DNA from: Candidatus Bathyarchaeota archaeon
Lineage (GTDB): Archaea; Thermoproteota; Bathyarchaeia; Bathyarchaeales; Bathycorpusculaceae
Assembly: GCA_963707955.1 (NCBI GenBank)
Contig: OY970176.1
Span: forward strand, 1,696,001 to 1,760,000
DNA: 64,000 nucleotides
Direction: 5' to 3'
Made by a program: the position numbers and the translations under genes. The notes below the pieces were generated by a model, which was given only the letters and a program-made list of their open reading frames with translations, did no database searches and was not told the origin of the DNA. This document shows, in pieces, positions 1-64,000 of this stretch (position 1 is its first letter; each line of letters opens with the position of its first letter).

Positions 1-2
1 TT

Positions 3-350
3 CATCAATACGTGAGTGATTCGATCGAAGAGATGACTGTTGACAGGGTTATCTCGGCGGGACTTGATGGGCAACTCATGGAACCTCGTACGACTAGGCA
101 TTTCTTTCCTTTCTCAAAATATCAGATCATCAATTATCCATTGAGCCTGTTGAAGAGAGGGGCACCTTGCGACGTTTCTTCATACTTGTCCAAGGAGAGT
201 GATGAAGAATGCAGCTTAGCTATTAAACAGTGGCTGGAAGAGATATCCGAGGAATTGGATTTTCTGACAAAAAAGAAGGCAGAAGTGGAGAAGGAAAAGG
301 AAGAGTTTCTGAATAGAATCAAGAACCTAGGCAGTTTTCCAACTTTTTAG
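3..350 (+). CDS. 5'-partial protein, possibly the C-terminus of a ParB-like/SerK-like protein
   Basis: Frame is open from the window start. TVDRVISAGLDGQLMEPRTTRH resembles the PPKTTRH motif of SerK-type proteins. Coiled-coil-like tail. Confidence 0.35.
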   Translation, partial: HQYVSDSIEEMTVDRVISAGLDGQLMEPRTTRHFFPFSKYQIINYPLSLLKRGAPCDVSSYLSKESDEECSLAIKQWLEEISEELDFLTKKKAEVEKEKEEFLNRIKNLGSFPTF

Positions 351-434
351 GTTTTATGAAATTCTGATTGCAGAGAGAAAGTCGCCCACGTAAGCTATTA
401 GCCTATGAATATTATACTAGCGCGTGGCGATGAG

Positions 435-1535
435 ATGATTCAAATCAACCAGCCTCAAATAGGAAAAGAGGAAATCGCCGCTGTCACCAAGGTTCTGAAA
501 AGTGGAATGCTGACTCACGGACTCGGCGCTGGTCCAATGGTTACGGAGTTTGAGCGTTCGTATGGAGACTTCGTGAAGGCAAAGTATGCTGTAGCCCTTA
601 ACTCTGGAACGGTTGCCTTGCACTCAGCTCTTGCGGCAGCTGGTGTTAAGCCTGGCGATGAAGTTATTATGCCAAGCTTCACGTTTGTGGCAACAGCAGA
701 GGTTGCTGTCTTCAAGGGAGCTAAACCTGTTTTCGTCGACATTGACCCAGACACCTACACCATTTCTGCCAGAAATATCGAAAGGGCCGTAACTAGGAAG
801 ACCAAGGCTGTTATGCCAGTTGACCTTTACGGCATGCCTGCTGACATGAAACCGATAAGGGAAGTCGCCGATAAGCATGGACTGAAAATCATCGAGGATG
901 CTGCTCAAGCCCATGGAGCCACGTATTTGGGAAAACCAGTAGGAGTCTTCGCTGATGCTGCCTGCTGGAGTTTCTATGGAAGCAAGAACATGACCACAGG
1001 TGAGGGTGGAATGATCACTACGAACGACGCTGCGGTTGCGGAGACCACTCGGTACTTGCGAAGTCACGGAGAGAAGGAGAAGTACATGTCTCTCATGCTG
1101 GGACATAACTATCACATGCCAGAGATGGAAGCGGCCATAGGATGTGTGCAATTGAGGAAACTGCCAAGATTCGTCGCTAGAAGGCGTGAGAACGCAAGAA
1201 GATTGGGCAAGATGCTTGAAAAGACGAAATTGAAGTTGCCCGTGGAACCTAAAGGCTTCAAGCCCAGTTGGTATCTTTACACTGTGAGGCTGAAGGGCAC
1301 GAAAAGTGCAAATAGGGACAAGCTCGTTGAGAAGTTGAAGAAGGAGGGAATTGGAGCTTTCGTTTGTTATGTGAATCCCGTTCATTTAATGCCGTACTAC
1401 CGCAGGTTTGGAAAGTATAGACTGCCGGTGACGGAAACGGTTTCAAAACAGGTGTTCTCATTACCGGTTCATCCCGGTGTCACGTCGAAGCAGATAGATT
1501 TCATAGGAGAAACGGTGCAAAGGCTGTTGCGGTAG
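435..1535 (+). CDS. DegT/DnrJ/EryC1/StrS PLP-dependent aminotransferase
   Basis: Motifs NSGTVALH, PSFTFVAT, IIEDAAQAHGA and SFYGSKNMTTGEGG (PLP lysine). Confidence 0.93.
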   Translation: MIQINQPQIGKEEIAAVTKVLKSGMLTHGLGAGPMVTEFERSYGDFVKAKYAVALNSGTVALHSALAAAGVKPGDEVIMPSFTFVATAEVAVFKGAKPVFVDIDPDTYTISARNIERAVTRKTKAVMPVDLYGMPADMKPIREVADKHGLKIIEDAAQAHGATYLGKPVGVFADAACWSFYGSKNMTTGEGGMITTNDAAVAETTRYLRSHGEKEKYMSLMLGHNYHMPEMEAAIGCVQLRKLPRFVARRRENARRLGKMLEKTKLKLPVEPKGFKPSWYLYTVRLKGTKSANRDKLVEKLKKEGIGAFVCYVNPVHLMPYYRRFGKYRLPVTETVSKQVFSLPVHPGVTSKQIDFIGETVQRLLR

Positions 1536-1551
1536 TTTTGTCCACGCTAGG

Positions 1552-1559
1552 TTTAAATA
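1552..1559 (+). promoter_or_regulatory. Archaeal TATA box
   Basis: TTTAAATA about 60 bp upstream of ATG 1616, with a GAGG SD-like motif before the start. Confidence 0.5.
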
Positions 1560-1615
1560 GAATTAGCGGCTAGTATTGAACCCCCACCTGATCTGGGTTT
1601 TGAGAGGAATCGTTC

Positions 1616-2950
1616 ATGCAGAAGACGAGAGTCATTATAATGGGCGCGGCTGGTAGGGACTTCCATAACTTTAACGTCTACTTCAGAAACAACGATGCTT
1701 ATGAGGTTGTAGCTTTCACGGCAACGCAGATTCCTGGGATAGGAGGGAGAAACTATCCGCCGGAGCTTGCAGGTTCAAGGTATCCAGACGGAATCCCAAT
1801 ATATCAAGAGGAAGAACTGCCTAAGCTGATAAGAGACTACGATGTTGACCAGGTTGTTTTCGCGTACAGTGATGTTTCGCATGAATACGTTATGCATAAG
1901 GCTTCCATTGTGCTCGCGAACGGCGCAGACTTTCGGTTGATGGGCCCGAAGACGACGATGCTGAAGGCAAAAGTGCCAGTGATTGCGGTCTGCGCGGTCA
2001 GGACTGGATCAGGAAAGAGTCAAACTTCAAGGCAAGTTGGCAAGATTCTGAAGAGTAAGGGTTTGAATGTTGTAGCAATCAGGCATCCGATGCCTTATGG
2101 GGACCTGACGAAGCAAGTCTGTGAACGCTTTGCCTCCTATGAGGATCTGGACAGGTATGACTGCACGATTGAGGAGAGAGAGGAGTACGAGCCACACATC
2201 GACAACGGCATAATTGTCTATGCTGGAGTTGACTACGAAAAAATACTGCGCGAGGCAGAGGAAGAGGCAGACGTGATAGTTTGGGATGGCGGCAACAATG
2301 ACATGTCCTTCTACAAGCCAGATCTATTCATTGTTTTGGCTGACCCTCATAGAGCCGGTCATGAACTGGCTTACCATCCCGGTGAGGCAAATCTGCGGAT
2401 GGCCGACGTGATAATAATAAATAAGGTTGACACCGCTGACCCGCAGAAAGTGAAGCTGGTCAAAGAAAACATCAAGCTGGTCAATCCGAACGCAATGGTA
2501 TTGGAAGCTGCTTCGCCGATAACCGCTGATAAGCCAGAGGCTGTCAGGGGCAAACGTGTGCTGGTGATTGAGGATGGACCTACGATTACTCATGGCAACA
2601 TGCCCTATGGAGCCGGAGTGATATTTGCGCAGAAGTTCGGAGCAGGTGCAATCGTCGATCCGAGGCCCTACGCTGTAGGTTCAATTAAGGAAGCGTATGA
2701 AAAGTATAGGCATCTGGGCGCGGTGCTTCCTGCGTTGGGCTACGGCGGGAAACAGGTGGCTGAACTCAAAGAGACTATCGACCGGACTCCATGTGATGTC
2801 GTAGTGATCGGTACACCCATAGACTTGAGAAGGGTTATAGTTATCAAGCAGCCAACGGTGAGAGTCAAGTATGAGCTTAAAGTTTTAGGGCCCGTTTCGC
2901 TTGAGCACGTCTTGGACGAGTTCATTGAAAGAAGTGTGAAGAAGCAATGA
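1616..2950 (+). CDS. Cyclic 2,3-diphosphoglycerate synthetase-like P-loop NTPase (COG2403)
   Basis: N-terminal MGAAGRDFHNFN, P-loop AVRTGSGKSQTSR, RHPMPYG, WDGGNND. Confidence 0.8.
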   Translation: MQKTRVIIMGAAGRDFHNFNVYFRNNDAYEVVAFTATQIPGIGGRNYPPELAGSRYPDGIPIYQEEELPKLIRDYDVDQVVFAYSDVSHEYVMHKASIVLANGADFRLMGPKTTMLKAKVPVIAVCAVRTGSGKSQTSRQVGKILKSKGLNVVAIRHPMPYGDLTKQVCERFASYEDLDRYDCTIEEREEYEPHIDNGIIVYAGVDYEKILREAEEEADVIVWDGGNNDMSFYKPDLFIVLADPHRAGHELAYHPGEANLRMADVIIINKVDTADPQKVKLVKENIKLVNPNAMVLEAASPITADKPEAVRGKRVLVIEDGPTITHGNMPYGAGVIFAQKFGAGAIVDPRPYAVGSIKEAYEKYRHLGAVLPALGYGGKQVAELKETIDRTPCDVVVIGTPIDLRRVIVIKQPTVRVKYELKVLGPVSLEHVLDEFIERSVKKQ

Positions 2951-3342
2951 GTGAAGAGAAAGGAGAAGAGAAAGGAGAAGTCTCTCGGGTAAAAGTGAAG
3001 TTCAAGGTTGAAGGAATGGGCGAAACCGAAGGAGAGCTCGTGCGTTTCTTGGCTCCGAGAACGATAGATATGATAGTTCGGAAGCTGCCGATAGAGGGAA
3101 GAGCCGCCCTGTGGAAGGAAGAGGTGTACTTTGAAACGCCCGTCAAGATGGGCGAAGAAAAAGCTAAGGCCACTGTTGAAACTGGGACGATCGCGTTCTG
3201 GCCTATGGGAAGCGCGATATGCATCTTCCACGGAAAATCGCAGCCCTACAGCCCAGTGAACGTCATTGGAAAGGTAACGGGGGACCTTGAGCTGTTCAGG
3301 CAGGTCAAGAGTGGAACAAAAATAAGAGTTGAAAGTCTCTAG
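2947..3342 (+). CDS. Cyclophilin-like fold protein (DUF369-like)
   Basis: WKEEVYFETP, GTIAFWPMGSAICIF, SPVNVIGKV. Confidence 0.8.
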   Translation: MSEEKGEEKGEVSRVKVKFKVEGMGETEGELVRFLAPRTIDMIVRKLPIEGRAALWKEEVYFETPVKMGEEKAKATVETGTIAFWPMGSAICIFHGKSQPYSPVNVIGKVTGDLELFRQVKSGTKIRVESL

Positions 3343-3702
3343 TAGCGCGCATGCTTGTTCCATGATTCCTAAATTCTGTTCAAGAGGCAGGCATGGCGTT
3401 TTCCGATGAGGGATGGTTACCGTCACGGTTCGGCTGCGCTCTTGCTTGCTCACGCCCTCCCCCCGGGTATCCTATATGGTCCAAATATGGTTGAAGAGCA
3501 GAATGAGTAGCGCAAGCTTGCTTCCCAAAAGAATTCAGGAACACGCCAGCGCGTGAACTTTGGCCGCACTGTTTTTCCGTCTGTTCTACCCCTCAGGCAT
3601 CGGAGAGTTGAAGCCATCGTTACAAACTGGATGTCGCAAACCTTAAATATTGCTGAGAATTTATTTTCATTTGTGGTCTAGCCGAATCAATTCCAGTTCC
3701 AC

Positions 3703-4518
3703 TTGATTCGGGACAGAATGGGGGGAGGTGAAGAAACGGTCTTTAAGGAAAAGGCGATAAGCAAACGATTTTGGTTCATAGCGTTGGCAATTATCGCGGT
3801 GACATCAGTAATCGGATACGCGGTTGTAACAGATTATGTTCTGAATGTTCCATCGAGTGTTGCTGTAGTTAGAGCAGATCCAGGACTGCAGTTGATCGCT
3901 TCTGACAATTCGACCGTCGTGACATCTATAGCGTTTGGAAGTATTGTCCAAGGTGAGACAGGAATTTGGATGGGCTATCTGAATAATACTGGTAACGTCG
4001 ACCTTCATACGTTCTCGATAGTATCTCCAGACTTAGGTTCGGTTGGAACGATCGCGTGGAGCATGCCCGCGACTGGAGACTTAGGCGTGGGTCAAACGTG
4101 CCCAGTCACGATAGCACTAACAATAAATGAAACAGCCAGTGTTGGTCCCCATGGATTTACGATACAAATCACAGGCAGCCCCACGGGCCCCACAGTAACA
4201 AACATTCAAATACAAGCCAGTGATCCGAACGACTACTATTCCAGAACTTGGGATGTGGTGTTTGACCGATCGATGCCCCCCCTTAATGGATGGGGCGACC
4301 ATGCTGGTTCTGACGTTGATGAAGCTCACAGCAGTGGTGATACCATGACCTTCCAATGGAATTTAGCAGGCGGAGCACACTATCTTATATTCGCTATTAC
4401 TCAGACTGGCGGTCCGGACTATGGCGTTTATAGTGGAACCATCACAATTAATGGCAATATGTACAACTTCAGCGGCTTAGACGAAAACCACACGGTGACA
4501 ATAGACTTCACTGTGTAG
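3703..4518 (+). CDS. Membrane-anchored hypothetical protein with beta-rich extracellular domains
   Basis: N-terminal hydrophobic helix followed by T/S/G/N-rich beta-type sequence. Start codon uncertain. Confidence 0.6.
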   Translation: MIRDRMGGGEETVFKEKAISKRFWFIALAIIAVTSVIGYAVVTDYVLNVPSSVAVVRADPGLQLIASDNSTVVTSIAFGSIVQGETGIWMGYLNNTGNVDLHTFSIVSPDLGSVGTIAWSMPATGDLGVGQTCPVTIALTINETASVGPHGFTIQITGSPTGPTVTNIQIQASDPNDYYSRTWDVVFDRSMPPLNGWGDHAGSDVDEAHSSGDTMTFQWNLAGGAHYLIFAITQTGGPDYGVYSGTITINGNMYNFSGLDENHTVTIDFTV

Positions 4519-4624
4519 GCTGTAAACCAAAACCACCGTAAACGTTCTTCATTTCTAGCGTTAACAATTGCAGATGAATCAGGCACGTGCTCAGAAAGCC
4601 TCTACAAAGGATCTCGAGCGCGCG

Positions 4625-5123
4625 CTAGTAAACCAGGGAGCTTTCTTTCCACATTCTTAGAAGCTTCTGGCATTCCTCTGCTACTTCTTTTTCACGGGTC
4701 TTGCTCTTCAAAGCTTCGAGGAACTCTATTCGTTTCTCACCTGAGCGCTTTTCCGCTGCTCCTCCATAGTAGAGTTCTCCCTCAAGATACTCCTTCATGC
4801 TGTTGGCTTTCTGCACGAAAACGCTGGCCGCGTCAACCGAATTTTCAACAGCATATTCATTTGCCCACACAGACCGCTTCTGCCTGTCGGAGCTGCGTCA
4901 GACCGTCAACCTGTTTTATACTGCGTACGTACGTTCTGAAAAAATCGTAGTAGCCGGCGGTCTTGATGAGCGCCAATGCTTTTCTGACTTTCTGTCTGAA
5001 GGTTGCGCTTCCTCTGATTCCTATGCGGTGTTTGTATCCTCTGTCGATTAGCGCTCTGGCCTGTCTGACTTCTTCTTCCGTGTAGACTCGTGTGGGGAAA
5101 TCCAAGGAAATCTCGACTCTCAA
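4625..5123 (-). CDS. Hypothetical protein split by a 1-nt frameshift at about 4873
   Basis: Removing one base joins ORFs 4857-5123 and 4625-4870 as ...QAEAAVWANEY... Confidence 0.65.
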
Positions 5124-5174
5124 GTCGGTAAAAGCAGGTTCTGTAACTGAAGGGGGAGCAAGCCCTTGAACAGC

Positions 5175-5498
5175 TCAGTCTACCCGGTATATTTTAATGT
5201 TGTGATTTCCTGAAACCAGTTGGATCGCGCCGTTTCCTTTCAGTTGATCCAGCAAGTCTTTCGCTGCGCTTATGCGCACGTTGAAATGCGTCGCCACAGA
5301 ATACGGTGTCAAGACGTGCATCTTCTTCAGCTCGCCAAGGACCTTATCACTCTTCGCATCTGGCGGAATCACTGCAGCCAGTTTCTTCTCTTTTGAAGGT
5401 CCCGCCTTTTCCTTTTTCTTCTTATCTTTATCCTCAGCGTCCTTTTTATCTTGCATGCGTTCAACCTGTTTCAGGCTGAGTTTCTTTTTTCCACCCAT
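5175..5498 (-). CDS. rps25e: 30S ribosomal protein S25e
   Basis: Lys-rich N-terminus, then VLTPYSVATHFNVRISAAKDLL winged-helix motif. Confidence 0.85.
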   Translation of the reverse strand: MGGKKKLSLKQVERMQDKKDAEDKDKKKKEKAGPSKEKKLAAVIPPDAKSDKVLGELKKMHVLTPYSVATHFNVRISAAKDLLDQLKGNGAIQLVSGNHNIKIYRVD

Positions 5499-5666
5499 CT
5501 TGATCAGCTTCCAGTATTGAAATTTGTAAGGTGGTTCTTAAGCGTTTTCCGTGTCGAAAGCATGTTTCGTGGACATTGAAGATGGTTGGAGACGATTAAG
5601 ATCACGGAGTAGGCAGGCAGAAGCTTCTGATTTGACAAAAAAGAAAGAGAGAATTGGCGAAAATGG

Positions 5667-5889
5667 CTATTTGCCCATCACTTTTTTCGCTGCGATCTCG
5701 ATATCCTCAGATTTTATGGTTTTTCTCCCGGCGTGCATTGCGAAGTCCAGAGCTTCTCTTGCGATTTTCACGCCGATTTCCTCTAATGCTTTGGCGAGTT
5801 CTTTTGCTGCTGCTTCGCTTACTCTGTCCGCCCCAGATTTTCTTGCACAATCTGTGCATTGGGGCTACGGCTAATTCTAATTCGACCAC
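5667..5889 (-). CDS. Archaeal histone (HMf family) with a 1-nt frameshift at about 5838-5841
   Basis: Corrected translation [73 protein letters not shown] shows the RVS and HAGRKTIK histone-fold motifs. Confidence 0.9.
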
Positions 5890-5944
5890 AAATAGTCCTC
5901 CGTAGCCTCTTTTTCTCTTTAAAGCCGTATTTAACGTTTATCGT

Positions 5945-6865
5945 TCATAATTCTTCTCGGCTGATCGCGCTCGTTTCCTCTGTAGCCTTTTCGGAGATGG
6001 ATTTAAGATACTCTAAGCAAATGCTGTTCACTTTTTTGGGATCTAAAAGTGCTATTTCTCTCAAATCATGTGTCTTTTCCAAGTCGCGGATGAAAGCATG
6101 ACCGAGAAAATATCCTGTTTGCTTTTTTCCTTGGATGCTGAACCAAGAACCAAAAAAGTCTTTTACTGAAGCGTGGCTTTCCAGTCTTGTAAGAAACTCG
6201 CTTGCCAGCCAGCCTTTGTGCTGTTCGCACCAATGGAGCCATTCTTTGCCTGATTTCATGTGCCATGTTTCTTTTCCAAGAATCACATGCTCGCATCTCT
6301 GGGCGAATCCTTCACTGTACAGTCGGAACAACGGGTCCTCCTCGGCTTTTTCGAAGGTTTTCCATTCTTCGCGCCATTTCATATGGGTGAGATGCCCTAT
6401 TTCGTGGCACATCAGACCTTGAAGCTTGTTCTTTCTATGCCATTTCTCTTCTGCAATGTTTTCCAATCCTAAGAGGACAGAAGGCTGTTTGTCATACGTG
6501 GTTGCCCATCCTGCACCGCATCCGATACCGACGTAGACAACGAAGGTTACATTGAAGTCTACTCCCAGCCTCTTTGTGGCCTTCAAGTAAGTAGACTTAC
6601 AGATTTGGACAATGTTATCTCTTGCTTCCTGCATCAACGGGAGACGCTGTGGTACTAGTTGCAAGGTTTTCTTAGCGATCTCTCGCCAGTTGACGTTCGC
6701 ATCCTCGTAGTTTTCAACCTGTTTTCTTAACAGTTCAGGATACTTTTTCAAGTAAGAGGTCTGCCACAGAGTCACCTGTTCATCAACGTTTTCAGAACTT
6801 GAATCTGCCCAGTAAGCCAAGAAATCCGGGAACGTGTCTATCAGATTGCAGCGTCCTCTGTTCAT
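5945..6865 (-). CDS. Hypothetical zincin-like protein (DUF2268-like)
   Basis: HEIGH (HExxH) motif followed by SEGFA; GYFLG near the C-terminus. Confidence 0.6.
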   Translation of the reverse strand: MNRGRCNLIDTFPDFLAYWADSSSENVDEQVTLWQTSYLKKYPELLRKQVENYEDANVNWREIAKKTLQLVPQRLPLMQEARDNIVQICKSTYLKATKRLGVDFNVTFVVYVGIGCGAGWATTYDKQPSVLLGLENIAEEKWHRKNKLQGLMCHEIGHLTHMKWREEWKTFEKAEEDPLFRLYSEGFAQRCEHVILGKETWHMKSGKEWLHWCEQHKGWLASEFLTRLESHASVKDFFGSWFSIQGKKQTGYFLGHAFIRDLEKTHDLREIALLDPKKVNSICLEYLKSISEKATEETSAISREEL

Positions 6866-7345
6866 GTCTCATCAATATTTTCCTCTTCAAGATAAAAGCC
6901 TGATATTGCCCCTTGAGAAGCCATGAAAAGCGGCAGATAATGAGTTCTGTGCTGTGCTCAAAGCTGTGCAGTGATGAAGATACTCTGACCACGAATACCA
7001 TTTCAACCGTTTCAGCAACACGCATGCGCGCCGAAAAGTTCCTCTAACAAACTGCTCAGATCTGCCATCTGGGACCGCACACGAAGCCCAACAGATCATG
7101 TTTGACTGCAGATGGAGGGGCCTACCACTGTTGCAAGACCCAAAAATCCACGAGACAAGACCGATGTTCAGACTGATTGCACATAAACAACGCATTCAGC
7201 GCTAAACATGCAGGCTATTTCAGTTTATTCGACATTTGGAATAGGTAAAGTTAAATCAGCCTTGTCATGTTTATGAGAGGTTGCTTCAGCAAATCCTTAA
7301 TGATGGAGCACAGAACAACAGACTGATGCTTGGAGGAACAGTTGC

Positions 7346-7570
7346 GTGGGGAGTGTTCGAACCGAACAGATCAAGCGCACGGCTAAAGAACTGATCAGGC
7401 GTTTCCCTGGCAAGTTTTCCCATGATTTCGAAAGCAACAAGCACATGGTTGCGACTCTAGTGCAGGGAGGGACGCCGAAAGTGAGAAATCAGATTGCTGG
7501 GTACATAACGGCCTATTTTGCGGCTGAAGAAACTGAGTCGCCAAGCGAAGTTGTAGAAGAAGCTGAGTAG
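7346..7570 (+). CDS. rps17e: 30S ribosomal protein S17e
   Basis: MGSVRTEQIKRTAKEL, DFESNK, VRNQIAGYIT. Confidence 0.95.
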   Translation: MGSVRTEQIKRTAKELIRRFPGKFSHDFESNKHMVATLVQGGTPKVRNQIAGYITAYFAAEETESPSEVVEEAE

Positions 7571-7622
7571 CTCTGTTAGGGGCGAGTTGACCTCAAAACT
7601 CGTGCAGAGACGAAGGAAATTG

Positions 7623-8000
7623 ATGGACCAGTACAGAAAGGGTTGGGCGCTTCGATACCTGCGCGAGGCAAAAGCAGAGCTTGAAGCTGCGAGAAAAATG
7701 CCCTACATGGCTCCGAGCCTAGTTTTGGAGGCTGTTAGAAAAGCTCGAAACGCCATCTACTACAGTCTGGGGGAGCCTGCGTTCGTCGAAATCGTCGTGC
7801 GAGAGACTGCAGAAAATGTGCAGCCTCAGATGATTAGCGATCCCGTCCTGAAGTGTCTGGTTGAAATCGAAGGAATCGTGTACCAGCTGTCACAGCTTGA
7901 GGAAGTGGACGGCGAGAGAGCGATGAAGCAGGCAGACACTCTGATACAGTTAGCCTCAGACATCGTTGAAACTCTAACGGAAGAAAAAATAGAGGATTGA
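7623..8000 (+). CDS. Helical hypothetical protein, possibly HEPN-like fold
   Basis: All-alpha pattern YLREAKAELEAA...AIYYS; no RxxxxH motif seen. Confidence 0.5.
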   Translation: MDQYRKGWALRYLREAKAELEAARKMPYMAPSLVLEAVRKARNAIYYSLGEPAFVEIVVRETAENVQPQMISDPVLKCLVEIEGIVYQLSQLEEVDGERAMKQADTLIQLASDIVETLTEEKIED

Positions 8001-8006
8001 GGAAGC

Positions 8007-9179
8007 CTATTGCTTCTTCAGAGACTTCTCTATGCGGTCTAAGGCTTTCTTGATGTTTTCAATCGAGTTTGCAAAGGATATGCGCAGGTAGCCCTCGCCG
8101 AACTTGCCGAAAGACGTTCCGGGCAACACTGCCACGCCTGCGTTGTAGAGCAGGTGATCCCCGAGCTTGCGACTGTCCATCCCTGTTCCAGTTATGTTCG
8201 GAAACACGTAGAAAGCTCCGTGAGGCTTCTTGCAAGTTATTCCTTTTATGTCGTTCAGGCCCTTGACTATGACTTCTCTTCTCTTCTTGAACTCCTCGAC
8301 CATTCTTTCCGGTTCTTTCTGAGATCCGGTTAAGGCTTCAACTCCCGCAAGCTGAGTGAACGTGGCAGTGCACGAGTTTGAGTTAGTCATGAGCTGCGCG
8401 ACTTTTTCGGCCAGGTCCTTTCTCATGACGCCGTAGCCGAGTCTCCATCCCGTCATGGCATAAGTTTTTGAGAAACCGTCCAGCAGGATCGTCTTGTCCT
8501 TCATCCCTGAGAATTGGGTTATGCTTTCGTGTTTGCCCTCGTAGATTATCCTGCTGTAGATCTCGTCTGAGAGCACAAAAACATCGTCTCTGTCTTTTAT
8601 GCAGTCGGCAATGACCTTCAACTGCTCCTTCGTGACGACTCCGCCGGTTGGGTTTTCTGGAGAGTTGAGGATTATCATTTTCGTCTTCTTCGTTACGTGT
8701 TTCTTTACATATTCTGGGTCAAGGCCGAACTCGTTTTCCTCTTTGAGGGGTATGGGCACGGCTTTTGCGCCGACAAAGTTTATCATAGACTCGTAGATTG
8801 GGAAACCTGGATTCGGGTACAGTACCTCGTCGCCGGGGTTTACCAGCGCCAGGATGCTGAAGAACATTATCGGCTTGCCGCCAGGTGTGACGACCACTTC
8901 TTCTGGCTTGACTTCCAGTTTTCTGGTTTTAGAAATGTAGTCTGCAATGGCCTGTCTCAGTTCTGGGATACCTGCAGACGGTGTGTAGTGAGTGTAGCCT
9001 GCGCTGAGGGCTTTTGTCGCGGCGTCTTTGATGTTTTTCGGTGTGTCAAAGTCTGGTTCACCTATCTCCAAGTGCACGACGTCCTTTCCCTGCTTTTCAA
9101 GTGCCTTGGCCTTTGCAAGAACTTCGAACGCTGTTTCTGTTCCTAGAGTTTTCATCCTATCTGCGAAGATAGAGCTCAC
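8007..9179 (-). CDS. Class I/II PLP aminotransferase (aspartate aminotransferase-like)
   Basis: IGEPDF, NSPENPTG, SDEIY, GFSKTYAMTGWRLG. Confidence 0.95.
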   Translation of the reverse strand: MSSIFADRMKTLGTETAFEVLAKAKALEKQGKDVVHLEIGEPDFDTPKNIKDAATKALSAGYTHYTPSAGIPELRQAIADYISKTRKLEVKPEEVVVTPGGKPIMFFSILALVNPGDEVLYPNPGFPIYESMINFVGAKAVPIPLKEENEFGLDPEYVKKHVTKKTKMIILNSPENPTGGVVTKEQLKVIADCIKDRDDVFVLSDEIYSRIIYEGKHESITQFSGMKDKTILLDGFSKTYAMTGWRLGYGVMRKDLAEKVAQLMTNSNSCTATFTQLAGVEALTGSQKEPERMVEEFKKRREVIVKGLNDIKGITCKKPHGAFYVFPNITGTGMDSRKLGDHLLYNAGVAVLPGTSFGKFGEGYLRISFANSIENIKKALDRIEKSLKKQ

Positions 9180-9365
9180 TCAAATCACCTAGTTTTGAAG
9201 GGAAATAATCGTAGAAGAGGATGAGTATTTAACCATTTTACTTTCCCTGCTTCAAATTCATGATTCGACTCTGCATCGTAGCTTCGAAAAAGCGATGAAA
9301 AAATTAAAGAAAGGTGTGGAAAAGGGTTGATTCGAGGTGTTGCTGAGCTTGTTTGCATGCGATGC

Positions 9366-10367
9366 CTAGAATTGTCTTGTCAGTGGCCGAGTTTTCATTA
9401 CGTCTGGGTTGATCAGGTTCGGTGGTTTCTTTCCTTCGAAGAACGCGACTAGGTTTTCTGCGACCATTTCGGCCATTCTGGAGCGGGTTTCGAGGCTTGC
9501 GCTTGATATGTGTGGGGCTAAGACGACGTTGTCTAGCTTGAGCAACGAGCTGTCGACCGGTATGGGTTCTTGTTCGAAAACGTCCAGTGCTGCGCCGGCA
9601 ATCCAACCCTCTTTTAATGCTTTGTACAATGCCTTCTCGTCTACGACTGGCCCTCGTGAATTGTTTATCAGATAAGCTGTTTTCTTCATCAGTCTGAGCT
9701 TCTGCTCGTTTATCAGATGATGCGTCTCTTTCATCAGCGGGACATGGATGCTGACGAAGTCCGACTGTTTCAGCAGTGTGTCGAGGTCGGCTTTCTTCGC
9801 TCCAAGCTTCTCTATCTCTGGTCTTGGCACAACATCGTAAAACAGGATTTTCATGTCGAATCCTGTTGCTCGTTTGGCCACAGCGTAGCCGATTCTTCCC
9901 GCGCCCACAACGCCGATGGTCGTGCCGTACACGTCTCTGCCCGCCATCATGTTGGGGTGCCATCCGACCTTCCATTGCCCAGTGCGAACGTACTTATCTG
10001 CTTCAGCCACTCTTCTGGCGACCGCCAGTAGCAAGGCCCAAGCGAAGTCTGCAGTCGTGTCGGTCAGGACTTCCGGCGTGTTCGTCACGTAAATTCCTCT
10101 TTTCGTAGCTTCAGGGACGTCTATGTTGTCAAAGCCCACGGCTAATTGAGAAACGATCTTCAGTTTTGGTGCCGCATCAAAGACTTCAGCGTCTATCTTA
10201 TCGGACAGAAGCGTGGCAAGTGCGTCCACGGTTTTTGCCTTCTCTATTATTGTTTTCTTCGGCGGTGGAGCGTACTCAGGCCAGACTTCGGTGTCGAAGT
10301 GCTGTCTTATTATTTTCAGGCCTCTTTCACCGATATCCCGCGTAACGTAAATCTTCGGTTTTGCCAT
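9366..10367 (-). CDS. gyaR: Glyoxylate/hydroxypyruvate reductase
   Basis: AVGFDNIDV, NTPEVLT, GAGRIG, INNSRG, LDVFEQEP, APHISS. Confidence 0.9.
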   Translation of the reverse strand: MAKPKIYVTRDIGERGLKIIRQHFDTEVWPEYAPPPKKTIIEKAKTVDALATLLSDKIDAEVFDAAPKLKIVSQLAVGFDNIDVPEATKRGIYVTNTPEVLTDTTADFAWALLLAVARRVAEADKYVRTGQWKVGWHPNMMAGRDVYGTTIGVVGAGRIGYAVAKRATGFDMKILFYDVVPRPEIEKLGAKKADLDTLLKQSDFVSIHVPLMKETHHLINEQKLRLMKKTAYLINNSRGPVVDEKALYKALKEGWIAGAALDVFEQEPIPVDSSLLKLDNVVLAPHISSASLETRSRMAEMVAENLVAFFEGKKPPNLINPDVMKTRPLTRQF

Positions 10368-10463
10368 GTAATTCACCATGCAAATGTTTGCGCAATTCTT
10401 TATTAGAGTTGACTTATTACACTTACGCAATCGTCTTTGAGGAAGGTCCGAGGAACTGCAGAG

Positions 10464-11840
10464 ATGGTGGCAATAAGGAATAAGGAACAGTTGGTCAAAA
10501 ACGGCGAGACCACGCTTGACAGAAGAGCGAGGGAGCTAGCCCTCGGAAGCCTCGAAGCCGCGTTGAACGCCGTCGACCCTAAACAGATAATAGAATCAAA
10601 AGTAGTTCTGAAAGACTGCACTCTGAAAGTTGATGACTATTCCTTTGATGTGAGAGAGTTCAAGAACATCTACGTCATAGGCGGCGGAAAAGCGAGTGGA
10701 TCCATGGCGGAAGCCTTGGAGCAGGTTCTGGACGCGCGCATAACGGACGGGCTTGTGAACGTTCTCCATGAAAGCAGAAACGAGACTAGAATCATAAAGC
10801 TTCACGGGGCAAATCACCCTGTTCCAGACGAGGCCGGAGTCGAAGGAACACGAAGGATGCTTGAGATAGCTGAAGGCGCAACCGCTGATGACCTGATCAT
10901 ATGTTTGATCTCAGGCGGAGGTTCAAGCCTGATGCCTCTGCCAAGGGGAGACGTCACGCTTGCGGACAAGAGACAGGTAACGGATGCACTGCTCAAGAGC
11001 GGCGCCACAATAAACGAGGTCAACACGGTTCGAAAGCACATTTCAGACTTCAAGGGTGGTTGGCTTGCGAAGAAAGCCTACCCAGCTACGATTTTGAATC
11101 TGATCCTTTCTGACGTCATAGGTGATCCGTTGGATTTCATCGCTTCAGGCCCGACTGTTCCGGACTCTACAACGTTCAGCGAGGCCATAGGAGTTCTGAA
11201 GAAGTACGATCTTTGGGCCAAGGCTCCGTCATCTGTAAGGAAGCTCTTGTCGGACGGGGAGAAGGGTCTAGTTCCTGAAACGCCGAAAGCCGGAGATGAG
11301 GCTTTCAAGAAGGTTTACAGTTTTGTTGTTGGGAACAACCGGTTCGCAACTCAAGCGGCCTGCGGAGGTTTGAAGTCTGCCGGTTTGAACACGTTGATGC
11401 TGACTGCTATGATGGAGGGGGAAGCCAGACAAGTAGGAATCGTGCTAGTTTCGATCGCACGTGAAGCTTCGGTTTCTGGAAACCCTGTTCCAAGGCCAGC
11501 GGGCATAGTTGCAGGAGGAGAAACAACGGTGTTCGTGGTTGGGAAGGGCATAGGAGGAAGAAACCAGGAGATTGCCTTAGCAGCAGCAATGAAGCTTGAA
11601 GGTTTGGACGGTGTGGCTGTGGCTTCCTTGAGCACGGACGGCGTTGACGGTCCGACGGATGCTGCTGGAGCAGTCGTCGACGGGCAATCGCTGGCTAAGG
11701 CAAAGGAGATCGGCCTAGCTCCTGAGAAGTTCTTGGCTGATAATGATTCGTACCATTTCTTTTCTAAGCTCGGCGACCTCATCTTCACAGGACCCACGGG
11801 CACAAACGTGAACGATGTTTCGGTAATGGTCATTCTGTAA
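10464..11840 (+). CDS. Glycerate 2-kinase (MOFRL/TtuD family)
   Basis: GGGKAS, ISGGGSSL, VRKHIS.FKGG, GGETT, GGRNQE, TGTNVND. Confidence 0.93.
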   Translation: MVAIRNKEQLVKNGETTLDRRARELALGSLEAALNAVDPKQIIESKVVLKDCTLKVDDYSFDVREFKNIYVIGGGKASGSMAEALEQVLDARITDGLVNVLHESRNETRIIKLHGANHPVPDEAGVEGTRRMLEIAEGATADDLIICLISGGGSSLMPLPRGDVTLADKRQVTDALLKSGATINEVNTVRKHISDFKGGWLAKKAYPATILNLILSDVIGDPLDFIASGPTVPDSTTFSEAIGVLKKYDLWAKAPSSVRKLLSDGEKGLVPETPKAGDEAFKKVYSFVVGNNRFATQAACGGLKSAGLNTLMLTAMMEGEARQVGIVLVSIAREASVSGNPVPRPAGIVAGGETTVFVVGKGIGGRNQEIALAAAMKLEGLDGVAVASLSTDGVDGPTDAAGAVVDGQSLAKAKEIGLAPEKFLADNDSYHFFSKLGDLIFTGPTGTNVNDVSVMVIL

Positions 11841-11857
11841 GAACGGGAAGGAAAGTT

Positions 11858-12145
11858 TTGATGGTTGTAAGTGTGAAGTTCGTCGGGTCTTTTCGAGGTA
11901 TCTCGGGCAAGGACAAGCTGACACTCAAGTTTGGACGGCCTGTTTCGCTTACGGCCTTGGTAAAGAAGACTGTTGAACAGCTGCCTAAACTCAGATCTTC
12001 TCTGATCGACCCTGAGTCTGGAGAGCCTAGAAGGAGCATGTTGGTGCTCGTGAATGGAAGGGAAATCAGTGTTTTGAACGGTTTGGAGACGCGTGTGAAA
12101 GATGAGGATGAAGTGGTTTTTGTTCCCGTCGTGCACGGAGGTTGA
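11858..12145 (+). CDS. MoaD/ThiS-family ubiquitin-like protein (SAMP-like)
   Basis: Beta-grasp pattern, VLVNG, C-terminal VHGG. Confidence 0.88.
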   Translation: MMVVSVKFVGSFRGISGKDKLTLKFGRPVSLTALVKKTVEQLPKLRSSLIDPESGEPRRSMLVLVNGREISVLNGLETRVKDEDEVVFVPVVHGG

Positions 12146-12151
12146 GCATGT

Positions 12152-12940
12152 TTGAGGCTCATTGCCGTTAAGACGCGTGTCGTTAAGACTGGAGATGACT
12201 TGGTCGAGTTGGTTCTTGAGTCTTTGAAGGCTCAAGGCTTGCAGCTGGAAGATAACGATGTGTTGGCGTTGACTTCAAAGGTTGTGTCCTGTTCGGAAGG
12301 ACGCATAGTTGAGTTAAGTGAGGTGAAACCTTCGGAAGAGGCCGAGAGACTGGCAAAGGAATATTCGTTGAAGCCAGAATTTGCCGAGCTGATCCTGCGA
12401 GAAGCAGACAGAGTCTACGGAGGGGTTGAGAGAGCCGTTTTGACGCTCAAGAACGGGGTTATGGCTGCCAACGCAGGCATAGACAACAAGAACGCGCCCT
12501 CTGATTACGCTGTCCTGTGGCCCAAGGACCCTGCGGCTTCTGCAAGAGAGGTCAGAGACCGAATCAAACACAGAACTGGCAGAGATGTCGCCGTTATGAT
12601 AGTTGACAGCGGTTTGGTTCCTCTCAGAATCGGAACAACCGGCTTGGCCTTGGCAGTTGCAGGCTTCAAACCGATAAGGGACAACAGAGGCTGCAAGGAC
12701 CTCTTCGGAAAGTCCATCGTGATCACGCGACAGGCAGTTGCGGATGATCTGGCTTCAGCAGCCCACTTGCTGATGGGCGAGGCAACTGAGAAAACTCCCC
12801 TAGTGCTGATCAAGGGCGCTCCTGTGGATTTTGATGATGGCGTTTACGGCTCCGCTGACATGATGATGCCCTTCAACGAATGCATATTCATGAACACCCT
12901 GGGGACGCAATCAGGCGTAAAGAGAAAGGCCAGAGCATGA
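12152..12940 (+). CDS. cofE: Coenzyme F420-0:L-glutamate ligase family protein
   Basis: TSKVVS, ANAGIDNKN, PLRIGTTG, ADDLASAAHLLMGE. Confidence 0.85.
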   Translation: MRLIAVKTRVVKTGDDLVELVLESLKAQGLQLEDNDVLALTSKVVSCSEGRIVELSEVKPSEEAERLAKEYSLKPEFAELILREADRVYGGVERAVLTLKNGVMAANAGIDNKNAPSDYAVLWPKDPAASAREVRDRIKHRTGRDVAVMIVDSGLVPLRIGTTGLALAVAGFKPIRDNRGCKDLFGKSIVITRQAVADDLASAAHLLMGEATEKTPLVLIKGAPVDFDDGVYGSADMMMPFNECIFMNTLGTQSGVKRKARA

Positions 12941-13770
12941 TCGTTGCCCTTCATGAGGCTCCGAAAGGATTTTTCAAGACAAGCCCGCCGCACGGCAACG
13001 ACGAGCTCTTGAGGCTTGTGCGGAAAACAGCCCTGTTAGGTTTCAGGGCTATCGAAGTCGGCCCGCTTGCCGACTATCCGTCGATTGATAGTGGACTTTT
13101 GAAAGAAGTTCTTGACGAGCTGAACATGAGGAGAAGTGTGCATGTAGGAGGGCTGTTCGACGCTTCGAAGTTCGGTTCGTCCGAAGAAGAGTATGGTAGG
13201 ATGATGCACCAGGTGCGTCGTGGAGTTACGTTGGGCAGTGAGATAGGTGCAACTTTGGTGTCAGTTCACCCGCCGTTTTTTTCGATGGGAGACGAATCGG
13301 CCGAGTTGTGGTTGGAGGCGAGGGCACGTTTCTTGGGACTGCTAAAAGAGCAGGCGGAATTTGCACGTAGCAACAACATCAAGCTGGCTTTGGAATCATT
13401 CTGCTACAGGCCTTTCATCTTTGAAGGCTTGACTGATTTTGTTCGGTCTATTTCGGATTTTCCGTCGGAAGGACTCGGCGTTCTCTTGGACGCTGGGCAC
13501 TTGTACCAAGTTGGAATCAGCCTTTCCGAAGCGGTTCACATGTTTAAGGACAGACTTGTGGACGTTCACGTTCATGATGCTACGTTGGAGAAGGATTACC
13601 GAAAAGCGACTCACCTTCCACTCGGAAAGGGGAACATAGATTTTCGAAGTCTTGTCAAGTGTTTGCGAGAGGTTCATTATGATGGCTGGCTCACGTTGGA
13701 AATTCGGGCAAGTGAAGAGGAGATCGAGGAAAGCAGGAAGTATCTGGAAGGCTTACTCGCCGAGACGTGA
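12937..13770 (+). CDS. Sugar phosphate isomerase/epimerase-family TIM barrel
   Basis: LALE, LDAGH, VHVHD, HLPLGKG.IDF, YDGWLTLE. Confidence 0.85.
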   Translation: MIVALHEAPKGFFKTSPPHGNDELLRLVRKTALLGFRAIEVGPLADYPSIDSGLLKEVLDELNMRRSVHVGGLFDASKFGSSEEEYGRMMHQVRRGVTLGSEIGATLVSVHPPFFSMGDESAELWLEARARFLGLLKEQAEFARSNNIKLALESFCYRPFIFEGLTDFVRSISDFPSEGLGVLLDAGHLYQVGISLSEAVHMFKDRLVDVHVHDATLEKDYRKATHLPLGKGNIDFRSLVKCLREVHYDGWLTLEIRASEEEIEESRKYLEGLLAET

Positions 13771-14046
13771 GCTTGTGGGGCATGGTCTAGTTCTTGTTTC
13801 GCTTTTTGTCAGAGGTTACAACATTTCCTGTTGCGCGTTTTACCTCGTCTAACACACCCTACCCCCCTCCCCTAGGTTTATTCTCCAGACAGTGCTGTTG
13901 ATGCAGCTCTTGGCGGTCACTGGCGGAGTCTTTTCGCTCGTTGGGACACTTTTCTTAGCATAGAGTTCAGAACGCGCTCTCTCTATCGAATAGCTTGGCC
14001 CTGTTGCAAGAGCCACGCGCGAATCATGCGTAAAGGCTTTTAAGAA

Positions 14047-14080
14047 GTATGAATTGTGTGAAATATGCGAAAAGTGGAAT
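14047..14080 (+). promoter_or_regulatory. Putative operator of the AbrB-family gene
   Basis: Imperfect 9-bp tandem repeats GTATGAATT/GTGTGAAAT/ATGCGAAAA/GTGGAAT between the TTTTAA box and ATG 14085. Confidence 0.45.
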
Positions 14081-14084
14081 AGCT

Positions 14085-14315
14085 ATGAGTTCACGTGACG
14101 AAGGTATGTCTATTTATGGAACCGTGAAAGTAGGCGACCAAGGCCAAGTCGTCATTCCGGTTAAGGCTCGAAAAGACTTCAACATAAAGCCAGGAGACCT
14201 GTTGCTCGTGGTGGCGGGCAAGAAGAGGCGCGGAATCACGATGGTCAAGGCAGACGCGATGAGGGAGTTCGCGTCAAGAGTCCTGAAAGGTCTAGAGCAG
14301 ACCGCAGACGAGTAA
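14085..14315 (+). CDS. AbrB/MazE/SpoVT family DNA-binding protein
   Basis: YGTVKVGDQGQVVIPVKARKDFNIKPGD. Confidence 0.9.
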   Translation: MSSRDEGMSIYGTVKVGDQGQVVIPVKARKDFNIKPGDLLLVVAGKKRRGITMVKADAMREFASRVLKGLEQTADE

Positions 14316-14323
14316 CGAGCACC

Positions 14324-14809
14324 GTGTCCACGGGGCTGAATGTCATGTTCGAAAGGCGTGAACGGATGCAGAGATGGTTCAACGATGTCGTAGAGAAGTT
14401 TCGCCAGAAGGGAGCGGTGAGTCCTGACAAGGCGATGACGGCTGAGGAGCTCGGTCTTCCGCCGAGGTTCGAAGAGGCGATGAAGAGGCGTCTGGGTCGC
14501 TTAGGCGTCTTCGTGGAAGTGAACGGCAAGTACTATCTTTCAGAAGAAAGGTTGAAGCAAGTGGAAGAACTGCGATCTGCACGGGGCGGGGCATGGAATC
14601 AAGGAAGCAGAATTATGACGTTGAGACTGTTTCGGTTGGTCACTATTGTTCTCTTCGTCACTCTTTTCCTTGTGAACCTCTTCTTTCCGAGTTGGGAGCT
14701 GAGAGTAATATCCGCTGTTCTTTTGGTTGTTTGGCTAGTGATAACCATGCTGCAGATATACTTTCTCTCAAGGGTCCGAAAGAGGTACACTTCTCAACAG
14801 GTTAGCTAG
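14324..14809 (+). CDS. Hypothetical membrane protein (wHTH-like N-terminus plus 2 TM helices)
   Basis: GAVSPDKAMTAEELGL...GKYYL and two C-terminal hydrophobic helices. Confidence 0.65.
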   Translation: MSTGLNVMFERRERMQRWFNDVVEKFRQKGAVSPDKAMTAEELGLPPRFEEAMKRRLGRLGVFVEVNGKYYLSEERLKQVEELRSARGGAWNQGSRIMTLRLFRLVTIVLFVTLFLVNLFFPSWELRVISAVLLVVWLVITMLQIYFLSRVRKRYTSQQVS

Positions 14810-14999
14810 GCACGGGCGGCTATGCTGTGCTTTGCCCGTCGACGCAAGTCGTGCCATTCAACTGCACTCTGGTCTCTTTATGGAGCATAGAATCCGTCAC
14901 TTGTGACAAAGTATCTGCCAGCTTGAACCTCGCAGAGGGGAGAGAAAGCTCAAGACGACGATTATGCAGCAGTTCTCGAGGTGGGGTTGCAGCAGCTGT

Positions 15000-15717
15000 T
15001 CAACGCTTCCGTGGACTAGGCCATAGATTGGTTGATTTCAGAACTTTTGACAACGGAGCTCCGATGGACATCGCACCTAATGCGATGACAATTCGCTCTA
15101 CAGGATAAAGAACCGTGAGTGTTTGCCAAGTCGGCAACAGATTTGTCGCATTCGGTATCAAGGCTTCAAAGATTAATGACCCGGCAATCTGACCTGCGAG
15201 TGTGGACGTCAGGCATGTGATGAAAAATCCGAGGAGCAGTTTTAGGTTGCTTCCAGATTCTAGAGACCTTGCAGCCGCGGACTGCAGGGGCGAAACCAGA
15301 ACGATGAGGCCTGCTATCTGGAACCACAGTTCTAGGGGGAACAGCCATGCAGGTCCGACAATTGGATAGAACGCAAAAAGCAGTAGCAGAGAAAGGTAGG
15401 CAAGTATGCTGACTATTCTTTTTCCGCTTTTGACCATTCCGGCACAGAATGCTGCAGCAATGCCTGAGGCGAAGTCTCGGGTAGGAGAGGGCGCCAAGAA
15501 AAAACCCGATCGTTCCCCCTAGAAACGCGGATAGAGTTCCTACGTAGGGACCGAGCAGGATTCCGATGATCGGCGCTATGAATGCAGCGGCAGTGATTGC
15601 TTGCCCTGATAGGCCGATTATCGGGGAGATCTTTATGAATCCGAAAACAGCGTACAAAGCCGTGAAAGTCACCGTCAATGCAGTGTCTTTGGTCGTCAGT
15701 TTTCCGTAGTGCGTCAT
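15000..15717 (-). CDS. ECF transporter S-component-like membrane protein, frameshifted at about 15475
   Basis: APIIGILLGPYVG and YPVER motifs. Removing one base joins the two ORFs (SYPSFASGIAAAF). Confidence 0.75.
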
Positions 15718-15783
15718 TCTTGCAGTCCTTCGATGCTATTGCGTGGAAACTTAATTATTGGGTGTTGTTTATAAAAGAATGAC

Positions 15784-16578
15784 ATGGCTCGGCGCATAAT
15801 CACTCTAACGACTGATTTTGGCTTGAAGGACCCATACGTGGCAGAGATGAAAGCTGTCATTCTGAAAATATGCCTCGAGGCCATGATCGTGGACATATCT
15901 CATCAAGTCGAAAAATTCAACGTAAGGATGGGAGCATACGTCTTAGCGTCAGCATCTCCGTATTTTCCAGAAGGCACCATCAACGTTGCGGTTGTCGACC
16001 CTGGAGTCGGAACCAAGAGGCGTCCGCTGTGTATACAAACGGGACGCGGCTATTTCATTGGGCCAGACAACGGAGTACTTGTTCTGGCAGCGAAAGCCAA
16101 GGGGATAGAGCACGTTTACGAGTTAACGAACTCAAGGTTCATGATGCCAAACGTGTCCAACACGTTTCATGGAAGGGACATCTTCTCGCCAGCAGCAGCC
16201 CACCTAGCAAACGGAAAACTCCCGTCAGACCTTGGACGAGAAACAAGAAAGATAACGGTCCCTGAATTTGCGAAAGTCGTCAGGAGGAAGGCAGGGCTTG
16301 TTGGTGAGGTGATTCATGTGGACGACTTTGGAAACGTAATAACAAACATTGGAGAAAAAGAGCTTGCGCCGATGCGAACTATAAAGACTGTGAAGGTTAA
16401 GGTGAAAAACACTTGGTTTACATTGAGGCTCTGCAGGACCTACGGGGAAGTTGAGGCGCAGGAACCGCTAGCCCTGATTGGAAGTCACAATTTCCTCGAA
16501 CTCTCCATAAACCAAGGCAACGCATCAAAAGTGTTCAAGGTAAAGAATGGAGACAAGGTCATTCTTCATCCATCTTAA
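15784..16578 (+). CDS. SAM hydroxide adenosyltransferase (DUF62 family)
   Basis: ITLTTDFG, VVDPGVGTKR, GPDNG, TFHGRDIF, DDFGN. Confidence 0.93.
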   Translation: MARRIITLTTDFGLKDPYVAEMKAVILKICLEAMIVDISHQVEKFNVRMGAYVLASASPYFPEGTINVAVVDPGVGTKRRPLCIQTGRGYFIGPDNGVLVLAAKAKGIEHVYELTNSRFMMPNVSNTFHGRDIFSPAAAHLANGKLPSDLGRETRKITVPEFAKVVRRKAGLVGEVIHVDDFGNVITNIGEKELAPMRTIKTVKVKVKNTWFTLRLCRTYGEVEAQEPLALIGSHNFLELSINQGNASKVFKVKNGDKVILHPS

Positions 16579-17015
16579 CCTCGGCCATCAGTCCCTAGAC
16601 GGTCGTTCGATATGTCGGTTTCTTGAATATGAGTGTCCATCACCTATTTCAACCGTGGAAATCCTGCTTTTAGGCTGAGATGAGAATGTGTTCTTGACCA
16701 GAGATGTTCGAGCAAATATACTTCAACGCTACCCAGACCTTGATACTTCTCTTTCTGTCTCTATTGTCTCTCATCGTAATCGCAGGCACGATCTGGGCGA
16801 GGACAAGGCACTGAGGCTTTTCAGAAATCGAGGAAAGGCTCCAAGAAAATAGCGCATGAGAGCGCTTTTTGTTGATCCTCACAAGACGAGGATAACAATT
16901 TGGAAGCCTCCAAGAAAGCATTTACCTCCTTGGATTTTTAAACGGGCGACACCTTGCGAGAGGATGGGCAATCATTCATAATCCATGAGAGTGCAAGGTC
17001 TCTTTATCGAATACC

Positions 17016-17540
17016 TTAGACTTTGTCGCTTTTGCTCAGGTCTTTGAGCCTGTTGATTCCGTCTATTCCTTTTATGAAAGCTGCCACGCTTTTGGGCACG
17101 AGTTTTTCCCAGTTTTCGTCCTTGATCATTCTCTCTCTGATCTCGGTCGAAGAGTATACCTTTCTGTCAAAGAAACGAATGGGCTTCACCTTATATCCAG
17201 CCTCCGTGAAGAGACGACGTGTCAACGGTTCGTTAGAATAGACAACGTCAAAGTGGGGAGTATAGCCCTCTAGGGAAGAGACCCACATCATGTGCAAGTG
17301 CACGTCCGGAACGGGCACGATCCAAACGCGTATATAATCTACTTCGCATTCTTCCAACGCCTCGCGAACCATAACCAGCCTTTCTCCTGCGGTAAACGGG
17401 TTGCTGAGGTTGTGGCTGTACTGCGCGCTGCCGATGACGATTACCAGTTCGTCAACCTCTTTCAGAACTTCCTTTATCGCGCTGAGGTGCCCCAGGTGAA
17501 AAGGTTGAAACCTTCCTACGTAAAGGCCTCGCTTGTCCAT
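17016..17540 (-). CDS. nadM: Nicotinamide-nucleotide adenylyltransferase
   Basis: GRFQPFHLGH, NPFTAGER, SSTEIR. Confidence 0.95.
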   Translation of the reverse strand: MDKRGLYVGRFQPFHLGHLSAIKEVLKEVDELVIVIGSAQYSHNLSNPFTAGERLVMVREALEECEVDYIRVWIVPVPDVHLHMMWVSSLEGYTPHFDVVYSNEPLTRRLFTEAGYKVKPIRFFDRKVYSSTEIRERMIKDENWEKLVPKSVAAFIKGIDGINRLKDLSKSDKV

Positions 17541-17586
17541 CCGGATCATCTTTTTCAACATGTTATCTGTCGAAGAGAATTAACAT

Positions 17587-18174
17587 TTATCCCTGCTCAG
17601 CTTTCCTGATCACAAGCTCGACTGGAAACACTCGCAATTTCTTGCCGTCCACTGGAATTTCGCGTTCAGCAGGATAGTCACGCCTTTCGCGCTTCAGAAA
17701 AGCAAGCTTGACGTCCAAGCCGCCTCCGTACCCACCCAGTGTGAAATCCGCTCTTACAACTCGATGGCACGGGCAGACCGGTGCAAAAGGGTTTGAAGCC
17801 ATGATCTGCCCGACAGCTCGGGGTCCTCCTCCGACGGCTTTGGCAACTTCACCGTACGTGGTTACGTAACCCGGCGGTACCTTGCAAACGGTTTCGATTA
17901 CTTTCTTAGTGTACTTTGGCAGATGCTCCTCGGCCAGGGAGAAGCCGTGAGAAACGTCTTTTCCTTCGTAAATCTCCTTCAACGCTTCGATCACAGAGTG
18001 GGCAAACTCGGTTTTCTTTGGGTTTTCCGCAGAAACATGAAAGGGGACACTTTCTCTCAATCCTCGTCGAGCATTGTTCTGAGTTGAGGCAAACGTTGTC
18101 GCGTAGACAGATTCTCCTTCAAGAGCGACTCCAAACCAGACATCTCCCACCTTCTCGGTGTAAAGGCTTACCAT
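17587..18174 (-). CDS. ogt: Methylated-DNA-protein-cysteine methyltransferase
   Basis: TTYGEVA, PRAVG, PCHRVV active site. Start moved to ATG 18174 behind GAGG. Confidence 0.9.
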   Translation of the reverse strand: MVSLYTEKVGDVWFGVALEGESVYATTFASTQNNARRGLRESVPFHVSAENPKKTEFAHSVIEALKEIYEGKDVSHGFSLAEEHLPKYTKKVIETVCKVPPGYVTTYGEVAKAVGGGPRAVGQIMASNPFAPVCPCHRVVRADFTLGGYGGGLDVKLAFLKRERRDYPAEREIPVDGKKLRVFPVELVIRKAEQG

Positions 18175-18621
18175 GCTTGCTTCCTCTCGTAGAACTATCG
18201 CCGCATCAAGTTTTATTTCTTGCCCCCTCTTATTCACTCTTGCACACACACGCTCTATTAAGAAAACCTCACACACACTTGCCGAAGCGTCGTCATCCGC
18301 GCGCGGAAGGCAGATCAGGAATAGCATCATTCTCGCGGACAAATTTTTCAGCGGTAAAAAACGACGGGGTAGAGGAACGTTGCGGGCTCGCGTACCTTAC
18401 AATGTTCTGATGCACCGTATTTCTTAGCCCCTAGCGGTAGGCTCGTTTTGGTTGATCACACGAAAAAAGAATTATTTTTTTGTCGTTCAGCGCCGGCTTC
18501 TATGGTCACCGCAAACACGAACCCTACAATGGTCTCAGCAAAAAGGGGCCCCGCAGCTCTCGTGGTAAACGAGAACAGAAAAAACAGGGGATCGTCGGGA
18601 GAAGTCTCCACCTCTTTATCA

Positions 18622-18960
18622 GGTTCTGTTAACTCTTAGGCGCTTTTGAGTTTTACTGAGAGGTTTGTTAACCATCGGCGCTTTTGGCAGAGTACTGTTA
18701 AGTCCTTTGACCTAGTGGGATTTAATCGCTTTACATGACGACTTCTCTAGAAAATATAAACGTAAGTTGGGTGGTCGCCTCCACCAGTTCCGCCCTTCAT
18801 GCCTTTATCAAGAAAATATTTCTCCACGTTTCTCGCCATCGTTTCGCTGTCGGCTTTCCAATCCGCCCAATGCTCGGGATTACCGTGCTGCTCCTTGCGT
18901 TGTTTTGGGTCTTCAGTGATACCAATAGTCCAAAGTCTATAGGTTATAACCTTGTTATCA
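18622..18960. mobile_element. Truncated non-autonomous IS6-type element A1 (left end plus cargo remnant)
   Basis: Left IR GGTTCTGTTAACTCTTAGGCGCTTTT (18622-18647) directly after CTTTATCA (18614-18621). Subterminal copy at 18663-18685. Right end missing. Confidence 0.75.
18747..18959 (-). pseudogene. 5'-truncated small protein, GIY-YIG-like pattern (not in the ORF track)
   Basis: Open frame DNKVITYRLWTIGITEDPKQRKEQHGNPEHWADWKADSETMARNVEKYFLDKGMKGGTGGGDHPTYVYIF*, cut off at the IR at 18961. Confidence 0.6.
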
Positions 18961-19695
18961 GGTTCTGTTAACTCTTAGGCGCTTAAAGAAGTTTGTTAAC
19001 CGTCGGCGCTTTTCAATATTTATGGGCAAGACAGTTTCTGGAACGTACTGTACTAAAGCTTAGACTTATATTTTTCAGTTGTCACTACTAGATTAGGGAG
19101 TTCAATGGGCGAAACAAAGGAAAGAAAAATCGCTCGAAAAAGCGTCCTCATCACACTTGGAATAATCTGCGTCGTTCTTGTGGCTGGTCTCACCGTGTCG
19201 AAGCTTATCTATGGGACAAACTTCAGTTCTTACTATGATGAGTTTGGGAATGTTTCTGTTGTGAGTCGTAGCTACAATTTTTCTCCGCCAGTATCCATGT
19301 ACAATGCTATAAAAATTGCATTGGAAAGTGACCGATGGAACGCGTCCTCGCTGAGTAACATGACAGTGTGTGCTTCCCTAGAATACTGGGAATTCTGGGG
19401 CAACTCTTCAAGCAGCGGTTCCGAATTGCTTCATTACGTGACGCAACCAGCAAACGACTACTCGCCCGTCCAAGTCAACAACACAACTTATCGATACATA
19501 TGGGACATCGTTGTTGAACCCAGTGTAGGCGCACGATCAATACCTCCTCCAGGGCTTTACTGGGTTGATGCGGCAACTGGAGAAATAGTTCCGCACGGTA
19601 TACTCGCCTAAAGAACGAAGTTTCACAATCCAAGATGCCTTTGGTTAACATGGACAAAACTTTATCCATAAAAGCGCCTAAGACTTAACAGAACC
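18961..19695. mobile_element. Non-autonomous IS6-type element A2 carrying one gene
   Basis: Left IR 18961-18984. Right IR 19670-19695 matches the A1 IR at 25/26. Subterminal TGTTAACC repeats at both ends. Followed by CTTTATCA. Confidence 0.85.
19105..19611 (+). CDS. Membrane-anchored hypothetical protein with PepSY-like C-terminus (cargo of A2)
   Basis: N-terminal TM helix, YWVDAATGEIV. TTATAT box and GGAG lie upstream inside the element. Confidence 0.7.
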   Translation: MGETKERKIARKSVLITLGIICVVLVAGLTVSKLIYGTNFSSYYDEFGNVSVVSRSYNFSPPVSMYNAIKIALESDRWNASSLSNMTVCASLEYWEFWGNSSSSGSELLHYVTQPANDYSPVQVNNTTYRYIWDIVVEPSVGARSIPPPGLYWVDAATGEIVPHGILA

Positions 19696-19755
19696 CTTTA
19701 TCAGGTTCTGTAAACTTATCGGTTGGTATTTTTCCGAGAACCCAAGGGTTTTCTG

Positions 19756-20010
19756 TTATTGAAGATTTTTGAAGGCTTTAAGACATTGGTTCAGTTTACT
19801 GAGATAGTAACCAGCGATGCTTAGCAATATGAGAGCTACGATAAAAATTAAGACTTTTAAAGAGGTCTGGTCAGAAGGAAGCAGATAGCCTAGTACGATA
19901 AGAGCTATGGCACCAGCAAATAAACCAAAACATGACGCAAGACAGAATTGAAGATCAGCATTAAGTTGCGCTATCTTTATCTGTAATTTTCTATCCACAT
20001 CATCCGTCAA
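19756..20010 (-). CDS. Small 2-TM hypothetical protein (cargo)
   Basis: Two hydrophobic helices. Confidence 0.55.
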   Translation of the reverse strand: MTDDVDRKLQIKIAQLNADLQFCLASCFGLFAGAIALIVLGYLLPSDQTSLKVLIFIVALILLSIAGYYLSKLNQCLKAFKNLQ

Positions 20011-20146
20011 ATTCTCATGTCCAATGGACGATGTTCGTTTCTGTTTGCTTAAGCATTTCGCTAGGATGAGCCGATAGATGATTTTTCTTCTGTGATTGAC
20101 CTTCTGAGAATAACCTTATATTGCAATAAGCATAAACGGCTTTCTC

Positions 20147-20757
20147 ATGACAGCGATCCCGCTTTTGACAAGTTGGGCGGATGTGATTCTGATAATTCTT
20201 TTTGGTATTCCGACGGTTATAGGAGTTTACCGTTTTTTCTTATCAAGCCTAAACTCAAAATCGAAGATTGCCACACGGGAACAGATGAGAGTAATCCAGA
20301 CTTACAAGATTGCTCTTTCTATCTTCACAATGCTGGAAAAAGAACAGCTATTGGTGTCAGAATCAAGTTTAAAATAAATCAAAAATTGCCTAAAAGACCG
20401 AAACCGCCGAAGCTTGTACATGAGTTTGGAACTTTAAATCCCAATTTTCCACAGATGCTTACGCCTTTTGATCTTGATCCTGATGAAACAATTTTAGTAA
20501 GAGTATGCGAAGTGACAAAAGACCAACGTGCCATTTTCCAACTTTTTCGAGATGATCAAGTGTTCAGGATGCCAATGCTTTCTCTGGAGAGCGGACGCAA
20601 ATATGAATTGCTTTTCCGATTCGTTGGTAGAAACTTCTCAGATAGAAAAGTGTGGCATCTTTTCCTTGATCTTAAACATGAAAAACCAATGTTTGCTTTA
20701 ATTTCTAGAAACGTATTCTCCCAATATTTGTCTGACCACCTCAGGGACAGAGGCTAG
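20147..20757 (+). CDS. Membrane-anchored hypothetical protein (cargo), frameshift in the T-run 20233-20238
   Basis: TM leader of ORF 20147 joins the 20092 frame as VYRFFLIKPKLKIED if one T is added. Confidence 0.6.
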
Positions 20758-20835
20758 TTTTCGTTTTTTTCTTTCCTTTTCTAGGGCATCTACCATTTCT
20801 TGTGTCATCGATACCATTATTTTTTTCATAGGCAT
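20698..20835 (-). CDS. Ribbon-helix-helix (CopG/Arc/MetJ-like) DNA-binding protein, 45 aa (not in the ORF track)
   Basis: MPMKKIMVSMTQEMVDALEKERKKRKLASVPEVVRQILGEYVSRN: alternating beta-strand, helix, S-x-x-E-V-V-R helix. Divergent from the transposase. Confidence 0.8.
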   Translation of the reverse strand: MPMKKIMVSMTQEMVDALEKERKKRKLASVPEVVRQILGEYVSRN

Positions 20836-20844
20836 TCTGAATCA

Positions 20845-20911
20845 CTACCGATAGATACCATTAGCAACCTTTATATTTAAGACTTGCTATTATACCATTA
20901 GATACCAATAG
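20845..20911. promoter_or_regulatory. Divergent promoter/operator between the RHH and transposase genes
   Basis: Two pairs of tandem 10-bp repeats (CTACCGATAG-ATACCATTAG 20845-20864; ATACCATTAG-ATACCAATAG 20892-20911) flank TTTATATTTAA (20870-20880). Confidence 0.7.
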
Positions 20912-20921
20912 GTGTAGCAAC

Positions 20922-22070
20922 ATGATGACTGAAAACGGAAGAATGGTTCGAGGCTTCGCAATAATAGCCCAACACCAACAGATAGAACAAAAAGAAGCCC
21001 ACACATTCAAGGTGAAAAGTCAATCTGGAAACGGTCAATACGTTGTAACCAACGGCAAAGAATGGGATTGCACTTGCCCAGACCACGCATACAGAAAGGT
21101 TGTTTGTAAACACATTTTTGCCGTTCGCTTTTGGATAAGCCTCAAAGACAAAATTGACAATGCAGATGTTTTCCAGCTTTACAGAGAATTTTCAGAGGCT
21201 TCCACATGCAAGTTTTGCGGTTCAATCAACATTATCAAATGGGGTTATCGCAAAAACAGAAACGTGAAAACTCCGAGGTTCAAGTGCAAAGATTGCGGTC
21301 AAAGCTTCGTTGTTGATGAGGGGTTCGCTAGGATGCGGTTCGATCCCAAAATCGTTTCGTTAGCTCTAGACCTTTATTTCAAGGGCATAAGCCTCAGAAA
21401 GATAGTTGATCACATCAAGCAGTTTTATGGCTTGGACATTAGCCAAATGGGAGTTTTCAAGTGGTTGCAGAAGTATGGAAGAATCATTAACGCTTACGTT
21501 GATCAGCTTGAACCAGAATTGTCAAGAGTCTGGAATACGGATGAAATGAAAATCCGCTGTGGTGGAAAATGGCTCTGGTTATGGAACGTCATGGACAATT
21601 CGACCAGATACTTACTTGCGTCTCATGTTTCTGAAGGCAGAGAAGCTTCAGACGCAAGGCAAGTATGGGCAAAAGCAAAGGAAAAGGTTGGACATAACCC
21701 AGAGGTTGTTGTAACAGATGGTTTACGCTCATACGTTGAAGCTTTCAAAAAGGAGTTTTGGACTCTGAAGAATCCGAGAACAAAGCACATGGCAAACGCT
21801 GGAATAAGAGCAAGAGCCAACAACAACGTCATTGAAAGGTTGCATGGCACGATCAGAGAACGAGACAAGGTTATGAGAGGTCTAAAGACAGAACGTACAG
21901 CAAAAACAATGACAGAAACGTACAGAACATATTACAACTGCATAAGACCTCATCAAGCTTTAAATGGGAAAACTCCGGCACAACAAGCCAACATAAAGTT
22001 AGAGCTAGGAAAGAACAAATGGCTTGGATTAATCACGGCAAGCATTCGAAAAACAGAATCACATAGTTAG
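20922..22070 (+). CDS. IS6-family DDE transposase with N-terminal SWIM and Zn-ribbon domains
   Basis: CTCPD..CKH (SWIM), CKFC..CKDC, HTH GISLRKI, catalytic WNTDEM, VVTDG and NNVIERLH. Confidence 0.9.
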   Translation: MMTENGRMVRGFAIIAQHQQIEQKEAHTFKVKSQSGNGQYVVTNGKEWDCTCPDHAYRKVVCKHIFAVRFWISLKDKIDNADVFQLYREFSEASTCKFCGSINIIKWGYRKNRNVKTPRFKCKDCGQSFVVDEGFARMRFDPKIVSLALDLYFKGISLRKIVDHIKQFYGLDISQMGVFKWLQKYGRIINAYVDQLEPELSRVWNTDEMKIRCGGKWLWLWNVMDNSTRYLLASHVSEGREASDARQVWAKAKEKVGHNPEVVVTDGLRSYVEAFKKEFWTLKNPRTKHMANAGIRARANNNVIERLHGTIRERDKVMRGLKTERTAKTMTETYRTYYNCIRPHQALNGKTPAQQANIKLELGKNKWLGLITASIRKTESHS

Positions 22071-22379
22071 CAAAGCAGAGAGCAATACAACCATTTCTAG
22101 GATCATCAAGAACAGACCAATTACGGACCACTTTGCCAGCAAACTTACATAAGATAAAACTTCCTTTTTTCTTCCATAAAGACTCAGGATACACAATGGG
22201 GCTTCTATGACGAAGGTGATCGCCACAATAAAGAAACCAAATTTGAAACCGCCAGAAAGTTTTCCAACATTGCTCCATAAGCCAAAGAGTATCGCAAAAA
22301 CAATGGCAAACATGGTAGAAGATGTATTTAGAGAAATCTCCGCAAGTTTATGCCAATGGGTTAGTTCTTTCTCACTCAT
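22059..22379 (-). CDS. Small multi-TM hypothetical protein (cargo)
   Basis: Three hydrophobic helices. Confidence 0.6.
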   Translation of the reverse strand: MSEKELTHWHKLAEISLNTSSTMFAIVFAILFGLWSNVGKLSGGFKFGFFIVAITFVIEAPLCILSLYGRKKEVLSYVSLLAKWSVIGLFLMILEMVVLLSALLTM

Positions 22380-22389
22380 CTGATACGAC

Positions 22390-22836
22390 CTAGAAGGATA
22401 TGTTGATAGAATATGTGGACTTCAGCACTTGCAGTTTGTACAGTTCTACCTTGATCGTATAAAGTCCATGATCAGGAACATTGCTCTGCCAAACTATGAC
22501 GTACTCGCCAATTGGAACATTTATCCGTGAAAAATTAGCGATGGACTGACTCACTAAAGTTATGCTGATGTTTAGGACATAGGCACCTAATGAATAAGAA
22601 GGTCCAAACAAGGGAGAAATCAAAGACTTGCTAGGGGTGTCAACCCAAACATTTTGTATATCGTCTGAGTAGCCTATCTGAATGTGGATGTCTGTTTCTT
22701 TAAAGATGGGAATGATGAAAAAAATCGTCAAAGTAACCATGATCGCAAGTAGAATAGGTAACCAATTCGACCGAAATACCGACAATTGTCTGCTTCCTTT
22801 CTTATCTTCTAGTTCACCTCCTTCCACTTTTATCAC
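22390..22836 (-). CDS. Membrane-anchored beta-rich hypothetical protein (cargo)
   Basis: One TM helix plus a beta-sandwich-like tail. Confidence 0.6.
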   Translation of the reverse strand: MIKVEGGELEDKKGSRQLSVFRSNWLPILLAIMVTLTIFFIIPIFKETDIHIQIGYSDDIQNVWVDTPSKSLISPLFGPSYSLGAYVLNISITLVSQSIANFSRINVPIGEYVIVWQSNVPDHGLYTIKVELYKLQVLKSTYSINISF

Positions 22837-22863
22837 TTTCCGTTAGCGAAAAATAGAGGTGTT

Positions 22864-23076
22864 TCAAGATGAGAAGTTTCGGCGGTTCCAACCTTCTTTG
22901 CGAACAACGAATTTTATGTCCTTTCTAGGACTGAAAGCCCTTTGCAGACTTCTTGCCCTTTTCTGGGCTTGTTTCTTAGTGCGGAAGTGTGTTCCAGCAA
23001 CAATTCTGACGGGACTTCTTCCCTGTTTTCTCACAACAAGATAAGGCTTAGACGAACCGCGTCTATGATAACTCAT
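22864..23076 (-). CDS. Small, very basic hypothetical protein (cargo)
   Basis: R/K-rich 70-aa ORF, co-oriented with the two downstream cargo genes. Confidence 0.45.
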   Translation of the reverse strand: MSYHRRGSSKPYLVVRKQGRSPVRIVAGTHFRTKKQAQKRARSLQRAFSPRKDIKFVVRKEGWNRRNFSS

Positions 23077-23187
23077 TAAGGGTTCACAGAAGAAAAATCG
23101 CAATTGTGCATAGGACTCGTTTTTTGGAGAGTTGCAACCGTGGAAATCCTATTTAGCACAGAGAGGCTATGTACATAGGGGAAAGAA

Positions 23188-23895
23188 TTGGTCGATGATC
23201 GGAAGAATGTAGCAAACGAGAAGTCAGTAAACAAGTTTCTGCTTGAATTTCATCCTCAGTTTCTAAAAGCCATAAGAGATGTCTATCCGCTAGGAGTTCT
23301 AAGCTCACTGTCAATGACAATAGCTGCATTCATAACCTCATTCGCGAAGGAATCACTTGCCCTCGCACAGACATACGCTATTGCTGCCTCGCTCATGTTT
23401 TTAGCTGCCTTTTCAATCTCTCTGATTTTGAAATTGTTTCTTGCATTGGAGAAAAATGACGAAAGCCCATCTTTAGGGCTATACGCACTTATCTCTTACA
23501 TATGCACTGGTTCAGGGATAGTCTTTCTATTCCTCACGATCACCCAATTTTGGTCTGTGCTTTCCGTAGCTAGAGTCATTATCCCAGTTTTTGCGATTCT
23601 AGTAATTGGAGTGTTTCTATTGCCACTTCCTAATATACTGAATACAGCCAAAACCTTTAACCGAAAAAGTGTCTTGGTCTTGGGTTATGTAAGTGTAGTC
23701 TGCTATTTTCTCATCGTTTTTTGTATTCTCATTGGCATACTGGCATTATATGGCATAGTCTTACCTTTTTCTGCATTGTGGGTTTATTTGCTTGCGGGAA
23801 GCCTATTTCTAGGCTTGTTCTGCGTTCTCGTTATATTAGTCCTAGGCATCATACGGCTATTCAGGAGAAACAGGCAGTCACCAACCGAAAAGTAA
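23188..23895 (+). CDS. Polytopic membrane protein (cargo)
   Basis: About 6 hydrophobic helices; ends just inside the right IR region. Confidence 0.7.
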   Translation: MVDDRKNVANEKSVNKFLLEFHPQFLKAIRDVYPLGVLSSLSMTIAAFITSFAKESLALAQTYAIAASLMFLAAFSISLILKLFLALEKNDESPSLGLYALISYICTGSGIVFLFLTITQFWSVLSVARVIIPVFAILVIGVFLLPLPNILNTAKTFNRKSVLVLGYVSVVCYFLIVFCILIGILALYGIVLPFSALWVYLLAGSLFLGLFCVLVILVLGIIRLFRRNRQSPTEK

Positions 23896-24018
23896 CATCT
23901 CCATGACAGATAAGTTTACGGTATCGGCTCGGAAATATACCAACCGATAAGTTTACAGAACCCTTTATCATTAAGTTTAATAGTTTGTCCGTGCATAAAA
24001 CGGGAAAGGCGTTGTCGT

Positions 24019-24636
24019 ATGGAAAAGCAAGCGCAGAATGGTTACATGTTCATTCCAGGGGCCACAACTGTCGGCGTAATCTTCAAAGAGGGTGTTATTC
24101 TGGCCTCTGAGAAGCGGGTTTCCTATGGTTATCTGATTGTGAGCAAAACAGGGAAGAAGGTTTTCAAACTCACGGACCACATAGGCGCGGCTTGTGCTGG
24201 ACTGGTTTCAGACATGCAGGTTCTCATCAGAGAAGTCGAAGCCTACGCAAACCTGTTTAACCTGGATGTTGGCCGACCCATATCGGTCAGATCGGCCGCT
24301 AAGTTCATGTCAAGTCTACTCTTCAACCGTCGGTTGGCACCTCTCATCACGCAGACAATCGTCGGGGGAGTGGACAAAGAGGGTCCATCAATCTACTCGC
24401 TGGACCCACTGGGTTCAGTGCTTCCGGACAAGTATACGGTCGTTGGGTCAGGAACAGAGATTGCGATGGGAGTCGTTGAGGAAGGATACAAGGACAACAT
24501 GGAAATGGATGAAGCGAAGGGCCTAGTCATGAGGGCAATGAAATCTGCCGTGAGCAGAGACATAATGAGCGGAGACGGGATAGACTTTCTGATAATAACT
24601 AAGGATGGAATAAGCGAAGAATCCGTGAAATTTTAG
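24019..24636 (+). CDS. psmB: Proteasome subunit beta
   Basis: GATTVG, KKVFKL, AGLVSD, SLDPLG, GSG, RDIMSGDG. Confidence 0.93.
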   Translation: MEKQAQNGYMFIPGATTVGVIFKEGVILASEKRVSYGYLIVSKTGKKVFKLTDHIGAACAGLVSDMQVLIREVEAYANLFNLDVGRPISVRSAAKFMSSLLFNRRLAPLITQTIVGGVDKEGPSIYSLDPLGSVLPDKYTVVGSGTEIAMGVVEEGYKDNMEMDEAKGLVMRAMKSAVSRDIMSGDGIDFLIITKDGISEESVKF

Positions 24637-24712
24637 ACCTTCCATTCTCAGCAAGATTTAAACTTTGATCTCTGCACACTAGTATTCTCCGTGAAGCAGG
24701 GAGTATTCAAAA

Positions 24713-25357
24713 TTGTCGTTTCAGCTTAGCCAGAATGAAGGCAGTTTTCTCGTGAAGCTGGCACGGAAGGCCGTTGAAGACTATTTGAAAACTGGGAAAC
24801 ACACCAAGATCCCGATGGGCGTCTCAGAAGAACTGCTAAAACCATGCGGGGTCTTCGTTACCATAAACAAGCTTGAGGGTGACCAGAAAGCTCTCAGGGG
24901 ATGCATTGGCTTTCCGTACCCGACGACGTCGCTGGTTGAAGCAGTTGTAGAGTCTGCGATAAGCGCGGCAACTCAGGACCCAAGGTTTCCACCCGTTTCT
25001 CTTGATGAACTTGATCACGTTGTCTTCGAGGTAAGCGTGCTCACACCTCCTGAGACAGTGGAGGTGAAGAATCCGAAGGAATACTGCGCCCAGATCAAGG
25101 TGGGCGAAGACGGTTTGATCGTTGAAAGAGGCGTCTGCAAGGGGCTGCTCCTGCCTCAGGTGCCTGTCAAATGGGAATGGGATGAGGAGACTTTCTTGTG
25201 TCAATGCTGCCTCAAGGCTGGCTTACCTCCAGATTCTTGGCTTGTGAAAGGCACGAAGATTTACAAGTTCAGTTCCATCATTGCCGAAGAGCTTTCACCG
25301 AAAGGCGATGTGGTGATGGTAGATATGCGAAAGAAAACAAGGACCAAGCAGCTCTAA
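24713..25357 (+). CDS. AMMECR1-domain protein
   Basis: GVFVT, LRGCIG, DPRFPP, EVSVL, GLLLPQV. Confidence 0.93.
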   Translation: MSFQLSQNEGSFLVKLARKAVEDYLKTGKHTKIPMGVSEELLKPCGVFVTINKLEGDQKALRGCIGFPYPTTSLVEAVVESAISAATQDPRFPPVSLDELDHVVFEVSVLTPPETVEVKNPKEYCAQIKVGEDGLIVERGVCKGLLLPQVPVKWEWDEETFLCQCCLKAGLPPDSWLVKGTKIYKFSSIIAEELSPKGDVVMVDMRKKTRTKQL

Positions 25358-25438
25358 AGCCCTGCGCGCAAAGTGTTTCAATTGCTGTTAACGCAGAAAA
25401 TTGTCGTCATAGAGAAAACGTGAGAGACAAGATGTGGT

Positions 25439-25774
25439 CTACACGTATTTCTTGTCCCTGTCACACCACCATCTCTGGTATTGCTCAATGTACCGTAACG
25501 GCCCGCCGCACGTGGGGCAGGTCTGCGCCGTCCTCTGTGTCTCTTGAACTTGGGCTCGTGCAGGCTTCAACACTATGAAGTCTCCTGCAGCTTGGACTTC
25601 TTCCCACGATATGTCTCGACCTTCACCTTTCTTTCCCTCAACGCGCAAAGACAAGCCCATCTTGCCAACCACGAAAGCTACGTCTTTAACGGTTCCGACA
25701 GAACGACCATCAGAATCTACAACCGCCATGCCGACGAGCATGTCCTTGGTGACGGCCTTTTCCTGTTTGGCCAT
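25439..25774 (-). CDS. PRC-barrel protein with C-terminal Zn ribbon
   Basis: LVGMAVVDSDGRSVGTVKDV; CPTCGG..WWC. Confidence 0.75.
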   Translation of the reverse strand: MAKQEKAVTKDMLVGMAVVDSDGRSVGTVKDVAFVVGKMGLSLRVEGKKGEGRDISWEEVQAAGDFIVLKPARAQVQETQRTAQTCPTCGGPLRYIEQYQRWWCDRDKKYV

Positions 25775-25993
25775 ACTTATCCTCCTTTTCGTTGGTAAGT
25801 GCGTGTGCACAGCTTAATAGTTTTACCTAAACGCTCTGCGAGTCCCAAAAAAGTTAAGAATCGCTCGGCATCATTTGCGCTTAGTGGCGCATCTTTACGT
25901 CTTCGACTTTCAATAAGACTCTCAGGCTGGTCTTTGATAAACAACCATTGAGAGAGGAAATGGAGCGCAAGGCTGTTGATGGGAAGTAGCGGT

Positions 25994-27170
25994 ATGAAAG
26001 TCTATTTTGCTCCTAATGGGATCGGTTTGGGACATGTTGGAAGATGCGTGCCTGTTGCGAGGAGGCTCAGGGAAAATGGTGCTGAAGTGGTTTTTTCAAC
26101 TTATCGGGAAGGGATAGGATACGTTGAGCGCGAGAATTTTCCACTGATAAAGGCTCCTCCTATCGGGTTCCAAGTTAAACCAGACGGGAGCGTTGATTTC
26201 ACGCAGACTGCGATCAATCCGGGCCCGTTTTTGGCCACGTTCACTCTTCTAAAACAGCTCAACGCAGAAATCAGAACGATTGAGGGTTTCAAGCCTGATG
26301 TCGTTGTTTCAGACTCGCGTGCCTCACCTTTGCTGGCGGGGAGACTTTTGAGGGTTCCCGGAATCTGCATACTAAACCAGTTCCAGCCTATAGTTCCAAG
26401 GAGAAAGCGTCTTTTACTTTTGTCAAGGTTCGCAGACGCAGTTACGTTGACTCTTGTTGGTAAAATTTGGACAGGCGGAAACACAGTTCTAATCCCGGAT
26501 TTTCCGCAACCATACACGATATCAATCGGCAATCTCACCATCCCAAAACCCTACCGAAAAAATGTAAAGCTTATAGGACCGATACTCCCGACGAAGCCAG
26601 AAGAATTACCGGCTAGAGAGGAAATATGCGAGAAATTGAACCTGCCAACAGACAGGCCAATAATATTTGCCGCAGTGAGCGGCCCAACGGCAGAGAAGGC
26701 TTTTGTAACCGGAGTTCTGAGAAGAATCCTGCTGGAGTTTCCAGAAGATTATGAAATCATATTGTCCCTTGGCTATCCAAGCGCGGACAGCAAGCCTATA
26801 CGCCATGGTAATGTTACGATTTACAAGTGGGTTCCTAACCGTTTTGAATACTTGAAAGCGTGCGACTTGGTCATAGGACGCGCAGGACATGGAACGATAA
26901 CTCAGTGTATGTGCTATGGCAAGCCCATGATACTCGTACCTACACCTGGTCACACCGAGCAGATCAGTAATGCAAAGCAGGCAGAGAGTATCGGCGTTGC
27001 AAAAATTGTCTTACAGAATCGCTTGAGCAGAGAAAAACTCCTGCAGAACGTCAAAGCGACTTTGCAGGGTAAAATGGTTGAGAGAGACTGCAGAGGTTCA
27101 AGAAGAAGTCCTGAAGTATGACGGATTGGAAAACGCTGTTCAGAACGTGATTGAAGCGGCTGGAAAATAG
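25994..27170 (+). CDS. GT28/MurG-like glycosyltransferase, frameshift at about 27087
   Basis: GIGLGHVGR, RAGHGTI, HTEQISNA. The corrected tail ERAAEVQEEVLKYDGLENAV... ends at 27170. Confidence 0.85.
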
Positions 27171-27217
27171 AAGACTGCAACAAGTGTTTTAAGCCTAATA
27201 GTTGAGAACTTAGAAGC

Positions 27218-28072
27218 ATGTTCTTGCCGCGCAAGATTCTGGAAGAGAAGCTTCGAGCATTGCTGGCTGAGGACATAGGACAAGGAGACATAACTAGTTC
27301 TTTGATAGTTCCGGCAGACACGAATGCGAGGGCTTCAGTGGTGGCAAAACAGCTGGGGATCGTTGCTGGAATTGAAGAAGCAAAGATCTTTCTGCAGAGT
27401 TTAGGACTCGAAGTCAAAGCTTCAGTGAATGACGGGAAAGAAGTGAGACCAGGTGAAGTTCTGCTCAGAATCTCCGGAGATGCTCGCACGCTTCTGGCGG
27501 CAGAACGGACCCTGCTTAATCTTCTTTCGCGCATGAGTGGCATAGCGACAACGACGAGGAACGTGGTCGAGAAGCTTCGAAAGGCCAAGGTTAAGACTAG
27601 GGTTGCGTGTACCAGAAAGACTGCGCCTGGGCTCCTGTACTTCGACAAGAAAGCCGTTCTGATAGGCGGCGGGGACACGCATAGGCTGCATCTTGATGAT
27701 ATGATCCTGATAAAAGATAATCACATCGCCCTAGCAGGAAGCGTTGAAAAGGCCGTTGAAAAAGCTAGGAAACACGCTTCTTTCAGCAAGAAGATTGAGG
27801 TTGAAGTAACCAAGGCTGAGGAAGTTCTGGCTGCTGTTCGAGCTGGAGCTGACATCGTGATGCTGGACAACTTTTCTCCGAAACAGATACAGCAGGCAAT
27901 GACTTTGCTCAAAAGAGAGAAGTATTGTGGAAAAGTTTTGTTAGAAGCCAGTGGCGGAATAACGACGGAGAACATCACGAGATTTGCCTCAACAGGGGTC
28001 GACATCGTGAGTCTGGGCGAAATAACTCAGAGCCCAAAAGCCCTAGACATGAGTCTGGAAATCAACAAATAG
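27218..28072 (+). CDS. nadC: Nicotinate-nucleotide pyrophosphorylase (carboxylating)
   Basis: CTRKTAPG, HRLHL, IKDNH, IEVE, MLDN, EASGGI. Confidence 0.96.
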   Translation: MFLPRKILEEKLRALLAEDIGQGDITSSLIVPADTNARASVVAKQLGIVAGIEEAKIFLQSLGLEVKASVNDGKEVRPGEVLLRISGDARTLLAAERTLLNLLSRMSGIATTTRNVVEKLRKAKVKTRVACTRKTAPGLLYFDKKAVLIGGGDTHRLHLDDMILIKDNHIALAGSVEKAVEKARKHASFSKKIEVEVTKAEEVLAAVRAGADIVMLDNFSPKQIQQAMTLLKREKYCGKVLLEASGGITTENITRFASTGVDIVSLGEITQSPKALDMSLEINK

Positions 28073-28097
28073 CGAAAAGTTGACTTCTCAGATCGAT

Positions 28098-28643
28098 TTA
28101 GCCGCCAGTTGCATTTATCAGAATGATTTCTATGATTGCAGATACTAACAATATCAAAGTTACAATGGCGATGAGGACAGCGGCGTTTCTAAGCTCTCTC
28201 TTGCCGTAGCCTTGCATGGTCCGTCGAATGAGCCAGACGCTTTCTGCTAGGCCTATGGACATCGAGATGTTCTCTAACCAATAGACCGGGATTAGAAAGT
28301 ATGCGAGGAGAAACAGTAGCGGCGTTAATCCCTGTGCCTTCGGAGACATGGAAAATGCGACCAATACGACGCCTGAGCTGTAGCTTGAAAAGAAGCCAAA
28401 GATTGGTCCGCCAATGGGCACGAATGTTGCTAGACAGAGAATGAGGTTGTGTCCGAAGATGTTTTCGACACTGGCTGCGGTCCGCTCCTGATCTATTTCC
28501 TGGTTTATACTGTTGGCGTCTTGTTGACTTAGGTGCGTCAGAAGTCCTACACCGGTGGCGACCTGCCACAGCAATAGAAAGACCGCGACGGTGATGATCC
28601 GCTTCCTTCTTGATGAGGATCTTTTCCAAAAACCGGGCATCAA
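28098..28643 (-). CDS. SpoIIM-like (DUF95) membrane protein
   Basis: IFGHN, WLE and SAIIE motifs in a multi-TM protein. Confidence 0.7.
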   Translation of the reverse strand: MMPGFWKRSSSRRKRIITVAVFLLLWQVATGVGLLTHLSQQDANSINQEIDQERTAASVENIFGHNLILCLATFVPIGGPIFGFFSSYSSGVVLVAFSMSPKAQGLTPLLFLLAYFLIPVYWLENISMSIGLAESVWLIRRTMQGYGKRELRNAAVLIAIVTLILLVSAIIEIILINATGG

Positions 28644-29342
28644 TCACTTAGCCTCCTTTGGGCTTATTCTTAACGCTCTGAAACCTCTTGCCACGGGGTT
28701 TAATACTTCTGTGATATTGACCTTTTTGAGAACTTCTCCTGTGTCCTCCGCGTCACCTCTTACGTCGTGCTCTGCAGGCATCAACGAGTATAGGTAGACG
28801 CTGTTTTCCGTTAGCCTTGGCTGGCATCTGGAGGGTAAACCTAGCATTACAGTTTGTTTCTCATCGATAGCTCTTGCGCTTGCATAGAGTATCGCGTGTG
28901 CGCCCGATGTTAACTCGGCGATCCTTACTGGCACGCTTTCTTTGCCTATGGCCAGCGTTTCGACCCCGTACTTTTGCCTTATTTCGTTGGCGATTTTTCT
29001 GAGCCTCGGCAACACTTTCAACAGGTGGCGTTTGGCATTTGCTGAGATTTTCATGTTGGTGAATTCTATGGGGGAGAGCTGTTCAAGCGTAACCGACCCC
29101 AAGGACATGTCGAGGTGCACAACGTCAGCCTTTGCTTTTGCAATTAGGTCCCTGCAGAGTTCTGCTTCGTGTATTATGACTTCGTGGCCGTTTTCAGCGT
29201 TGGCGAAGATGGGTTCGGCTAGAAAGGCGCTGGTTTCCCTGTATGGCGGGAGGGTCAGGACTGATGCGGCTGCAACGATCGACACCGGTTCAAACTTGCC
29301 GTTGAGTATGGCTGCTGAGGAATCTGCCGCGATTACTCTCAA
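28644..29342 (-). CDS. DUF4152-like archaeal protein
   Basis: MRVIAADSSAA, DVVHLD, IGKESVPVRIAEL. Confidence 0.7.
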   Translation of the reverse strand: MRVIAADSSAAILNGKFEPVSIVAAASVLTLPPYRETSAFLAEPIFANAENGHEVIIHEAELCRDLIAKAKADVVHLDMSLGSVTLEQLSPIEFTNMKISANAKRHLLKVLPRLRKIANEIRQKYGVETLAIGKESVPVRIAELTSGAHAILYASARAIDEKQTVMLGLPSRCQPRLTENSVYLYSLMPAEHDVRGDAEDTGEVLKKVNITEVLNPVARGFRALRISPKEAK

Positions 29343-29381
29343 CCTTTCACCTTGCTTGTCAATTAGCGCGGTGACGAGGAT

Positions 29382-30012
29382 TTATGTTTGCTGTTCTAAG
29401 CCTTGCTTCTTCAGGTGTGTTCCCAGAATGAAGATTTCTGAGCTTTTGGCTCTGCTGGCTTTCGGTTTTACCACGACTATGGTTTCGAAACAGTGTTCCA
29501 CCTTGTGTATGAAGTCGTCAAGCATGTCTCCTTGGAAGACCTTGACGAAAAAGTTTCCAGAAGGTCTCAATGTCTGCATTGCTATTTCAAGTGCGCGTTG
29601 TGCTAGGTCTATTTGGCGAGCATGGTCAACTTCCCATATTCCTGAGATGTTTGAGGAAGCATCGGAGATTACGGCGTCAGCTTTTCTTGGGAGCATTTCC
29701 AGAATCTGATTAACTGCCTCTTCTTCTGTTATGTCGCAAACTATCGTTCTCACGTAGGGTTGTGGGAACGGTTCGATGTGTTTCAGGTCGACGCCTAGGA
29801 CAAAGCCTTTTTTGCCGACGGTTTTTCGTGCCGCTTGGATCCAGACCGCCTGGCGCTGCGCCTAGGTCGACGACAACGTCGCCGTACTCTATGAAATGAT
29901 ATCTCCTTATGGCTTCAAAAAGTTTGTAGGTTGCCCTTGAGCGGTATTTTTCCAGCTTTGCCTTCTTGTAGTAGTAGTCTCTTTTTCTATTCTGAATCCA
30001 TGCCTTAGGCAA
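29382..30012 (-). CDS. rlmE: 23S rRNA 2'-O-methyltransferase RlmE/FtsJ, frameshift at about 29845
   Basis: [17 protein letters not shown](W), [17 protein letters not shown]. Confidence 0.9.
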
Positions 30013-30021
30013 GACTAGCTG

Positions 30022-30399
30022 TCACCAACAGCGCCCAGTCTCGTCTTGAGAAATAAAATGAAGCCACTCTGTGAGCCTTTCACAATCCTGCGGTGAAATG
30101 GCACTTGACGGGTCACATCGAGGGTTGTCTGGGCACATCAGGCATGGGCAGTCAGCTATCGAGTCTATTGATGCTGGTAGCCTTTTGGGAAACAGTCTGT
30201 ACGTCCATCTTCCCTCTTGGAGTTCTTTCTCTCTCCGGATGAGTCCTTTGTTCTCGAGTTTAAGGGCTATTCTAGAGCCTTCGCGGCTGCTGGCGTCCAA
30301 TTCATGCCACAGTTCAGATTGGAGCACACCCTCAAAGCCTGTGGTCATTATGAACTGCAGAGCCCTTTGCTCCAAGTCATTGCGCTTCGGCATCTTCAT
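30022..30399 (-). CDS. Transcription factor E beta / RPC34-like protein
   Basis: wHTH GVLQSELW...KLENKGLIRR plus Cys cluster CPCLMC..C..C typical of TFE-beta. Confidence 0.75.
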   Translation of the reverse strand: MKMPKRNDLEQRALQFIMTTGFEGVLQSELWHELDASSREGSRIALKLENKGLIRREKELQEGRWTYRLFPKRLPASIDSIADCPCLMCPDNPRCDPSSAISPQDCERLTEWLHFISQDETGRCW

Positions 30400-30678
30400 C
30401 AATTCCAAATCTTCATGTTTAATATGCGCAGCTTTTAAATAAAAACTCACCGATATGCCCAGACGATTCCTGACATGGGAGTTAAGCGTTGCGAAGCGTT
30501 ATGTTGCCGTCTGGGTTCTTCTTTCATATGATCAGAGCACCATTGTTGACGTCATCCACGTGTTTAGGCATTTATGCCTGCGGTTCCGATAACTCTTCGG
30601 GCTATTGACGCGCGGTTGCGAATTCTTATATTCCAGACATGCCAAGGGAATACTATGTAGCAGAGGGCAGCGATTCGG

Positions 30679-33600
30679 TTGAAAACTATAAGGAAAGTCT
30701 TTTTTTCATTCACGTTGTCCCTGTTGTTGCTGACATCTGTTTTCAATTTATGCGTTCAGAGTTACGTATCCAGCTATGCTGAACAGAATTACCCATCGGC
30801 CACTGGAACTTCCGACAATGCAAATCAGATGTCCACGAAAGCTGAGCAATCAACTGAGATGCCCCTTCAGGATAATCTGACAGGAATCTTCGATGGAGGG
30901 GGTCAGCTCATGGTCTTTTCATCTGCTTCCAGTTCTGCTTCGTTCACTCGGCACCTGATGTGCAAGAATTACATTATACCTTCGTACGATCCCATCGACC
31001 CGACGACAACGTTCAGCCCGAGCGACAAGCAGGCGGTAATTCTGACTGACGTCAACATTAGCAACACAATCGAATTTAGATGGTATGACAGGGACAATTC
31101 ATCGAAGGCTTGGGTTTCGTGCTACAACTGGACTGAGCTGGCGGAGGATTTGTCTGGATATCCATACGGCCCCTATCACGTCGCAGCCTATCTGTCCATT
31201 GCTGGATACTGGCCAGGGGTATACTTCCCCAGAGCATACAAGGTCGACGTATACCTGGATGGTTTTTTCTCATTTTCTGAATTCTTTGAGGTTACCAACG
31301 GCGGCTTAGACAGCCCGCGCACGTGCGAAAATGTTGATGCGAACGGCCAGCCTGTGAACTTGAAATCACGGTTCACCGTGGGAGTTGACACGCAAGTTGC
31401 TTATTACTCAACGTTCGACGATATGGCATACTTCGACGAAGAGACGGGGGGCTCTCACAACTTCACAATCGTGTGGATTCAACCAGACGGAACGATCTAC
31501 AAGACTCACTCGTCCTTCTTCCCTGATTACAAAGGCAGCAATGTGACTCTGAACTATTGGCAGCAGCCTGGGTTACTTAACGATTCTATCTCTATCGACT
31601 CAACCACTCCTGTTGGAAACTGGGAAGTCGAAGTCTACGTGGACAGCTACTACTCAAATGATTCGTGGATACCGTATGGACCCATCGCAACCACGCCTTT
31701 CATCGTTGGAAACCAATCTGTCGCAAATTGGACTTTCATGGTCTACCTTGACTCAGACAACAACCTGGCAAACGTCAGCATAAGCGGACAAACTCACGAT
31801 CTCGGCATTGACGTCTTCTTAAGATTGGCGAACGTAACATCGTCACCTAACTTCAACATAGTCGTAGAGATGGCCAGAGCGCCCAGCCAGGATGAAAGAT
31901 ACGGCAATTGGACAGGGGCAAAACGCTTCGACGTCAAAGAAGGCATGACGCCAACCGCTGAAAACGCGGTTCAAGACTTGGGGGATGTCGACATGGGAGA
32001 CCCAAACACGCTGAGAGATTTTGTCAATTGGACCATTAACAACTACCCAGCGAACTACTTGTTCTTGGTTCTTTGGGATCATGGAAGCGGCTGCATGGGT
32101 ATTTGCTACGACACAACGAGTGGAAATGACTATTTGTCGCTTCCAAAAATCACTCAAGCTTTGACCGGAATCCCGGCGATCATAGACGATGTGCTCATGG
32201 ACGCTTGCGGCCCGAGCATGCTAGAGGTGGCTTACCAGATTAAAGATTCTGCGAATATCCTAATTGGTCCTGAAGGCCTCGGCTACACCTCGAATATGCC
32301 GCCTTATGATGCTTATCTAAACAACCTGTCAAACGACCCGTCAATTTCACCCAACGCGTTTGCCCAAGACATAGTTATGAACTATACAAGCTGGGCTTAC
32401 GCCAACGCCCCTTGGATCCAAGATGCAACAATGACAGCGACAGACTTGACCAAGATGACGAGTCTCGCGGTAGCAGTCGACGATTTCGCTACAACATTGA
32501 CGGAAAAAGAAACTCTCTACCACGAGCAGATAAGCTTGGCAAGAAACATGACTACAGGATATCCGGGACCCTATCAAAACTCAGACGGAACCTACCAAAC
32601 TGGATACTATATTGATCTTTACGATTTCGCTTCCCTAGTAAATGCCACCGTGCCGGACGAGGAGCTAAGAAGAGATTCTAGCCAAGTCATGACTTCGATA
32701 GATAACGCGGTAATCATGAACCTCTACATAAACGATCCAGGAACTTATGGTTTGGCAGTGTTTTTCCCCGATGAAAAAGAAAAGTATGACTATGACACGT
32801 TTGCAACCATTTACGAAAGTACCGCATTTGCAATTAATACGCCCTGGGATGAGTTTGTCAAATATCACCTGTCAGGGTTCACGTTAACCATAAAGACAAT
32901 GTGTTCAAACATGCCAGTCAAAGTTGACGACGATGTGTATAACACTACGGCTGAAGGGGAAATTGACGTGTTTCTCCAACCCGGCACTCACACAGTAAAC
33001 GTCACTTCAGTCTTTTCACCTGGACCTGATTCGCAACTAGTGTTTGTCAATTGGAATGACAGCTACACTTCAAGCACAAGAACGTTCAACATAGAAAACA
33101 GCGATGTAACGGCTGAAGCTGTATACGAGCTTCAATATCCCCTAGTCATAGAGACAAACTTCGGAGGTCAAACGGAGCCGCCAGTCGGCCAATACTGGTG
33201 CAATGCAAGTTCACCGGTACCGGTTCGTGCCATAGCTCCAAGCGCCGGCGCAGGGGAAAATTACACTGAACTTAAATGGATGATTCAGGAAGGTGCTACA
33301 AACTCAAGTAGCACCGACAATCCAATCAATATAACGATGAATGGACCGATCAATGCGACTGCTTTATGGATACACGAATACTTCCTAACCGTTTTTTCCC
33401 AGCACGGCACCCCCACACCGACCACTGGGTGGTTTGAAGCTGGGACACCCTTCAACGGATCAGTCACTTCGCCTCTCTCAGGATCAACAGGTACTCAATA
33501 CGTGTGCACTGGCTGGACAGGAACGGGGAACGTTCCCTCTTCAGGAGCCTCGTTGACAACCGATTTCACATTGGACCAGCCATCAAGCATAGAGTGGAAT

Positions 33601-34209
33601 TGGAAAACCCAGTATCTCCTAACGGTGGGCACAGATCCAACAGGGCTGAGCCCCCAGCCAAGCGTCTATCCCGCAGGAACCTGGTATGATAGCAACGCCG
33701 AAGTGGTCTGCACAGCACAGCAAGTAAGTGGTTACGCTTTTCAACAATGGACTGGGAGCGCAGGCTATGCATATCCAAACGGGGTCAACTCCATAAACAT
33801 CACAATGGACGGGCCGACCGACATCACAGCTCAATACGTTCGCGCGCAAGCTTGGTGGGCACTTTTGGTTCGTCCAGATGTGATGCAAACTATGGTCGCA
33901 GTGCTCGGAACAACGCTAACTCTTGGTCTAGTTGGGGGCACCTGGTTCAAGTCCAAGAAAAGAAGAAACCTGATCAAAGCGTTCTTGACTGAGGCCAATG
34001 ACGTTTATTCCAGGTTGAAAACTGATCCAAAAAAGTGTGAGGAAGAGCTCCATGCACTAAGAAACACGGTTCTGGAAGGATTAACCGAGGGCAAGATAAC
34101 TGAGGAAAACTACGAGATTGTCGATAAAAGGATAGACAAATACGTAGCGGAGCTTTCAGAGGCACAGCGACGTAAACGTAAGGCACCTGCTAAACGAGGC
34201 GATGATTAG
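30679..34209 (+). CDS. Secreted, C-terminally anchored clostripain-family (C11) peptidase
   Basis: Signal peptide, WTFMVYLDSDNNL, LWDHG (His), MDAC (Cys), InlB-B-like repeats, TM helix and cytoplasmic tail. Confidence 0.85.
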   Translation: MKTIRKVFFSFTLSLLLLTSVFNLCVQSYVSSYAEQNYPSATGTSDNANQMSTKAEQSTEMPLQDNLTGIFDGGGQLMVFSSASSSASFTRHLMCKNYIIPSYDPIDPTTTFSPSDKQAVILTDVNISNTIEFRWYDRDNSSKAWVSCYNWTELAEDLSGYPYGPYHVAAYLSIAGYWPGVYFPRAYKVDVYLDGFFSFSEFFEVTNGGLDSPRTCENVDANGQPVNLKSRFTVGVDTQVAYYSTFDDMAYFDEETGGSHNFTIVWIQPDGTIYKTHSSFFPDYKGSNVTLNYWQQPGLLNDSISIDSTTPVGNWEVEVYVDSYYSNDSWIPYGPIATTPFIVGNQSVANWTFMVYLDSDNNLANVSISGQTHDLGIDVFLRLANVTSSPNFNIVVEMARAPSQDERYGNWTGAKRFDVKEGMTPTAENAVQDLGDVDMGDPNTLRDFVNWTINNYPANYLFLVLWDHGSGCMGICYDTTSGNDYLSLPKITQALTGIPAIIDDVLMDACGPSMLEVAYQIKDSANILIGPEGLGYTSNMPPYDAYLNNLSNDPSISPNAFAQDIVMNYTSWAYANAPWIQDATMTATDLTKMTSLAVAVDDFATTLTEKETLYHEQISLARNMTTGYPGPYQNSDGTYQTGYYIDLYDFASLVNATVPDEELRRDSSQVMTSIDNAVIMNLYINDPGTYGLAVFFPDEKEKYDYDTFATIYESTAFAINTPWDEFVKYHLSGFTLTIKTMCSNMPVKVDDDVYNTTAEGEIDVFLQPGTHTVNVTSVFSPGPDSQLVFVNWNDSYTSSTRTFNIENSDVTAEAVYELQYPLVIETNFGGQTEPPVGQYWCNASSPVPVRAIAPSAGAGENYTELKWMIQEGATNSSSTDNPINITMNGPINATALWIHEYFLTVFSQHGTPTPTTGWFEAGTPFNGSVTSPLSGSTGTQYVCTGWTGTGNVPSSGASLTTDFTLDQPSSIEWNWKTQYLLTVGTDPTGLSPQPSVYPAGTWYDSNAEVVCTAQQVSGYAFQQWTGSAGYAYPNGVNSINITMDGPTDITAQYVRAQAWWALLVRPDVMQTMVAVLGTTLTLGLVGGTWFKSKKRRNLIKAFLTEANDVYSRLKTDPKKCEEELHALRNTVLEGLTEGKITEENYEIVDKRIDKYVAELSEAQRRKRKAPAKRGDD

Positions 34210-34404
34210 TACCCCGCGAGCGCGCTGGCTTGTCCCTAAATTCGCAAATAGCGTGCGTGTAAAAGCATATACAAAAAGCATATACACTTTGCATATACAG
34301 TCGGGCGAGCAACGTTGAAAACGGTTAGCCCGTTCAGGTTGGATGCGGAGCCGTGTCGGCTGTTCAAGTAGGCCCGCATGATAAAGGGACGAGGCGGCGG
34401 GCGC

Positions 34405-35214
34405 TCATGGTTGTCTTGAAAGATTGTGCAAGGCTCTTTCCAAGTTAGCAAGATTTTGTATTGTTCTGTCGGGTTTCACGTTGTTCTTGCCTTCTCTGAT
34501 GTAGAATTGTGCAGTGTCTGTTACAGGTTGTTTCTTGCTTTTTTTGATGAGCAGGACTGTTTTCATGCCTAGTTGTTTGGCGCCTTCTATGTCAGCTCTG
34601 GGGGAGTCGCCTACGAATGCTGCCTCTTTAGCTTTTACGTCCAAGGTTTGGAGAGCTTTATGGAAAATCTTGGGGTTGGGTTTTCGCCATCCTAGGATTC
34701 CGGAGACTATTACGGCGTCGAAGTGTTTGGCGATGTTGAATTCTCTCAGGCCTTGGAAGATGGCTTCCGCGAATGACATGTTTGAGACGATGGCTAGCTT
34801 GTATTTCTTGTGCAGTTGTTCCAGAAGTGAAGGTAAATAGCTGTCTATGGTCAGCGACCTTGCGAAGCAGTTGGAAAAGGCTTCTGTCGCTTTGCGTATT
34901 CGTTCGTCTTCGGCGCCGACGTTAATGCTGCAGGATCTTAACGTTTCTATGATTCTTTCTGTGAAGTTCTGTTCTTCCAGGGTCTTTTCTGTCTGTTTGT
35001 AGAATCTGTCTCGTGAGTCGAAGTAGCCTTGTTTGAAGCTTTCGAAGGGCACGGATATACCGTTCTTACTAAGGCTCTGCACCATCCTTCCAAGGCACTT
35101 GTCGTAGTCAAATCGTTCAGTATTTACCAGAGTGTCTGCGAAGTCGAAGAGGACAGCCTTGACATTCAACCGATTCAGCCTTCTATTACCTTTTACCGTG
35201 AGATATCGGTTCAC
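34405..35214 (-). CDS. HAD-superfamily hydrolase
   Basis: FDFADTL, IVSN, KPNPKIF, VGDSPRADIEGA. Confidence 0.9.
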   Translation of the reverse strand: MNRYLTVKGNRRLNRLNVKAVLFDFADTLVNTERFDYDKCLGRMVQSLSKNGISVPFESFKQGYFDSRDRFYKQTEKTLEEQNFTERIIETLRSCSINVGAEDERIRKATEAFSNCFARSLTIDSYLPSLLEQLHKKYKLAIVSNMSFAEAIFQGLREFNIAKHFDAVIVSGILGWRKPNPKIFHKALQTLDVKAKEAAFVGDSPRADIEGAKQLGMKTVLLIKKSKKQPVTDTAQFYIREGKNNVKPDRTIQNLANLERALHNLSRQP

Positions 35215-35559
35215 GATTTCCGTTATAAATGCTGAGCATTATTCGTTGCTCTCTAGATTTGAGAACATGTGGTATGGTTAACGTGGGAACGACGTAGTCC
35301 TACTGTTCCATGAGCTGGTCCGATATCTTGTCTCTGTTTCTATTGTATCATTGAGCAACTTGGGAGTACAGTTTCAGTCTGTACAGCCTTGTTCGGGTTG
35401 TTGACTAGCATCCGGCGCGCTTACAGTGCGGTTGGCGACGTTTTTCATGCCGCGCGCTAAGGGTGGAAACTGTGTTTCACAGCGTTTAAATAGCACTAGT
35501 GGGCTAACCATTGTTAGTCGAGCGAGTTGTTCTAGGGAACATGGGGAAGGGGTTGGAGA

Positions 35560-38500
35560 ATGAAGAGAAAAGTAGTTGTTAGTTTCGTCCTGGTTATGTT
35601 GTTCTTGGTGTCGATGTTTCCATTAAGTGCTTTCCTTGGAGCAGCCAATTCTCACGGCAGCCCGGGACTTCTTGAGTCGCAGCCTACCGAAGACCCCGCT
35701 GACTGGTGGCCCATGTTCCACCACGACGTAACGCGGACAGGATACTCCACATCGACGGCGTCGACCACAAACCAGACTCTATGGAGCTACACAACAGGAG
35801 GTATGGTGGATTCTTCTCCTGCTGTTGTTGGCGGTTTTGTCTACGTGGGCTCATACGACGATAAGGTTTATGCTTTGAATGCTACGACGGGCGCGTTGAT
35901 ATGGAACTACACAACGGGCAGTGCGGTGGTTTCTTCTCCTGCCGTTGTTGGCGGTTTTGTCTACGTGGGCTCATACGACGATAAGGTTTATGCTTTGAAC
36001 GCCGCGACGGGCGCGTTAGTATGGAACCACACGACCGGCAGTGGTGTGTTGTCTTCTCCTGCTGTTGCCAGCGGCATGGTCTACGTGGGCTCAGATGACG
36101 ACAAAGTCTATGCTTTGAACGCTACGACAGGTGCATTCGTATGGAGCTACACGACCGGCAGTAGTGTGGGTTATTCTTCTCCTGCTGTTGTCGGTGGCAT
36201 GGTCTACGTGGGCTCATTCGACCACCAGGTTTACGCTTTAAACGCTGCGACGGGCGCGCGGATATGGAACTACACAACGGGCAGTGCGGTGGTTTCTTCT
36301 CCTGCTGTTGTTGGTGGTGTTGTCTACGTGGGCTCAGCTGACCACCAGGTTTACGCTTTGAACGCCGCGACGGGCGCGTTAGTATGGAACTACACAACCG
36401 GCAGTAGTGTGGGTTATTCTTCTCCTGCTGTTGTCGGTGGCATGGTCTACGTGGGCTCAAGTGACGATAAGGTTTATGCTTTGAACGCTACGACAGGCGC
36501 GTTAGTATGGAGGTACACAACTGGCTTTTACGTGTATTCTTCTCTTGCTGTTGCTGGTGGTTTCGTGTACGTGGGCTCAGATGACTACAAGGTTTACGCT
36601 TTGAACGCTGCTACGGGAGCATTCGTATGGAGCTACACGACCGGCAACTGGGTGTTTTCTTCTCCTGCTGTTGTTGGTGGTGCTGTCTACGTGGGCTCAG
36701 AGGATTACAAGGTTTACGCTTTTGGAACACCTCTTTCTGCTTCTATTTCGCCTGGCTCCTCAAAACTTGATGTTGGTCAGTCTCAACTGTTCACTTCAAC
36801 AGTCTCAGGCGGTACATCGCCATACACTTATCAATGGTATCTAAACGGCGCCCCAGTTTCGGGTGCTACGAATCCAGCTTGGACCTTTACACCTACATCA
36901 GCTGGTTCTTACATGATAAACATGGAAGTCAACGATAGCTTCGGAGTGCAGGCAACGTCTAACACTGCGACCGTTGCAGTAAGCAGTCAGCTTCCCTTTG
37001 ACTGGCCTATGTTCCGCTTCAACCCGGAGCACACAGGGACAACGCAGGACGTAACACCCCCACTCGAACTCACTTGGAACTTCACGACGGGCGACCTAGT
37101 CTATTCTTCTCCTGCCGTGAGTGGCGATTTCGTGTACGTTGGCTCACGCGATGGGAACATCTATGCCTTGGATGCCGTTAGTGGAACGCTGAAATGGAAA
37201 TACACAACGAGTGATTGGGTCCTCTCTTCCCCTGCCGTTAGTGGCGGTGTTGTTTACGTGGGGTCAGAGGATAGGAACCTCTACGCCCTGAACGCTGTTA
37301 CTGGAACGCTGGAATGGAACTACACGACAGGCGGCTATGTGGACTCTTCTCCCGCCGTCAGTGGTGGCGTCGTGTACGTCGGCTCAGACGATCAGAACCT
37401 CTACGCATTGAACGCGGCCACAGGAGTCCTGAAATGGAACTACACGACGGGCGGCTACATCGAGTCTTCCCCCGTTGTCAGCTGTGGTGTCGTCTACGTT
37501 GGCTCAGAGGACGGAAAAGTGTATGCCTTCGACGCGACTACCGGAGTCCTGAAATGGAACTACACGACGGGCGGCCTCGTCTATTCCTCGCCTGCAGTTA
37601 GTGGCGGTGTCGTCTACGTGGGTTCAGAAGACGATTACATCTATGCCTTGGACGCAACCACCGGAGCCCTTAAGTGGAGTCGCCCGTTGAGCGACTTTTC
37701 TGTCTATTCTTCTCCTGCCGTGAGTGGCGGCCTTGTTTACGTTGGCTCAGCGAACATCTTCGCTTTGAATTCTTCAACAGGAGACGTAAGTTGGAGCTAC
37801 ACGACAGATGGCAGCAACGCCCATTCTTCTCCCGCCGTTAGTGGCGGTGTGGTTTACGTTGGCTCAGACGATCACAACATCTACGCCCTCGATGCCTACA
37901 CCGGAGCATTCCTATGGAGCTACACGACGGGCGACCTTGTCTATTCTTCTCCTGCTGTTAGTGGCGGTTTCGTCTACGTTGGCTCATACGATGGGAAAAT
38001 CTACGCCTTCTCGCCGTCCGGTCCACAAACAAGATATCCGTGGCCCATGATCCACCACGACCTCACGCACACAAGCTACACTGAGAGCCCGGCACCCCAA
38101 ACAAACAACACAATGTGGAACTATGCGACAGGCAGCTATGTTTGGTCTTCTCCTGCAATCGCCGACGGTATGGTCTTCATCGGATCGACGGATAAAAATG
38201 TCTACGCTTTTAACGCGTCTACAGGCGCGAAGGTGTGGAACTACACAACCGGCAACCAGGTGGAAGATTCTTCTCCGGCTGTTGCTGATGGCAAAGTCTA
38301 CGTGGGGTCAGATGATCATAATGTTTACTGCTTGGACGCTTCCACCGGGGCTCTAGTTTGGAACTACGCGACAGGCAGCTATGTTTGGTCTTCTCCTGCT
38401 GTTGCTGGCGGTGTTGTCTACGTGGGTTCAGATGACCGCAAGGTTTACGCTTTGAACGCTACGACAGGCGTGCTAGTATGGAGCTACACGACCGGCAGTA

Positions 38501-40335
38501 GTGTGGATTCTTCTCCGGCTGTTGCCAGCGGCGTAGTCTACGTGGGCTCTGGTGACGACAACGTTTACGCACTGAACGCGACAACAGGCGCGAAGGTGTG
38601 GAACTACACGACAGGCAGCTATGTTTATTCTTCTCCTGCTGTTGCTGGTGGTAGGGTTTACGTAGGGTCGTACGATGGCAAAGTTTACTGTTTCGACGCT
38701 TCCACTGGGGCTCTAGTTTGGAACTACACCACAGGTAACTCGGTGTATTCTTCTCCCGCTGTTGCTGATGGCAAAGTCTACGTGGGGTCAGATGATCATA
38801 ATGTTTACTGCTTGGACGCTTCCACCGGAGCTCCAGTTTGGAACTACGCCACAGGTAACTGGGTATATTCTTCTCCTGCTGTTGCTGGTGGTAGGGTTTA
38901 CGTGGGGTCGTATGATGGCAAGGTTTACTGTTTGAACGCTTCCAGTGGGGCTCTAGTTTGGAACTACGCGACAGGCAGCTATGTTTTTTCTTCTCCTGCA
39001 ATCGCCGACGGTATGGTCTTCGTGGGTTCAGCAGACCATACTGTGTACGCATTTGGAGAGATCGTCAGGACAGAGGACTATGCGACGGTGCAGGCAGCAA
39101 TCAACGCTGCTCCCTCGGGAGCCACTGTTTTAGTCGCACCGGGCACGTACCATGAGTCTTTGATAATCAATAAGACAATAACTCTCCTTGGCATGTTAGG
39201 CAGTGAACCAACCTTTACTGGCGGCGGAAGCGGAATTGCCATAACGATCGTGCCGAGTGGATCTGGGTCGACTGTTGCTGGGATAGCGATAACCAGCTGG
39301 ACTCAAGGCATTCTAGTCAACGGAGCCAGTGGCTGCAACATCTACGGCAACATAATGTCTCTCATAAACCAAAACGGAATCAGCCTGCAAGGCTCCAAAG
39401 CCTCCAACAACCTTATCTACGATAACATATTCGAACAAGACACCGTCGCCGTCAGCTTAACTTCTTCAGCATCCAACAACACCATCACCGGCAACATGAT
39501 CAGCCTCAGCAGCATCGGCATCAACCTACAGTCCAGCGGCAACATCGTCTACGCCAACATAATGACCTACAACGTTGTTGCAATAAACATAACCAACTCG
39601 AACAACAACGTGTTCTTCCACAACGACTTCATCAGCAGCAACTACCAACTCACCATATCAAACTCAACGGGAAACGTCTGGGACAACGGCTACCCTAGCG
39701 GCGGCAACTACTGGAGCGATTACCTAACACAGAATCCGAACGCCACTGAAATCGACAGTTCAGGCATCTGGAACACGCCCTACGTCGTGGCTACAAACAA
39801 CGTGGACCACTATCCTCTTGTGAAGCCTTTCAGCCTGCACAACATCGAAATAGCAAGCTTTGTCTCGTCAAAAACCGTTATCGGACAGTCCTACACGGCA
39901 CAGATAAGCTTGGCAATCCTGGACGTCGGCACCTACGACGAAACGTTCACGCTGACCGTGGTCGCCAACTCAACGCTCATAACCCAGCAGACGGTTAGTC
40001 TGTCAAGTGGAGGCTCCACGACGCTGACGTTAACCTGGAACACTACGGACTGCGCCAAGGGCAACTACACAGTATTCGCCACAGCGGGCCCAGTTCCAAG
40101 CGAGGCTGACACTTCTGACAACAACCGCTCCGTCCCAGTAGTCGTAACCATCCCAGGCGACGTTGACGGCAACGGCAGAGTGGACATGGGCGACGTAGTC
40201 AGCCTCTGCACGGCTTTTGGTTCAACACTCGGACAATCAAGGTACGTTCCAAACTGCGACATAGAGGGCAACGGCAGAATCGACATGAGCGACATAATCA
40301 TCGCCTTACGCCACTTCGGACAACACTTGCCATAA
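35560..40335 (+). CDS. Secreted protein: three 8-bladed PQQ-like beta-propellers, PKD-like, beta-helix (NosD/CASH-like), CARDB-like and dockerin domains
   Basis: Signal peptide, 24 repeats W.YTTG..V.SSPAV..G.VYVGS.D..VYA, WDNGYPSGGNYWSDY, duplicated Ca-binding loops at the C-terminus. Confidence 0.88.
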   Translation: MKRKVVVSFVLVMLFLVSMFPLSAFLGAANSHGSPGLLESQPTEDPADWWPMFHHDVTRTGYSTSTASTTNQTLWSYTTGGMVDSSPAVVGGFVYVGSYDDKVYALNATTGALIWNYTTGSAVVSSPAVVGGFVYVGSYDDKVYALNAATGALVWNHTTGSGVLSSPAVASGMVYVGSDDDKVYALNATTGAFVWSYTTGSSVGYSSPAVVGGMVYVGSFDHQVYALNAATGARIWNYTTGSAVVSSPAVVGGVVYVGSADHQVYALNAATGALVWNYTTGSSVGYSSPAVVGGMVYVGSSDDKVYALNATTGALVWRYTTGFYVYSSLAVAGGFVYVGSDDYKVYALNAATGAFVWSYTTGNWVFSSPAVVGGAVYVGSEDYKVYAFGTPLSASISPGSSKLDVGQSQLFTSTVSGGTSPYTYQWYLNGAPVSGATNPAWTFTPTSAGSYMINMEVNDSFGVQATSNTATVAVSSQLPFDWPMFRFNPEHTGTTQDVTPPLELTWNFTTGDLVYSSPAVSGDFVYVGSRDGNIYALDAVSGTLKWKYTTSDWVLSSPAVSGGVVYVGSEDRNLYALNAVTGTLEWNYTTGGYVDSSPAVSGGVVYVGSDDQNLYALNAATGVLKWNYTTGGYIESSPVVSCGVVYVGSEDGKVYAFDATTGVLKWNYTTGGLVYSSPAVSGGVVYVGSEDDYIYALDATTGALKWSRPLSDFSVYSSPAVSGGLVYVGSANIFALNSSTGDVSWSYTTDGSNAHSSPAVSGGVVYVGSDDHNIYALDAYTGAFLWSYTTGDLVYSSPAVSGGFVYVGSYDGKIYAFSPSGPQTRYPWPMIHHDLTHTSYTESPAPQTNNTMWNYATGSYVWSSPAIADGMVFIGSTDKNVYAFNASTGAKVWNYTTGNQVEDSSPAVADGKVYVGSDDHNVYCLDASTGALVWNYATGSYVWSSPAVAGGVVYVGSDDRKVYALNATTGVLVWSYTTGSSVDSSPAVASGVVYVGSGDDNVYALNATTGAKVWNYTTGSYVYSSPAVAGGRVYVGSYDGKVYCFDASTGALVWNYTTGNSVYSSPAVADGKVYVGSDDHNVYCLDASTGAPVWNYATGNWVYSSPAVAGGRVYVGSYDGKVYCLNASSGALVWNYATGSYVFSSPAIADGMVFVGSADHTVYAFGEIVRTEDYATVQAAINAAPSGATVLVAPGTYHESLIINKTITLLGMLGSEPTFTGGGSGIAITIVPSGSGSTVAGIAITSWTQGILVNGASGCNIYGNIMSLINQNGISLQGSKASNNLIYDNIFEQDTVAVSLTSSASNNTITGNMISLSSIGINLQSSGNIVYANIMTYNVVAINITNSNNNVFFHNDFISSNYQLTISNSTGNVWDNGYPSGGNYWSDYLTQNPNATEIDSSGIWNTPYVVATNNVDHYPLVKPFSLHNIEIASFVSSKTVIGQSYTAQISLAILDVGTYDETFTLTVVANSTLITQQTVSLSSGGSTTLTLTWNTTDCAKGNYTVFATAGPVPSEADTSDNNRSVPVVVTIPGDVDGNGRVDMGDVVSLCTAFGSTLGQSRYVPNCDIEGNGRIDMSDIIIALRHFGQHLP
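35775..39060 (+). repeat. Three blocks of eight ~120-bp coding tandem repeats
   Basis: Recurring TGGAACTACACGAC..TCTTCTCCTGCTGTT..TACGTGGGCTCA units. Confidence 0.9.
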
Positions 40336-40513
40336 CGCGTGCAATGGGCCGTGCAGAACAACATCTTGGATGCCATAACACTCGTAAACGCCTTTCTCGC
40401 TACGCCTGGCAGTTCCAACTGGAACCCGAACGTAGACATCAACGGCGACGGCATCGTCGCACAGCTACGATGCCATAATACTTTCAGGCCACTTCAACCA
40501 ACACTGTCCATAA
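40336..40513 (+). pseudogene. Orphan headless dockerin module
   Basis: NILDAITLVNAFLATPGSSNWNPNVDINGDGIV/(frameshift)/SYDAIILSGHFNQHCP* directly after the stop codon. Confidence 0.8.
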
Positions 40514-40627
40514 CTGTTTTTCTTTGCGTGTTGGGAAGTAAGCGCGAGCTAGTTGGTTTGAAGAGATACTTAAATAAAAATAGCTGCATGTTTAAGATCG
40601 ACAAAAACTATGTTGAAAGATGGGAAA

Positions 40628-41647
40628 ATGAAGGTTAAGGCACGAAGAGGCTACTGCTTAGGAATCGAATCAACGGCTGACGACTTCAGCGTTGGAGTGT
40701 TGACGTTTGACGGTGAAATACTGGCGAACGTGATAGACGCTTACGTGCCGATTGAAGGTGGCATCCATCCGCGAGAGGCGGCCAGGCATCATGCTGACGT
40801 GGCGAGTAAAGTTCTTCGAGAGGCTTTCGCAAAATCTGGGATAAGGCCGAAAAGCTTGTCTGTCTTGGCGTTTTCTCAGGGTCCAGGTTTAGGTCCGTGT
40901 CTGCGCACTGGAGCAACTGTGGCCCGGGCTTTAGCATCTTACTTGGGCATTCCGCTTGTCGGAGTGAACCATTGCATAGCGCACATTGAGATAGGTAAGC
41001 TTAGAGCTGGCGCCAAGGACCCTGTGACGCTGTATGTTTCTGGCGGCAACACGATGGTCGCAGCCTTTGAATCTGGGCGTTACCGGGTTTTCGGCGAGAC
41101 GTTGGACATCGCTCTGGGAAATTGCCTTGATGTTTTCGCGAGGGAGGCAGGGCTGCGTCAAAGTGCAGGCATGCCGTTTGGTGCTGTGATAGAGAAGCTC
41201 GCGTTAGACGGGAAGAAGTTGATTGCGTTGCCCTACGCGGTTAAGGGCATGGATGTGTCCTTGAGTGGTCTGTTAACGGCGTCCGTTGCTCTGCTTAAGA
41301 AGGCAGACTGCAGGCTTGAGGACCTATGCTACAGTCTTCAGGAAACGGCTTTTTCGATGGTGACCGAGGTGACTGAAAGGGCTCTTGCTCACACTGGGAA
41401 GAAGGAGCTTCTCTTGACTGGCGGCGTGGCTGCTAACAGAAGGTTGCAGTCGATGATCAGAGCCGTGGCCGAGGAGCATGGCGTCAGGTTCGAAACGGTG
41501 GAGACGCAGTTTGCGGTGGACAACGGTGCGATGATTGCTTGGACTGGGGCTCTGGCTTACACTCATGGTGTTGTTACGCCGGTGGAGAAGAGTTTTGTCA
41601 GGCTGAGGTGGCGGCCTGAAGAGGTTGAAGTTCCGTGGGCAGAGTGA
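40628..41647 (+). CDS. kae1: tRNA N6-threonylcarbamoyltransferase Kae1
   Basis: LGIEST, GGIHPREAA, GPGLGPCL, VNHCIAHIE, DNGAMIA. Confidence 0.96.
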   Translation: MKVKARRGYCLGIESTADDFSVGVLTFDGEILANVIDAYVPIEGGIHPREAARHHADVASKVLREAFAKSGIRPKSLSVLAFSQGPGLGPCLRTGATVARALASYLGIPLVGVNHCIAHIEIGKLRAGAKDPVTLYVSGGNTMVAAFESGRYRVFGETLDIALGNCLDVFAREAGLRQSAGMPFGAVIEKLALDGKKLIALPYAVKGMDVSLSGLLTASVALLKKADCRLEDLCYSLQETAFSMVTEVTERALAHTGKKELLLTGGVAANRRLQSMIRAVAEEHGVRFETVETQFAVDNGAMIAWTGALAYTHGVVTPVEKSFVRLRWRPEEVEVPWAE

Positions 41648-42309
41648 GTTCGCCAGTGTTGATCATGAAGGGGGCTGAGGCTAATCTCTACCTTGCAGAT
41701 TGGCATGGCAGAAGGGCAGTGATGAAGAAACGTCTGCCCAAGGAGTACAGGCCGCAGAAGCTTGATGAGCAGATTCGCAGGTACAGAACGATTCATGAGC
41801 CGCAGTTGATGCATGAGGCAAAGAGGGCTGGCGTGCCAACGCCGATGATCTTTCTGGTCGACGTGAAGAACACGACGATAATCATGGAGTACATCGAAGG
41901 AAAACAGGTGAAACAGCTGCTGAATGCGATCTCTGAGGGTGAGAGACAACGCTTGTGCTTCAGGATTGGCCAGTTGATAGCGAAACTTCACGAGTGCGGC
42001 TTGATCCATGGCGATTTGACCACGTCGAACATGATTGCAGGCTCAAGCAGGAGGGTTTTCTTCGTGGACTTCGGGCTTGGCGACAGGAGCGGAGAGGTTG
42101 AGGCGAGGGGCGTTGACCTGCACTTGATGAAGAGGGCCCTTGAAAGCACGCATTACGAATTCGCTGAGACTTGTTTTAAGTCTGTTTTGGCCGGTTACGA
42201 AGGCGTGTTAGGCGCGGGAGCAGCAAAAAGTGTTTTAGACAAAATCAGGGAAATAGAGAGGAGGGGACGCTATGTCGCGGAGAGGAAACAGGAAGAGTCT
42301 TCAGCTTAA
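41644..42309 (+). CDS. bud32: KEOPS kinase Bud32
   Basis: KGAEA, HGDLTTSN, DFGL, VDLHL, IERRGRY. Confidence 0.95.
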   Translation: MSSPVLIMKGAEANLYLADWHGRRAVMKKRLPKEYRPQKLDEQIRRYRTIHEPQLMHEAKRAGVPTPMIFLVDVKNTTIIMEYIEGKQVKQLLNAISEGERQRLCFRIGQLIAKLHECGLIHGDLTTSNMIAGSSRRVFFVDFGLGDRSGEVEARGVDLHLMKRALESTHYEFAETCFKSVLAGYEGVLGAGAAKSVLDKIREIERRGRYVAERKQEESSA

Positions 42310-42877
42310 AGGCCGCGTCATATTCTTTGCAACGAACAACGTTAACAAGTTCGATGAAGCCCGCCGGGTCCTAGCCGAATACAACGTAGCCGTTGGCATG
42401 CTAAGAGTGAAGTCGCTTGAGATTCAAAGTGAACGCCTCGAAGACATTGCCAAAGCAAGCGTCTTGAATGCTTTTGACAAATGTCGTCTGCCAATCATAG
42501 TGGAGGATGCCGGCTTGTTTATAGACGCTCTGAATGGTTTTCCAGGCCCCTACGCCGCTTACACGTACAAAACCGTTGGAAACCAAGGTCTGTTGAGACT
42601 GATGAAGAACGTCAAAGCCAGAAGGGCACACTTTGAGTCCGCGGTTGCATACTTCTCAGCGGAGCTGCAGTCGCCGGTCTGTTTTCACGGCGAAGTGATC
42701 GGAGAAATAGCGGATGAAGAGAAAAGGGGAAGCGGCAGGTCTGGCTTCGGTTTCGACCCGATCTTCAAGCCGCTGAGTAGCAGTAAGACTTTCGCTGAGA
42801 TGGGCATCACGGAGAAGAACGAGCATTCGCATAGGGCAAGAGCTTTACGAAAATTCGCAGAGTGGTACAAGAGCTAG
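42272..42877 (+). CDS. XTP/dITP diphosphatase (Ham1/RdgB family)
   Basis: ATNNVNK, EDAGL, GFPGPY, FGFDPIF, SHRARA. Confidence 0.95.
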   Translation: MSRRGNRKSLQLKGRVIFFATNNVNKFDEARRVLAEYNVAVGMLRVKSLEIQSERLEDIAKASVLNAFDKCRLPIIVEDAGLFIDALNGFPGPYAAYTYKTVGNQGLLRLMKNVKARRAHFESAVAYFSAELQSPVCFHGEVIGEIADEEKRGSGRSGFGFDPIFKPLSSSKTFAEMGITEKNEHSHRARALRKFAEWYKS

Positions 42878-42896
42878 AGTGCTTCAGCCTCAGCCA

Positions 42897-43346
42897 GCGC
42901 GCGCGCCTACGCACGTCTGCATAAGTATTGACCCAGCAGCGGACTACGCCACAAGGTTCGTGCAGTACAACGCACACGAGTGCACGCTAGATGAGGCTCT
43001 TGAGGCGCTCAGAACGAGCCATGGAGGCGGGCTGGTGCATATGGCTTACACGATGAAAGGCGAGGATCGTGTTTCATTAGTCTGTAGTTGCTGCCCCTGC
43101 TGTTGCCACACGTTGGGCGGGCTTTTGCGCCACGGCATAGCCACTCAAGTTCTAACGTCCCGATTCATCGCGGAGCAAGACTATGACAGATGCAAAGCGT
43201 GCCGCAAGTGTGCGGACCGATGCGTTTTCGGAGCCCGAGACTTCATAGAAGGCAGACTTCAGTATGACCATTCCAAGTGCTTTGGCTGCGGCCTCTGCGT
43301 CTCAACCTGTCCTACAAGCGCGATAACTCTTGCGCCCCGACGATAG
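42897..43346 (+). pseudogene. 5'-truncated 4Fe-4S dicluster protein
   Basis: CSCCPCCC and two CxxCxxCxxxC motifs. No convincing start; recognisable sequence begins at the (GC)5 tract. Confidence 0.65.
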
Positions 43347-43705
43347 CAGCTTTCGCCAGCACTTCCTGCATTTTGAGAACCCTGAAGAGTTCAACTTGAA
43401 GATAAACGGTTTCCTTTCGAAACAAACAGCATAGGCCTTTGAGCCCGCAAAATGTTGGTTGGTTGGGGTGAAGTTTTGTCCCAAACCCGAGGCTTTGATT
43501 CGGTGATTGCAACCTTGAATGGTTGTTGAAATTGTGTGATTTCTCTTATCGTGAGTTTCCTTTATCACTATGTCTTGAAGGGCTTTGGATATTCAAAAGG
43601 GATTAAAGATTTGCTGATACTCTAGTGCAGGGTAAATGTGCCCTATTCTTTCGTCTCAGCGCGCGGTATCGCGCTAGCACAAAGAAAAAAAGGATGGTGG
43701 TTGGT

Positions 43706-44209
43706 TTACTCCGCGAGTTTCTTTTTTAAGAATTCTCTTCGGTCTTTTCTGTTTAGTTTTTCGATTTCTGCTTTGTGTTTTTCGCGAATCAGTTTCAGCT
43801 TGCAATTGGTGTACAGCGCATCATACACGGGGCTTGCCTTAGCGATGGTTTCATAATCGTCTTTTGATACAATGCCAAAACCGGTCATAATGGCTTCCAT
43901 TCCTGCGGATTCGGCAGCCATCTCCATTTTGTCCGTGTCGGCAGCTCGGACGATTTTTGCCAACTCCAGGACTGCAGGATCCTTTACCTTATACTTGTCT
44001 ATAATAGCGTCGAAACTGCACTTGTCTCCGTGATGTCCGAGTTCGACTCCTGGCGCATCGTAGGGTATTGCCTTCTCTTTTTTGACGGTTTCTTCAATTT
44101 TTTCTACGGGAACGAAGAGGAATTCGGCTTTCGGGTCTATGAATCGTTTTATTAACCATGGGCATGCGGTTCTGTCCACGTGCACGAATAGTCTTGTTAC
44201 CCACTTCAT
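43706..44209 (-). CDS. Chromate resistance protein ChrB-like
   Basis: MKWVTR..HVDRTACPWLIKRFIDPKAEFLFV, HHGDKCSFD. Confidence 0.88.
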   Translation of the reverse strand: MKWVTRLFVHVDRTACPWLIKRFIDPKAEFLFVPVEKIEETVKKEKAIPYDAPGVELGHHGDKCSFDAIIDKYKVKDPAVLELAKIVRAADTDKMEMAAESAGMEAIMTGFGIVSKDDYETIAKASPVYDALYTNCKLKLIREKHKAEIEKLNRKDRREFLKKKLAE

Positions 44210-44223
44210 GCTTTTCGTCAACA

Positions 44224-44433
44224 CTATTTGGCTTTCAATTCTTTGATGCGTTCCTGCACTGCTGCAAGCTCGTTCTTCAGTTCTTGTGCGTACTCTTCTA
44301 GTTTCTTGGTTTTCTCTTCTTTCGTTAGAAAGCGGCGAGTGAACTGCCCATATCCTTGATGGCCTTCGTGCCAACAATGCCTGCCATACCCATGGTGTTC
44401 TTCGCCATGTTCTTCACGCATACTTTTTTTCAC
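44224..44433 (-). CDS. Small His-rich/coiled-coil hypothetical protein
   Basis: RRFLTKEEK..LEEYAQELKNEL..ERIKEL; GAGG upstream. Confidence 0.65.
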   Translation of the reverse strand: MKKSMREEHGEEHHGYGRHCWHEGHQGYGQFTRRFLTKEEKTKKLEEYAQELKNELAAVQERIKELKAK

Positions 44434-44521
44434 ACCCTCTTATGCAGATTAACTACTTATCACAGTAGAATATCTATTTGCATAAGTTTAACGTCAAGAT
44501 GAGTTCAAGCTGGTTTGCGGC

Positions 44522-45760
44522 ATGAATATTACGTCTGACAAAGTGGGAAAAGCCGTTTTTTGGACACTGTGCGTAATGGGAGTCTTTGCAATCCTTAGCT
44601 CGACAATGTCCAAGACTCTGCTTAACCCCTTTGCCATTACGCTGGGCACGCCTACTGATTGGTCAGGCTTTGTGGGTGCAGCTTCAACGATACCTGGCAT
44701 TCTGGTCAGTCTCCCTGCGTCTTCGCTTTCCGACATTTATGGCAGAAAGAAGTTCCTACTAGTATCAGGCTTCGTGTTTGCAACCGCACCTTTCTTCTAC
44801 CTTTTCATATCAACATGGTGGCAGCTCATACTCGTCAGGTTCTACCACGGGTTTGCAACTGCCATCTTCGTTCCCGTGGCCGAAGCTTCGATGGCCGAGT
44901 TGTTTCCGTCCCAGCGGGGGGAACGCATATCACTCTTCACGTCTGCAACGTACGTCGGCAGAAGCATCGCACCTTTCCTCGGCGGATACATACTGTTCAG
45001 CACCGCAAGTACTTCTGACCCTCTGTACAACTATCACGTCATGTACCTTGCAGTCGCAGCGGCTGGGCTGGCTGCCTTCGTCATGGCACTGCTGTTTCTA
45101 GCTGAGAGAAAGCCACCCATGGTCGCGGCGTCGAGAAAGCAAGATACTTTAAGGCGGATCTACGTTGGCTGGGGCGCTTTGGCCAAGAATCGTGCCGTGC
45201 TGACTGTCAGTTTTGTGCAAGCCAGCTTGTACTACTCATTCGGCGTAGTGGACTACTTTCTCTCTGGATACTTGAAGGATACACTGCATTTTGACTTCTT
45301 CTCGACGGCCGCTGTTTCGGGCAGCATAATCGTGCTTGCGATCTTCGTCAGAGCTTACATGGGAAGAGTCTCGGACAGAACGGGAAGACGGACACCGATA
45401 ATCGTTGGTCTATTAGTGTGTTCCGCCCCGCTGATAGCGTTGCCATACACTTCGGACCTTAGGATAATCTTGCTGCTCTCGCTCGTGTACGGGTTCGGCT
45501 TCGCTACGGCCACAGCATCCACGTGTCCTCTGATGACAGAGCTTGCTCCGAGCCAATTGGTTGGCACTTCAACGGGTTTTCTGGACACGATGATGGATGT
45601 GGGGCAGACAATTGGCCCTATAGTCGGCGGGTTCATCCTTGGAACGAGCTTTGGATACTTTGGCCTATTTCTGTCGCCCACTCTGGTCCTGCTCTCTGCT
45701 TGCCTAGTCTTTGTGCTGTCAGGAGTTGCGAATAGAAGAATCAACCGCGTTGAGGTCTAA
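44522..45760 (+). CDS. MFS transporter
   Basis: About 12 TM helices; motif A SLSDIYGRKK and GRVSDRTGRR. Confidence 0.92.
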   Translation: MNITSDKVGKAVFWTLCVMGVFAILSSTMSKTLLNPFAITLGTPTDWSGFVGAASTIPGILVSLPASSLSDIYGRKKFLLVSGFVFATAPFFYLFISTWWQLILVRFYHGFATAIFVPVAEASMAELFPSQRGERISLFTSATYVGRSIAPFLGGYILFSTASTSDPLYNYHVMYLAVAAAGLAAFVMALLFLAERKPPMVAASRKQDTLRRIYVGWGALAKNRAVLTVSFVQASLYYSFGVVDYFLSGYLKDTLHFDFFSTAAVSGSIIVLAIFVRAYMGRVSDRTGRRTPIIVGLLVCSAPLIALPYTSDLRIILLLSLVYGFGFATATASTCPLMTELAPSQLVGTSTGFLDTMMDVGQTIGPIVGGFILGTSFGYFGLFLSPTLVLLSACLVFVLSGVANRRINRVEV

Positions 45761-46076
45761 TGTAGAGCGCGCGTCTGGGACGATTGGGATAAGGAAGCTA
45801 TCAGACTTGACTTTGACGATGGGCACTTTAGAATAAAGCGCGCGCATTCTTCTCCAACGCACTCCGTGTTCATGTATGATGGTATAGGTATGGATGTATG
45901 TGTAGGTGTAGGAGAAGGAGTGAGCGTGGTCAGAGTGGAGCAGCTGGTCACAGAGTGGAGTAGGGACCCTAGGCAGTGGTTGAGCATGAAATATGACTTT
46001 ACTTTAAACCCAGACCCCAAAACAATTATTTAACAAGCCCGCGCCTTAATAAAAAAATGGAAATATTTGTTGGTTT

Positions 46077-46745
46077 TTAGACCCGTGTTGGCGTTGGCGG
46101 TGGAGGAGCCATTGTTGCTACAGGTTGTTCTGGTTGAGGTTTTATTTGGTAAAAGGCAATCGCAATCAATAGTATAGCGATCCACATTAGGAGGAAACCT
46201 ATGAGAATTATTGATAGAAATGCACCTATGAGTAGCAGTAGAGCTGCAGTTGAGAATAAACCTACGCTTGTTTTTGCTGAAAGAGTCTTTAGTGATCGTC
46301 TAGCAAAGAAAGCTGCAATTATAGCAAAAATCCACAATATAAATAATACTAAGAGTACTGATCCAACTATGGGCAAGACGTCACTTGTTTTTAAATTCGA
46401 GGTGGTTGGTGTTAACCCTGAGAGCGTTGACCACTTGCCGTCCCAAGTTGGAAAGATTTTGTGTAGGAAATCCGTTAGGATGGATGTGTAAAAAAACAGA
46501 TAAACGATTACTGCTCCTGCAATTACGATGCCTACTATGCCTGCGACTAAGCCGTATATGGAATTGTTGGTTATTCCGCTTTCCTTGTAATAGTCTGCAA
46601 AACCATGCAGAGCAACCAGAACGAGTATCAAGCCGACGAGTGCAATTATTCCCAGAAAAGGTTGACCGCCCGGTATTGGTATAAGTCCTATGAACATCAG
46701 TATTGCGCCTATGCCGCCTAAGTTCTTGCTTGATTCAAGATTCAT
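46077..46745 (-). CDS. DUF996-family membrane protein
   Basis: KNLGGIGAIL, LFSTAALL..IGA..IILIG..IAIAF; AT-rich. Confidence 0.8.
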   Translation of the reverse strand: MNLESSKNLGGIGAILMFIGLIPIPGGQPFLGIIALVGLILVLVALHGFADYYKESGITNNSIYGLVAGIVGIVIAGAVIVYLFFYTSILTDFLHKIFPTWDGKWSTLSGLTPTTSNLKTSDVLPIVGSVLLVLFILWIFAIIAAFFARRSLKTLSAKTSVGLFSTAALLLLIGAFLSIILIGFLLMWIAILLIAIAFYQIKPQPEQPVATMAPPPPTPTRV

Positions 46746-46795
46746 CGTTTTTTCCTCTAGTTTTTTGTCATCTTATTTAAAATAAAAGCTTTTTC

Positions 46796-46957
46796 ATGCC
46801 TTGGGTCAACGTAGATGAATCCATTTTCAACGACGTGAACGATGAGTTTCTTGTGAAAGTAGCATAGACATTAGAAGAGGCGACCAAATTACTTGAGGTC
46901 GACTTTGGATACGTGACTGAAATGGATGGAAAGATGCTGTTCAAGAAGAGGAAGTGA
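46796..46957 (+). pseudogene. Remnant C-terminus of an archaeal tyrosine integrase-like protein
   Basis: DEFLVKVA*TLEEATKLLEVDFGYVTEMDGKMLFKKRK* with an internal stop; resembles, from memory, the tail of TACK-group integrases. Confidence 0.55.
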
Positions 46958-47039
46958 ATGAAGGCGGCGGTCACTTTTGAAAAAGAATGGCTACTTTTAA
47001 ATATGCGTGCGCCCTCGCTGATACAGGTTCAAGGGATTA

Positions 47040-47483
47040 GTGATGCCCAAGCAGGAAAAGGGAAAGTCGCATCAGACGAGGCCTGTCGGCAAGCGGGCTC
47101 CGAGCTGGTGCAAGTATCAGCCTGAGGAAGTGGAGGCCCTCATCGTCAAGCTGGGCAAGGAGGGGCAATCGCCGAGCAGGATAGGGACGATCCTGAGGGA
47201 CCAGCATGCGATTCCCTTGTCGAAGCCGATAACCGGTAAGAGAGTTTTAGAGGTGCTCAAGGAGAACGAGCTGGCTCCATCATTACCTGAGGACTTGGCA
47301 AGTCTGCTTAACAAGGCTCACAGTCTGGGGCTTCACTTGGAGAAGAACAGGACCGACCTTTACAACAGAAGGGCGCTTCAGCTGATTGAAGCGAAGGTCC
47401 ACAAGCTCTCGAGGTATTATAAGCGTGAAGGTCTCTTGCCGCAGACGTGGAAGTACGAACCCAAAATAGCTTCAATAACCTGA
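47040..47483 (+). CDS. rps15: 30S ribosomal protein S15 (uS15)
   Basis: GKSHQTRP, SRIGTILRDQHAIP, PEDL, EAKVHKLSRYYK; TTTTAAATA at 46995. Confidence 0.96.
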   Translation: MMPKQEKGKSHQTRPVGKRAPSWCKYQPEEVEALIVKLGKEGQSPSRIGTILRDQHAIPLSKPITGKRVLEVLKENELAPSLPEDLASLLNKAHSLGLHLEKNRTDLYNRRALQLIEAKVHKLSRYYKREGLLPQTWKYEPKIASIT

Positions 47484-48423
47484 ACATCCCCGTTTTCCTA
47501 GCGTTTTCTAGCAGACATATCTGCTGGCGGCCTATGAAATGTGCAGTTTAAATCTTTAAATTCTCTCCTTTCAAAATCACTTTAGCCCGCTCACATTTAG
47601 AATGTTGTATTTTCCCATTTCAAATCTGTTCGAAGTGTCTTATCTCTCCATTTCCATTTTATAGAGAAGAAACTAAATTCTTCTCCGCGGTATGGACATG
47701 TTTTCTTAGTCATGTTTTCCACTATCGCGTGCGCTAAGCATGTACTAGTCGTCGTGGTCCCGGTCATGTGGAAACGTCGGATCATCGAACAGCATTAACC
47801 CGCCACTTCTAAGTCTTCTAGTCCTAGATCTTCTATCTCAGGTTCTTCCATGGCTTCCTGAAAACGGACTTTGCGCGCGCGACAGAGTTTTAAATAACAA
47901 CCGCAAAGAATATTGCGGAAGGTTGAGGGGGAAGGGCATATTTGTTTTCCCTTTCCTTTCTCCCGTTGCCTTTTTCCCTCTCCCTTCTCCTTCTCGTGCA
48001 ATCTTGACAATGAGGTTGCGCGCTATATGGCTTATGGAAGATAGTTCTAGAAGAATCATCTATTCAAGTCTAATTCAAGTTTACACAATGAGCGCGCGTT
48101 GTACCATCAAGAGCGCATACGGAGTGAGTGTCAGTGAGCGATGCGTTTCGATGACAATTCGCCAAAAGACGGTCAACTCTCTCCTTGATATGCTAATCCC
48201 ATGCGTTTCATGAATTCGCGCGCGATAAATCTGACCAGGATGAAGCTAATTGCGGCCGAAACGAACTTCGCTAGGGGCAAAGCCGTGCTAGCCATGTTTC
48301 TAAATAGACATGGTGACATAGTATCTTGTTTTCGCGCGCGTCAGACTCACGTATCGTGCAAAATACTTAAATAGCCCTAAGGATCCAATTGTATATTGCC
48401 AGACAAAGGGGAGAAAGGTAATT

Positions 48424-49934
48424 ATGAAGAGTCGTAAGACTGATGCTGTAGTATTGATTATCACCGTTATAATATTGGTAAGCACAATGGCAGTTTTTCG
48501 TGCCCATGGGGCATTCGCTCCTTGGCAAGGTTACGTTAAACCTGCATTCCCAGATTACGCTCCCAGCGGTATGCCGGATTTCGACGAGAAGCAGCCCCAG
48601 TTTACCACTGACGTAGGACACGTGCAATATTCTTGGTGTGTTCCAGTAGCTGTTGCAGATTCACTGTGGTGGCTTGACTCAGAAGGCGAATCAATAAACT
48701 ACTCGACTCCGGTACCTCCTCCAACGATTAGCGATCACTACAGCTTGGTAACTTCTTATGGTGGTTTGTGGGACGATCATGACCCCCAGAACGTTTTTGG
48801 ACTTGTCCCTGAATTGGCCGTGGACATGCACACAGATGGCATAGGAGTAGGCGGAGGCTATGTCGGGACGAGATACGCGGATATTCAGCCTGGGATTAAT
48901 ACCTACCTAACAAATCATGGTGTAGCCGGATTGTTCGAGGTTCATGGAGCGGATTTTGCCAACTTCAACTGGGTTGACCAACAGGTGGAGGCGTGTCAGG
49001 ACGTTGAGCTTTGTCTTGAATTCTGGTACTTCACCGGAAATGGTTGGCAACCGATTACAACACCAATCTTTGAATTGGGTCACTGCGTGACTTGCGCTGG
49101 CGTCAACTCCACAACAAGCCAAGTGCTTGTTAGCGACCCCTATTATAACGCCTTCGAAGCTGGTCTGGTTCCGGGACGCTCACCCGTCCCGCACGTAGAC
49201 ATCAGCACAAGTCTGACCACAACAATGCAACACTAGTGTCGCAAGATGCCTACAACGTGGTGCCATTCGTTTTTCCACCCGTGCTAACACCGCCTGGGTA
49301 CCCAGGGATGGTGTGGGAGTTGCAGAACTATCTGCAAATCAATGGCTTTACCATAGACCCGAACTGGCACGCTTTCATAAGAGGGGCGATTGCAACCTCA
49401 CCAATCCCAGTCCACGACGTAGCGGTCACGAACCTTACGACCTGCAAGGATGGATGTTTACCCTTTCGAACAGTTTCCCAAGGCTACACTGCACACGTGA
49501 ATGTGACTGTCGCCAACCACGGTAACGTGCCCGAGACTTTCAACGTAACTGCATACGCAAATGCCACTCTGATAGGCACCCAACAAGTCACCGGATTAGG
49601 TCCGACCAACATGTTTTCTCTCACGTATACATGGAACACAACTGGTTTCGCGCTTGGCAACTACACGTTGAGCGCCTACGCTTGGCCTGTTCTAGGAGAG
49701 ACGAACACGTCAAACAACAATTTCACAGACGGCGTAGTGGCAGTCACTATTCCAGGCGACGTTGACGGCAGCGGCAGAGTTGACATGGGCGACATAGTCA
49801 GCCTCTGCACGGCTTTTGGTTCAACACTCGGACAATCAAGGTACGTTGCAAACTGCGACATAGACGATAATCACAAAGTTGACATGGGCGACATAGTCAT
49901 CGCCTGCACCAACTTCGGACACCACTACCCATAG
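48424..49934 (+). CDS. Secreted papain/C39-like peptidase domain plus CARDB-like and dockerin domains, frameshifted near 49200-49212
   Basis: WCVPVAVA (Cys), GHCVT (His), VSDP (Asp). The second ORF continues DHNNATLVSQDAY and ends in a dockerin. Confidence 0.7.
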
Positions 49935-50110
49935 CACGTACAATAACCGCGCAGAACAACATCCTGGATGCTACAACATTCGCTAACGTCTTCCTCGCTG
50001 CGCCTAGCAGTTCTAACTGGAACCCCAACGCGGACACAAACGGCGACGGCATCGTCGACATCTTGGACACAATGATCCTGTCAAACAACTTTCTAAAACA
50101 CTATCCATAA
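49935..50110 (+). pseudogene. Orphan headless dockerin module
   Basis: NILDATTFANVFLAAPSSSNWNPNADTNGDGIVDILDTMILSNNFLKHYP* directly after the stop codon; no start codon. Confidence 0.82.
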
Positions 50111-50301
50111 CCCTTGGTGCCGACATGCGGGCGCGGATCGAAATTTCATGATTGGGAAGTATTCCCAGAGTGAGGCTGGCCACGACGTCCTTTTGCGACG
50201 CGCTCTAAGTCGTCCGCTAGTCCTTTCGTGACAAATATAGAAGTGTTAAAATTACAGATTTGATTAAATACTAAGTAGGGAGAAAGGGAGGAACGAGATG
50301 G

Positions 50302-53300
50302 GTGAGAGCAAGCACTGCGGTATGGACAATGCTAACCATACTTCTTCTCGGTGCTTTGCCACCAGCAATTAACATGGCGCACGCAACCACTCTATTGATT
50401 TCTAATGGAACCATGTTTGGAACCTTCGAAGAAGGAGGTTCTAATTCGACCACATTCCCATTAACTCCACCAACAATACAAGATTTCCTCATAAACAACA
50501 CGGCAACGGGTAACACGACTCAGTTTGCCTTCTACATTTCAGACAGCGTTGCCCTGCAGAACTGTGCTTTTTGGAACGATAACGGAACTGGAGGCACAGG
50601 AGCAAACTCGTCACTTCAATTAAGTGGGACAGGTCCAACTTATGCAAACTTCACAGTTAATCCTTTCACTGCAACCACGATGTTGAACTTCACCTTTTGG
50701 CTGTGGAACACTAACAGCTCAATTCCACCCGCGACCATCTGCTATAGAACTTTAGCCATTTACAATTCCAGCATGCCCTACACGAGTTTGGGAAGTGCCA
50801 TTTCCGCCGTTGAGGGCACAAACAATTGGACAACAGCTAACGATGCTCTTGGGACTTCTGGCGTTAACCCGTATGAAGGATTGATTTTGAACCAAAACAC
50901 TACAGTCTCAGTATGAGTCCGTCATAGATAGCTATGCTAACGGTCAGTTAGGAACAACAATTTCTGAAGCTTATTGCACTAATTCTTTCATGAATAGTAG
51001 TTGGAGCAACCCTGCACAGGCGTACGATAACAACACGGCAACAGGAGCGAGTTATAGCCAATCTCCTGCTTCAACAACCACTCAGTTTGGACTTGCTCTT
51101 TCAGCGCAAGTAAACGGAACGACAATTCAATATGATGTCAGTGACAGTAATGCTTCCGCTCAATCAAGTACTACGATGAGTGTTAGTATTGGAAATTCTA
51201 CGACTTCATGGACAAATGTGGCAAATGGAATAACGGTAACATGGTCTGCGTATGCAAATCTAACCTTTATTCAGTCAACATTCACCTATATCGAATTCAA
51301 CTTTACCGACAGTTCTTCCACAAATTATGGCAACGTGTATATAAATGAAGCACAGGCTTTCAGCATAAGTCATCCCCTCGTCCATGATTACCTTGATGTG
51401 CTCAAGTATTGTGCCTATGCTCAAAAAATGAATCTCACATGGTCAAGCCAACATAACGACCTGATTTATGCTCTCGGCAACATTACAATGTGTGGAAGCT
51501 TGCCTCAGACTGACAACTCTGCTTACACACAGATGCAGGCTAAAGGCTACACTGTTCCAAACGGGGACTTTCTTGTTCAAGATGCGTGGGCACTGTATGG
51601 CTACTACTATGCAAACAATTCGTGGGTGCCAAGTTCTATTCAATCTAAATGGAATATAGCAGCAGCCTATAATCAATTCGATATTGCTGCTAATTTCTCA
51701 GTTGCCAGCGGCTACGGTATTGGAGGAGTTGGAAACCTGAATGGAACTGGATTGCCTCTATGGATTTTCAACGATAGCACAGGAATGACCTATACAGACA
51801 GATATTACGATGAAGGTTCTGAAACTGTACAGGACTACGTTACTTTCTATTCGCTGCTCAACGTGAGCGATGCTCTGAACAAAGCGTTGTATTGGTGGGG
51901 ATATGTTGTTGATACGCATTGGAATCCTCTCGACATTTTATCAGCAGCTCCATCCTTGACATATTTCAGATACAGTAACTATTACGATATGTCAAGTGCA
52001 TATTCTATGGAATGTGAAGCTGGGTTTTTCCTCAAAGACATCAGCATCCTTCAATATTACTCTTCAAATCTTGTTAACTACAGCTATGTTCTTGCTGACA
52101 TTGGAACTAGATTTTTGACAAGCGAATGGGAAAGTGGTCAGTGGACTACCAGCCCAGGAGCCCCATCCTCCTATGTTGTTGTTCACTGTGATGTAAGTAA
52201 TACAGAATTAAGGCTTGAAAACACATTAGGTGCATGGCAGGCTCTTTTAGGTTGCTATCTTCAAATGAGTTCTGGCAACCAAACAAACATGAAGGATATG
52301 CTTTCTGGAAACACGACAACCAATATTCAGCCAGCATGGAGCTTACTATTAAATTCAGCATTATGGAACAGTTCAAATAAACAGTTCGCCTTTGGAACTT
52401 CAAGCGAAACATTTACCAATTCTGCTACGGCTCTCGGTGAAGTTACAATGTTTCAATTAGGCATTATCCCAGGCACTAGCACTGTTGCTTTTCCACTTGA
52501 AGAATTAGGCTATGAGTACACCTATGATATTGACCCTGTTCTTATGGGTTTCAACTTGAACAGCACAGCACGGCAAATCACGGTTCCAGTTGTGCAAGCT
52601 GGAACCATAACCTTCGATTACGGGCAGTCACCAATAACCCACAACTTCACCAGTGGCGGGGTCTACGTAATCAACTTTACAAGCAGTTGGAACATGATTT
52701 CAAGCGTGACCTATCAATCGGCGTTGCCAAGCAACCTCATATATTTCTACTTGCCAGGGCGGGCGCTCTCTGTCAATATCTCACCTACCTCGGTCACCCT
52801 GATTGTTGGTCAACCTCAGTTGTTCACTTCAATCATCTCTGGGGGCACTTCGCCTTACACGTACCAATGGTATTCGAATGGCTCAGCAGTTCAAGACGCC
52901 ACTTCCACCAGCTGGACCTTCACGCCTACGTCAGCAGGTCCTTTTACTGTTTACATGGAAGTCCACGACGGTGCCGGGGCGCAGGCAACGTCTAACACTG
53001 CGACCGCTACAGTGAATCCCGGAACCCACGACATAGCCGTCACCAACGTTGCGTCTTCTAAGACTGTGGTTGGTCAAGGCTTTAGCGTTAACGTAACCGT
53101 CACAGTGGCAAACCAAGGCGACTTTACCGAGACCTTCAACGTCACAGGATACGTCAACGCAGCCATCATAGGATCAGAAAACGTTACCTTACCAGCTGGC
53201 AACTCTCCGACAGTCACGTTCACGTGGAACACCACTGGCTTATTCTACGGCAACTACACCCTAAGCGCCTACGCAGAGCCTGTTCTAGGCGAGACGAACA

Positions 53301-53527
53301 CGGCAAACAACAATTTCACAGACGGCGTAGTGACAGTCACTATTCCAGGAGACGTTGACGGCAACGCCAGAGCTGACGTGGGCGACGTGGTCAAAATACT
53401 CTATGCTTTCGGATCAACACTCGGACAATCAAGGTACGTTCCAAACTGCGACATAGACGGCAACGGCAGAATCAATATGGGCGACATAATAATCGCCTTA
53501 CGCAACTTCGGAAAACATTACCCATAG
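50302..53527 (+). CDS. Large secreted glycoprotein-like protein with PKD-like, CARDB-like and dockerin tail, frameshift at 50906
   Basis: Signal peptide and many N-x-S/T sequons. Removing one T joins ORFs 50302 and 50990 in frame. Confidence 0.75.
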
Positions 53528-53752
53528 AGCGCTGTTATTGAAGTTTCGCGCCACACTTTGGGCACTTGAGAGGATAGTTTTCTTTGCTTATCATTTTCAA
53601 TCCACAGCCGAAGCAGACATAAATCTTGCATACTGGGCAATGATAGTTGCCGCCTTGAACGCAATTGCGCGCGTGCTTTTTATGTTTAATCCAAAGACAC
53701 AGAGCAACTGGAAAGGTTGGCTAGCTTTAAATAACTGGGTTCCTAGGCTAAA

Positions 53753-55216
53753 GTGATTGTCATGGCCTTAGCTTTCGAAGATCAGGCCGCAGGTTTTTTG
53801 GGTCTGGCTGAAAGGGCAGCAAAAACAATCTCAGAAACTGCCAGGCAAGACGGGTTGATACACGTTTTCTCGCACTTGGACGCTGATGGGATTGCGGCAG
53901 CCGGAATCATGGGAAAAGCGTTGTTGAGGTTGGACGCGAAGTTTCGAATCCGCATAACCCAGTGGATTGAGGACAAGATCGTCGGTGAAGTTCTTTCAGA
54001 CAAGCCTCAACTCATAATCTTAACTGACCTAGGAAGCGGCTACATTGACCTGCTCAGCCAAAAACTTCCAGACTTCAAGATTGTAATCTTGGACCATCAT
54101 CAAATCGTCGGCAAACAGTCAGACAACATTGTCCACGTGAACCCCCATCTGCACGGAGTCGATGGGGCTCGAGACATCAGCGGTTCCGGCGTCGCGTACT
54201 TCGTGGCTAAGGCTCTGGACAAGCTGAACGTTGACCTATCACCCGTCGCTGTTGTCGGCGCCCTCGGAGACCTGCAGGACAAATACGACCAGCGCATGCT
54301 GAAAGGACTGAATGAAAAGATCGTTGAGGACGCAACAAACTCAGGTCTCCTGACCGTTGACAAAGACCTGATTTTCTTCGGCAGAGAAACTCGGCCAATC
54401 ATTAGGGCGTTGGCTTCGACCACAAGTCCATTCATCCCAGATATAAGCGGCGACGAGAACAAGAGCTTAGCTTTCCTCAAAAGCCTAGGCATTGAGCCAA
54501 AGGTTGGAGACAAATGGCGCGCCCTTAGGGACCTCTCGGAAGAAGAAAAGAAACGTTTGTGCTCAAAGTTGGCCGACCACCTGGTCTCGAAAGGCCTACA
54601 CTATGAGGTATCGAGCCTCATCGGACACGTTTACATCCTATGCAGTGAGGAGCCTTGGACCCCGCTCAGGGACGCCCGTGAGTTTGCAGTCTTGTTAAAC
54701 GCGACAGGGCGAATGGACAAGGCTGGTCTCGGAGTGGCGGTCTGCATGGGTGACAGGGGTCCAGCGCTCGAGGCAGCCAACAGAGTGCTTGAGGATTACA
54801 GAAGAACCATAAACAAGTACCTCGGCTGGGTGATGGAGAAGCCTGAAAGAATGAAGGAGTTCGAAAACATATACGTGGTTTACGGCGAAGACTTCATCGA
54901 CGACAAGATGGTCGGAGCGATCTCATCCATACTTACTTCAAGCCTTCCAAACCCGGAGAAACCCTTGATCGCTTACGCAAACTTGCAAGACGAAGGAATC
55001 GCAAAAATCTCGGCGAGAACCATGGACACCGTCATAAACAGAGGCGTTAACCTGGCCGAAGTGATGCAGGTTGCCGCAGAAAAATTCCATGGAAACGGCG
55101 GCGGACACAACATAGCCGCAGGTGCACAAGTCTCTATAGGGAACATCGACGACTTCATAAAAACTGTGAACGAACTCGTCGGCAAACAGCTCAAGGGAGA
55201 GAAGATTGGAAGCTGA
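53753..55216 (+). CDS. RecJ-like DHH phosphoesterase
   Basis: HLDADG, TDLGSG, LDHH, GALGD, GGGHNIAAGA. Confidence 0.92.
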   Translation: MIVMALAFEDQAAGFLGLAERAAKTISETARQDGLIHVFSHLDADGIAAAGIMGKALLRLDAKFRIRITQWIEDKIVGEVLSDKPQLIILTDLGSGYIDLLSQKLPDFKIVILDHHQIVGKQSDNIVHVNPHLHGVDGARDISGSGVAYFVAKALDKLNVDLSPVAVVGALGDLQDKYDQRMLKGLNEKIVEDATNSGLLTVDKDLIFFGRETRPIIRALASTTSPFIPDISGDENKSLAFLKSLGIEPKVGDKWRALRDLSEEEKKRLCSKLADHLVSKGLHYEVSSLIGHVYILCSEEPWTPLRDAREFAVLLNATGRMDKAGLGVAVCMGDRGPALEAANRVLEDYRRTINKYLGWVMEKPERMKEFENIYVVYGEDFIDDKMVGAISSILTSSLPNPEKPLIAYANLQDEGIAKISARTMDTVINRGVNLAEVMQVAAEKFHGNGGGHNIAAGAQVSIGNIDDFIKTVNELVGKQLKGEKIGS

Positions 55217-55454
55217 AATAACGCTGGAATACGACGATGTGAGGCTTGCAGAGGCCGTTGCCAAAGCAGTTTCGCCTGACAACCTAAAAACGCCGAGTGG
55301 CCTGTCAATTAAAACATCATGGCGGTCAACGAGAGTCATCACTTGCATCAACTACCGTGGAAAACTCGCGACATTCATCGCCACAATCGACGACCTTCTC
55401 TTTTGTGCATCAACAGCGGAGCGAGCTCTTCAAGCAGCGAGAAAGCTTGAGTGA
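55206..55454 (+). CDS. pcc1: KEOPS subunit Pcc1
   Basis: AVSPDN, FIATIDDLL; position between the RecJ-like gene and serS. Confidence 0.75.
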   Translation: MEAEITLEYDDVRLAEAVAKAVSPDNLKTPSGLSIKTSWRSTRVITCINYRGKLATFIATIDDLLFCASTAERALQAARKLE

Positions 55455-55554
55455 GAGACTTCGCGGCCAGAGTCGTCTCCAGCATATTGAATGTACTTTA
55501 TCGTAAGTTTAAATAGCTAATTCAAGGCTAGACCTAGAGGCTGCGAGTGAAAGC

Positions 55555-56844
55555 ATGCTGGACATCAAACTGATCCGCGAAAACCCTGAACTCATAAGGA
55601 ACAACCTGAGGAAGAGGGCTGACCCTGACAATCTGAAGATGCTCGATGGACTAATCGACTACGACAGAAAATGGCGACAGTACCTGACAGAGTTGAATAA
55701 TCTGCGACATGAAAGGAGACAGATAACAGCCACAATTGCTGAGGCCAAAAAGAAAGGAACGGATTCAAGCAGCGAAATGTTGAAAGCAAAAGATGTTGAT
55801 GCCAAAATCACGAAACTGGAAAAACAAGTAACAGAGTGCGAAGAGAAGGTTCACGAGTACCTGATGCGCCTTCCAAACCTTCTGCACGAAACGGTTCCAC
55901 TTGGCAAGGACGAGAATGACAATGTCGAAATAAGAAAGTGGGGCGACATACCCAAATTCGCTTTTCCAGTAAAGGATCACATGGACCTAGGCCTAAGTCT
56001 CGGTATAGTTGACGTTGAAAGAGCGGGAAAGATTGCTGGAGCCCGCTTCTTCTACCTAAGAAGAGACGCGGTTCTCCTCGACATGGCATTAGTCAACTTG
56101 GCCCTGGAAGAGATAGGTAAGAAGGGCTACACGCCGATTGAACCGCCTTTCCTCATGAGGCGAAGACCGTACGAAGGCGTCGTGGCCTTGAGTGATTTCG
56201 AAGATGTGCTCTACAAGGTTGAAGGTGAAGACCTGTACCTAATCGCAACTTCGGAGCATCCGATGGCAGCCATGTTTATGGACGAGGTGCTGAAAGCAGA
56301 GGACTTGCCGCTGAAGCTTGTCGGTATAAGCACAAACTTCAGGAAAGAGGCAGGCGCACACGGCAAAGACACCCGCGGCATATTCCGAACGCACCAGTTC
56401 AACAAGGTTGAACAGTTTGTTTTCAGCAGGCCCGAAGACTCATGGGCAATTCATGAGGAACTCATACGCAACGCTGAGGAGCTTGTGCAAAAACTCGGGT
56501 TGGCCTACCGAGTTGTCAATGTTTGCACGGGCGACATGGGCACAGTTGCGGCGAAGAGATACGACGTTGAAGCTTGGATGCCCGCGCAAAATGCTTACAG
56601 GGAAATAATCTCATGCAGCAACGACACGGACTATCAGGCCCGAAGGCTAAACATAAGGTACAGGGAGAAGGAAGGTGCAGCGCCAAAAGGGTTCGTGCAT
56701 ACATTGAACTCAACAGCCTTGGCCACAGGCAGAACCATCGTTGCAATAATTGAGAACTATCAACAAAAGGACGGGTCTGTGATCGTCCCAGAAGCGTTGA
56801 GAAAATACATGGGGGACATCAAGAAAATAGCTCCAAAGCGGTAA
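55555..56844 (+). CDS. serS: Serine-tRNA ligase
   Basis: MLDIKLIR, ATSEHP, FRKEAG, HQFNKVEQF, SCSN, HTLNSTA. Confidence 0.97.
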   Translation: MLDIKLIRENPELIRNNLRKRADPDNLKMLDGLIDYDRKWRQYLTELNNLRHERRQITATIAEAKKKGTDSSSEMLKAKDVDAKITKLEKQVTECEEKVHEYLMRLPNLLHETVPLGKDENDNVEIRKWGDIPKFAFPVKDHMDLGLSLGIVDVERAGKIAGARFFYLRRDAVLLDMALVNLALEEIGKKGYTPIEPPFLMRRRPYEGVVALSDFEDVLYKVEGEDLYLIATSEHPMAAMFMDEVLKAEDLPLKLVGISTNFRKEAGAHGKDTRGIFRTHQFNKVEQFVFSRPEDSWAIHEELIRNAEELVQKLGLAYRVVNVCTGDMGTVAAKRYDVEAWMPAQNAYREIISCSNDTDYQARRLNIRYREKEGAAPKGFVHTLNSTALATGRTIVAIIENYQQKDGSVIVPEALRKYMGDIKKIAPKR

Positions 56845-56894
56845 AACTTTTAATACTATGCTGTGAACTTTGAAGCTGCATTCGGAGGGTAAGA

Positions 56895-57503
56895 GTGTCC
56901 TCAAAGACGAAGCGTGTGCGCGATAAGTGGCGAGGCAAGGTATGGTACATGGTGATGTCTCCACCGTACTTTGGAAACGTTGAGTTGGGAGGAGTACCAG
57001 CCGACGAGCCGGAAAAACTGATCGGAAGAGTCGTTGACTCAACGCTCTACGACATTACGAACGACTTTGCCCATCAGTACCTGAAGATGCGCTTCCAAAT
57101 ATCCGAAGTTGACGGCAAAACTGCCAAGACAATATTCAAGGGACATGAATACTCCCGAGACTACTTGCGCAGTCTTGTGAGGAGACGGACGACTAAAGTT
57201 GACGGCTTGTTCGGTGTTACGACGAAAGACGGGTACACGCTGCGAGTGGCTGTTAGCGCTTTTACGCTTTCAAGAATCAAGACGTCTCAAGAGAAAGTCG
57301 TGCGTGCAATCATGAACAGGATCATAAAGGAAAAGGCCGCGGCGCTTACGATGGACCAGGTTGCGCAGGAGATGGTGTTGGGAAAGATAGCTTCGGACAT
57401 CTACAACGAAGCCAAGAAGATTGCTCCGTTGCGCCACGTGGGTATCAGGGGCTCCAAAGTCGTGACGCAACTGGCTAAGCCGCAGGCGGCAGAGGCTAAG
57501 TAG
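56895..57503 (+). CDS. rps3ae: 30S ribosomal protein S3ae (eS1)
   Basis: RDKWRGKVWY, DYLRSLVRRRTTKVD, KKIAPLR. Confidence 0.96.
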   Translation: MSSKTKRVRDKWRGKVWYMVMSPPYFGNVELGGVPADEPEKLIGRVVDSTLYDITNDFAHQYLKMRFQISEVDGKTAKTIFKGHEYSRDYLRSLVRRRTTKVDGLFGVTTKDGYTLRVAVSAFTLSRIKTSQEKVVRAIMNRIIKEKAAALTMDQVAQEMVLGKIASDIYNEAKKIAPLRHVGIRGSKVVTQLAKPQAAEAK

Positions 57504-58046
57504 CTACGCGGCGAGTGTTTTCCCGTATTCGTAGCCTTTTTCGAAAGCCGTCAGGTTTAGTTCTTCGGTGCCCTTAGGTATGTTCTCTTTGATCGATTCT
57601 TTAACGGCGTTTTCGTCCAGCAGTCTTGTGATTGCGACGAGCGCGCCTAGCATGACGATGTTTGCGACTATTCTTCTGCCAAGTTCTTCTGCGATTTTGG
57701 TGGCCGGAACCTGGAAGACCCTAGCATTTTCCAGGTTCTTCTTCGTGGGAATCATGTCTGGATCTATGATCACCGTGCCGCCAGGCTTGACGTCTGCTGC
57801 GTACTCATTATACGCGTGTTGCGACATGAGGATCAAGACGTCGGGCTGAACTACTTTCGGAAAGTCTATCTCTTCTTCCGATATAACGACTTCAGACTTG
57901 CAGGCCCCGCCTCTTGATTCTGGACCGTAAGACTGAGTTTGAACGGAATTCTTTCCGGCGTGTATAGAGGCTGCTGCGGCCACGATTATGCCTGACTTGA
58001 TTATTCCTTGACCGCCGAAGCCCGCAAACCTAACTTCAACTCGCAC
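57504..58046 (-). CDS. korC: 2-oxoacid:ferredoxin oxidoreductase gamma subunit
   Basis: AGFGGQG, QSYGPESRGG, ANIVMLGA. Confidence 0.9.
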   Translation of the reverse strand: MRVEVRFAGFGGQGIIKSGIIVAAAASIHAGKNSVQTQSYGPESRGGACKSEVVISEEEIDFPKVVQPDVLILMSQHAYNEYAADVKPGGTVIIDPDMIPTKKNLENARVFQVPATKIAEELGRRIVANIVMLGALVAITRLLDENAVKESIKENIPKGTEELNLTAFEKGYEYGKTLAA

Positions 58047-58047
58047 G

Positions 58048-58896
58048 TCAGCTCACTTTCTCCATGGCTTCTTCGTTTATTTTTGATATTTTCTCGTGGA
58101 GCATTCTTTCGTAACTGAGCTTCTCAACGTCCACAAACTCGCCGACTGCTATTCTTTCAGGCGTGATTTCCGCCTTTGAGGGGTCTGAGAAGCTGTCGAT
58201 GACTGAGGCCTTCCTGAACCATCCCATCATCTCAAGACCTGACCGCATCTTGTTGTAGCGGCCGTATATCTCAGGACAGGGTGAAAGCACTTCGATGAAG
58301 CAGAAGCCCTTCTTCTCCAGCATCCTCTTGATCGACTGTGTCAGCCTGCGCACGTGCAGGGTCGTCCATCTGGCGACGTACGTAGCTCCAGACGCTGCTG
58401 CCAAGTGCACGAGGTTGAACGGGTGCTCGATGTTTCCATACGGGCTTGTGGTCGTTATCGACTCAAGCGGGGTTGTCGGACCCTGCTGCCCGCCTGTCAT
58501 TCCGTAGTTCAAGTTGTTGGCGCAGAGGACCTTTACTCCTATGTTTCTTCGGGCGGCGTGTATAAAGTGGTTTCCGCCTATGGCGAAGAGGTCACCGTCT
58601 CCGCTTATCACCATGACCTCTAATTCGGGGTTTGCAAGTTTTACTCCTGTCGCAAAGGCCAACGCACGGCCGTGCGTCGTGTGGAATGAGTCCGCGTTTA
58701 TGTAGCCGGCTGTTCGGCCGATGCAGCCGATGCCTGATACGACTACGAGCTTATCTAGATCGAACTGCAACTCGTCCAGTGCGTGAGCGAAGCAGTTGAG
58801 GACAACGCCGTTGCCGCAACCTGCGCACCATATGTGTGGCATCATCTCGGCTCGGAGGTACTTTGAAAACGGATGCGTCATTTCCTGAACCATCAA
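58048..58896 (-). CDS. korB: 2-oxoacid:ferredoxin oxidoreductase beta subunit
   Basis: WCAGCG, SGIGC, HGRA, GDGD..N TPP-binding motif. Confidence 0.92.
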   Translation of the reverse strand: MMVQEMTHPFSKYLRAEMMPHIWCAGCGNGVVLNCFAHALDELQFDLDKLVVVSGIGCIGRTAGYINADSFHTTHGRALAFATGVKLANPELEVMVISGDGDLFAIGGNHFIHAARRNIGVKVLCANNLNYGMTGGQQGPTTPLESITTTSPYGNIEHPFNLVHLAAASGATYVARWTTLHVRRLTQSIKRMLEKKGFCFIEVLSPCPEIYGRYNKMRSGLEMMGWFRKASVIDSFSDPSKAEITPERIAVGEFVDVEKLSYERMLHEKISKINEEAMEKVS

Positions 58897-60044
58897 GCAG
58901 CCCTCCTTATTGCGTCAAGAATCTCCGTCGGAGTGTGCGGTTCTTCCCCGAGCTTTGAAAGAAAAGTAACGGGCGTTTCTTTTGCCGCCCTTTCGACTTC
59001 TCGCACGAGTTGTCCGCAGTTCATCTCAGGAACGGCGATTGCTCGAACGTGCTGTGCGACTTTTGCCACGTGTTCTTCTGGAAACGGCCACAGCGTGATC
59101 AGGCGTAGCAATCCTGCCTTGATTCCTTTTTCTCTTGCCTTCCTTATGGCGCTCAACGCGGCCCGCGCAACTATGCCGTACGCTACGACTGCGACATCCG
59201 CGTCGTCGAGCATAACTTCTTCAACTCTTACTATCTTGTCAGCGTTCTTCTGTATCTTTTCGCACAGCCTGTTGACCAGCCTTGTCTGGTCTTCAGAGCT
59301 CGAAGTTCTAGGATAACCGCTCTCGTTGTGCGTTAAGCCCGTAGCATGGAAATGGTATCCCTCTCCGAAGCAGGCCATAGGCGGCACCAAATCGTCATCA
59401 GGCAAGAACGGCTTATACTCTTCAGGTGACACACGCGGCTTCTTTCGGTTAACTATCCTCACCTTGTCCATCGGCGGGATGACCACTTTTTCCCACATGT
59501 GGCCAACGATCTCGTCGGCCATCAGGAGCGTTGGCACTCTGTACGTTTCAGAAAGGTTGAAAGCCTCAACCGTGAGGTCGAACATCTCCTGAACGGAAGA
59601 AGGCGTCAGCGCAATTATACCATAGTCTCCATGCGAGCCCCATTTTGCCTGCATGACATCCTGCTGCCCAGGCATCGTTGGCTGTCCAGTGCTTGGTCCA
59701 GCTCGCATAACGTCCACGATGACGCAGGGCGCTTCTGTCATAACGGCGAGTCCGATGTTTTCCTGCATCAGGCTGAAGCCCGGTCCAGAAGTGGCCGTCA
59801 TCGCTTTCAAACCAGAGTATGATGCGCCGATCACCGCCGCAATTGAAGCGATCTCGTCTTCCATCTGTATGTAGATTCCGCCAAGCTGAGGCATCCTCCC
59901 AGACAGGGTTTCCGCGATCTCCGTTGCGGGGGTGATCGGGTAGCCTGCGAAAAATCGGCAGCCCGCAACAAGCGCGGCCTCTGCGCATGCTACGTCGCCG
60001 TTCAGGAAATGTGCGCCTGTGAGTATGTTCTTAGCTTTTAGCAT
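58893..60044 (-). CDS. korA: 2-oxoacid:ferredoxin oxidoreductase alpha subunit
   Basis: GYPITPAT, QMEDE, TATSGPGFSL, RAGPSTG, EMNCGQ. Confidence 0.92.
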   Translation of the reverse strand: MLKAKNILTGAHFLNGDVACAEAALVAGCRFFAGYPITPATEIAETLSGRMPQLGGIYIQMEDEIASIAAVIGASYSGLKAMTATSGPGFSLMQENIGLAVMTEAPCVIVDVMRAGPSTGQPTMPGQQDVMQAKWGSHGDYGIIALTPSSVQEMFDLTVEAFNLSETYRVPTLLMADEIVGHMWEKVVIPPMDKVRIVNRKKPRVSPEEYKPFLPDDDLVPPMACFGEGYHFHATGLTHNESGYPRTSSSEDQTRLVNRLCEKIQKNADKIVRVEEVMLDDADVAVVAYGIVARAALSAIRKAREKGIKAGLLRLITLWPFPEEHVAKVAQHVRAIAVPEMNCGQLVREVERAAKETPVTFLSKLGEEPHTPTEILDAIRRAA

Positions 60045-60324
60045 GCTTCGTATCCTTCTCGTTTGGTTTTTCAACGACAAAAATCGCGAAGTCCGGGCAG
60101 ACTGCAGTGCAGAAGCCGCAGTTTATGCATTTGCTTTCGTCCACGACTTTTGGAGGGTGAACTCCTCTCGCGTTTATTTCATCAGATTCTTCCAGGACTT
60201 TCCGTGGGCAATACTCGATGCAGTAGCCGCATCCTTTGCACTCATCCTTGATCAGATGGATTTCTGTCTTCACCTGCTTTATCGTTTCTTTGTCGAGCGC
60301 GGCGTGTCGAATTCTTTCAGGCAT
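60031..60324 (-). CDS. korD: 2-oxoacid:ferredoxin oxidoreductase delta (ferredoxin) subunit
   Basis: CKGCGYCIEYCP and CINCGFCTAVCPDFAI. Confidence 0.88.
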   Translation of the reverse strand: MPERIRHAALDKETIKQVKTEIHLIKDECKGCGYCIEYCPRKVLEESDEINARGVHPPKVVDESKCINCGFCTAVCPDFAIFVVEKPNEKDTKHAKS

Positions 60325-60327
60325 GTG

Positions 60328-62763
60328 CTAACTTACTTCCAAAGCTTTCTTAAAGACTTCTTTGGCCTTTTCAATTTCCTCTGGCTTAACTTTGTCTACG
60401 GTCAATTTCATCTCGCGGATTTTTGAAGCGAACTTCTCGCCCTCAGCGGCTGAACACCATAAAAGCTGCAGTCTTTCCTTGTTCAGTCCACTCTGCTCCA
60501 TCTTCTTCCAGAATCGTTCCACCCGCTTTTGCGTTTGGTAGTTGGCGTTTATGTAGTGGCAGTCTCCGATGTGGCAGCCGCTTACCAATACCGTTGCGGC
60601 TCCTCTTGCGAACGCTCTTTCAATAAACTTGGGTGCCACCCGGCCGGAACACATGGTTCTGATTATGCGCACGTTCGGCGGGTACTGCATTCTACTGACT
60701 CCCGCGAAGTCTGCGCCCGCGTAAGAGCACCAGTTGCAGTTGAACGCTACGATCTTCTTGTCTGCGTCATGCTCCGTGACGGCGTCTATCTGCCCGATTA
60801 TCTGGTCATCAGTGAAGTGGCTCTGCGTGAGAGCGCCGAAGGCGCATTCTGCTGCGCATGAGCCGCATCCGCCGCAGGCGGCCTCGATGATTTCGATGCA
60901 TTTCTTTTCCTTGTTGAGAGTTATTGCGTTGTATGGGCAGACTTTGACGCATAGTCCACACGCCTTGCATTTTTCTGGAAAGACTATGGGCGTGATGGCT
61001 TCAACAGTCACTTTTCCTTTCGCCATCAGTATGCCTGCACGCGCTGCCGCCGCGCTTGCTTGGGTCACACTGTCCTTTATGTCCTTGGGAGACTCGGCGC
61101 AGCCCGCGAAGAAGATGCCCCCTGTTGCAGCGTCCACCGGTCTCAGCTTGGGGTGTGCTTCCAAGAAGAAGCCATCCTGGTTTCTTGACAGTGTCAGCAT
61201 CCGCTGGATCATTTCGCTGTCCTTTCGGGCTTCTAAGCCTATTGACAGAATGGCCATGTCAGCTCTTATCTTGTAAACTTCGTTTTTCAGCGTGTCTTCT
61301 CCGATGAGCCAAAGGTTGTGGGTTTTTCTGTCCTCCTTTATCTCTGCTGGCAACCCGCGAATGAACACGACGCCCTCTCCTCTGGACCGTTTGTAAAGGT
61401 CTTCGAAACCTTTTCCGTAGGCTCTTATGTCAACGTAGAACACGTAGATCTCGGTGTCCGGCCAGTGCTCCTTGATGAGCAAGCTGTCCTTGATTGTGTT
61501 CATGCAGCAGACATTGCTGCAGTAAAGCTTTCCCGCCTTGTCCGAACGGGAGCCCACGCACTGGACGAACGCTACGCGTTTCGGAATCTGTTTGTCACTG
61601 GGTCTTATCAGGTGTCCTCCTGACGGGCCGCCTGCATTGATTAACCTCTCGAACTCGAGTGAGGTGATGACGTTTGGAAACTTGCCGTAACCATAGTTGG
61701 GCAACACTGAAGGGTCAAAAACGTCTGCGCCCGTCGCGACTATTATCGTGCCCACTTCGATCTCTTCGGTTTCAGGTTTCATCTCGAACTTTATCGCTTG
61801 CCTTTCGCATGCTTTTATGCACTTGTCGCAGACGATCACGCCTTCCTTGTTGAGGCAGAGGTTCATGTCAACAATGTACGTGGACGGAACTGCCTGAGCG
61901 AACGGTGTGAAAATCCCGTGTCTTATGGCTAATCCTACGTCAAACTCGTTTGGAGCAACTATGGGGCAGACTTTTACGCATTCTCCGCAGGCTGAGCAGT
62001 CCTTAGTGACGTAGCGTGGTTTCTTGAGCACTTTAACATGGAAGTTGCCTATGTACCCCTTCACATCCGTAACTTCGCTGTTGGTCAACAACTCAATGTT
62101 TGGGTGATGGCCCACATCGGACATTTTTGGCGCCAGTATGCAAATCGAGCAGTCCATCGTGGGGAAAGTCTTGTCTATACGCGCCATCATCCCGCCTATG
62201 CTGGGCTCTTTCTCAACCACGTACACTCCGTAACCAGTGTCCGCAAGGTCCAGAGCAGCTTGGATACCGGCAACTCCACCGCCTATGACCAGAGCCTTTC
62301 GGGTGATCGGCACTTCAGCCTCTTCTGCGGGCTGAAGAAGGGCAACCTTGGCCACGGCCATCTTAACCAAGTCTTTGGCCTTTTCCGTAGCTGCCTCGCG
62401 GTCATGGAGGTGAACCCAACTGCAGTGTTCACGGATGTTGGCCATTTCGAAGAGGTACTTGTTCAGCCCGGCTTCTTCACACGCTTTCCTGAAGGTTGGT
62501 TCGTGAAGCCTGGGAGAGCATGACGCAACCACAACTCGATTGAGCTTGTGCTCTTTGATGTCCTTCTTTATGCCCGCTTGGCCCTGATCTGAACACGTGT
62601 AACGGTTATCCAGCGCTAGGACAACGTGCGGCAACGTGCCCGCAAACTTTGCTACTTCCGCGCAGTCCAAGGAGCCAGCGATGTTCAAGCCACAGTGACA
62701 GACGTACACTCCTATGCGAGGTTCCTCTTCCTGTTTTGACTGTGGTTCCTTGTTTTCCGCCAT
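60328..62763 (-). CDS. hdrA: HdrA-MvhD fusion flavoprotein
   Basis: GVYVCHCG, ANIREHCSW, GGGVAG, DKTFPT, QCVGSR, CSNVCC; C-terminal CNWCSYAGAD..MCSGRV..GCHIGDCHY (MvhD). Confidence 0.93.
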   Translation of the reverse strand: MAENKEPQSKQEEEPRIGVYVCHCGLNIAGSLDCAEVAKFAGTLPHVVLALDNRYTCSDQGQAGIKKDIKEHKLNRVVVASCSPRLHEPTFRKACEEAGLNKYLFEMANIREHCSWVHLHDREAATEKAKDLVKMAVAKVALLQPAEEAEVPITRKALVIGGGVAGIQAALDLADTGYGVYVVEKEPSIGGMMARIDKTFPTMDCSICILAPKMSDVGHHPNIELLTNSEVTDVKGYIGNFHVKVLKKPRYVTKDCSACGECVKVCPIVAPNEFDVGLAIRHGIFTPFAQAVPSTYIVDMNLCLNKEGVIVCDKCIKACERQAIKFEMKPETEEIEVGTIIVATGADVFDPSVLPNYGYGKFPNVITSLEFERLINAGGPSGGHLIRPSDKQIPKRVAFVQCVGSRSDKAGKLYCSNVCCMNTIKDSLLIKEHWPDTEIYVFYVDIRAYGKGFEDLYKRSRGEGVVFIRGLPAEIKEDRKTHNLWLIGEDTLKNEVYKIRADMAILSIGLEARKDSEMIQRMLTLSRNQDGFFLEAHPKLRPVDAATGGIFFAGCAESPKDIKDSVTQASAAAARAGILMAKGKVTVEAITPIVFPEKCKACGLCVKVCPYNAITLNKEKKCIEIIEAACGGCGSCAAECAFGALTQSHFTDDQIIGQIDAVTEHDADKKIVAFNCNWCSYAGADFAGVSRMQYPPNVRIIRTMCSGRVAPKFIERAFARGAATVLVSGCHIGDCHYINANYQTQKRVERFWKKMEQSGLNKERLQLLWCSAAEGEKFASKIREMKLTVDKVKPEEIEKAKEVFKKALEVS

Positions 62764-62767
62764 CAGT

Positions 62768-64000
62768 TTATCCTTCCCTCAAAGACTTCATGTGATTCTC
62801 AATCGATTCCGCCGCGCGTTTCCCATCGCGGATCGCCTCTATCACGGAAACCGGTCCGCTAACAGCGTCTCCGCCTCCGAAAACTCCAGGCAGGCTGGTC
62901 TCCATCGTTATCGGGTCCACCCAGAGCGTTCCATCTTCGTTCAACCCAACATCTTTCGGCAAAAACTCCAGATCAGGAGATTCGCCTATCGCAAGAATAA
63001 CCATGTCCGTTTCCCGCTTGAACTCCGACCCTTCCACCAGAATCGCCTTTCTACGGCCAGTTTCATCTGGCTCACCCAGCTGCATGCGGACGCACTCAAT
63101 CGCGCAGACTTTGCCGTTTTCACCCAGAATCTTCTTGGGCGAAACGAGAAATTCGATTGTCACCTCTTCATGTTCAGCCTCTTCAACTTCGCGCGGGTTT
63201 GCAGGCATCTCATCCTCGGACCTGCGATAAAGAATAGCTACTTCGTTTGCCCCAAGGCAGCGCGCTGTTCTGGCCGCGTCGACGGCAACGTTTCCCCCGC
63301 CTACCACAACGACGTTCTTTCCAACGTCGACCTTCTTACCGAGGTTCGAGTCCCACAGAAAATCGAGAGCGTTAGTTACGCCTTTCAAGTCCGAGCCTTC
63401 AGCCTTCAGTTTTTGGCTCCTGTGGGCTCCTGCGCCTATGAAAACCGTCTTGTAGCCTTCTTTCTTCAAATCCGCAAAGCCCACGTCCTTGCCAATCTTC
63501 ATGCCCGTTTTGAATTCCACGCCCAGGTTCTTTATGAACTGAATCTCTTTGGCAACGACCTGTTTTGGCAAGCGACTCTGCGGTATGCCTTTCCTCAGCA
63601 TCCCGCCTGGCTCTGAAAGAGCTTCAAAAACTGTGACCGCGTATCCTTTTCGTCCCAACTCGTAGGCAACGGTGAGCCCAGCAGGGCCAGAGCCGATGAC
63701 CGCAACTTTCTCCTTCGAGGACTTCGTTGCTTTCTTTCTCTTCTTCATCTTGAACAATTCTTCCCGCATTTGCTCAATTTTCTCCAAGACAGTCTCCTTT
63801 TTCAGTCCAGCACGTTCTGGATGAAAACAAACTAACGTCGTCACAAGGGGAAGAGGAACATTCCTTACGATCTTCTGCAGCGCTTTGTCGAGTGCTTGCG
63901 TGTGTCCTTGGCTCACTGCAGCTGACCGCATGAACAAGAATATTTCGGGCAGGTTCAACCCTTGGGGGCAACGTTCGTGACATCGATAACACCATGCGCA
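62768..64000 (-). CDS. 5'-partial HdrC-like Fe-S domain fused to a GltD/NfnB-like FAD/NAD(P) oxidoreductase
   Basis: Frame is open to the window end (CAWCYRCHERCPQGLNL), then IGSGPAG, GGGNVAVDAAR, YRR, GGDAVSGP. Confidence 0.8.
   Translation of the reverse strand, partial: CAWCYRCHERCPQGLNLPEIFLFMRSAAVSQGHTQALDKALQKIVRNVPLPLVTTLVCFHPERAGLKKETVLEKIEQMREELFKMKKRKKATKSSKEKVAVIGSGPAGLTVAYELGRKGYAVTVFEALSEPGGMLRKGIPQSRLPKQVVAKEIQFIKNLGVEFKTGMKIGKDVGFADLKKEGYKTVFIGAGAHRSQKLKAEGSDLKGVTNALDFLWDSNLGKKVDVGKNVVVVGGGNVAVDAARTARCLGANEVAILYRRSEDEMPANPREVEEAEHEEVTIEFLVSPKKILGENGKVCAIECVRMQLGEPDETGRRKAILVEGSEFKRETDMVILAIGESPDLEFLPKDVGLNEDGTLWVDPITMETSLPGVFGGGDAVSGPVSVIEAIRDGKRAAESIENHMKSLREG

Follow-up and report, generated by a model that had tools for sequence, protein, structure and literature searches.

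Insertion sequences (IS) of the IS6 family produce direct target repeats of 8 bp, and the consulted sections of the family review give typical lengths of 700-890 bp, with one passenger-gene member (ISDsp3) and two MITEs (Varani et al. 2021, PMC7986276). For IS26 relatives, the consulted sections describe a targeted cointegration that required the transposases to be identical, and likewise the DNA at the reacting end, by a route that keeps the original flanks of the target IS (PMC7986276; PMC7885326).

Here, we analyze a 64,000-nucleotide stretch of archaeal DNA (the window), in which two different IS6-type elements stand in tandem upstream of the proteasome gene psmB. Similar stacks, found at this site in relatives and at other sites, suggest that an arriving element homes to the border of one already in place.

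Two IS6-type elements share one 8-bp target

The stack and its chromosomal neighbors are arranged as follows.

17587..18342, minus strand: methylguanine-DNA methyltransferase-like gene (Pfam DNA_binding_1, 2.6e-27); chromosomal left neighbor, outside the stack
18614..18621, plus strand: target copy 1, CTTTATCA; left border of the stack
18622..19695, no strand assigned: element A, 1074 bp, non-autonomous IS6-type cargo element with 26-nt inverted repeats and CTTTATCA on both sides
19696..19703, plus strand: target copy 2, CTTTATCA; separates the right end of A from the left end of B
19704..23962, no strand assigned: element B, 4259 bp, autonomous IS6-family cargo transposon with 35-nt inverted repeats and CTTTATCA on both sides
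23963..23970, plus strand: target copy 3, CTTTATCA; right border of the stack, with the psmB start codon 48 bp downstream
24019..24636, plus strand: psmB, proteasome subunit (Pfam Proteasome, 5.8e-55); chromosomal right neighbor

The 8-mer CTTTATCA starts at 18614, 19696, and 23963, and each copy adjoins an IS6-type inverted repeat with a GGTTCTGT-type end; the sequence bears out the target-A-target-B-target layout upstream of psmB that the first-pass annotation had read. Such ends lie on the plus strand at 18622, 18961, and 19704 and on the minus strand ending at 19695 and 23962. The junction at 19696..19703 is the only mismatch-free ACAGAACC-N8-GGTTCTGT junction of the genome. The window holds seven copies of CTTTATCA against 2.28 expected, a number reached by none of 100 shuffles.

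A GGTTCTGT-like start is typical of IS6-family ends. The 26-nt repeats of A (18622-18647 with 19670-19695, 96% identity) and the 35-nt repeats of B (19704-19738 with 23928-23962, 97%) both start with GGTTCTGT, and hence with GG, and diverge after base 8. Elements with different inverted repeats do share a target, as had been proposed. Flanking duplications match at 8/8 positions for A and B, and also for an A-type copy at 2116195-2117633 and an element at 992796-996017 (genome coordinates). Together with the B transposase, described below, these duplications uphold the earlier assignment to IS6.

Element A is composite.

18622..18952, no strand assigned: A1, left-end remnant with one terminal and one subterminal repeat plus an orphan ORF
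18756-18950, minus strand: A1 orphan ORF without a start codon (ORF list)
18953..18960, plus strand: inner junction 8-mer TGTTATCA, adjoining a second A-type left end
18961..19695, no strand assigned: A2, 735 bp, with an A-type left end, a passenger ORF, and an A-type right end
19105-19611, plus strand: A2 passenger ORF, 168 aa, with a weak, sub-threshold DUF5592 match

The inverted repeats of A as a whole differ at 1/22 positions. Its internal left end (18961-18984) also pairs with 19672-19695 (24 nt, 96%), and the related 8-mer TGTTATCA abuts this end, making the fourth junction that the first-pass annotation had listed. The 12-nt flank at this junction (ACCTTGTTATCA) matches the outer flank (ACCTCTTTATCA) at 10/12 positions (chance ~4e-5), while the two 8-mers that flank A2, TGTTATCA and CTTTATCA, match at 6/8. 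A1 is the stump of an older copy inside element A; for its orphan ORF, searches of Pfam and NCBIfam and of 10 same-genus genomes gave neither a family match nor a homologue. The ORF list contains no transposase within A. The ends of A match those of a 6570-bp autonomous element in a sister species (G001), and no transposase in the genome of the window (G000) is closer than 47.6% to the one in that element. Element A thus combines IS-type ends, a target duplication, and passenger gene(s) with the lack of a transposase, as in a mobile insertion cassette (MIC).

Element B, single-copy in G000, encodes its own transposase.

19756-20010, minus strand: passenger ORF (ORF list)
20092..20757, plus strand: 221-aa ORF beside the transposase, 69% identical to an ORF in a B-type element of the relative G007
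20922..22070, plus strand: transposase, 382 aa; domains: SWIM-like zinc finger, zinc ribbon, DDE
22059-22379, minus strand: passenger ORF (ORF list)
22390-22836, minus strand: passenger ORF (ORF list)
22864-23103, minus strand: passenger ORF (ORF list)
23188-23895, plus strand: passenger ORF, hydrophobic (ORF list)

The transposase scores 131.7 bits against the NCBIfam transpos_IS6 equivalog (cut-off 125) and matches Pfam DDE_Tnp_IS240 (5.8e-19); its SWIM match (19.5 bits) falls just under the cut-off of 19.6. The D/D/E motifs (DE, TDG, ER) are kept across the four transposases compared. The simple IS6 organization is a single transposase gene within 700-890 bp. At 4259 bp, with about six passenger ORFs (~3 kb) and two extra N-terminal zinc domains in its transposase, B is therefore a cargo-carrying variant of the family. 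Its 221-aa ORF has no match in Pfam, NCBIfam, or PADLOC, and the further passenger ORFs (19756-20010, 22059..23895) have no family matches. A 79-aa ORF has a counterpart in the G007 B-type element (50% identity). In relatives, cargo includes restriction-modification and PIN genes, and the transposase-less 1439-bp A-type copy in G000 carries a methyltransferase gene. The transposase is the only protein common to stacked elements.

Relatives carry different stacks at the same site

The first-pass annotation had called for an empty allele, and two same-genus genomes (G005 and G002) supply one. There, the flanks GAGAAGTCTCC and TTAAGTTTAATAG enclose a single related 8-mer, CTTTGACA or TTGTGTCA, and no element. 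In our preferred reading, the three CTTTATCA copies are a single chromosomal target, twice duplicated.

Three other same-genus genomes, less distant than the two empty ones, hold differing stacks at this site. G001 has a remnant, CTTTATCA, the 6570-bp A-type element, and CTTTATCA. In G007, an A-type remnant comes first, followed by a 4147-bp B-type and then a 7161-bp C-type element, with CTTTATCA between neighbors and again at the far end. In G010, GTTTATCA follows a C-type end. In seven of seven public stretches with the exact 27-mer right flank, an IS6-type end sits on the 8-mer. Across relatives, elements of four inverted repeat types occupy the site in either orientation with the 8-mer unchanged: B is inverted in G007 relative to G000, as is the A-type element in G007 relative to G001, while the asymmetric 8-mer keeps one orientation throughout. 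An 8-mer that stays fixed as elements flip is what a target duplication would leave, rather than a crossover core carried by the elements.

The occupied genomes are close relatives (flank identity 92-95%), and the left neighbor gene is 90.7-93.9% identical in G001 and G007. B itself is 86.7% identical between G000 and G007, about as divergent as its flanks (90.7-92%). The four stacks may, on these identities, descend from one ancestral stack, and therefore do not count as four independent events.

An 8-bp spacing recurs across the family

We surveyed the spacing of back-to-back IS6 ends in 332 genomes of the family. With exact 8+8 arms, 7 of 12 sites had an 8-bp gap; a reversed control pattern gave one site. 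With 7+7 arms, an 8-bp gap occurred at 15 of the 75 sites listed (93 sites in all), followed among those listed by 29 bp (n=6, five being one conserved sequence). The 8-bp excess among the listed sites has a binomial tail of 1.6e-8, or 1.7e-5 with orthologous sites collapsed (11/71). Spacings of 6 or 11 bp separate a few true-looking IS6 end pairs.

At 8 of 14 junctions outside the psmB site, a further copy of the junction 8-mer borders the distal IS6-type end of a neighbor: in G236, G187, G300 (TAAAGTTT, on both sides), G265, G284, G201, G384 (three TTGAATAT junctions), and G380. G187 and G380 have one chromosomal site in common, with differing elements. At the other six (G300 AATCTACA, G267, G344, G393, G403, and G001 contig 20), a search of up to 10 kb at each revealed no distal copy. 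Tandem stacks are thus not unique to the psmB site, and the proposal that elements re-use their own duplicated target gains from the recurrence of stacking with a repeated 8-mer.

Proposed homing to the edge of a resident end

We consider it fairly probable, judging from sequence comparison, that a newcomer of the IS6 type targets the 8-bp duplication next to a resident IS6-type end, inserting there and duplicating that 8-mer once more. From end states we infer the chemistry as well as the succession of events. A first element would have inserted with the usual 8-bp duplication, and a second exactly into one of the 8-bp copies abutting the resident terminal repeat. The incoming transpososome would capture the resident end, and one 3'-OH of the newcomer would attack the bond at the repeat/flank boundary, the bond that IS6 transposase would be built to activate. 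As happens in ordinary insertion, the other end would attack 8 bp farther away on the opposite strand, and gap repair would leave target-new-target-resident-target. Homing would be set by position next to an IS6-type end, not by the 8-mer sequence, and would work across differing repeats and the 40-48% identity that separates transposases of stacked types. Attack at an IS flank also has precedent.

Our literature search found no description of insertion into the duplication beside a resident IS6-type end. Targeted conservative insertion of the IS26 type makes no new duplication and calls for an identical IS and transposase at the reacting end; here, the 8-mer is present three times and the repeats differ. 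Since the IS26 route needs identical ends and keeps the original flanks, the proposed mode departs from characterized family behavior.

An unlikely alternative is conservative, cassette-like exchange, in which circles are spliced beside a resident end or at the 8-mer core with no new duplication, as with IS26 translocatable units or integron cassettes. The ACAGAACC-8 bp-GGTTCTGT arrangement does resemble a recombinase core site, with inverted arms round an asymmetric spacer, and identical 24-bp junctions would let modules go precisely. Members of the IS26 family can, by the consulted accounts, insert beside a resident copy. However, the 8-mer is chromosomal, occurs once in empty sites, and varies by locus. 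Because isolated copies have ordinary locus-specific duplications, a circle arriving from another locus would carry in a foreign 8-mer. The fixed orientation of the 8-mer beside elements of varying orientation also argues against exchange, as does the lack of any tyrosine or serine recombinase domain among the ORFs scanned. The IS26 route needs identical ends, whereas neighbors here have differing repeats and transposases 40-48% identical. The contigs compared show no joints or circle junctions, although contigs drop rare forms.

No more credible is the absence of targeting, with the spacer upstream of psmB a tolerated landing place where insertions arise by chance and selection and the stack is inherited by kin. 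The stack is intergenic, sits immediately upstream of the psmB core promoter, and interrupts no gene; all four occupied genomes are closely related, and the site is empty in more distant ones. Yet random insertion predicts that spacings of 8, 9, 10, and so on are equally likely, and 8 bp dominates across the family. Re-use of the same 8 bp, exact each time, also occurred on at least two occasions in G000 and on three in G007, and is seen again at further loci in other genera.

Sequence-specific targeting is less likely still. The first-pass annotation had proposed a TTATCA preference, by which an IS6 lineage would recognize such a word and newcomers would land on CTTTATCA for its sequence. Three identical 8-mers and the similar TGTTATCA with its 10/12 flank match speak for it, as do the occupation of the exact site in all seven public stretches and the use in G236 of a junction 8-mer, CTGTTTCA, that resembles CTTTATCA. 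Outside stacks, however, unrelated 8-bp duplications accompany eight elements or element types whose repeats are identical or related to those here (GTCTACCA, AAGGTCTG, CATGCCCA, ATTCCGCT/ATTCAGCT, CTTTTCGG, GCATGCCA/C), the first of these at the A-type copy at 2116195-2117633. Stacks elsewhere repeat different words, among them TTGAATAT, TAAAGTTT, CGCTTCAA, CTCATCAG, and CTGCATAG; four further CTTTATCA copies in the window (18803, 26145, 34379, and 43560) bear no element or adjoining GGTTCTGT-type end; and other A-type left ends on contigs of the same samples have other flanks. The TTATCA preference is therefore unsupported. What is re-used is a place, next to a resident end, rather than any sequence word; a weak sequence bias may show in the inner junction and in CTGTTTCA.

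Mis-joining of repeats is very improbable, even for a genome from sediment metagenome data whose repeats have their first 8 bases in common: G000 is a single contig of 2,346,764 bp, contigs assembled from another two samples in the same study span every junction (left, inner, A/B, and right) with 0-1 differences and none skips an element, and independently assembled relatives have the same junction sequence.

Homing at the edge of a resident end may extend further, into a dedicated property of an archaeal IS6 clade, in which any resident IS6-type end marks its own flanking duplication as the next preferred target and arrays grow at safe sites; this extension we regard as tentative and somewhat doubtful. 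If true, heterologous cargo transposons (restriction-modification, PIN, unknown membrane proteins) would build expandable chromosomal arrays, with identical 24-bp junctions permitting precise module loss. Gene-cassette islands would then have a DDE-driven route of assembly, and the IS6 family a third insertion mode beside copy-in and targeted conservative insertion.

Comparison with known systems

In copy-out-paste-in IS families, a transposase-bound or transposase-like end serves as a target and elements abut, as they do here. These are other families, however, that form circle junctions, and the abutting elements are typically copies of the same IS. Their spacers are 2-3 bp, and no cargo arrays are described for them, unlike the stacks here.

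IS26/IS6 arrays, in the consulted accounts (Harmer and Hall; Varani et al. 2021), share with these stacks the transposase family, insertion at the flank of a resident member, and passenger genes interspersed with IS ends. In IS26 arrays, however, units share identical IS copies in direct orientation, whereas each unit here has both of its own ends, lies in either orientation, has differing repeats, and duplicates the flanking 8 bp again.

Tandem casposons, as far as the consulted text describes them (PMC6563490), are likewise archaeal, have terminal inverted repeats, and stand in tandem at one site with a duplicated target between neighbors. They use a Cas1 integrase and a sequence-specific site (the ends of ef-2 or tRNA genes), in contrast to the DDE transposase and locus-dependent 8-mer of these stacks.

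B and its larger relatives resemble transporter IS (tIS), as IS elements with passenger genes, and A and the 1439-bp methyltransferase copy resemble MICs, as transposase-less units bounded by IS ends. The stack-type elements span 2.5-7.2 kb, compared with the 700-890 bp given as typical in the consulted review entry (PMC7986276).

The analogy to an integron, drawn in the first-pass annotation, holds only loosely. Among 10 ORFs of the window and 18 of relatives, the only recombinase domain is the DDE transposase. We saw neither attC-like or attI-like sites nor a common promoter, and module borders are IS6 repeats. Modules point either way, with cargo on both strands, and each large one brings its own transposase. 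What stands is the likeness in organization: discrete gene modules gather in a single chromosomal location, from which short identical junctions would let them be lost precisely.

The stack upstream of psmB

We find that the octamer CTTTATCA occurs seven times in the 64-kb window against 2.28 copies expected, a count reached by 0 of 100 shuffles. Three of the seven copies (18614, 19696, and 23963) directly abut a terminal repeat of the GGTTCTGT type. The sequence here reads as the first-pass annotation had described it, with elements A and B each set between copies of the octamer.

18622, 18961, and 19704, + strand: left ends of the GGTTCTGT type (pattern scan of the window)
Ending at 19695 and 23962, - strand: right ends of the GGTTCTGT type (pattern scan of the window)
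18622-19695: element A, 1074 bp, terminal repeats of 26 nt
18961, + strand: additional A-type left end (repeat comparison)
19704-23962: element B, 4259 bp, terminal repeats of 35 nt, 97% complementary
Left neighbor of the stack: methylguanine-methyltransferase-like gene
Right neighbor of the stack: psmB (Pfam Proteasome, 5.8e-55)

The genome (G000) is a single contig of 2,346,764 bp. The sequencing sources are freshwater sediment metagenomes, with no RNA data set among those listed, and the read-level evidence consists of assembly contigs from one study; among these contigs, which lose rare variants, no joints, empty allele, or circle junction were found. A tRNA scan of the window and a permissive-threshold Rfam search of 16000-26000 gave no match at the site, thus ruling out a tRNA or noncoding RNA attachment site as the explanation.

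Elements, transposases, and cargo

By transposase, ends, and 8-bp duplication, A and B belong to the IS6 family. The 382–amino acid transposase of B scores 131.7 bits against the NCBI curated IS6 transposase model (NCBIfam; cut-off, 125) and matches Pfam DDE_Tnp_IS240, with a SWIM-like finger and a zinc ribbon N-terminal to that domain. DE, TDG, and ER catalytic motifs are common to this protein and three relatives. While IS6 elements usually have a simple organization of ~800 bp, B, which has a copy number of one in G000, and its cargo-bearing relatives depart from such a layout. B carries about six further open reading frames (ORFs) without a family match; searches of the passenger ORFs of G000 elements against PADLOC, NCBIfam, and Pfam likewise returned no match. 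One ORF of B (221 amino acids) has a counterpart, 69% identical, next to the transposase in the B-type element that a sister species carries.

Element A has a 168–amino acid ORF and no transposase. Its left third, A1, contains the stump of an orphan ORF without a start codon, for which there was no homologue in 10 same-genus genomes and no family match. At both ends A matches a 6570-bp autonomous element of G001, a genome of the same genus; that element encodes an IS6 transposase of its own (390 amino acids) together with a type IIG restriction-modification enzyme (PADLOC, 1.3e-200). The G000 transposase nearest to this A-type transposase is 47.6% identical, with none closer. A second A-type cassette, at 2116195-2117633 of the G000 genome, has a SAM-methyltransferase gene as cargo and GTCTACCA as its flanking duplication.

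Partial copies of the terminal repeats lie inside the ends of both elements: TTTGTTAACC.TCGGCGCTTTT ~40 bp inward from each left end of A (18659-18685 and 18987-19013), and ACAGATAAGTTTAC and ACCAACCGAAAAGT 37 to 59 bp inside the right end of B (23880-23919). Judged from sequence, these may be additional transposase-binding sites. Viral contigs scanned for this repeat pattern yielded seven stretches, two with IS6-type transposase homologues and none with a paired repeat. Homologues of the B transposase on viral-collection contigs (L133, 12863-13507, 45% identity; L137, 385-1236, 54% identity) could mark vehicles that move DNA from cell to cell, or they may be cellular sequence that was classed as viral.

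Empty and occupied sites in relatives

Comparison with empty sites identifies the 8-mer as target DNA of the chromosome. In G005 and G002, two more distant genomes of the same genus, the left flank GAGAAGTCTCC leads into a single 8-mer and then into the right flank TTAAGTTTAATAG, with no element present. These empty-site 8-mers (CTTTGACA in G005 and TTGTGTCA in G002) are related to CTTTATCA. The IS end is also absent at the site in G008 and G004, whose left flanks are too diverged for alignment. All three nearest genomes (psmB region 92 to 95% identical) have an occupied site, each differently; A-, B-, and C-type elements are told apart by their terminal repeats.

G001: remnant, CTTTATCA, 6570-bp A-type element, CTTTATCA
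G007: A-type remnant, CTTTATCA, 4147-bp B-type element, CTTTATCA, 7161-bp C-type element, CTTTATCA
G010: C-type end, then GTTTATCA

The 7161-bp C-type element encodes both a transposase and an N6-methyltransferase/specificity protein. Furthermore, in all seven public stretches that contain the right flank as an exact 27-base match, the 8-mer abuts an IS6-type end. Elements B of G000 and G007 lie in opposite orientations and share only 1.9 kb (86.7% identity), with different remaining cargo, and the A-type element of G001 likewise runs opposite to that of G007. The asymmetric 8-mer has the same orientation in every psmB-site stack, which fits a target duplication rather than an element-borne crossover core. 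The four stacks at this site, all in close kin, may have a common ancestry.

The remnant beside the left flank (L011 7442-7755, L125 2322-2654, and L127 7223-7555) has a common interior with a 54–amino acid hydrophobic ORF, while its terminal repeats differ between G001 (L011) and the two metagenome contigs (L125 and L127). Element ends appear to be exchangeable modules. Another contig, L129, labeled as the bacterial Candidatus Acidiferrales, has the archaeal psmB-upstream site and a C-type IS6 end; it may be mis-binned. The G000 genome contains 455 alternating octamers of the type GCGCGCGC/CGCGCGCG, against ~50 expected from base composition; most are isolated, in AT-rich and apparently intergenic surroundings (e.g., genome positions 10376, 49393, and 326985). 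Tracts of this kind abut several truncated IS6-type ends and, in L125 and L127, also the left border of the psmB-site remnant.

Recurrence and spacing across the family

We scanned 332 family genomes for exact ACAGAACC-N(0-30)-GGTTCTGT, using the reversed pattern as a control. The pattern was found at 12 sites and the control at one. The gap was 8 bp in 7 of the 12 (others 3, 6, 6, 11, and 23 bp). With 7-base arms there were 93 sites; among the matches listed, 15 of 75 had an 8-bp gap and any other gap had at most six sites, a number reached at 29 bp, where five are one conserved sequence. The 8-bp excess has a binomial tail of 1.6e-8, or 1.7e-5 with orthologous sites collapsed (11 of 71, matches listed). 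Insertion outside a resident element cannot leave a gap below 8 bp, and untargeted insertion nearby would give gaps of 8, 9, 10 bp, or more. That the gap peaks at precisely 8 bp thus indicates that the newcomer targeted the resident's own flanking duplication.

Outside the psmB site, 8 of 14 junctions examined (G236, G187, G300, G265, G284, G201, G384, and G380) have their 8-mer again at the distal IS6-type end; in G300 the match is seven and eight of eight bases on its two sides, and G384 has three TTGAATAT junctions. The remaining six have no distal copy within the fetched sequence. The spacing peak and the 8-mer on both sides of elements bear out the proposal that a duplicated target is re-used, and tandem stacks, whose absence would have spoken against it, are present at other loci in several archaeal genera. 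Stacked elements of other genera each encode a transposase that is full-length and falls in the same clade; no other protein is common to stacked elements.

Another chromosomal hot spot lies in a genus other than that of G000. There, two species, G187 (L049 5685-9954) and G380 (L122 9978-14990), share the flank caatattaataaatcccacgg and near-identical 8-mers (TTGAAGCG and TCGAAGCG) but carry different IS6-type stacks. Two back-to-back IS6-type end pairs, at L067 9970 and at L068 2822 (G267), have a gap of 6 bp rather than 8, and the L068 pair looks like two genuine ends; these may reflect a sub-lineage with another stagger, or later deletion.

Target word and inner junction

The first-pass annotation had proposed a preference for TTATCA. 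This is not needed: elements outside stacks have the duplications GTCTACCA, AAGGTCTG, CATGCCCA, ATTCCGCT/ATTCAGCT, CTTTTCGG, and GCATGCCA/C, and contigs of the source community place A-type left ends beside different flanks. The stacking pattern is general and independent of the word. Two unrelated IS6-type elements (G000 992796-996017 and G001 L119 6575-8947) have the string GCATGCC in common within their duplications (CATGCCCA with a G before it; GCATGCCA/C), which may be due to chance or to a weak bias in target choice.

At the inner junction of A (18953-18960), the 12-nt flank equals the outer flank at 10 positions (chance, ~4e-5). The junction fits insertion of A2, the right part of A (18961-19695), into an older A1, followed by a deletion of the remainder through recombination between two A-type right ends. 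It also fits a deletion that began in A1 and reached a former stack junction. There may also be a weak local sequence bias. A duplicated flank is rejected as the source, since the left flank (18343-18621) and the A1 interior (18648-18960) have no homology past the 8-mer (score 16; shuffles, 17.8 ± 2.2).

Mechanism and comparison with known systems

Stacking is real and recurrent, and its mechanism is testable. From the end states, which alone are visible, we infer insertion adjacent to a resident end. The newcomer's first strand transfer would fall at the bond between resident repeat and flank, the bond that an IS6 transposase activates at its own ends. The second transfer would be ordinary, on the opposite strand 8 bp away, and repair would restore the 8-mer on either side of the newcomer. 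The evidence points to targeting that reads the position beside an IS end, across diverged partners, and ends in ordinary staggered insertion.

In bacteria, resistance-gene arrays are assembled mainly by IS6-family elements, whose target choice is still debated. Here, DDE transposons of archaea carry multikilobase cargo, of which a type IIG restriction-modification enzyme is one example. A 2021 IS6 review (PMC7986276) gives one passenger-carrying member and two MITEs. A survey of integrated elements in archaea from 2019 (PMC6563490) places transposons with passenger genes beside the transposase among the classes undetected in archaea and describes tandem target re-use only for casposons and recombinase elements. 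An open-access word search of the literature (IS6 in Bathyarchaeota and archaea, IS26, and IS911/IS30 targeted insertion) found no duplication-sharing IS6 stacks. The likeness to an integron, raised in the first-pass annotation, holds for the outcome and is an analogy only.

The targeted route of IS26 works only where the two transposases are identical and the DNA at the reacting end is identical as well (PMC7885326); it also keeps the original flanks of the target IS. In contrast, stacked neighbors here differ in their terminal repeats, have transposases 40 to 48% identical, and regenerate the 8-mer. Neither IS26 route predicts such stacks of differing related elements, with the target duplication renewed at each junction, in several archaeal genera.
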